DNA from: a virus
Lineage: Duplodnaviria; Caudoviricetes
Reading direction: 5' to 3' (one strand)
Length of the DNA stretch: 28,165 nt
IMG/VR virus record: IMGVR_UViG_3300020045_003845
Location: 1 to 28,165 of that record
The notes below the pieces were generated by a model. The model searched no databases. It saw only the letters and a list, made by a program, of their open reading frames with translations, and was not told where the DNA came from. How positions within the stretch are numbered: the stretch's first letter is position 1; every line of letters begins with the position of its first letter. Of this stretch, positions 1 through 28,165 are shown piece after piece. A program made the translations under genes and the position numbers.

Positions 1-2
1 TT

Positions 3-98
3 GATAAAAAAGTAGCAGTGTATGTAAAACACGCTAAGACTTCAACCGAAGCAGCAGCATGGGAGGTAAGAGGCGAAAACGCAAAGAAATTAGCTTAA
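3..98 (+). CDS. 3' end of a gene truncated by the window edge (...DKKVAVYVKHAKTSTEAAAWEVRGENAKKLA*)
   Basis: Open frame from the window start to TAA at 96-98, on the same strand as neighbouring genes. Confidence 0.55.
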   Translation, partial: DKKVAVYVKHAKTSTEAAAWEVRGENAKKLA

Positions 99-107
99 CC
101 ACACTTT

Positions 108-144
108 AGTAGGTGGTAAAATCGAAAGAGAGTAGCCGCTTACT
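108..144 (+). other. Intergenic RNA hairpin with GAAA tetraloop and loop-E-like internal loop
   Basis: AGTAGGTGGT (108-117) pairs with GCCGCTTACT (135-144) using G-U pairs; inner AAAA/GAGTA loop; TC-GAAA-GA cap. Confidence 0.45.
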
Positions 145-194
145 GTAACTAGATTAACAACGAGGCATTTGTCCTCAGATAAACGAAACAAATT

Positions 195-542
195 ATGGAA
201 AAAACATTTGGGGTGTTCTCAAAACACTTTACGCTAATCGAAGCGTTTAAAAAAGAAGCAGAAAAATTGGGGTGGACCTACAACTGTTCATTTAACGAGT
301 TTTCCGAAAACAAATTCAATGGCGGTAGAAATTTGCATTTTGAACGATATTGGGATGTAGATGACGATTATTTATTCTCATTATCTTCAACTTCAAAAAA
401 TCACCCTTGCCTATATTTGCCACAAGATTGGAATGAGGCGATTGCTTTGTTAAATAAGCCCATCATTACCGAGGTAACGATTTTGGACATTGCACGATGG
501 AAGGGCGTTAGTGTTGAAAATATTAGAGTTAAATATAAATAG
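195..542 (+). CDS. Hypothetical phage protein
   Basis: 115-aa ORF with A-rich start context; C-terminal EVTILDIARWKGVSVENIRV resembles a short motif common at the end of phage proteins. Confidence 0.8.
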   Translation: MEKTFGVFSKHFTLIEAFKKEAEKLGWTYNCSFNEFSENKFNGGRNLHFERYWDVDDDYLFSLSSTSKNHPCLYLPQDWNEAIALLNKPIITEVTILDIARWKGVSVENIRVKYK

Positions 543-557
543 AAACACCGCTGTTAG

Positions 558-617
558 AAGTGAGTAGCTAATAGCTTTGTTTTCAAAGTGGGCGGTGGTT
601 CTAGCCCGCCCACACAT
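558..617 (+). ncRNA. Degenerate tRNA-like element or GC-rich hairpin directly upstream of the tRNA
   Basis: TAGCT D-arm start and T-arm-like GGTGG-TTCTAGC-CCGCC; acceptor pairs only 5/7; competing 8-bp hairpin GTGGGCGG/CCGCCCAC. Confidence 0.3.
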
Positions 618-691
618 GGGGAGGTAGCTCAGCGGCTAGAGCGGTTGCCTTTTAAACCAACAGGACGGTGGTTCGAGTCCATCCCTCCCCA
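618..691 (+). tRNA. tRNA with aberrant enlarged anticodon loop, most likely derived from tRNA-Lys(UUU)
   Basis: Acceptor GGGGAGG/CCTCCCC; D arm GCTC-AGCGGCTA-GAGC; anticodon stem GTTG/CAAC closing CCTTTTAAAC; T arm GGTGG-TTCGAGT-CCATC; discriminator A; no encoded CCA. Confidence 0.8.
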
Positions 692-695
692 CACA

Positions 696-811
696 TCGCG
701 GCACATAAAAGCCCTTGAGATGATTAGTTGAAATCGGTACGCGCCACACGGTACGGTGGCTCACCAAGAACGGAGTGACGTACGGGCAATACTTGCTGCC
801 ACACTATGCGA
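696..811 (+). ncRNA. Putative multibranch structured ncRNA
   Basis: GC-rich non-coding stretch with nested stems GCGGCA/TGCTGC, GCCC/GGGC, GTACG/CGTAC, GCCAC/GTGGC and TCAC/GTGA. Confidence 0.35.
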
Positions 812-815
812 GGGT

Positions 816-844
816 AAACGTGAGGGGTGATAGCCTCACGTTTT
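816..844 (+). terminator. Stable hairpin, possible intrinsic terminator or processing site ending the ncRNA cluster
   Basis: 10-bp stem AAACGTGAGG/CCTCACGTTT, loop GGTGATAG, short T run. Confidence 0.5.
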
Positions 845-865
845 AAAAGTCAAATTCACAAAAAA

Positions 866-1039
866 ATGAACGATAAAATAGTAAAACCGAAAACCGAAAA
901 CGCCACCTATATGAGAGAGGATGGGCATTCTAACAAGATACAACTAGCTTGTATTACAAGGGGTAAAAGGGAGTCGATGAGCGACTACATAAATAACGCT
1001 GTAAATATTCAGCTAAAAAAAGATGGGATAATTAAGTAA
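866..1039 (+). CDS. Small putative ribbon-helix-helix DNA-binding protein (ATG 866 preferred over GTG 827)
   Basis: KRESMSDYINNAV helix pattern typical of CopG/Arc-like proteins; GTG 827 lies inside a hairpin loop. Confidence 0.6.
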   Translation: MNDKIVKPKTENATYMREDGHSNKIQLACITRGKRESMSDYINNAVNIQLKKDGIIK

Positions 1040-1057
1040 CCTTAACCAAATATAATT

Positions 1058-1297
1058 ATGAAACACACACACGGAGAATGGGTTCAAGAGTCAACAAATG
1101 TAATGACTTCGGCTAGATTAATTGCAAACTGCAATGGAAATGGATCTAAGGTTACGGATGAAGATTTAAACAACGCCAAACTAATTGCAGCAGCTCCCAA
1201 TATGTTAGAAGCATTAATTGAGGTATTGCCAATGCTGTTAGACACGCATGATACTGCAATAAAGATTAAATACGCAATCAACAAAGCCACCATTTAA
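1058..1297 (+). CDS. Conserved hypothetical phage protein (MKHTxGxW...NAxLIAAAP family)
   Basis: Motifs MKHTHGEW and NAKLIAAAPNMLEAL. Confidence 0.85.
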   Translation: MKHTHGEWVQESTNVMTSARLIANCNGNGSKVTDEDLNNAKLIAAAPNMLEALIEVLPMLLDTHDTAIKIKYAINKATI

Positions 1298-1309
1298 CCA
1301 CAACCAACC

Positions 1310-1552
1310 ATGACTAAATGTATAGTATTAGGCGAACAGCCGAAAGAAGAAAGTAAAAAACCGATTGAGTTTAAGCATTATATAACGTACGACTTAGACA
1401 AATCAACCCCATGCGACCCACGTCAATATAAAAACATTGAATTGATTAGACCAAATTATACAAAAGAGGGATATGATTTAATGTTTGCTTATGACCACAA
1501 TAGAAGTTTTGGCGGTTTATACCTAGGGCATTGGAATGACGGAGTAGTATGA
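1310..1552 (+). CDS. Hypothetical protein
   Basis: 80-aa ORF with ATGA overlap to the next gene. Confidence 0.8.
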   Translation: MTKCIVLGEQPKEESKKPIEFKHYITYDLDKSTPCDPRQYKNIELIRPNYTKEGYDLMFAYDHNRSFGGLYLGHWNDGVV

Positions 1553-1788
1553 TCACCCCCTACAAATGCATGAAATGCGGACATAAGTTTGTTTCATTTG
1601 AGCAAACAGACTGCCCAAAGTGCGGTGGACACACTTACAACGACAGCAACGAGTATGTTGATACTGTTGGTAGGTTAGGTTTAATTAAGCGAACCACACC
1701 AGAAGAATTAGAAGCTACAAGGGCTTATATTGAATCACAAAATAAAAAACCTGAGCATATTTTTGAACAATTAAAAAAGGATTTATAA
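1549..1788 (+). CDS. Zinc-ribbon protein
   Basis: YKCMKCGH...CPKCGG CxxC pairs; overlapping start and stop with neighbours. Confidence 0.8.
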   Translation: MITPYKCMKCGHKFVSFEQTDCPKCGGHTYNDSNEYVDTVGRLGLIKRTTPEELEATRAYIESQNKKPEHIFEQLKKDL

Positions 1789-1982
1789 TGAGCATGAAAA
1801 ATATTTTAGGAATGTCGGCCATGTATGCGTTACTTGGCACACAACCGTTTAACGAACGAAAATATGCGGCTAATAGTAATGTTAATTGTGGAGTAGACCC
1901 CAAACCAAACCGAAGGCGTGCAAAACCAAACACATTTAAGAAATCAAAGAAGCGTAAAAATAAAACTCAATATTTGAAATAA
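1788..1982 (+). CDS. Hypothetical basic protein
   Basis: TAATG coupling to the upstream gene; K/R-rich C-terminus. Confidence 0.65.
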   Translation: MSMKNILGMSAMYALLGTQPFNERKYAANSNVNCGVDPKPNRRRAKPNTFKKSKKRKNKTQYLK

Positions 1983-1984
1983 TT

Positions 1985-2122
1985 ATGGCACAACCAACAC
2001 AACAGCCACCATTTAATGAGTGGGTAAAGTACATCAAAAGAATGGCTAATAAAACCAAGCATGAGTTAAGTGCTGGCGATATTAAAAGACCATTCACAAT
2101 ACGTATAAAGTATGAAAGCTAA
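1985..2122 (+). CDS. Small hypothetical protein (45 aa, MAQPTQQPPFNEWVKYIK...), not in the ORF track
   Basis: ATG 2 nt after the upstream stop; fills the operon gap. Confidence 0.6.
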   Translation: MAQPTQQPPFNEWVKYIKRMANKTKHELSAGDIKRPFTIRIKYES

Positions 2123-2270
2123 TTGGACAATAAGCGGAAACAGAAACGGCAAACAAGCCACGTTTGAAAGGATTGGCAATCGTTTTTTTGTAAACAAATG
2201 TGACGGTAATTGTCATTCTACCGAAAACCAAAAGAATGCACGAAAATTGTTTTTAAACTATTTGAAATGA
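2112..2270 (+). CDS. Small hypothetical protein (52 aa, MKANWTISGNRNGKQ...), not in the ORF track
   Basis: Overlaps the upstream gene; its TGA overlaps ATG 2267 (ATGA). Confidence 0.6.
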   Translation: MKANWTISGNRNGKQATFERIGNRFFVNKCDGNCHSTENQKNARKLFLNYLK

Positions 2271-2695
2271 CAAATGTTCCAACACACATAAATGCTTTCG
2301 TTGTCGAGTTTATGGACTACGTGTATGCAACTAAAAAAATACATCTTAATGATTTTTACGAGTCGTTTTTGGGCCAAAAATATGCAAATATTGATTATAA
2401 TACTGCTATGGCTTGCGCTGCTGAATCATGCGGTATAACAATTGCTGAAATTAAAGGAAAAACGAGAGATAGGAATGTTGTAAACGCAAGAAGGTTATTT
2501 GCTGTTTATTCGCGGCATAATGGTATGACACTGAAAAGAATTGGAATGTTTTTAGGAGATAGGGACCATTCAAGTATATTGCATTTATTGCAATCGCATG
2601 AAGATTTATCCACTTATGAGGCTGGTTATCGTAGACTATTTAAGTCATTTGAAGATTTAGTTTTAATAAGACAAAAGGACTATGAGCGAATATAA
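2267..2695 (+). CDS. DnaA domain IV (Bac_DnaA_C)-like helix-turn-helix protein
   Basis: IAEIKGKTRDRNVVNARR...MTLKRIGMFLGDRDHSSILH matches the DnaA C-terminal signature; start inferred from ATGA coupling. Confidence 0.85.
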   Translation: MTNVPTHINAFVVEFMDYVYATKKIHLNDFYESFLGQKYANIDYNTAMACAAESCGITIAEIKGKTRDRNVVNARRLFAVYSRHNGMTLKRIGMFLGDRDHSSILHLLQSHEDLSTYEAGYRRLFKSFEDLVLIRQKDYERI

Positions 2696-2879
2696 ATGCA
2701 TTGGTTGTTACCCTGCAAAAGAAGTAACAATATCGCTACATGAGCGAACGGTTGATGATAGTTATTACATCAAAATTTCTACGCCTAATTACGACCAATA
2801 CGAGTACGTTGTTGGCAAGGAAAACGCTGAAAAATATTACAACAAACAAATTAAAAAATCAGAACAACTTAAAAAATAA
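2682..2879 (+). CDS. Hypothetical protein
   Basis: 65-aa ORF overlapping the upstream gene end. Confidence 0.65.
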   Translation: MSEYKCIGCYPAKEVTISLHERTVDDSYYIKISTPNYDQYEYVVGKENAEKYYNKQIKKSEQLKK

Positions 2880-2883
2880 CACC

Positions 2884-2967
2884 ATGTGGATAGCATCATT
2901 AATATTCGGATTTTGGGTAATAGGGTTTGTTTGAATAGCTCACAAAGGAAAACGTAATAATAAATAA
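2884..2967 (+). pseudogene. Small membrane peptide interrupted by an in-frame TGA
   Basis: MWIASLIFGFWVIGFV*IAHKGKRNNK*: hydrophobic helix then basic tail in the same frame, filling the operon gap. Confidence 0.4.
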
Positions 2968-2978
2968 CAGTAAAAAAC

Positions 2979-3914
2979 ATGACATTAATAAACATTAGAC
3001 CAGCCCAAAGGGGCGAGAGTAAAGCTGTTTTAGGAATAGCAGGAACATCAGGAAGTGGCAAAACATACACAGCACTATTAATTGCTCGTGGAATGGTGGA
3101 TAAAGCCTCAGAAATAGGTTTTTTAGACACCGAAAACAAAAGAGGTTCAATGTATGCTGATATTTTGGACGGACAGTTTATGATTGGGGATTTGTACCCA
3201 CCATTTTCCCCACAAAGATACAGCGAGGCAATTAAAGAGTTTCAAAAAGCAGGAGTTAAAGTACTTGTAATTGATAGTGTTACCCACGAATGGGAGGGTG
3301 AAGGTGGTTGTGATGATATTGCAAACGCACCTTTAGCAGCGGGTAAACGCATGGCTGATTGGGTCGGCGCAAAACGTGGACATAAAGCGTTTATGAACAC
3401 TATGCTCCAATGTAATATGCACATTATTTGTTGCATTAGAGCGAGAGAAAAAACAGACTTCAAAAACCCCAAAGAGCCCGTTTCGTTAGGATTACAACCC
3501 ATCTGTGAAAAGAATTTCATGTTTGAAATGACAGCTTCGTTATTAATGAAAGAAGAAGGTAAGGAACAATCATTTTTGAAGATGCCGTCATTCCTTAAAG
3601 GAGCGTTCGGAAGTGGAAAAGGTTATCTGGGTAGAGAAACGGGAGAAAAGATAATGGAGTGGATTAAAACGGGGGAGAAAGAAGACCCAGAGGTAACAAA
3701 AATTAAATCTGAACTACTTATGGCTTGTGAGTTTGGGATAGCGGGCTTAACGAGTTTGTGGGATAGCTTAACAGATGCACAAAAACTCAAAATGAAGCCA
3801 CATTTTTCAGTATATAAAGAATCTGCTTTAGCTTATGACAAGCAAGTTGCGGATGCTTCCGATGGTAACTCTGAAAATATATCAACAAAACCTAACGCTG
3901 ATAAACTAAAATGA
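2979..3914 (+). CDS. AAA_24 / Sak4-like P-loop ATPase (recombination, ssDNA annealing)
   Basis: Walker A GTSGSGKT, FLDTE, Walker B VLVIDSVTHEW; adjacent to an exonuclease gene. Confidence 0.85.
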   Translation: MTLINIRPAQRGESKAVLGIAGTSGSGKTYTALLIARGMVDKASEIGFLDTENKRGSMYADILDGQFMIGDLYPPFSPQRYSEAIKEFQKAGVKVLVIDSVTHEWEGEGGCDDIANAPLAAGKRMADWVGAKRGHKAFMNTMLQCNMHIICCIRAREKTDFKNPKEPVSLGLQPICEKNFMFEMTASLLMKEEGKEQSFLKMPSFLKGAFGSGKGYLGRETGEKIMEWIKTGEKEDPEVTKIKSELLMACEFGIAGLTSLWDSLTDAQKLKMKPHFSVYKESALAYDKQVADASDGNSENISTKPNADKLK

Positions 3915-4591
3915 TACAACGAAGGATATTTAACGATAAAGAAAAGTGGCGTGAGTTTCGTGCTGGATATTTCACAGCTAGCGAATCTGTTAAGCTTCTA
4001 TCAGAACCAAAGTTAAAAGCTGATAAAGAGGCGGGTAATCTATCGGACGGTGCAATGACTTATGTAATTGAACGTGCAGCAGAAAAAGAAGCCCCTTTAG
4101 AGCCTGACTTCTATAATTCAAAAATGGAACGGGGCAATGAAGTAGAGCCACAAGCTGCACTCGCAATAGCTGAAAAGTTTGGATTAGATGTAAATTCAGA
4201 TGATTTTATCTACACAAGTGAGGGCGGGTCGGTATTCTTTTTTGACGATGAGTTTAATGCTGGAAGCACGCCCGATGTGATACTTAAAGAGGATATTTGT
4301 GAGATTAAATGCCCAGATAGCAAACAGCACTTAGCCTACATGCTTGTAAAAACAGCCGAACAATTGAAAGATAATTACCTAAAAATATACAATCAAATAC
4401 AGCAAAATATTTGGCTCGCTGAAAAGAAAGGCGGATGGTTTATATCATTTGATGATAGGTTTTACAATAAAAAACTACACGCTCACTTTGTGCGTATACC
4501 TAAAGATGAAGAACATTTGGCGCACCTAAAAACAAAGCTAAAAAAAGCGAAATCCGTGCAAGAGGAAATTTTAACAACAATTAACGCATGA
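3911..4591 (+). CDS. YqaJ / lambda-exonuclease family recombination nuclease
   Basis: WREFRAGYFTASE, MERGNEVEPQA, GSTPD, EIKCP, YNQIQ and FISFDDR motifs. Confidence 0.9.
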   Translation: MIQRRIFNDKEKWREFRAGYFTASESVKLLSEPKLKADKEAGNLSDGAMTYVIERAAEKEAPLEPDFYNSKMERGNEVEPQAALAIAEKFGLDVNSDDFIYTSEGGSVFFFDDEFNAGSTPDVILKEDICEIKCPDSKQHLAYMLVKTAEQLKDNYLKIYNQIQQNIWLAEKKGGWFISFDDRFYNKKLHAHFVRIPKDEEHLAHLKTKLKKAKSVQEEILTTINA

Positions 4592-4722
4592 CCACCCTTG
4601 AATGTACAAAAACCCTACTAATACTATTTAGTGTAGTAGGAGGTCCCGAGCACGAAACCCCCACTATTGGCAATACCTTTTTAGCCGTAGTGCTTTTCGG
4701 TGTTAAAAATTTCAAACTTTAA
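4588..4722 (+). CDS. 44-aa chimeric ORF: N-terminus of a small membrane gene fused to the inserted repeat
   Basis: ATGA coupling to the exonuclease; MTTLECTKTLLILFSVVGG then reads through the repeat remnant. Confidence 0.4.
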   Translation: MTTLECTKTLLILFSVVGGPEHETPTIGNTFLAVVLFGVKNFKL

Positions 4723-5272
4723 ATAAACATAGAAATGAATAGTAAAATTATTGGCTTTGCAATAGAAGCTCACAACAAAACAAATCATCTTTATGATGGC
4801 AAACCTTATTCACTTCATTTGGCTATGGTATCAATGTATGCAATGAAATATATTGATTTTATACCTTCAAAAGAAGCAAGAGAAAATGTATTAAATGCTT
4901 GTTGGTTGCACGATACAATAGAAGATTGTCGTTTAACATACAATGATATTTTAAAAGTTGCTGGTGAAGATGTCGCAAATATTGTTTATGCAGTTTCAAA
5001 TGAAAAAGGCAAAAACAGAAAAGAAAGAGCAAACGATTTATATTATTTCGGGATTAGAAATACCGCTTGGGCTACTTATGTAAAATTCTGTGATAGATTG
5101 GCAAATGTCAAATATTCAAAAGATACAAATTCAAAAATGCTTTCAGTTTATCAAAAAGAAAATGTGGAATTTGTAAAAGCACTTTGCCCTGATAATAATT
5201 CACTCCATAATTATAATAAAATGATTTTGGAACTTGATGAGTTGTTGGGTGTTTCGTAGCATTACGGCTAAC
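4646..5272. mobile_element. Putative integron-cassette-like insertion carrying the HD gene
   Basis: 14-bp inverted repeat TTAGCCGTAGTGCT (4681-4694) / AGCATTACGGCTAA (5258-5271) with one mismatch; GCTAAC core at the right end; removing the segment restores a membrane peptide ORF. Confidence 0.5.
4735..5259 (+). CDS. HD-domain phosphohydrolase, SpoT/Mesh1-like small alarmone hydrolase
   Basis: AIEAH...YDGKPYSLHL...ACWLHDTIED...VKFCDRLAN motifs. Confidence 0.85.
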   Translation: MNSKIIGFAIEAHNKTNHLYDGKPYSLHLAMVSMYAMKYIDFIPSKEARENVLNACWLHDTIEDCRLTYNDILKVAGEDVANIVYAVSNEKGKNRKERANDLYYFGIRNTAWATYVKFCDRLANVKYSKDTNSKMLSVYQKENVEFVKALCPDNNSLHNYNKMILELDELLGVS

Positions 5273-5307
5273 GACTTTCTTCCTTCACCTAAAAGTATAG
5301 CACACCA

Positions 5308-5583
5308 ATGAAAACACAAAAACAGGCCGTACTTAGTTTTCTAATCGAAAACCTTAGTATCACGGGTAGTACATGCTACACGACAACAAGAATTAACTGC
5401 AAATGTGCCTCTTTAAATTTACACGTAATCATTCGTGAATTAGGCAAGTCAGGCGTAATCTTCAAACAACCCAAAGACTTTTACAATTCAGAAACAAAAA
5501 CACGTTTTCGTAGGCATTACATTGACTTGAAACGAACACCGAAAAAAGTTATTAACGAGATTTTAAAAACTAAACAGCCATAG
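5308..5583 (+). CDS. Putative winged-helix/HTH DNA-binding protein
   Basis: MKTQKQAVLSFL...SIT...LHVIIRELGKSG pattern of phage HTH_39-like proteins. Confidence 0.6.
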   Translation: MKTQKQAVLSFLIENLSITGSTCYTTTRINCKCASLNLHVIIRELGKSGVIFKQPKDFYNSETKTRFRRHYIDLKRTPKKVINEILKTKQP

Positions 5584-5597
5584 ACGGCAATAATATT

Positions 5598-5843
5598 ATG
5601 AAAAACAATGGATTCGAAGAAATTCAAACGGGGAGTTGGTACACGTGGAAATCAAATGGTGAAGATGTAACTATAACTGGTTACGACCCTATGAGAAAAA
5701 TACAAGTTGGAAGCAGAACTTTAGACTCGGCAATGAGAATTTGGGAAGTGTCTGAAATATCTCGCAGAAACCACGATGGAACATTTGTTGACCCGAAAAA
5801 CGCTGTTGATAGTTTTTACACCGCTAAAATTATTCGTGTTTAG
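5598..5843 (+). CDS. Hypothetical protein
   Basis: 81-aa ORF in the operon. Confidence 0.75.
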   Translation: MKNNGFEEIQTGSWYTWKSNGEDVTITGYDPMRKIQVGSRTLDSAMRIWEVSEISRRNHDGTFVDPKNAVDSFYTAKIIRV

Positions 5844-5846
5844 CCC

Positions 5847-5876
5847 TTGCACAGTTAAAAAAGAATAGTACATTTG
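5847..5876 (+). promoter_or_regulatory. Bacteroidota primary-sigma promoter (-33 TTG, -7 TACATTTG)
   Basis: TTG-N19-TAnnTTTG, intergenic, upstream of the replication genes. Confidence 0.75.
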
Positions 5877-5902
5877 TATTACCAAAATTAAATAATAAGA
5901 TA

Positions 5903-6016
5903 ATGATTTTAGAAACTTTCACATTTTTATATAGAAGCCTCGTGCCTCATTGCGCTGACCGCCTTATCTCGGCAGCGATGGTCAATGACAGCACGGGGCT
6001 TCGTTGTGCAATATAA
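5903..6016 (+). CDS. 37-aa leader peptide translationally coupled to the replication initiator
   Basis: ATG 5903 stays open through the hairpin to TAA 6014-6016, which overlaps ATG 6016 (TAATG). Confidence 0.5.
   Translation: MILETFTFLYRSLVPHCADRLISAAMVNDSTGLRCAI
5934..6002 (+). promoter_or_regulatory. Long bulged RNA hairpin in the leader of the replication operon
   Basis: GAAGCCTCGTGC/GCACGGGGCTTC, TCATTG/CAATGA, CGCTG/CAGCG, CCG/CGG, loop CCTTATCT. Confidence 0.7.
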
Positions 6017-6603
6017 TGGCTGGGCGAAAAGGGTTTAATTTTTATGTAAGTTACTATGAAGTTTTAGAAACACTATCTGATAAAGAACGGTTGCAATATT
6101 TAATGGCTATTCTCGAAAAGCAGTTTAATAATATTAACCCCGATTTGTCAAAATTGGACAAACAAGCACGTTTTGCATACGTAAGTCAAAGGCATAGTAT
6201 CGAAAATCAGATAAACGGGTTCATTCAAAAGACAAAAGAGCCGTTAACGCCCGTTACTCTAAGTACACAAGGGGGGGCTGAAAGGGTAGAAATTACCCCT
6301 ACGGCACAAGAGAAAGGGAAAGAGGAAGTACAATACGTAAGTGTTTTTACATTTGATGAATTTTGGGATTTGTACGATAAAAAAGTTGGGGATAAGAGTA
6401 GGCTAAAAAACAAGTACGACAAAATCAGCGAACCCGAAAGAGAGAAAATAAAGAATCATATTCCTAAGTACAAGTCCGCAACACCTGATAAGAAATTCAG
6501 AAAAGACCCCGAAACTTATATCAATAACAAAAGTTGGAACGATGAAATAATCGGAACAGCGCAACAACAAGCAACTGCTCAACCTAAAAACGTAATTTGG
6601 TAA
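6016..6603 (+). CDS. Putative replication initiator (replisome organiser-like)
   Basis: N-terminal KGFNFYVSYYEVLETLSDKERL; C-terminal FDEFWDLYDKKVG...RKDPETYINNKSWNDE; lies before the helicase. Confidence 0.75.
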   Translation: MAGRKGFNFYVSYYEVLETLSDKERLQYLMAILEKQFNNINPDLSKLDKQARFAYVSQRHSIENQINGFIQKTKEPLTPVTLSTQGGAERVEITPTAQEKGKEEVQYVSVFTFDEFWDLYDKKVGDKSRLKNKYDKISEPEREKIKNHIPKYKSATPDKKFRKDPETYINNKSWNDEIIGTAQQQATAQPKNVIW

Positions 6604-7550
6604 TGGCAAAAATAGTATTAGCAAATAAAGTTATGGAACAGGTTATGAACTTGCATAGGCTTGGGAATATTCCTGGGGTTAGGGTTGGGTTTGAAAACTT
6701 AGACCAACACTATTCGGTTAAATTGGGAACCTCTACGATTATATACGGTCATCCAACGGCAGGCAAGAGCGAGTTTTTAAAGGAAATATCAAAACCGTTA
6801 ACGTGTAAATATGGATGGAAAGGGTTAATGTATAGCCCCGAAACGGGTGATGCTGCCGAAATATTTGCAGAGTTAGCAAGCGCATTGACATGGAAAACAT
6901 TCGATAAGAGATTTTCTAATTATATATCTGAAAAGGAATTAATGAATGTTATGGCTTTTATTCAGTCGAACTATATCGTAATTGATAACACGGACGAAAA
7001 AGGGTTATTATTAGATGAATGGGTTGACCTAACAAAAGAATGTATTAAGGATTATGGCATTAAGTGGAGCAGTATTGATAATTGGAATGACGTAGACCAC
7101 GATTTATTTAGCGCAGGTGGAATGATTTCAGAATACTTGAAGAAATCCCTGCCTAAAGTAAATAGGCTTGCTAAAACGCAAAATATACACGCTTTTATAG
7201 TTTGCCATGCGAGAAGCCCAACTGTGATTAGTGGTGAAAGTTTCCCAAGACCGCCAAGACCAGATGAAATTGAGGGCGGCTCGTTGTGGTATGCAAAAGC
7301 TATGAGCCTAATAGGGTTGCACCGTGATTATATCGAAACCCCTAACGGGTGGGAGCAGTCAAACGAATTGATTGTAGATATAAGGAAAGTAAAACCTAAA
7401 ATTGTAGGTAAAAAAGGACAAATTAGATTGAAGTATAATGTTAACCGAAACTCTTATTTTTACGATATGGGGCACGGCTACCAATACTTAGAAACACCGT
7501 TTAATGAATACGAACCAGTACAAGCTGTATTTAACCAACCATCATTCTAA
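6603..7550 (+). CDS. DnaB/T7 gp4-like SF4 replicative helicase
   Basis: VRVGFENLD, Walker A GHPTAGKS, YSPE, IDNWN, IVCHA, IEGGSLW, IRKVK...GKKG; TAATG coupling. Confidence 0.85.
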   Translation: MAKIVLANKVMEQVMNLHRLGNIPGVRVGFENLDQHYSVKLGTSTIIYGHPTAGKSEFLKEISKPLTCKYGWKGLMYSPETGDAAEIFAELASALTWKTFDKRFSNYISEKELMNVMAFIQSNYIVIDNTDEKGLLLDEWVDLTKECIKDYGIKWSSIDNWNDVDHDLFSAGGMISEYLKKSLPKVNRLAKTQNIHAFIVCHARSPTVISGESFPRPPRPDEIEGGSLWYAKAMSLIGLHRDYIETPNGWEQSNELIVDIRKVKPKIVGKKGQIRLKYNVNRNSYFYDMGHGYQYLETPFNEYEPVQAVFNQPSF

Positions 7551-7885
7551 TGAAAACACTAACAAAAAATATTTTACAAAACGGTATAGGAGTTGAGCCA
7601 ATGTTTAACCACCAAATGAGCGTAACAAGTTCACTTAATTCGTTGTCAGAGTTTTTGGTTGACATGGGTATTAAGCTAAGAAAGCAAAGCACACCAAGTC
7701 AAGTTGATAAGTACAATCTACTAAGCCAATCGTATGTGAACATTAGAGGTGCATTAGCACAAATATTTATACACGAAAGTACCGTACATCAATTGGAGCA
7801 AATGTTGGCGCAAAAAAACAAAGAGATAGCAGAGTTAAAAAAACAAGTTGATATTTTAACCAACACAATAGAATTTCAGAAGTAA
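7550..7885 (+). CDS. Hypothetical coiled-coil protein
   Basis: TAATG coupling; heptad-like C-terminus. Confidence 0.75.
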   Translation: MKTLTKNILQNGIGVEPMFNHQMSVTSSLNSLSEFLVDMGIKLRKQSTPSQVDKYNLLSQSYVNIRGALAQIFIHESTVHQLEQMLAQKNKEIAELKKQVDILTNTIEFQK

Positions 7886-7897
7886 TAAACAGTAATC

Positions 7898-8218
7898 ATG
7901 AACAACAACGAAAACAAACAGAAAACCCCGCTACATCAGCTAATTGAAAAGCTGGACAGCGGAATTAACGAATTTAAAACCACAAAAGACTTGACGTATC
8001 AACAACAGTCATCGGCATTAGCTGTTATGTGTGCAATTAGAGAAGATGCTGTTGCCCTACTACCAGCAGAAGAGCAAAGCTATATTGATGCGGTAAATAA
8101 TGAATCAGAAGTAGCGGCAAGATTAGCCAACACGTTATTGGGCTATGAGTTGTTAAAATCAAACGGTAACGCAGGCAAGCAGTATTTCGACCAGACATTT
8201 AATACACCGAAAGTATGA
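7898..8218 (+). CDS. Hypothetical phage protein
   Basis: KQKTPLHQLIE...EEQSYIDA...KQYFDQTF pattern; ATGA overlap with the next gene. Confidence 0.8.
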   Translation: MNNNENKQKTPLHQLIEKLDSGINEFKTTKDLTYQQQSSALAVMCAIREDAVALLPAEEQSYIDAVNNESEVAARLANTLLGYELLKSNGNAGKQYFDQTFNTPKV

Positions 8219-8457
8219 AAACAGAAGATTTTAATTTAGCTTTTCGTGGAAACGGATTTAGCGAAGAACAAAACAAACAAATTACAGAATCAGCGTTAAC
8301 GGTAGCCTCACAGATACTTATTTCAGCGGTTGTAATGACTGGCGCGAAAAATTACATTGTAGGTGATGTTAATTTTCCTGACGGCACAGCATGGGAGTTG
8401 CATTTCAAAAGAAAACAACCAATCAGTAAAACTTTAACCAACCCACCCAATGAATAA
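8215..8457 (+). CDS. Hypothetical protein
   Basis: Overlapping operon ORF. Confidence 0.75.
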   Translation: MKTEDFNLAFRGNGFSEEQNKQITESALTVASQILISAVVMTGAKNYIVGDVNFPDGTAWELHFKRKQPISKTLTNPPNE

Positions 8458-8716
8458 GATAGCCAAAAAACACTACACTCAAATTTTTGAAATAGATAAC
8501 GGAGCAAATATAGAGCAAGACGAAAAGCGTTTAATCGCAGCAGAAAATTGCGCAGCCGCAACCGAAGAAGGGGCGGTAAAGTTTGCGGAGTGGATGATTG
8601 ATAGCGGATATAAAAGAACTAATGGTAAAATATATTGGGTGAACGATGTTGAGCCAAGTTTATACAGAGCTGAATCCGAACTATTCCACCACCCCGATTT
8701 TTTAGCAACACTTTAA
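8450..8716 (+). CDS. Hypothetical protein
   Basis: Overlapping operon ORF with AVKFAEWM motif. Confidence 0.75.
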   Translation: MNKIAKKHYTQIFEIDNGANIEQDEKRLIAAENCAAATEEGAVKFAEWMIDSGYKRTNGKIYWVNDVEPSLYRAESELFHHPDFLATL

Positions 8717-8937
8717 TGAATAAGGATATGACACCAAACGAACGTTATCAAAAAACAGAAGATATTTTATCAAAGTTTAACAATGGTAAGTACCTATTTA
8801 ACACCTCCGCATTATTTAACAAAACTGTTCAAATGATGGTTAATGGAGCATCTGAATACGATGTTATAGAGGCATTGTTGAAAGTTACAGAAGAAACGCA
8901 ACAAGCATTTGAGCAACATTTAATTAGGGGTAAATAA
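8716..8937 (+). CDS. Hypothetical protein
   Basis: TAATG coupling. Confidence 0.75.
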   Translation: MNKDMTPNERYQKTEDILSKFNNGKYLFNTSALFNKTVQMMVNGASEYDVIEALLKVTEETQQAFEQHLIRGK

Positions 8938-8947
8938 TTTAACAACT

Positions 8948-9394
8948 ATGGAAACTAACAAAAACCTACCCGCAGAACTTAAAGCAGAGTTAAAACAATT
9001 ATTTTTGAATACATTCAATTGCTATGTTGATAGTAATGATACACAACCAGCAATGAGCGAAGAAAGAGCAATCGAGTTCGCACAATCTGAAATAGCCCAA
9101 AAGATAGCCCGTATAAACTACATCAGCATTGAAGAACACGAAAGGCAGATGATTTTGTTTGCCGATTTTTTACCTAAAAAGCATTCGTGGATTATACTCC
9201 GCACAGAAGATAATTACAAAGAGGTTAACGACTGGCTTAATATTGATATTGGCCGTGAAGCCTTATTTGGAAAAAATGGATATGTTGGATATGATGGCTG
9301 TTATTGTGGAGTAGTTATACCAATAGGTTACAATGAAATCACAACCGAACAGTTTAAACTTTTTATGCTCACCCAATTTAAAGCAAAACAGTAA
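8948..9394 (+). CDS. Hypothetical protein
   Basis: 148-aa ORF with LPKKHSWII...YNEITTEQFK repeat-like module. Confidence 0.75.
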   Translation: METNKNLPAELKAELKQLFLNTFNCYVDSNDTQPAMSEERAIEFAQSEIAQKIARINYISIEEHERQMILFADFLPKKHSWIILRTEDNYKEVNDWLNIDIGREALFGKNGYVGYDGCYCGVVIPIGYNEITTEQFKLFMLTQFKAKQ

Positions 9395-9549
9395 TGAAAA
9401 TCATTAGCAATATTAAGCGTTGGTTGAAAAAAGAATGGGCAATATTTTGCTATTCAGAATCGGTAGAAGGTCATTGTGCACCAAAACACGAATACGATAA
9501 AAAGATTGTTGAAATCAAAAAAAAGTATCATTTAACTAACAACACCTAA
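9394..9549 (+). CDS. Small hypothetical protein (51 aa, MKIISNIKRWLKKEW...), not in the ORF track
   Basis: TAATG coupling to the upstream gene. Confidence 0.6.
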   Translation: MKIISNIKRWLKKEWAIFCYSESVEGHCAPKHEYDKKIVEIKKKYHLTNNT

Positions 9550-9563
9550 ACACAAAACAGATT

Positions 9564-9710
9564 ATGAGAATGATTGAAAAAACCAACGGGAAAGGCGAAA
9601 CAATTTTAGTAGAAGACCCACAATATTTGAATGATGAAGAAGGGTTTAAAAAACTACGCAGAAAACCTACAAACTACACTCCACCAAAAAAGAAACGTAA
9701 AAAAAGATAG
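9564..9710 (+). CDS. Small basic protein (48 aa, ...PTNYTPPKKKRKKR), not in the ORF track
   Basis: A-rich start context; fills the operon gap; stop 3 nt before the next ATG. Confidence 0.65.
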   Translation: MRMIEKTNGKGETILVEDPQYLNDEEGFKKLRRKPTNYTPPKKKRKKR

Positions 9711-9713
9711 ATT

Positions 9714-10244
9714 ATGAGCAACCTAACAGAAGTCGATTACAACGGGGGAAAACTCCTTGTGGACGAAAACCAAAAACCAAAAGCAGGAGAAATTGGATAT
9801 TTCCCTGACTTGAATATTGTTGCGCAACCCGATACTGTCGATGATGGAACGTATTATAAAATCATCGCCCAAACCTACGACTGTGGAATAATTGGAGTGC
9901 CGTTTGTGGAGTTGGAGGATGAAGAAAGAGAAAGAGGTATTACGATTAATGGAGTAGGAGCAAAAGAGTTTACCGAAGCGGATGCTATTAATTGCATTAA
10001 ACAAGGAATAATAATAGGATCACGAGAAAAAGGAGGAAGAAAGCCATTTAGTGAATATCAACAAAAATTTCAAGCCATTATCACCTCCCTACGCCCAAAG
10101 AAGCCAGTAAGCTATACAATGGTGATGGAAAAAACATTTGACCCAATGAGAGGATTTATGCCGGGAGACATTCCCGAAACCTACACCAAAGTAATAGACG
10201 GAAAGACAGTAACCTTTATTAAAGTAAAAGCGAATTATGAATAG
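9714..10244 (+). CDS. Hypothetical protein
   Basis: 176-aa ORF overlapping the YopX start. Confidence 0.8.
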   Translation: MSNLTEVDYNGGKLLVDENQKPKAGEIGYFPDLNIVAQPDTVDDGTYYKIIAQTYDCGIIGVPFVELEDEERERGITINGVGAKEFTEADAINCIKQGIIIGSREKGGRKPFSEYQQKFQAIITSLRPKKPVSYTMVMEKTFDPMRGFMPGDIPETYTKVIDGKTVTFIKVKANYE

Positions 10245-10668
10245 AGAAATAAAAGTACAATTTATAGTTGACAATAAGCATTTGAGCGCATCGTACACTT
10301 TAACTGAGGTGTTAAACGCTTATGATGAAAAGGTCTTTGAAGATATGGAAGGCCCATGCACGTGCATGTTAACCGAATCAACTAATCATTGCGAGGGCGA
10401 TTGTTCTAAATACGAAAAAAGTGTTATTACGGGTCAGCGACAATTCACGGGATTAACGGATAAAAACAACAAAGAAGTGTTTGAAGGGGATGTTTATCAT
10501 CAAGGCGACATGAACATAAAATATGTTGTGGTTTGGCACGATACGGGGTTTAAAGGTAAGCAGATTGGTTCATCAAGCTTTGCAGGCTTAGAATATTGGA
10601 AAGACAGGATTGAAATCATCGGCAACATCTACGAAACCCCTGAATTGTCAAATCCACCCACACCATAA
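10237..10668 (+). CDS. yopX: YopX family protein
   Basis: MNREIK...QFTGLTDKNNKEVFEGD...EIIGNIYETPEL signature. Confidence 0.85.
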   Translation: MNREIKVQFIVDNKHLSASYTLTEVLNAYDEKVFEDMEGPCTCMLTESTNHCEGDCSKYEKSVITGQRQFTGLTDKNNKEVFEGDVYHQGDMNIKYVVVWHDTGFKGKQIGSSSFAGLEYWKDRIEIIGNIYETPELSNPPTP

Positions 10669-10726
10669 ACAAGTGCATTTCAACACTCCAACAGTAAGCG
10701 AGTATTAACCAATTAAAGCAAACAAT

Positions 10727-10903
10727 ATGAAAAAGCTATTAATTGTACTATCGGCAATAATTTTGCTGTATTTATGTGGGGCTTTTATAACCCTTTTACC
10801 TAATCCTTTAGAGTGGAGCAGTGATGCGCGAATAGTTTTTACTATATTTTGCGTAGTGGTATCTGTTTTTTTAGCCTCCGCTCCGAAAGGAATGTATGAT
10901 TAA
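10727..10903 (+). CDS. Small two-TM membrane protein (58 aa), not in the ORF track; last gene of the + arm
   Basis: MKKLLIVLSAIILLYLCGAFITLLPNPLEWSSDARIVFTIFCVVVSVFL...; shares TTAA with the convergent gene's stop. Confidence 0.7.
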   Translation: MKKLLIVLSAIILLYLCGAFITLLPNPLEWSSDARIVFTIFCVVVSVFLASAPKGMYD

Positions 10904-11472
10904 GGAATCAACAACCCAAAAATAAAGCCAATAACACCGCCTTCAACACGACCTTTATTGCGAGCCTTTCGAATATCTTTTTTAGCCTGTTTTACGGTAT
11001 TAAAAAGGATTAAACTATCGTTGCGGTGTATTGTGTCATTAATTTGAATTACGTTCTTTAAATCGAAGATATTTGAGTCTTTAAATTTAATAATGTTGCT
11101 GTCAAGTTTTAGTTGAATTTTAGCATCATTGTATCGGTAATAAGTTCTATTAGCACTATCCTTTGAAGGGTATAAGGTATTAAATAAACTGTCATGCTGT
11201 GAACTATCGAGAGTGTTTAAATAAACAATACTATCTTCGTATATGCGTTTAATTTTTAGCTTTTCGGTGTAAACGGTGTCAACCCTTTTTTCATTTGACT
11301 CAACTTCGGAAATTAGGTTTAAAGCCTTTATTTGCAAGGTTTCGTTATCTGACTGTAATTTTAAATTGTCGTTCTCTTTTTGCCCATCACGCCAACCCAG
11401 CAAAAGAATTATTAGCAGCAAAATTGCAATGATGCAGCATAGTTGTATTTTTGTTTTTTCGCTTTCGTTCAT
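10900..11472 (-). CDS. Putative spanin-like (Rz-like) membrane coiled-coil protein
   Basis: N-terminal TM helix, long coiled coil and hydrophobic C-terminus; downstream of the endolysin on the same strand. Confidence 0.5.
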   Translation of the reverse strand: MNESEKTKIQLCCIIAILLLIILLLGWRDGQKENDNLKLQSDNETLQIKALNLISEVESNEKRVDTVYTEKLKIKRIYEDSIVYLNTLDSSQHDSLFNTLYPSKDSANRTYYRYNDAKIQLKLDSNIIKFKDSNIFDLKNVIQINDTIHRNDSLILFNTVKQAKKDIRKARNKGRVEGGVIGFIFGLLIP

Positions 11473-11474
11473 GC

Positions 11475-11504
11475 TTGCAAATTACAAATTAAATATTACA
11501 TTTG
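11475..11504 (+). promoter_or_regulatory. Bacteroidota primary-sigma promoter driving the ncRNA unit
   Basis: TTG-N19-TACATTTG, same CTTGCA...TACATTTGT layout as at 5846-5877. Confidence 0.7.
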
Positions 11505-11538
11505 TTTTCAGTAATTTGTTTTCAGTAATTTGTTTTCA
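11500..11538. repeat. Tandem repeat ATTTGTTTTCAGTA, about 2.8 copies
   Basis: Units at 11500-11513 and 11514-11527, partial unit at 11528-11538. Confidence 0.85.
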
Positions 11539-11554
11539 TAGGTGAATTATGGCT

Positions 11555-11613
11555 TTGCGTGTAGCTCAGCTGGTTAGAGCCTTGTGTCGGTGGTTCGAGT
11601 CCATCCACGTAAA
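11555..11613 (+). ncRNA. tRNA-like RNA lacking the anticodon arm
   Basis: Acceptor TTGCGTG/CACGTAA; D arm GCTC-AGCTGGTTA-GAGC; only 8 nt (CTTGTGTC) before the T arm GGTGG-TTCGAGT-CCATC. Confidence 0.75.
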
Positions 11614-11671
11614 CAAGCACCAAAAGCCTTTGCGGCAAAGTACGCAACTTATAAGGAAGTGCCTTATGCAA

Positions 11672-11708
11672 TAGTGCAAGTAGCGGTGAAATGCTTTGAT
11701 GTGCATTA
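11672..11708 (+). ncRNA. 16S rRNA helix-23 (690 loop / Kt-23)-like hairpin
   Basis: GTAGCGGTGAAATGCTTTGAT (11680-11700) enclosed by the TAGTGCA/TGCATTA stem; 16S comparison is from memory. Confidence 0.5.
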
Positions 11709-11715
11709 GCTTAAC

Positions 11716-11749
11716 GGCCTCACTTTAATCGGTGGGGTCTTTTTGTTTT
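11716..11749 (+). terminator. Intrinsic terminator of the ncRNA unit
   Basis: GGCCTCACT/GGTGGGGTC stem with G-U pairs, followed by TTTTTGTTTT. Confidence 0.75.
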
Positions 11750-11801
11750 AAAGGGTAATTTACATATTTTTACATGGATAAAAATAAAAAAATTATTTTA
11801 C

Positions 11802-12416
11802 ATGATAACAGAAAACATATCAGGGCGCACCTTCGGAAGATATACGGCCATTAGCTATTTCGGTAGAGATAAACATAAAAAGCCGCTATGGAATTGCGTA
11901 TGTAAATGTGGCGAAAACAGGGTTGTTGGGCTACATTCTTTAAAAAGCGGAAACTCTAAAAGTTGTGGGTGCTATGCTGGTGAGCAAAGGGTCAAGTCAA
12001 AAACAACACATGGCAAAACAAACACTGACATATGGAACATATGGAGAGCCATTAAACAACGAACGACAAATAGAAACACCAGGTCTTTTTCAAGATATGG
12101 AGAAAGGGGTATACTAATGTGTTCAGAATGGTTGTTATCTGTTGATGCATTCCATAAAGATATGGGTGATAGGCCTTCTAAATCACATTCAATAGAAAGA
12201 ATAGATAATGACAAGGGTTATTATAAAGAAAATTGTCGATGGGCGACAAGACTTGAACAGGCAAGAAATCAGACAAATAACGTTGGTGTTTTAAACGTAG
12301 AAAACGGGGTGTTTTATAACACTATCTCAGAAGCCGCATATTGTGATGGAAAATTTCCTCATCAGCTAGCGCATTTACTAAGAAGGGGAACTACGACAAG
12401 ATTCTCATATATATAG
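11802..12416 (+). CDS. HNH-type homing endonuclease-like protein
   Basis: GRTFGRY...WNCVCKCG...SKSCGC; YGERGI; SIERIDNDKGYYKENCRWATRLEQARN; C-terminal YNTISEAA (NUMOD-like). Confidence 0.8.
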   Translation: MITENISGRTFGRYTAISYFGRDKHKKPLWNCVCKCGENRVVGLHSLKSGNSKSCGCYAGEQRVKSKTTHGKTNTDIWNIWRAIKQRTTNRNTRSFSRYGERGILMCSEWLLSVDAFHKDMGDRPSKSHSIERIDNDKGYYKENCRWATRLEQARNQTNNVGVLNVENGVFYNTISEAAYCDGKFPHQLAHLLRRGTTTRFSYI

Positions 12417-12461
12417 AATTACGTTTTTGTATTTCAGCGGGCGATAGATTATTGAAGTAGG

Positions 12462-12917
12462 TCATGAAAAATACATTTCTGCTTCGGCTTTTCTTCGCCT
12501 TACAAGTCCGGCAATTTTTTTACCCCCAGCATTTACCCACTTCATAAATTCGTTCAATATCATTTGGTCGTTCGGGTTTTCGTTAACTTTTTTCAATAGT
12601 GTTGAGCCTTTCAATGACTGTGAGCCTAAATTATATGCGAATGAAACTAAGGCATTAAATTGGTTTTGATTAATCGTATCAACTGCCATTGCATCAACTG
12701 ACAGCTCAAATTGTTTTATATCGTGAAGTAAATATAATGTTGCTTGTGAACGTGTAATTTCTTTATCTGTTAACGCTACCTTTTTTCCGTCAGGATAGCG
12801 TGTTGTTCCAAATCCAATTGTAGGTACTTTTGCGCTACACAAATACGGCCTTGGCTCGAACCCTTCGAACGAAGTTATTAAATCAATTCCTTTATCGTTT
12901 ATCGTTGTTATTTTCAC
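12462..12917 (-). CDS. Endolysin, GH24 phage lysozyme
   Basis: GIDLITSFEG...PYLCSAKVPTIGFG...NQFNALVSFAYNLG...STLLK...GLVRRRKAE. Confidence 0.92.
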   Translation of the reverse strand: MKITTINDKGIDLITSFEGFEPRPYLCSAKVPTIGFGTTRYPDGKKVALTDKEITRSQATLYLLHDIKQFELSVDAMAVDTINQNQFNALVSFAYNLGSQSLKGSTLLKKVNENPNDQMILNEFMKWVNAGGKKIAGLVRRRKAEAEMYFS

Positions 12918-13216
12918 TTTCCTTTAATCTTATTAATAACCGCTTGAATAATCAACTCATACAACGAGGTTCCAACCGCATAGGTTACGAATAGTTTAGT
13001 TAAATCTTCGCCAAATGCAAAGTGCCAAACAAAGCCCAAAATAGTGGCCATGATAAAGACACCCCAAGTCATAGCTTTCTTGCTACCCGTAAGAGCCGCA
13101 ACGACTAAGGCTGTAATGTTTCTAAGCCCATACGCTAAGAAAATAAAACAAACCAAATAAGGCAATGATAAATAGGCCATGATTGAGGCCATGATATTAA
13201 CTGATATTTCTTCCAT
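12914..13216 (-). CDS. Putative holin
   Basis: About 3 hydrophobic segments, basic C-terminus, overlaps the endolysin start. Confidence 0.65.
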   Translation of the reverse strand: MEEISVNIMASIMAYLSLPYLVCFIFLAYGLRNITALVVAALTGSKKAMTWGVFIMATILGFVWHFAFGEDLTKLFVTYAVGTSLYELIIQAVINKIKGK

Positions 13217-13217
13217 A

Positions 13218-13463
13218 TTATTTCCTTTTTGTTAACTGTTTAATTTCTTCGTCCTGCTTGGTGATTACCGCCCAAACCTTTATAAACTCTGCCTCATTAT
13301 TTTTGTTCTTTTCATCCTGCCTTGCAAGCATTTCGCCTTGTGATGTAATGGTTTTAAGGGCGTAGGTTATAACAGCTATGTTTATGGATATTAACAATGC
13401 TAATATAGCACCAAGCATACTTGTTTTGTCCCGTTCGTAATCGTTAGAGGCTTTTATATTCAT
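13218..13463 (-). CDS. Single-TM coiled-coil protein (holin-like or lysis accessory)
   Basis: TM segment MLGAILALLISINIAVITYAL followed by a coiled coil, in the lysis module. Confidence 0.55.
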   Translation of the reverse strand: MNIKASNDYERDKTSMLGAILALLISINIAVITYALKTITSQGEMLARQDEKNKNNEAEFIKVWAVITKQDEEIKQLTKRK

Positions 13464-13468
13464 ATGGC

Positions 13469-13939
13469 TTAATCTTTTGGTAATTCGTTTCCGTTAATTA
13501 AAATTAAATATCTTGCAACCAATTTACTCAAACTCATTGGCATTGCTACTCCGTAATTCCGCTGGTCGCATAATCCATCACCGCTAGTGCAACTACATCC
13601 ACATGCAAGTGTTGTAATACAATCGTAACATCCTTGAGAATTACAATGTGTGTTACAACCCATGTATTCGTATCGCGTAAAAAAAGTATCGTTGCTAAAT
13701 TGAATAGCCACCACATCGCTTACCCCATCCGAAGTTTTAACACCCAAATGTGTGCTGTCTTTGTAAGTCGTATGAATAAATGGGTACTTATCCATTTCAA
13801 ATACGCTATCTGTTTGCGATTTTGCAACAGCAGCAATGCCGTAAAAATAGTTTACTCCATCGTTGGCCAGCGTGCCTATTGCAACGTTTTGAGCGTTGGA
13901 AAAAAGAGGTAGTAGTAAAAATAAAAGTAGTTTTTTCAT
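13469..13939 (-). CDS. Secreted Cys-rich protein
   Basis: Signal peptide MKKLLLFLLLPLFSNA|Q; 8 Cys within about 30 residues. Confidence 0.75.
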   Translation of the reverse strand: MKKLLLFLLLPLFSNAQNVAIGTLANDGVNYFYGIAAVAKSQTDSVFEMDKYPFIHTTYKDSTHLGVKTSDGVSDVVAIQFSNDTFFTRYEYMGCNTHCNSQGCYDCITTLACGCSCTSGDGLCDQRNYGVAMPMSLSKLVARYLILINGNELPKD

Positions 13940-14175
13940 GGTGCTAAATTAATTAAATTATTTGAACTTTCAATATCTGTTGGTTTGCCTAAAATTTGGC
14001 TCAACTCTTCGAGGAAAACAATATAAAAAAAACCGTCTTTATGCTCGAGATGATCGCAATAAGTTTGAGTTGTTGCGTGCTCGTGGGATGGTATTCCAAA
14101 AAACTTATTTATTTCTGAAATAGCAAACTTTGCATCTTGTTCACTTGTAAATTTATATCCTTTAAAACACGCCAT
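13936..14175 (-). CDS. Hypothetical protein, possible fibre-associated chaperone (start ATG 14175)
   Basis: MACFKGYKFTSEQDA...; overlaps both neighbours. Confidence 0.6.
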   Translation of the reverse strand: MACFKGYKFTSEQDAKFAISEINKFFGIPSHEHATTQTYCDHLEHKDGFFYIVFLEELSQILGKPTDIESSNNLINLAP

Positions 14176-15007
14176 AATAGTTGTTTTGATTTGCCTCAAT
14201 TGCTGCAATATTGCTTGTTTGGTCGGCTAGCCATGCCACCGACTCCAGATACGCTATGTTACCATTATATATTGCATCTTGCCCGCATCCATTACGAAAG
14301 TTAGACGCTGAATTATATTGCGTTCCTGCATATGACACGGTGCTTGAGTTTGTTCCATTCACACGTTGAAAGAAATTTGATGCGCCATAAATAGATGATT
14401 GTATGTTTTTAGATTGGGCGTATGGTGATGTTTGAAAATCTGCCCCAGCGGTATTTCTTCTAATGGTGTTTAATGTGGTTGCTAGTCTAGCTTGTTCATA
14501 TCTTCCAGTAAAATTAGCCCCACTCCCACTCCCGCACAATGTAAAAGACACTCCGCCTGAAGGTAATGCGTATTGATGGGTTACTTCAATAAGTGTTATG
14601 GGCAAACTTTGAAGCGTAGACACAGGGATGTTACCGTGTTGCGTTGTATTGGCCGCGGTTGTTCTAACAACTGGCAGGCCGCCTATCACATCTAAAACCC
14701 CTGCATTTACTATTCTAAACTGCAATGATGCGCTTGTTTGGGTTTGGTGATTTCCATTTCCGCTTTGGTCGTAACGAGTTGTAACAAATCCATTTCCCGA
14801 ACCAACAAATGAAAGTAAAATATCCGCGTCTAAAATATTATTTACAAAGCCGATATTCATTTCAGCGTTGTCGATACTTCGTCTTACTCGAATGCAACTA
14901 CCCGTGTATCCTAATCTCAATTTTCGTAGAGAATAAGCCCATAATGCATTTGGAAAGTTGTCCAAAAGAAGTGCGTTGCTTGGCACTAATGTAAATCTTC
15001 TGCTCAT
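14162..15007 (-). CDS. Receptor-binding/fibre protein with ConA-like (arabinofuranosidase-B-catalytic-like) domain
   Basis: AYSLRKLRLGYTGSCIRVRRSIDNAEMNIGF...GNGFVTTRYDQSGNG...IEANQNNYYG motif. Confidence 0.7.
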   Translation of the reverse strand: MSRRFTLVPSNALLLDNFPNALWAYSLRKLRLGYTGSCIRVRRSIDNAEMNIGFVNNILDADILLSFVGSGNGFVTTRYDQSGNGNHQTQTSASLQFRIVNAGVLDVIGGLPVVRTTAANTTQHGNIPVSTLQSLPITLIEVTHQYALPSGGVSFTLCGSGSGANFTGRYEQARLATTLNTIRRNTAGADFQTSPYAQSKNIQSSIYGASNFFQRVNGTNSSTVSYAGTQYNSASNFRNGCGQDAIYNGNIAYLESVAWLADQTSNIAAIEANQNNYYGVF

Positions 15008-15690
15008 GAATATGTTCCTATTGCTGTTGCATAACCAACAGCCGTTGTAATTGTTCTTTGCGCTCTTATTGTATCACCCGCAACCAAGGTCGTTGTTCCA
15101 ATAGCCGAATATGCTCCACCGTTTTTGCTCCATGTTATTGTACCACTACTTCCATCACTTGATGCGGATGTAAATACCCCAGCGGTAAAAGAATCAATAG
15201 TAAACAATGGAGTTAATGACTCTCCAGCAATAAATGGAAATCTAATTTGCGTGTCGCGCGGCTTGGTAAATGTTAATGTCAACCCCGCAACACTTGGCGC
15301 ATATGTGTTTCCGTCTTGGTCTTTTGTTAAAACATTAATCGTTTCATTGCTTTTTGGGGATTGAAAAGCAGCACCGTTTAATTGAACCGTTGCATCTGGG
15401 GCTATTCCATCTGCCACATCATCCGCCTGAACAATTACTGTATCAACCGTTACACCTAAAGTGTTTTTTACTGTTACAGTAGAATTTGGAACTGTGAAAT
15501 CTGCTGGGCCTTCAACTGTGTCAATTATACTTCCGTCTGTCCTTTTCACATTTACAGCCCCACCACCAACAAAAACATTTACAGCCGTTTCAATTTGCTC
15601 AACTGTAACATTTACCTCAACAACCGACTCGTCAACAGTTATGTTGACAGATTCTTCGATTGGCTCAATTACTATATTTACATCGCTCAT
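15004..15690 (-). CDS. Putative tail fibre/structural protein
   Basis: V/T/G-rich beta-type sequence located between baseplate and fibre genes. Confidence 0.6.
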   Translation of the reverse strand: MSDVNIVIEPIEESVNITVDESVVEVNVTVEQIETAVNVFVGGGAVNVKRTDGSIIDTVEGPADFTVPNSTVTVKNTLGVTVDTVIVQADDVADGIAPDATVQLNGAAFQSPKSNETINVLTKDQDGNTYAPSVAGLTLTFTKPRDTQIRFPFIAGESLTPLFTIDSFTAGVFTSASSDGSSGTITWSKNGGAYSAIGTTTLVAGDTIRAQRTITTAVGYATAIGTYS

Positions 15691-16028
15691 GTTGTTATTT
15701 CTGGCAATACGTTAAACTCCCCTTTGATGTATGTTTTTACAACACCGCTGCTTGTAAATTGAATGTCATACATATAAACACCAACGGCAAAATCCACGTT
15801 GAAAGAGTCGATTTTGAATCTTCCTTCCGCTGCATTTATTATTGTTATTCCTGTTCCAATTTGAATCGTTTTAACACTAACTAAGGAAGGGAACGGCTTG
15901 AACATTGCCTTAATAGAATATCCTGTTAAGTTAATGTAGTCATCACTTTCATCCTTTAAAGTAAATCTAATTTCGTCAAGCGTATCACCTTTTATGGTGT
16001 CTTGAATGTTGTATGTTCCTGCTATCAT
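15687..16028 (-). CDS. BppU-like baseplate/fibre adaptor
   Basis: KGDT...F...INLTGYSIKAM...YMYDIQF...KTYIKGEFNV pattern. Confidence 0.65.
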   Translation of the reverse strand: MIAGTYNIQDTIKGDTLDEIRFTLKDESDDYINLTGYSIKAMFKPFPSLVSVKTIQIGTGITIINAAEGRFKIDSFNVDFAVGVYMYDIQFTSSGVVKTYIKGEFNVLPEITT

Positions 16029-18277
16029 TATGTTAATGAGATATGGTTAAATCCGTCACATGAAATTACTTGCCATTGTGTTTCTGAAACTGCCGCAATT
16101 GTCAGCGATGCTATCTTTTGCAAAGTTAATAAACTTCCCGTTGTTCCGTCAAATAAGATTTGGTCTTCTGTTGAAATCTTAACCTCTTTCGTGTTATAAA
16201 CATTGCCTATTGTATATTTCAATCCTAAAACTATTTCAGGTAGCGTGTATATTGTTTCATCATCTGACTCGCCTGAGTTATTAAAAGCAAATCCGCTATC
16301 CGTTTGCAATAGTGTATAGTCTGTTAGTTTTTGAATAACAGCAAGCCTTTTTAGTTGGAAAACATCTGTATTCAATCCTGCTAAATCTGTTGCTGTTTTT
16401 TTTGTTATTATTTTAAGTTGTTCTAGCCCGTCTTCAATTCGAATTAATATGTTCCTGTAGGGGTTTACTGGTGCAGAAACAACATCATCACTCTGTCTAA
16501 TAAGTTCAACCCACGACCCTGTCCATATTCCACGATTTGCATCAAAAGACCCATTCATCATCATAAACTTTCTGCTTCTCCAAATAATAATATTCACAGA
16601 TTGGTAGTTTGGTAAAATAAAACTTCCTTGAATTATCAAACGCGGGAACCTTTGGAAAAATACCGCTGTTTGACAAAGTAACTGAGCAAATGGAATCCAT
16701 TCAGCTGCAAGCTCGTCTTCACCCCAACCTACGCTATGCTTCCAATCGCTACCGTTGTAAATTTGTTTTTTCCCTACAATAAAATCACGTGGCGAGTCTG
16801 CATATTTTAACTGTTCGTCATAAAACATACTAGCAGCATTGTATATTGTATTTGTTGCAACAAACCCCAAATCTTCTGTTGTTGAGTCTGCCCAAACTTC
16901 TGACAACTCGTGATAAATTGAAGTCCAGTCAACACCCGTTGAAAGTATTAGGTCGCTTACTGCTGTTGTTATTATAAAAGGCTGTCCACTTGGGTCGTGA
17001 ATAGGATTAGGTGGAATTGGTAAATATATTTCTTGCTCAATATAAACTAAATCCGCTGGACGGAAATCGCACCATATATTACTCCAATCTGCTGGGCTTG
17101 CTGCTATTGTTGCAAGCGAAATCCACGCCCTTGAACCGTAAGTCCAAGAGGATGATTTAATGTTTAGAACGTATCTGTAACCGTCTCTTTCAATCTCAAA
17201 ATATACTCTAGTTAATGCGCCAGAACCAGCAAGCAATGGCGTGAATCCAACCTTACATTTGATTGCATACGTTGCGTTTCCTAGTGTATCAACGCTTTGC
17301 GAAAGCGTCCATGGAGTGCCAACAATATTTTCATTAATGCCCCACCTAATTTTACTTTCTATTTTCACGGTTTCGGTAACTCCATACAATGAAGGTAGAG
17401 CCATGTTTACAATAACATTGTTGGTATTATTTTCGTCAACATAAATCTCTTGGCTATTTGGCTCATTAGTTATAATCGTTGCGCCAACGTTAGCCCCTAG
17501 TTTTGAATAATACTCGTAATCAATAGTGCCATCTGTTAACATTAATGCGTCCATTTGAACAATGCGCCAACAGCCAGCCTCGTATCTTATTGTGGCTCCA
17601 TAGGTCTGTAAAATATCTTCAATAGCCTTTAATGCTCGTTTTGGTCTGCCTGTTTTTTCATCTTCGATAAACGAATCTTTTCGCACGCGAGTTTCCGCTA
17701 AAGATGTTTTTATTTTTGCTTGACTTTCTTCATGCCAATTTACGGCTATGCCAATATACTTATCTTCGTCTGTATAAAATCGTTCAATCCCGCAAATTTG
17801 CAACCCTAAAATAATAGCATCCAATTCGCTTATCCATTCATCTTCTATATCCTCTATTGGATAATCAAAGTTTTCCAATCTATTCAAACCATCCCTTGCG
17901 TTCATTTCAAAAACAAACGAAACATTGTCATCATATTGTGATGTGTCAGTAAGTATCATTCCTGCAAACCACAAATCTGTTTCTCTATAAATTAAGCAGT
18001 AGTATTGGTCTTCTTTTCCTTGCGGCAAATCTGCAATTAATGCAAGTATTGGTGAGTCTTCGGACTTACCATTTAAAAGCATTTTTACGGTAACGTTTGA
18101 ACAATAAGAAGGTGTGAACATTAGCTTGTTATCAATGCCATCGTATTGCCTATCAAATCCATTACCTGCAGGCGTAAAAGGATAAGTCAACCCACCATAC
18201 GTTGTGTCGTATATGTCTATTTTCCAGTCTGTGCCGAAATTATCTGTAAACTCGCCTCTTGCGTATACTCCTGCCAT
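16028..18277 (-). CDS. Tail tip/hub structural protein
   Basis: 749 aa directly after the tape measure gene; C-terminal fibre-like module (YTL...D.G...TIYTLP...W). Confidence 0.65.
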   Translation of the reverse strand: MAGVYARGEFTDNFGTDWKIDIYDTTYGGLTYPFTPAGNGFDRQYDGIDNKLMFTPSYCSNVTVKMLLNGKSEDSPILALIADLPQGKEDQYYCLIYRETDLWFAGMILTDTSQYDDNVSFVFEMNARDGLNRLENFDYPIEDIEDEWISELDAIILGLQICGIERFYTDEDKYIGIAVNWHEESQAKIKTSLAETRVRKDSFIEDEKTGRPKRALKAIEDILQTYGATIRYEAGCWRIVQMDALMLTDGTIDYEYYSKLGANVGATIITNEPNSQEIYVDENNTNNVIVNMALPSLYGVTETVKIESKIRWGINENIVGTPWTLSQSVDTLGNATYAIKCKVGFTPLLAGSGALTRVYFEIERDGYRYVLNIKSSSWTYGSRAWISLATIAASPADWSNIWCDFRPADLVYIEQEIYLPIPPNPIHDPSGQPFIITTAVSDLILSTGVDWTSIYHELSEVWADSTTEDLGFVATNTIYNAASMFYDEQLKYADSPRDFIVGKKQIYNGSDWKHSVGWGEDELAAEWIPFAQLLCQTAVFFQRFPRLIIQGSFILPNYQSVNIIIWRSRKFMMMNGSFDANRGIWTGSWVELIRQSDDVVSAPVNPYRNILIRIEDGLEQLKIITKKTATDLAGLNTDVFQLKRLAVIQKLTDYTLLQTDSGFAFNNSGESDDETIYTLPEIVLGLKYTIGNVYNTKEVKISTEDQILFDGTTGSLLTLQKIASLTIAAVSETQWQVISCDGFNHISLT

Positions 18278-19947
18278 TATCTTCTTTTTGTACGACCTGC
18301 ACGGTCAACTGTTATTAATAAATCACCTCCGTATAATCGACTTTCCATTGAACCGTTTCCGAGTCCATTTCCTCCTATATAATTTGGTGTATAACTTGCT
18401 GGTGAAATCCCAGCGTTTCCAACTCCACTGGTTGGCGAAACTCCTTCGCTCGCGTTTTGAGATACAACACCAGCAGCAACTTTTAGCGCAATTCCCCCTC
18501 CAACTAAAGCCGCTCCAAGTGCAGGATTAGTAACAAATAAAGCGGTTCCCAATGCCATCAAACCATTTGCAACAACACTCATTAACTGTGCTAATTGTTG
18601 TTTCATATTTTTACCCCAATCGCCACCAGCCAACATTTGACCCACACCATATGCCAAGTCTCCCGCTGCGCCAATTGCAAGATTTTTCATACCATCTGCA
18701 AATGTTTTAAACGCTTCGTAATTATCGTTTAATATAGATTGAAACCGCGACACGCTTGGGGCTTCAACGAAAGAGTCGAAAGAAATTGGCTTTATTTTAT
18801 TCTTTACGTTATCCGAAAACTTTTTAAATATAGAAACCGTTTCATTTTCCATTGCAACCGTGTCAGGCGCTATTGAAGTCATGTTAACTTTAACTATATC
18901 GTTTTGGGTTTTCCCTTGTGATTTTATTGTTGCTATTTGCTTTTCTGCTGAAATAGTTTTTTCAAGCTCGGAAACAAGATTTTTTTGTTCGTTTACTTTT
19001 CGTTCGTAAATGCCTAAATTGTTTCTATTAGTAAGCCACTCAACCCCCATGTATTCAATGCTTTTTTCTCTTTCCGCATTTTGATTTCTTAACGCCTCTA
19101 ATGTTCTTTCATATGAAACCAATTTATCCTTTTCCAACTTTAATGTAACTTCATCAGTAGTTACACCTTGTTTTAATGCGGTAAGATTAAGCCCTAATTG
19201 AGCATTTCTTTTTTGCAGTTCTTCGACTTGTTTTGATATTGCTACGGTTGCTTTATTGCTAAAATTTGTAAATATTTTTTCATTTTCCGTTGTGTCGCTA
19301 ATAGATGCAGAATAAGCAACAAAAGCAGCGGTAGCAAGAACAACCGCCCCAACGATTAACGCCAATGGGTTTGCCATAATAGCCGCATTCATAGCAACTA
19401 TTTGAGGTATAACGCTAACTCTAATTACAGCAGACAAAGCCTTAAAACTATCCCCCATTTCACTTAGTGCGGCAAGCCCTTGCGTCAATGCTAATGCAGA
19501 CTGAACCTTTAATAACATTTGTGCGGTTTCTTCACTCTTTACACCCATTAATCCCATTGCGCCAGTTACAATACTAGCCGCTCCTGCTGCTGCCGTCATT
19601 GCTCTTGCAACGGCTGTAAACTTACTATCTGCACTAAATGCATCTATTACTAATTTGCTTTCGGCTACTTGGTCTTTTAGCTCACCAGCTTTTTGAAAGG
19701 CCAATGTAGCAGCTTGACTTGTTACGCCATACTTAGAAGCGAGTGTTAACGCCTCTTTTTGAGCAGCCCTAAATTGTTGTTGCAAAGACCCAAACCCTTT
19801 TGTTGCTGCGCGCGTTCCCTTTTCTACTTCATCATTTGCCTTGTTTGCATCATTCGCAAAACCTGTAACAGCACTTTTAATAGCCCCTGAAGCACTATTT
19901 AAATCTTTTTGTAATGCTGGTAAATCAATTCCTAAGTTTAAATTCAT
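18277..19947 (-). CDS. Tape measure protein
   Basis: Ala/Gly-rich helical protein with AMGLMGVKSEE...LLKVQSALALTQG and ANPL motifs; canonical position. Confidence 0.85.
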   Translation of the reverse strand: MNLNLGIDLPALQKDLNSASGAIKSAVTGFANDANKANDEVEKGTRAATKGFGSLQQQFRAAQKEALTLASKYGVTSQAATLAFQKAGELKDQVAESKLVIDAFSADSKFTAVARAMTAAAGAASIVTGAMGLMGVKSEETAQMLLKVQSALALTQGLAALSEMGDSFKALSAVIRVSVIPQIVAMNAAIMANPLALIVGAVVLATAAFVAYSASISDTTENEKIFTNFSNKATVAISKQVEELQKRNAQLGLNLTALKQGVTTDEVTLKLEKDKLVSYERTLEALRNQNAEREKSIEYMGVEWLTNRNNLGIYERKVNEQKNLVSELEKTISAEKQIATIKSQGKTQNDIVKVNMTSIAPDTVAMENETVSIFKKFSDNVKNKIKPISFDSFVEAPSVSRFQSILNDNYEAFKTFADGMKNLAIGAAGDLAYGVGQMLAGGDWGKNMKQQLAQLMSVVANGLMALGTALFVTNPALGAALVGGGIALKVAAGVVSQNASEGVSPTSGVGNAGISPASYTPNYIGGNGLGNGSMESRLYGGDLLITVDRAGRTKRR

Positions 19948-19948
19948 A

Positions 19949-20347
19949 TTACCTATTCATTAAAAGTCTATAATCTTGCTGAATCATACACGCCCCGTCA
20001 TTTGTGATTTGCTCATTCCAGTCATCGCGTTCATCGGAAAAGTAACATTGTTGCAAATCGCCAGTTGTTGCATAGTCTAAAGCTGCCCGTACCGCATCGG
20101 CTAAAATTCTAGTTGATGCGGGGTTATTACTGACAATGTTTATTTGGTAAAGTTTATCGTCTAATGTACTAACTCCGCTTTTGGTCGGGCTCGCAATGGT
20201 TGAAATATTTTCATAGGTAACAAATGGAATTTGATAGCTCTGATTGTCGATAAGAGGAAAGACGCGGCAATTATCACCCGTGCCAACAATGGAGTTTACC
20301 CCGCTGTTGTTTTTAAGTATGCTATAAATTGCTTGCCCTGCTGTCAT
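19949..20347 (-). CDS. Tail terminator/completion protein (DUF3168/gp17-like)
   Basis: AIYSIL...RVFP...PFVTY...QINI...LADAVRAALD. Confidence 0.8.
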   Translation of the reverse strand: MTAGQAIYSILKNNSGVNSIVGTGDNCRVFPLIDNQSYQIPFVTYENISTIASPTKSGVSTLDDKLYQINIVSNNPASTRILADAVRAALDYATTGDLQQCYFSDERDDWNEQITNDGACMIQQDYRLLMNR

Positions 20348-20841
20348 TTTTTTATCGTTCGTTTAAGTTTCTTTTCCATTAAATTAATAACGAGTTTTTC
20401 CGAAATAGAAAATGCTTCGTCTTTTTTAGCATCCCATGCTGGGCGCATCCACGGACGAGCGGGCATAATACCAGTGCTAACTATTTTCACCTTCCCGCCT
20501 TCGCTTATTGACCTCCTTGTTCTTTCAACTGTACCGTATTCGAATAAGTGGCCTAATTGACCGCCTCCAACACCTGCTAAAACAGATCTTCTGTAATCTG
20601 GTCCTAGGTAAACTTTATATCCTTTCTTGCCAGCAAAAACACGTATTGAATTTGCAAGAGTTTCTGATAATACAGAGGCGTTTTGTTTTAGTTGTATTAA
20701 AAGAGGGCTTGCGCCTTTTTGTAAAATATCAACCGCTTCTGTTTTTGTGATTAACGAATCTGCTTGCCCCAACGTACGCAAAAACGGAGCTATTTCGCTT
20801 TCCATTTGCTGCTTAATTTGTTGGGTGTTTTTACGTGGCAT
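20344..20841 (-). CDS. HK97 gp10-like tail-associated protein
   Basis: LANSI...GHLFEYGT...MPARPWMRPAWD. Confidence 0.85.
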   Translation of the reverse strand: MPRKNTQQIKQQMESEIAPFLRTLGQADSLITKTEAVDILQKGASPLLIQLKQNASVLSETLANSIRVFAGKKGYKVYLGPDYRRSVLAGVGGGQLGHLFEYGTVERTRRSISEGGKVKIVSTGIMPARPWMRPAWDAKKDEAFSISEKLVINLMEKKLKRTIKK

Positions 20842-21155
20842 TACAACTCTTTTAATTTTTTTATCTGCTCTTCGCTTAATTGGGTTGGCTGATTATCCTC
20901 TCCAATTTTCATAAAGTCTTTTTCGGTTTTCGCCTTAGTGCTGCCCATTGATTTTGCAATAGTAAACGCAACTAACCTACTTCTTTTCCAATCCTCGTTT
21001 TGCCTAAATCTTTCCAATGAAAGCCATCCATCAAGCCGCGAAATTATAAAATCAATATCCCCAAAAAACATTTCATCTTGGCATAAGCCCAGCATCCCGC
21101 AAACAATAAAGTATTGGGATATTATTCTGTTATTGCTGGGCTTTCCAAGTTTCCC
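20841..21155 (-). CDS. Tail assembly chaperone C-terminal extension (lambda gpT-like), reached by -1 frameshift
   Basis: The -1 frame is open from the slippery site GGGAAAC into ORF 21095-20841 (...EDWKRSRLVAF). Confidence 0.7.
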   Translation of the reverse strand, partial: GKLGKPSNNRIISQYFIVCGMLGLCQDEMFFGDIDFIISRLDGWLSLERFRQNEDWKRSRLVAFTIAKSMGSTKAKTEKDFMKIGEDNQPTQLSEEQIKKLKEL

Positions 21156-21430
21156 GATTTTGCAACATTATAAATTTTTGCAAATAATTCGGTGTATAGT
21201 TTCATAATCTCAGACAATACAAAATCGTTTTCAGAAAGTATTTTATAACACTCATCCTCTTTTAAACTTGTTGCATGTTTAATCATTGAGACGATTTTAA
21301 ACATTGACGGTATCGCTCCATTTGCAGCATCATTTAATAATTCTTGAATTGTAGTTTTTGTTTCGCGTTCGTACAAATCAATTGAACGTGCCGTTACCTT
21401 AAATTCGATTTCCTTTTCTCCTAACTTCAT
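21122..21430 (-). CDS. Tail assembly chaperone (lambda gpG-like)
   Basis: Follows the tail tube gene; ends shortly after the slippery heptamer. Confidence 0.75.
   Translation of the reverse strand: MKLGEKEIEFKVTARSIDLYERETKTTIQELLNDAANGAIPSMFKIVSMIKHATSLKEDECYKILSENDFVLSEIMKLYTELFAKIYNVAKSGNLESPAITE
21149..21155 (-). promoter_or_regulatory. Programmed -1 ribosomal frameshift site G GGA AAC
   Basis: XXXYYYZ heptamer in the correct phase (TCG GGA AAC). Confidence 0.75.
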
Positions 21431-21442
21431 GGTTATTTTGGT

Positions 21443-21841
21443 TTAAATTGTTGCCATTACTAAAGCGCCTGAGCCCGTAAATTCTACCGTTACAGTACTT
21501 GGTTGATTGGCTGGTGTTGCCACTGCAATGTTGTTTATTAAAACAGTTCCAGTAAATTTCTTTTGACCTGTTATTTCACTTGAAAGTTTCATTGTGATTT
21601 CAGTTCCCGCCTCCCACTTAGTGTACAAATCTTCTAAGTTGTAAGTTTCTGCGGGGTCGTTAAACAACTCGCCACTAAAAGAAAATGACCTAACGCCAGC
21701 CATTACTTGTTTCCAATTATTGCTGTCTTTATTTGTTACATCTAACATTTCACGTTCTAAAGCTAAGTCAGATGATGTAAGCAATGCGATTGGTGTTGAG
21801 CCATCGTATAACTTAATTAGTGTTCCGTTTAAAATTGCCAT
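21443..21841 (-). CDS. Major tail tube protein (TP901-1-like family)
   Basis: AILNGT...EMLDVTNKDSNNWKQVMAGVRSFSFSGE...FTGSGAL. Confidence 0.88.
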   Translation of the reverse strand: MAILNGTLIKLYDGSTPIALLTSSDLALEREMLDVTNKDSNNWKQVMAGVRSFSFSGELFNDPAETYNLEDLYTKWEAGTEITMKLSSEITGQKKFTGTVLINNIAVATPANQPSTVTVEFTGSGALVMATI

Positions 21842-21851
21842 ATTATTAGTT

Positions 21852-22679
21852 TTATATTGTTGCTGTTGTAATTTCGCCAGTACCTGTCATCTCACATGAG
21901 AATGTTTGAAGTTGGCCTTGATTTGTTGTACGCGATAGCGAATTTAAAAGCACATCGCCACTATAAGTAGTATTTCCCGTTGTTTGGTCGGTTATCAAAG
22001 CGGTAAACTTTGTTCCGTTTTCTACTGCTGTAAAAAGTTGATTATATCCTTGCCCTGTAACCTCATATGTAGATGGTGTTGAGCCTTCATTTACTTGCGC
22101 TCCAAACAATAACACCTCAACCGAAGCAGGCCCACTATTAACAGCGGTTAAAGTAATTTCGCTTCCTCCAGAGGTTGATGTAAATGTTACAAATAGCCTT
22201 TGCCATGCTCCCGTTCCTGTAAATGTTTCTGTTTCGGTCACATCGCCATCGCCAAATGTTACATCAAGTGTTGCATCCTTTATCCAAAATGATAGACTAT
22301 ATGAAGTAGCAGGCTTTGAATCATAGCCTAGTGATGCAGAAAACGCCCCGCCAAGTTCATTTATCTCTATTTTATTAGCTTTTATAAACCCATCTGGGGC
22401 CGCAAATAAATCTTCGCTCACAACCGCATCTGTCAATACCCAATATGGGTCTAAGAAGTTTTCAGAAACTGCAATCATATTCCTATCAAAAGGGTCTGCA
22501 ATTAAACCCTCACAACTCAACGAAAACGACTTGTTGCCCGCTTGATTTTCTTTCCATGCGTAAGTGTCCTTTGTTGTTTTATCCAACATTTCTGATTCAA
22601 ACGTAACAGCCATAGTAGTAAGTTTAGCCACTATGCTATTGTTGAGTAAAAGCCGAATTAAATTCCCGTTTTGTATCAT
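21852..22679 (-). CDS. Second tail tube paralog with an internal carbohydrate-binding/spike-fibre-like domain
   Basis: Residues 1-63 and about 209-275 align with the 132-aa tube protein; the insert has NMIAVSENF...W...APDG...FWIK...WQR...FGAQVNEGSTPSTY. Confidence 0.75.
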   Translation of the reverse strand: MIQNGNLIRLLLNNSIVAKLTTMAVTFESEMLDKTTKDTYAWKENQAGNKSFSLSCEGLIADPFDRNMIAVSENFLDPYWVLTDAVVSEDLFAAPDGFIKANKIEINELGGAFSASLGYDSKPATSYSLSFWIKDATLDVTFGDGDVTETETFTGTGAWQRLFVTFTSTSGGSEITLTAVNSGPASVEVLLFGAQVNEGSTPSTYEVTGQGYNQLFTAVENGTKFTALITDQTTGNTTYSGDVLLNSLSRTTNQGQLQTFSCEMTGTGEITTATI

Positions 22680-22999
22680 TGTATTAAACTTGCGCTTATA
22701 GTTCTGTAAATTTTCTTTTCATCTGTTAGCACACCGTGTACCATGTACTCTCTTTCCTCCCAAATTAACCTGCTTTTAGCGTTTATTGCCTCAGCCAATA
22801 CACTATATCTTACTATTATTTCAAGTCCGCTTGTGACTGTTATTTTGGTTCCAATTTCAGTTTCGTTTTGGTTTGCCTCACGCACTTGCGCCCAAATTGA
22901 AGTTGAACCCGAATAAGTAATTGTATTACTTCCATCCGTTCCACGACCAACAATGGGTTGCTGTATTGTTACCCTATGCCTTAGTTTTCCAATTATCAT
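22676..22999 (-). CDS. Head closure / head-tail adaptor (SPP1 gp16-like)
   Basis: GKLRHRVTIQ...IWAQV...IIVRY...RLIW..REY. Confidence 0.88.
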   Translation of the reverse strand: MIIGKLRHRVTIQQPIVGRGTDGSNTITYSGSTSIWAQVREANQNETEIGTKITVTSGLEIIVRYSVLAEAINAKSRLIWEEREYMVHGVLTDEKKIYRTISASLIQ

Positions 23000-23250
23000 G
23001 GGGCTAAAACTTCAATTACGGTTGCCGTTGTGTTTGTTGCGAACACCTTTTTTACCATAATAGGAATAATCTCACCCGCTTGAACACCGCTAATCAAAAC
23101 GCCATCACTTGGAGTATTTGAATTTGCTCTTGCAACTGGCAGTATTCTAATATTACCCGCTGATGCTCCATTTCTAATAAAACCATACTTTGATAAATAA
23201 GTAGTATCATTTGGAGTTACTACTAATGCGTCTTGTGCTATAATTGTCAT
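22996..23250 (-). CDS. Head spike base protein (RcGTA Rcc01079-like)
   Basis: VTPNDTTYL...AGNIRI...GVQAGEIIPIMVKKVFATNTTAT pattern. Confidence 0.65.
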   Translation of the reverse strand: MTIIAQDALVVTPNDTTYLSKYGFIRNGASAGNIRILPVARANSNTPSDGVLISGVQAGEIIPIMVKKVFATNTTATVIEVLAP

Positions 23251-23843
23251 GCTAAATTTTTTACTTGGATTCCGTTTAATAAATATTCGCTACCCATTGG
23301 CAGCTTTACCGCATTACCCATTACAACATCTTCGCGATGTTCGTATAAATGTCCTAATGTTAATGCAACCGCATCTATCGCAACGCTTGGAACGGCTGTT
23401 GCTGCCCCAAACCCAGCGACAAATATGATTTCTACCGCATCCATTCTAGTATAAGTAGTAATAGATTTAGTTATTATTATTGTGCAACATCCGTTTCGTG
23501 GAGCAAATGAATAATCACTTGCTGATAAGGTTTGTTGTACATTGTTTTCGTCATAATACTTTATAGAAGTAATTGAATCGACTGGATTTTTCCACAACTT
23601 TATATGCTGTGGCAAATAGTGTATATTACTTTTATAAGTTGCCGTAATGAATTGCAACCAGCTGAAATTTTGTGCTGCCCCAGTTGCTGCATTGATTAAG
23701 GAGAAAATTAAACTATCCTCAATATCATCATCAACCCTCAAATATGTTTTTGCGTCTGTTAAACTTATCGGAGTTTCAGCGGGTGGTGTTACCTGCGAAA
23801 AGTCTGTTAAATCATAAGGTGCAAGGCACAATTCAGTTATCAT
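23247..23843 (-). CDS. Head-tail connector (gp6 / phiE125 gp8-like)
   Basis: PPAETPISLTDAKTYLRVD...PVDSITSIKYYD...FVAGFG...GHLYEHRE. Confidence 0.88.
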   Translation of the reverse strand: MITELCLAPYDLTDFSQVTPPAETPISLTDAKTYLRVDDDIEDSLIFSLINAATGAAQNFSWLQFITATYKSNIHYLPQHIKLWKNPVDSITSIKYYDENNVQQTLSASDYSFAPRNGCCTIIITKSITTYTRMDAVEIIFVAGFGAATAVPSVAIDAVALTLGHLYEHREDVVMGNAVKLPMGSEYLLNGIQVKNLA

Positions 23844-24058
23844 TTTTTGTATGGTTTTTTCATTGTCTTTTCAGCTTTTGGTTTTTCTTCAACCGCTGTT
23901 TCTACAACTTCTTTTTTGGTTTCTTTTTTTACCTCAACTGCTTTTGCGTGTCCGCTACCAATAAAAGATATTGCGGTACTTTCCTCAATGTCATATTCAC
24001 GACCTTTGCGATACACAGTATCACTTCCAGCCATGTTTTGTAATATTATTACTTTCAT
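23840..24058 (-). CDS. Small post-capsid protein (gpFI-C-like head-associated module plus Lys/Glu-rich tail)
   Basis: MKVIIL...YRKGREYDIEESTAISFIGSGHA; directly after the capsid gene; ATG 24058 preferred. Confidence 0.7.
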   Translation of the reverse strand: MKVIILQNMAGSDTVYRKGREYDIEESTAISFIGSGHAKAVEVKKETKKEVVETAVEEKPKAEKTMKKPYKK

Positions 24059-24081
24059 ATTTTTATGGTTTATCAAAGTAA

Positions 24082-24107
24082 ATTCGGGCAGCCGAAGCCA
24101 CCCGAAT
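24082..24107 (-). terminator. Hairpin, probable leaky terminator after the major capsid gene
   Basis: Minus strand ATTCGGGTGGC-TTCG-GCTGCCCGAAT followed by TTACTTT. Confidence 0.7.
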
Positions 24108-24124
24108 AAACCATGAAGTATCTA

Positions 24125-25348
24125 CTAAGTAGCGTGAGTTAATTTTTTAATCGCTGCTTGTGCGCCTGTTGAGCCAACATAGCGACCATCCCAACGCTTA
24201 AACATGAAGAACCCAATTTGATTGTATTGTGCATACAACTCTTCGGCTCTAATCATTGTAACCCCGGCTACATCACGCACGATGTAATGTTTAAAATCGC
24301 CAAACAATACGGAAATAGCACCTGCTCCAATCGCAGCCATGTCATTGTTGATTGTGTAACGGTGTCCTAAAATCATATCAGGTGCGCCCTCTCTTACAGA
24401 AGGTGTCCAAAGTGGCATGTCGAAATCTGTTCCTATTGATAATTTCACAATAGCCTTTTCGGTGCTATCGTTCATCATAAATGTTCCGTTTGCACGGTAT
24501 GCTTTGTCAACTGCATATTTTAAGTTAACCAAATCATCAAACGAGATAGCGGTTTGTGCTGCGTTTGTTACTCCCGTTCCGTCTGCTGCTACTGTTACAC
24601 CTTGTGGGTCTGTTGTTCCGCCTCCCAATGTGAAATCGTAGTTAGTACCACGTTGCATACGACCTGCGAAAGCCTCTGCAATAATTGCCTCTACGTTAAT
24701 TCCTGAGTCTTGGAATAACTGATGAGAAACACGGATAACTTTTGATTCGTAATTAAACGCTTTCAAAGTTGTTGACCCGAAAGTCATATCTTGCTCGTTC
24801 GATATTGTGTTTTCGGCAAGGATAGCAGCTTTAATAGCTGTATCGTTTGTTTTAGGCCACGGAATATCGTTACCCGTTGCTGTTGGTAAAATACGGGCAA
24901 CTTCACGAACGCCACCGCTGTATTTCAATGCCATGTCAACTTCGTAACTGAAACCCTCTGGAATCATGTAACCACCCGCTGACGGAGTTGTTGATTGCGC
25001 ACGCATTTCATTAACGATTTGCATTTCTTTTGCATTCAACCCTTTTTCTCCAACTTTCATAAATCTACGGAAAGCTGCACCTCGAACTTCTTTGGTTTCT
25101 TTTTGCTCGTCTGTGATGCCTCTTTTGCCTTCTGTTTCGGCTATTTCAGCATCCATTTTACGCTTGCGCTCAAATCTTTCAAGTGTTTGTTTTGCTCCGC
25201 TTGCGGTATCGTAAGCCGCATCAAATTTTACTTGCTCATCTGCTGTCATTGAGCGTTTTTCTGACCGTGCAAGGCCGTCCAATTCCTCAATAACTTTTAA
25301 CGCTCTGCCGCGTTCTTCGATTAATTGTTTTTCGTTTAAATCTTCCAT
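24125..25348 (-). CDS. HK97-family major capsid protein with N-terminal delta domain
   Basis: Coiled-coil N-terminus; GGYMIPE, VSHQLFQDS, G.GTTDPQG, ILGHRY, LFGDF, IGF...RWDG. Confidence 0.93.
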   Translation of the reverse strand: MEDLNEKQLIEERGRALKVIEELDGLARSEKRSMTADEQVKFDAAYDTASGAKQTLERFERKRKMDAEIAETEGKRGITDEQKETKEVRGAAFRRFMKVGEKGLNAKEMQIVNEMRAQSTTPSAGGYMIPEGFSYEVDMALKYSGGVREVARILPTATGNDIPWPKTNDTAIKAAILAENTISNEQDMTFGSTTLKAFNYESKVIRVSHQLFQDSGINVEAIIAEAFAGRMQRGTNYDFTLGGGTTDPQGVTVAADGTGVTNAAQTAISFDDLVNLKYAVDKAYRANGTFMMNDSTEKAIVKLSIGTDFDMPLWTPSVREGAPDMILGHRYTINNDMAAIGAGAISVLFGDFKHYIVRDVAGVTMIRAEELYAQYNQIGFFMFKRWDGRYVGSTGAQAAIKKLTHAT

Positions 25349-25358
25349 TTTTTTGTTG

Positions 25359-25991
25359 TTATAGTGATAAAATTTTTATTTTTCGTAATCTTTCTTCTGC
25401 TTCAATTTCGTGTGTATTGTCGATTTCTTCTTTCAAGACTTCATTCATTGAACGTAAGGCTATGCTTGTTGAAATTGATGTATTTTGATATGCTGGATAT
25501 GTTACGGGGCTTACATCGTATAACCTTTCAACTTTGATAATTTTACGTAGGTTGTTTTGGTTTGCTTCGCCTTTTTCAAAAGATTGTTCTTTGATTACGA
25601 ATGCAAATGAACTTTCTGAAATATCACCACGCTCAATAGAGTAGTAAAGGTTCATATGGTCGCTATTACGACTATCTAACCTTACACGATACCACAACCC
25701 AACACCATCAACTCCAATTTCTGCGGTCTTTGCTTTGGTTCTACCCAATAACATATTTTCATCGTGGTTTTTCAGCGCACGAACATCGTCTTGCAGCACA
25801 TTATCGAAAGCCCCTGGCATTATGATTTCACGCAAATAACCTAAGTCTGTTTCGCTGTTAAACTTCGCTGCATAACCAGTGATGAAATAATCTTCGGTTT
25901 CTCCTTCTGCTCTTTTTTCGGCTTTTGCATCCGTTAAAAAGTATCTGCGTTCACAGTCTTTAATGTCTTTTATATAATCTTTAATTTCCAT
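25359..25991 (-). CDS. HK97-family prohead protease
   Basis: ITGYAAKFN...EIIMPGAF...NHD...LGRT...RGDISESSFAF...LYDVSPVTYPAY. Confidence 0.93.
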   Translation of the reverse strand: MEIKDYIKDIKDCERRYFLTDAKAEKRAEGETEDYFITGYAAKFNSETDLGYLREIIMPGAFDNVLQDDVRALKNHDENMLLGRTKAKTAEIGVDGVGLWYRVRLDSRNSDHMNLYYSIERGDISESSFAFVIKEQSFEKGEANQNNLRKIIKVERLYDVSPVTYPAYQNTSISTSIALRSMNEVLKEEIDNTHEIEAEERLRKIKILSL

Positions 25992-27309
25992 GCTCGTTTT
26001 GTATTGATTGCTCGTTAATCATCTTTTCTATTTGCTCCAAAAATCCGATAGTGCGCTGTGTTGGTGGTTGCGACAATTTTAATTGTGATACTTTTTTAGC
26101 GTCTTCAATTGGCATCATGTTTACCGCAATAAATCTTTGCTCACCTCCTATAACTTGGTTTTCTCCGAATCTCTTGCGCCCTTCATTTATGCTAAACATA
26201 CCATTTTGAATGCCTTTTACAACAAAGTCCATTTGGCTATTCGCATCACCTTTTAAAAGGTCGCTAAAGTCATATCTTACTTCATGCGTTAATCGCATTG
26301 CTTCGGTTAAAATCTTGCTTTCATCCTCCCATTCAATCTCAGCAGTGTAGTCAGTTAATGTTTGGCTAACAAATTGAATTGATTGATGTTCGATATTGCT
26401 AAACGTTGCTCTTTCGAGGTCAGCAAGCATGTGTAAAGGAACGCCATAAATTGAGGCTATTTCTCTTACTCCGTATTGACGAGTAGCTAAAAATTGGGCT
26501 TCTTCTGGTGGTATTGAAAGCTGTGTAAACTGAGAGCCGTTACCTAAAACAGCTATATCGCCTTGGTTCGTTCCGCTTGTCTGCTCTTTCCAGCTTTGTT
26601 TGATTTGCGCTGCCGAAGTCGAGGTCAATGTATTGGGAACTGTAATAAATCCGCTTGGGATTGCACTATTTCCGAAGAAATTAGCACCATATGTTTCACT
26701 CGCAAGGTTAATTCCGATACTTTCAGCGTGTAATCTTATTGGTGATTTGCCCGCATACCCATCGGTTGATATTCCTTTTAAATGGTATATTTCGTAGGGC
26801 TTTAAAACGGTTGGTATTTCTGGGTATCTTGTATCTGAATTATAAAATAATAACTGTCCATCAATAAAAGTAGGCATAACAGCCCACGGGTAAAGAATAG
26901 TTCTTTTATAAACTTCTCCGTATTTATTTCTATGATTATAAGCGTATGCGTTACCCCATAACAGGCGGTAAGTCATCATTAACTTATCGAAATTGAATTT
27001 ATTATAAAGGTCGCTTGGTTGCTCTGAAAGTTGGTAGTAAATAGGATTTTTTTTATCCTTAATCAAATCTCCGTTTTCTTCTTCTTTTAAAAGATACTTA
27101 GGAACTTTTGCAATGTTGGTAGATATAATCCTAACACATGCGGCAACCGCTGTTAATTGTAGTGCTGTAAGTTCGTTTACCGCTTGTCCTGACTTGTTGC
27201 GAGGTGCAAACATATCCATAAACCATTGGGCTGGATAAGCAAGCCCACTCGTTTGGCTTCGCTTGCTCAGAAAACGGAAAGGGTTGCGTATTTCGATTTG
27301 CACATACAA
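25981..27309 (-). CDS. HK97-family portal protein
   Basis: ALQLTAVAACVRII...LWGNAY...G.SPI...FFGN...EAQFLATRQY...IASIYGVP...ATFSNIEHQ...SINEGR; exact start uncertain (TTG 27309 or GTG 27303). Confidence 0.93.
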   Translation of the reverse strand: MYVQIEIRNPFRFLSKRSQTSGLAYPAQWFMDMFAPRNKSGQAVNELTALQLTAVAACVRIISTNIAKVPKYLLKEEENGDLIKDKKNPIYYQLSEQPSDLYNKFNFDKLMMTYRLLWGNAYAYNHRNKYGEVYKRTILYPWAVMPTFIDGQLLFYNSDTRYPEIPTVLKPYEIYHLKGISTDGYAGKSPIRLHAESIGINLASETYGANFFGNSAIPSGFITVPNTLTSTSAAQIKQSWKEQTSGTNQGDIAVLGNGSQFTQLSIPPEEAQFLATRQYGVREIASIYGVPLHMLADLERATFSNIEHQSIQFVSQTLTDYTAEIEWEDESKILTEAMRLTHEVRYDFSDLLKGDANSQMDFVVKGIQNGMFSINEGRKRFGENQVIGGEQRFIAVNMMPIEDAKKVSQLKLSQPPTQRTIGFLEQIEKMINEQSIQNEHGN

Positions 27310-27351
27310 ATGTGCTAATCATTAATGGTTTTATTGGGGCATCATTAATGT

Positions 27352-28140
27352 CTATTTTAGTAAATCCTTAAAATATTTTGGTAGGGTTGTTTCTTCTGCT
27401 GTGATAACATCGAATGAAAATATATTTGTTTCGGTTTTTACATCACACAGTAGCACGGTTTCGGGTTCTATTACATTAAAATCAAACCCGTTTGAAGATA
27501 GTAGTTTTTGGGAATAACTATCCATGCCTTTCATTGCGGCTGGATTCCATAAATGAATAGTTTTTGTGTCGTTAATTAGGTTAGCGTGTCCGCTTTCAAT
27601 CCACGAGTTTGCTATTTTTTGCGGTACTTTTACGGGCCTGTTTCTATTCCATGTTTCCGTTCCGTTACTTAATTGAGTAAGTGGTTTAACTTCATGACAA
27701 ATCGCTGTTTGTTCTATTGCTTTTCGGCTTATCATTCTACCAGCACCTAATAAAGCCCCTCCGCTATACGTAAATAGTTTCGTTTTGCCGCTGTTTTGTT
27801 CGTGCATGTAACATTTATCTATTCCAAATATATCTTGTCCGTAATGTGGTTTGTATGCCTCGAAAATATCTGGGTGTATTAAATCATCACTCCCGATTTG
27901 CATAAGATAATCCCATTCGGATTTTAAAGCAATTGATAAAGCGTGATTAAGTTTTGCGCCTAATATATTTTCGTGTGAACAGTATTTGAACGAATACTTT
28001 TTAGCAAGTTTCTCATGATCGTATTCGCTACCAACGATTAGCGCATCAACATAGTCTGGCAACACATTTTTGAGTTGCTTGTAAACAAGTTCGGTTAGTT
28101 CAACCCTTTTCCAAACTGCAATAAGTAGGCATATTCTCAT
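27352..28140 (-). CDS. GT-A fold (GT2-like) glycosyltransferase with an internal insertion
   Basis: IAVWKR, VGSE, LGAKLN, DYLMQIGSDDL (DxD-like), GAGRMISR, KGMD. Confidence 0.75.
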   Translation of the reverse strand: MRICLLIAVWKRVELTELVYKQLKNVLPDYVDALIVGSEYDHEKLAKKYSFKYCSHENILGAKLNHALSIALKSEWDYLMQIGSDDLIHPDIFEAYKPHYGQDIFGIDKCYMHEQNSGKTKLFTYSGGALLGAGRMISRKAIEQTAICHEVKPLTQLSNGTETWNRNRPVKVPQKIANSWIESGHANLINDTKTIHLWNPAAMKGMDSYSQKLLSSNGFDFNVIEPETVLLCDVKTETNIFSFDVITAEETTLPKYFKDLLK

Positions 28141-28165
28141 TTCTTTGCTCGTTTATTTTTCTGTA

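Follow-up and report, generated by a model that had tools for sequence, protein, structure and literature searches.

It has long been asked why phages carry tRNA genes, a problem lately linked to tRNA-cutting immunity, and the tested anti-defence phage tRNAs described so far act, in the passages that report them, by decoding. The tRNA-shaped RNA considered here, 59 bases long and encoded at 11555..11613 (+) of a phage genome, has a two-base turn in place of the decoding arm, and this raises the question of whether such a gene is a decaying tRNA or a tRNA body with a role of its own. The window analysed is the entire linear record of this virus (G000), which comprises 28,165 bases and has a completeness of about 42%.

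The armless tRNA core and its locus

The original prediction placed a tRNA shape without anticodon arm at this site, and in a base-by-base reading every feature it named was present on the + strand. The element consists of a 7-bp acceptor stem with one G3:U70 pair (11555-11561 / 11606-11612), U8-A9 (11562-63), a D stem whose loop contains GG (11564-67 / 11577-80), an 8-nt linker between the D and T arms (11581-11588), a 5-bp T stem enclosing TTCGAGT (11589-93 / 11601-05) and the discriminator A73 (11613). According to the covariation within the family described below, the first four bases of the linker (11581..11584) form a C26-G44 pair closing a 2-nt loop (C26-UU-G44), which replaces the anticodon arm and is followed by a 4-nt connector ending in C48. 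The spacing between the D and T arms is thus 8 nt, compared to 23 nt in 141 of 144 normal copies, and the anticodon stem-loop is absent. The discriminator is followed by C-A-A, with C74 at 11614, and CCA is therefore not encoded in this copy.

The element scored 39.7 bits with the Rfam tRNA model (RF00005; gathering score 29, E 3e-5), and tRNA was the sole listed match at the element in the Rfam scan of the window. It keeps the 7-bp acceptor, the D and T arms and the core pairs of a canonical tRNA and differs from it by the missing anticodon arm. ARAGORN, run on the window, did not call the element as a tRNA and found no tmRNA. The D-to-T pattern has a single match in the window, and none of 100 shuffles produced it. 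The minimum free energy fold is the proposed three-arm structure, yet its stability equals that of shuffled sequences (z -0.41). The elbow, which had been predicted to be intact, is indeed kept, but this description was too narrow, since the whole tRNA core is kept (8-14, 15-48, 26-44, the D and T loops and the 7+5 bp helix).

Another tRNA-shaped gene, whose anticodon arm is irregular, was found at 618..692 (+) using ARAGORN, Rfam, folding and the family model, and both stretches that the element had been said to share with it were found in the sequence. The identity of the T arms is no proof of duplication within the genome, because the same 17-nt T arm occurs in three short-linker copies from other genomes (and in 0/144 normal-length tRNAs). 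The gene at 618 has a 24-nt linker with a 4-bp stem, a 10-nt Lys(UUU)-like loop containing an extra base, and a C-C mismatch, and could be nuclease-resistant, frameshifting or non-decoding. Just 5' of it, at 588-613 (+), lies a very stable hairpin (z -4.1) with a T-arm-like loop, which ends in the same ACACAT as the tRNA at 618, is matched weakly by the family model (E 0.24) and has a TAnnTTTG box upstream at 572. A gene-free, GC-richer stretch follows the tRNA (693-830; z 0.25 versus shuffles, no Rfam match).

The phage is tailed, with early genes on the + strand and head, tail and lysis genes on the - strand, and the element is inserted antisense within this late region. It is flanked upstream by a membrane-anchored protein gene without family matches (10900-11472, -). 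A predicted host-type promoter, TTG-N19-TAnnTTTG, lies at 11475..11504 (+), and a second match starts at 11424; such a match arises in 118 of 20,000 shuffles of 11401-11554. We take this motif to be the Bacteroidota housekeeping promoter consensus, and infer a Bacteroidota host solely from these promoter-like motifs. The leader contains 2.7 tandem copies of a 14-nt unit (11501..11538, +), which overlap the predicted promoter box and start site and could be an operator. Downstream of the core, a trailer with three predicted hairpins closed by a short stem (11618..11715, +; fold not above shuffles, z -0.03) precedes an intrinsic terminator-like hairpin with a T tract (11716..11749, +). The element is thus predicted to be transcribed as its own 240-nt unit, composed of promoter-like motif, leader, core, 100-nt trailer and terminator. 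This unit is antisense to the lysis genes, and no mRNA requiring processing lies ahead of the terminator. Beyond the terminator come an HNH endonuclease gene (11802..12416, +; phrog_374, E 7.7e-59) and then the endolysin gene (-). HNH genes are absent from the recurring neighbours of family copies, so that this gene is a neighbour and not a conserved partner, and an HNH-linked element was rejected.

Among 20 candidates retrieved with the membrane protein (10900-11472), none was a close relative of the phage; a capsid search yielded 11 distant loci (27-46% identity), none holding a convincing family member, and HNH relatives reached 50% at most. Metagenome scans for this copy and for the trailer were empty, and BLAST of the trailer against 50,697 phage records gave no match.

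Within the trailer, a hairpin at 11673..11707 (+) resembles the apical part of 16S rRNA helix 23, as judged by comparison with 16S sequences and by a model. The 16S segment concerned is presumably helix 23, with the 690 loop near the ribosomal E site. Positions 11680-11696 match 16S rRNA exactly over 17 nt in loci of three of the five genomes examined, and over 15 nt in all five. One compared locus, L605, was confirmed as 16S, and the sole 17-mer match of the window to L605 lies in this hairpin, whose basal stem is altered on both sides with the register unchanged. A model built from 10 16S segments matched in the window with E 0.0046, over the apical 20 nt only. The hairpin was not found beside other family members, with none in loci L001-L100, and of five matches elsewhere in viruses three were seemingly coding, one was unrelated and one was a real 16S gene. 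As one of the coding matches agrees with 16S over about 22 nt, such matches occur by chance in a large collection. The resemblance of the trailer to helix 23 is suggestive and an unreplicated singleton.

Recurrence in phages and prophages

Further tRNA cores lacking the anticodon arm were found in number by pattern scans that covered parts of IMG/VR and of GTDB. The first pattern fixed the D stem and the T loop and allowed only linkers too short for an anticodon arm. Across 29 of 64 parts it retrieved 119 viral stretches, which extrapolates to about 270 overall; 98 of 120 viral matches had at least 6/7 acceptor and at least 4/5 T-stem pairs, 77 of them being perfect, and the other 22 were removed before counting. 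The 88 GTDB stretches comprised 14 with assembly gaps, which were removed, and 74 that could be parsed, from which 28 were removed to leave 46 well paired. A second pattern with another D arm (A15) retrieved 120 stretches (about 290 estimated), 69 of them unique, and 56 well paired remained after removal of 13. Together, the scanned parts of IMG/VR and GTDB yielded 122 distinct well-paired copies of the first type and 56 more of the second, counts that overstate the number of independent events because of kinship among copies. The 14 gapped stretches are ordinary tRNA genes of metagenome-assembled genomes in which NN gaps interrupt the anticodon arm, an assembly artefact that mimics armless tRNAs (L245, L254, L265, L267, L268, L276-278, L285, L300, L310, L317, L324, L329). 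Unlike these, the copy of this phage has a linker of the form typical of the family.

The linker length peaks at 8 nt (41/120), followed by 9 nt (22/120). Scaled to the whole collection, roughly 90 viral stretches would have a linker of 8 nt, about 15-20 each linkers of 13-15 nt, about 300 each linkers of 19-21 nt, and about 31,000 a linker of normal length. Viral stretches of the first D-arm class with short or mid-length linkers number about 1,400 by estimate, and the mid-length ones may include decoders.

The titles of the GTDB records name Actinomycetota, Bacillota, Bacteroidota, Pseudomonadota, Cyanobacteria, Planctomycetota and one Methanocorpusculum bin. A PHROG match (E <= 1e-12, up to two long ORFs tested per locus) was obtained at 30 of 38 GTDB loci tested, which indicates that the GTDB copies lie mostly in prophages. 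The same armless design, with its stems paired, recurs across many bacterial groups in phages and prophages that are unrelated to one another. Two copies, L308 and L309, are located between primase and terminase genes on two provirus-like contigs of the Methanocorpusculum bin and may belong to archaeal proviruses, provided that this bin is clean.

The phage of a cultured phage-host pair also carries the element: the Polaribacter phage Danklef_1 has a member at MT732458 43546-43603, annotated as 'tRNA-OTHER, Undet (NNN)'. The tRNA passages of the Danklef paper are silent on this gene (PMC8776804), and a large tRNA survey is described in its text as discarding 'undet' genes before analysis (PMC13092985). 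Annotation tools thus overlook armless genes or label them as undetermined. When two other members were compared with cultured phages by BLAST, the best 25 matches of each were ordinary tRNAs only. A search of open-access papers and bioRxiv showed no description of the family, only other tRNA mimics and the 'anticodon-less' damage products of Schlafen; the family is apparently uncatalogued, although the supplementary lists of phage ncRNA motif surveys may include it.

At 95 loci, no protein family recurred beside unrelated copies, except for terminase, ParB-like and lineage-specific genes. ARAGORN called tRNA genes within 1.5-3 kb at 30 of 98 loci. A terminase gene lies at most 3 kb downstream at 11 of the 38 GTDB loci and upstream at one, a bias with p of about 0.001 against a rough 10% expectation that is not calibrated on normal phage tRNAs. 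The nearest genes with a PHROG match are co-oriented with the element in 15/15 cases upstream and 16/19 downstream. Terminator-like hairpins lie within 50 nt upstream of 9 of the 122 copies (0.7 in shuffles), as compared to 7 of 135 normal phage tRNAs. An attP or att remnant was rejected as an explanation, as both halves are present and mutually paired and no integrase recurs as neighbour.

Pairing, origin and persistence of the core

The D stem and the T loop were set by the search patterns and hence carry no weight as evidence of conservation. In the acceptor and T stems of the 54 copies with 8-nt linkers, 97.9% of 918 cells were paired, with 257 two-sided changes, a level reached by none of 500 shuffles and compared to 34-49% in slid controls. 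Two-sided changes were seen at all seven acceptor pairs and at three T-stem pairs. Position 48, which lies outside both search patterns, covaries with position 15: C48 is found in 120 of 122 copies with G15, and U48 in 52 of 56 with A15. The 26:44 combinations in the 54 copies were CG (39), UA (7), AU (2), GC (1), GU (1) and other (4). In the set of 49 8-nt-linker copies they were C-G (35), U-A (6), A-U (2) and G-C (1), that is 44/49 Watson-Crick pairs, as against 17/138 Watson-Crick and 1/138 C-G in normal tRNAs. As the first and fourth bases of the linker pair, a 2-nt turn closed by a rebuilt 26:44 pair takes the place of the anticodon arm, and this natural C-NN-G turn defines a minimal tRNA scaffold. 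Selection rather than decay had been proposed on the basis of the likeness to the tRNA at 618. This likeness is not the proof, but the covariation across the family strongly supports selection for the whole tRNA core.

The 3' side of the core shows a further tRNA-like trait. CCA is encoded in 19 of 122 copies, compared to 62 of 137 normal tRNAs, and the discriminator is followed by C (C74) in 75 of 122 copies, against a background of 0.22; this excess points to a tRNA-like free 3' end.

An origin is suggested by 201 genomes of Acinetobacter (the genus around G001), scanned with a pattern that put no constraint on the linker. They contained armless forms, whose linkers measure 8, 9, 11 and 14 nt, as well as full tRNA-Arg(UCU) genes with an acceptor identical to that of the armless forms. 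The full tRNA at L597 and the armless forms at L072/L600 are 87% identical over 367 nt including the upstream region, which indicates that they occupy the same prophage slot. All three share a conserved upstream stretch of ~300 nt that ends in a terminator-like hairpin and is followed by either tRNA-Arg(UCU) or the armless form. A20, the main determinant of arginine charging according to passages of PMC9976931, is lost in the armless forms. We infer that these descend from a tRNA-Arg(UCU)-type gene.

Persistence is seen in seven Microbacterium-type prophages, all with the element at a single site of the head operon, where about 50 nt separate it from the preceding gene and about 20 nt from the following one; among 301 Microbacterium genomes scanned with the strict pattern, only the centre genome matched. 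The element is 91% identical on average, compared to 85% and 76% for the flanking coding DNA. These copies show a compensatory 1:72 swap, and the base facing U70 at position 3 is either A or G. Both the persistence and the swap argue against a recent accident.

Possible functions

As the tRNA body is kept under selection while decoding is discarded, the body would have a function of its own. The conserved features are those read by RNase P, RNase Z and the CCA enzyme, and conservation alone therefore cannot separate a decoy from a processing tag. Excision of a stable core by the tRNA-maturing enzymes is likely, and is the safest conclusion in either case.

We tentatively favour the view that a family copy is a host-matured, non-decoding tRNA core, which would act in trans as a decoy for host proteins binding the tRNA body or its acceptor end. 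The core keeps the D arm, the 7+5 bp acceptor-T helix, the loops of the elbow and the core pairs, and its arm is reduced to a turn on the 26:44 pair. It would be transcribed in this phage as the predicted own-promoter unit of 240 nt, and in other phages from late operons, in which it occupies tRNA-type slots; in one lineage a single prophage slot is filled either by a normal tRNA-Arg(UCU) or by an armless form without A20. After cleavage of the 5' end by RNase P, trimming of the 3' end and completion of the CCA would yield a stable RNA of about 62 nt, probably uncharged in most members. Such a core could neither decode nor be cut at an anticodon, and might thus be produced in excess without disturbing translation. 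In the last and weakest step, it would titrate tRNA-targeting defence effectors or sensors that contact the D arm, the elbow or the 3' end. The decoy is favoured because the core is fuller than a cut site needs, the 3' flank is tRNA-like, the slots are those of tRNAs and the unit stands alone in this phage. In addition, with terminase downstream at 11 of 38 loci, expression would coincide with that of late phage proteins, which, in passages of a review, trigger tRNA-attacking systems such as HepS and Schlafen (PMC13434031).

The nature of the target can be narrowed by analogy. AriB is described as touching the tRNA body at the D loop and at further sites, and the authors of that work consider that viral tRNAs might inhibit it competitively (PMC12409363). 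The specificity of OLD is described as residing in the anticodon arm, swaps of the acceptor or T arm having little effect (PMC12445682). A strict anticodon-nuclease decoy is weakened by this, since an armless RNA may not bind, and the target would more likely be a body- or acceptor-binding protein. Also against the decoy speak the small number of copies encoding CCA and the head-operon position in the Microbacterium-type prophages, which fits a cis processing signal at least equally well. It is conceivable, if on the whole doubtful, that phages of many prokaryotic phyla carry an unrecognised class of anti-defence RNA, made of minimal cores that titrate tRNA-sensing or tRNA-attacking immune proteins.

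Nuclease-resistant phage tRNAs reportedly counter PARIS, OLD or retron effectors, and occupy the same kinds of slots as the family, one lineage of which shares its slot with tRNA-Arg(UCU). As far as the published passages go, these tRNAs rescue translation by decoding, the cut tRNA being replaced by a working one (PMC12409363, PMC12445682). A family RNA without anticodon cannot do so, and resembles the damage product of OLD or Schlafen, not their substrate.

Alternatively, and possibly though with some doubt, the element may be a processing tag acting in cis, at which RNase P and a 3' nuclease would split or stabilise the flanking transcript and leave the core as a by-product. The RNA so processed would be late mRNA in many phages and the 100-nt trailer RNA, a structured 3' flank, in this one. 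Every conserved feature being a maturation determinant is in line with such a tag, as are the fixed head-operon site in seven prophages, where the element is better conserved than the flanking genes, and the co-orientation of the nearest genes. Bacterial RNase P accepts far simpler hairpins, however, and the kept 15:48 and 26:44 pairs exceed what a tag needs; moreover, the contexts vary widely and include tRNA clusters, in which normal tRNAs supply the cut sites, and no homologue of the trailer was found. Decoy and tag may both hold, in different phages.

Known tRNA mimics provide precedents, and the family would work most like a t-element or YrlA. Plant mitochondrial t-elements, such as that of Arabidopsis nad6, are described in passages of PMC1920247 and PMC5499578 as tRNA-derived mimics of the acceptor and T arm, likewise without anticodon arm, that are proposed as RNase P/Z signals. 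They are presented there as degenerate and tied to organellar mRNA ends, whereas in the phage family the D arm is complete, the core pairs covary and the 26:44 turn is stereotyped; the family extends over viruses of many prokaryotic phyla and is sometimes free-standing. YrlA and other bacterial Y RNAs, as portrayed in passages of PMC4201824, are also non-coding mimics of D arm, T arm and acceptor that occur in phages, and one YrlA-type Y RNA is cut by RNase P and given CCA. YrlA is permuted, with an acceptor-like stem-loop between T and D arms, carries the Rsr-binding motif GNCGAAN0-1G and has a Ro60 gene within 4 kb (PMC4201824), whereas the phage element has the order acceptor-D-T-acceptor with open ends. 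No Ro60/TROVE gene was matched in G000, in which about 42% of the genome and all neighbours within 4 kb are covered. Identity with YrlA was rejected on both grounds, arm order and lack of a TROVE gene.

The tRNA-like domain of tmRNA has an acceptor and T arm without decoding arm, no D stem, and a long mRNA-like domain between its halves. The copy of this phage has G3:U70, the alanine identity pair, and A73, with G3:U70 present in just 11 of the 122 family copies; tmRNA was rejected, as the 8-nt linker contains no mRNA-like domain and ARAGORN and Rfam find no tmRNA.

The same bases bring up charging. It is unlikely that the core is an aminoacylated carrier or a sponge for EF-Tu or a synthetase. 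In this reading alanine would be the most plausible amino acid, as AlaRS does not read the anticodon, and the charged core would tie up EF-Tu or serve as a non-ribosomal donor of the amino acid. The alanine identity set is defined in the relevant passages of PMC9976931. Nine of the 11 copies with G3:U70 also have A73, and the Danklef copy has G1:C72, G2:C71, G3:U70 and A73. The present copy has U2:A71 instead of G2:C71, G3:U70 is absent from 111/122 copies, and position 3 switches between A and G within the Microbacterium lineage. Acceptor pairs 1-6 and the discriminator vary without a common acceptor identity, and because of this variation an amino-acid carrier cannot be the role of the family as a whole.

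Other roles, improbable when taken together, would be a sink for enzymes of the RelA type or for tRNA-modifying ones, an RNA for antitermination or packaging at the start of the late operon, or a composite mimic of the E site formed with the trailer. The bias towards the slot before terminase and the upstream terminator-like hairpins speak for this group of roles, but these hairpins are as frequent upstream of normal phage tRNAs. To our knowledge archaea have no RelA, and the two Methanocorpusculum copies, if the binning is right, speak against a RelA-type sink. The E-site mimic draws on the helix-23 match within this transcript, and that match is a singleton; a two-part decoy of the translation apparatus, combining the tRNA core with a mimic of 16S helix 23, seems quite unlikely.

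A functionless pseudogene resulting from a recent deletion (for which escape from a homing endonuclease or an anticodon-targeting nuclease might be the driving force), or an assembly artefact, is very unlikely and already largely refuted for the family: damaged anticodon arms do form a continuum in phage tRNA-shaped genes, assembly gaps made up 14/88 GTDB matches, and this copy is known from one assembled contig without close relatives found, but a plain deletion would have left the purine 26 of normal tRNAs in place of C26:G44, linker lengths have a trough at 13-15 nt beside their peak at 8, stems remain paired across unrelated sequences, a cultured phage carries a copy, and prophages retain the element even where the identity of its neighbouring proteins has fallen to 44%.

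Three further groups of tRNA-shaped sequences were encountered during the scans. Phage genes with shortened anticodon arms (L120-L241), with linkers of 15-21 nt and an estimated number of about 1,100 stretches, have intact acceptor and T stems in 91 of 103 unique sequences, and possibly share the function of the family or are odd decoders. A separate family has a D arm, a 10-nt linker and a T arm, then a short hairpin instead of a paired acceptor (L001, L003, L038, L053, L060, L077, L098, L106, L107, L113). Finally, records mostly labelled as Bacteroidota contain a D-/T-arm motif with A-rich linkers of 9-10 nt and without a 7-bp acceptor, usually located after a pyrimidine-rich tract (L257, L275, L284, L288, L297, L302, L305, L306, L312, L316, L321). 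Judged by its sequence, this motif looks like another uncatalogued tRNA-like RNA, apparently of chromosomal location.
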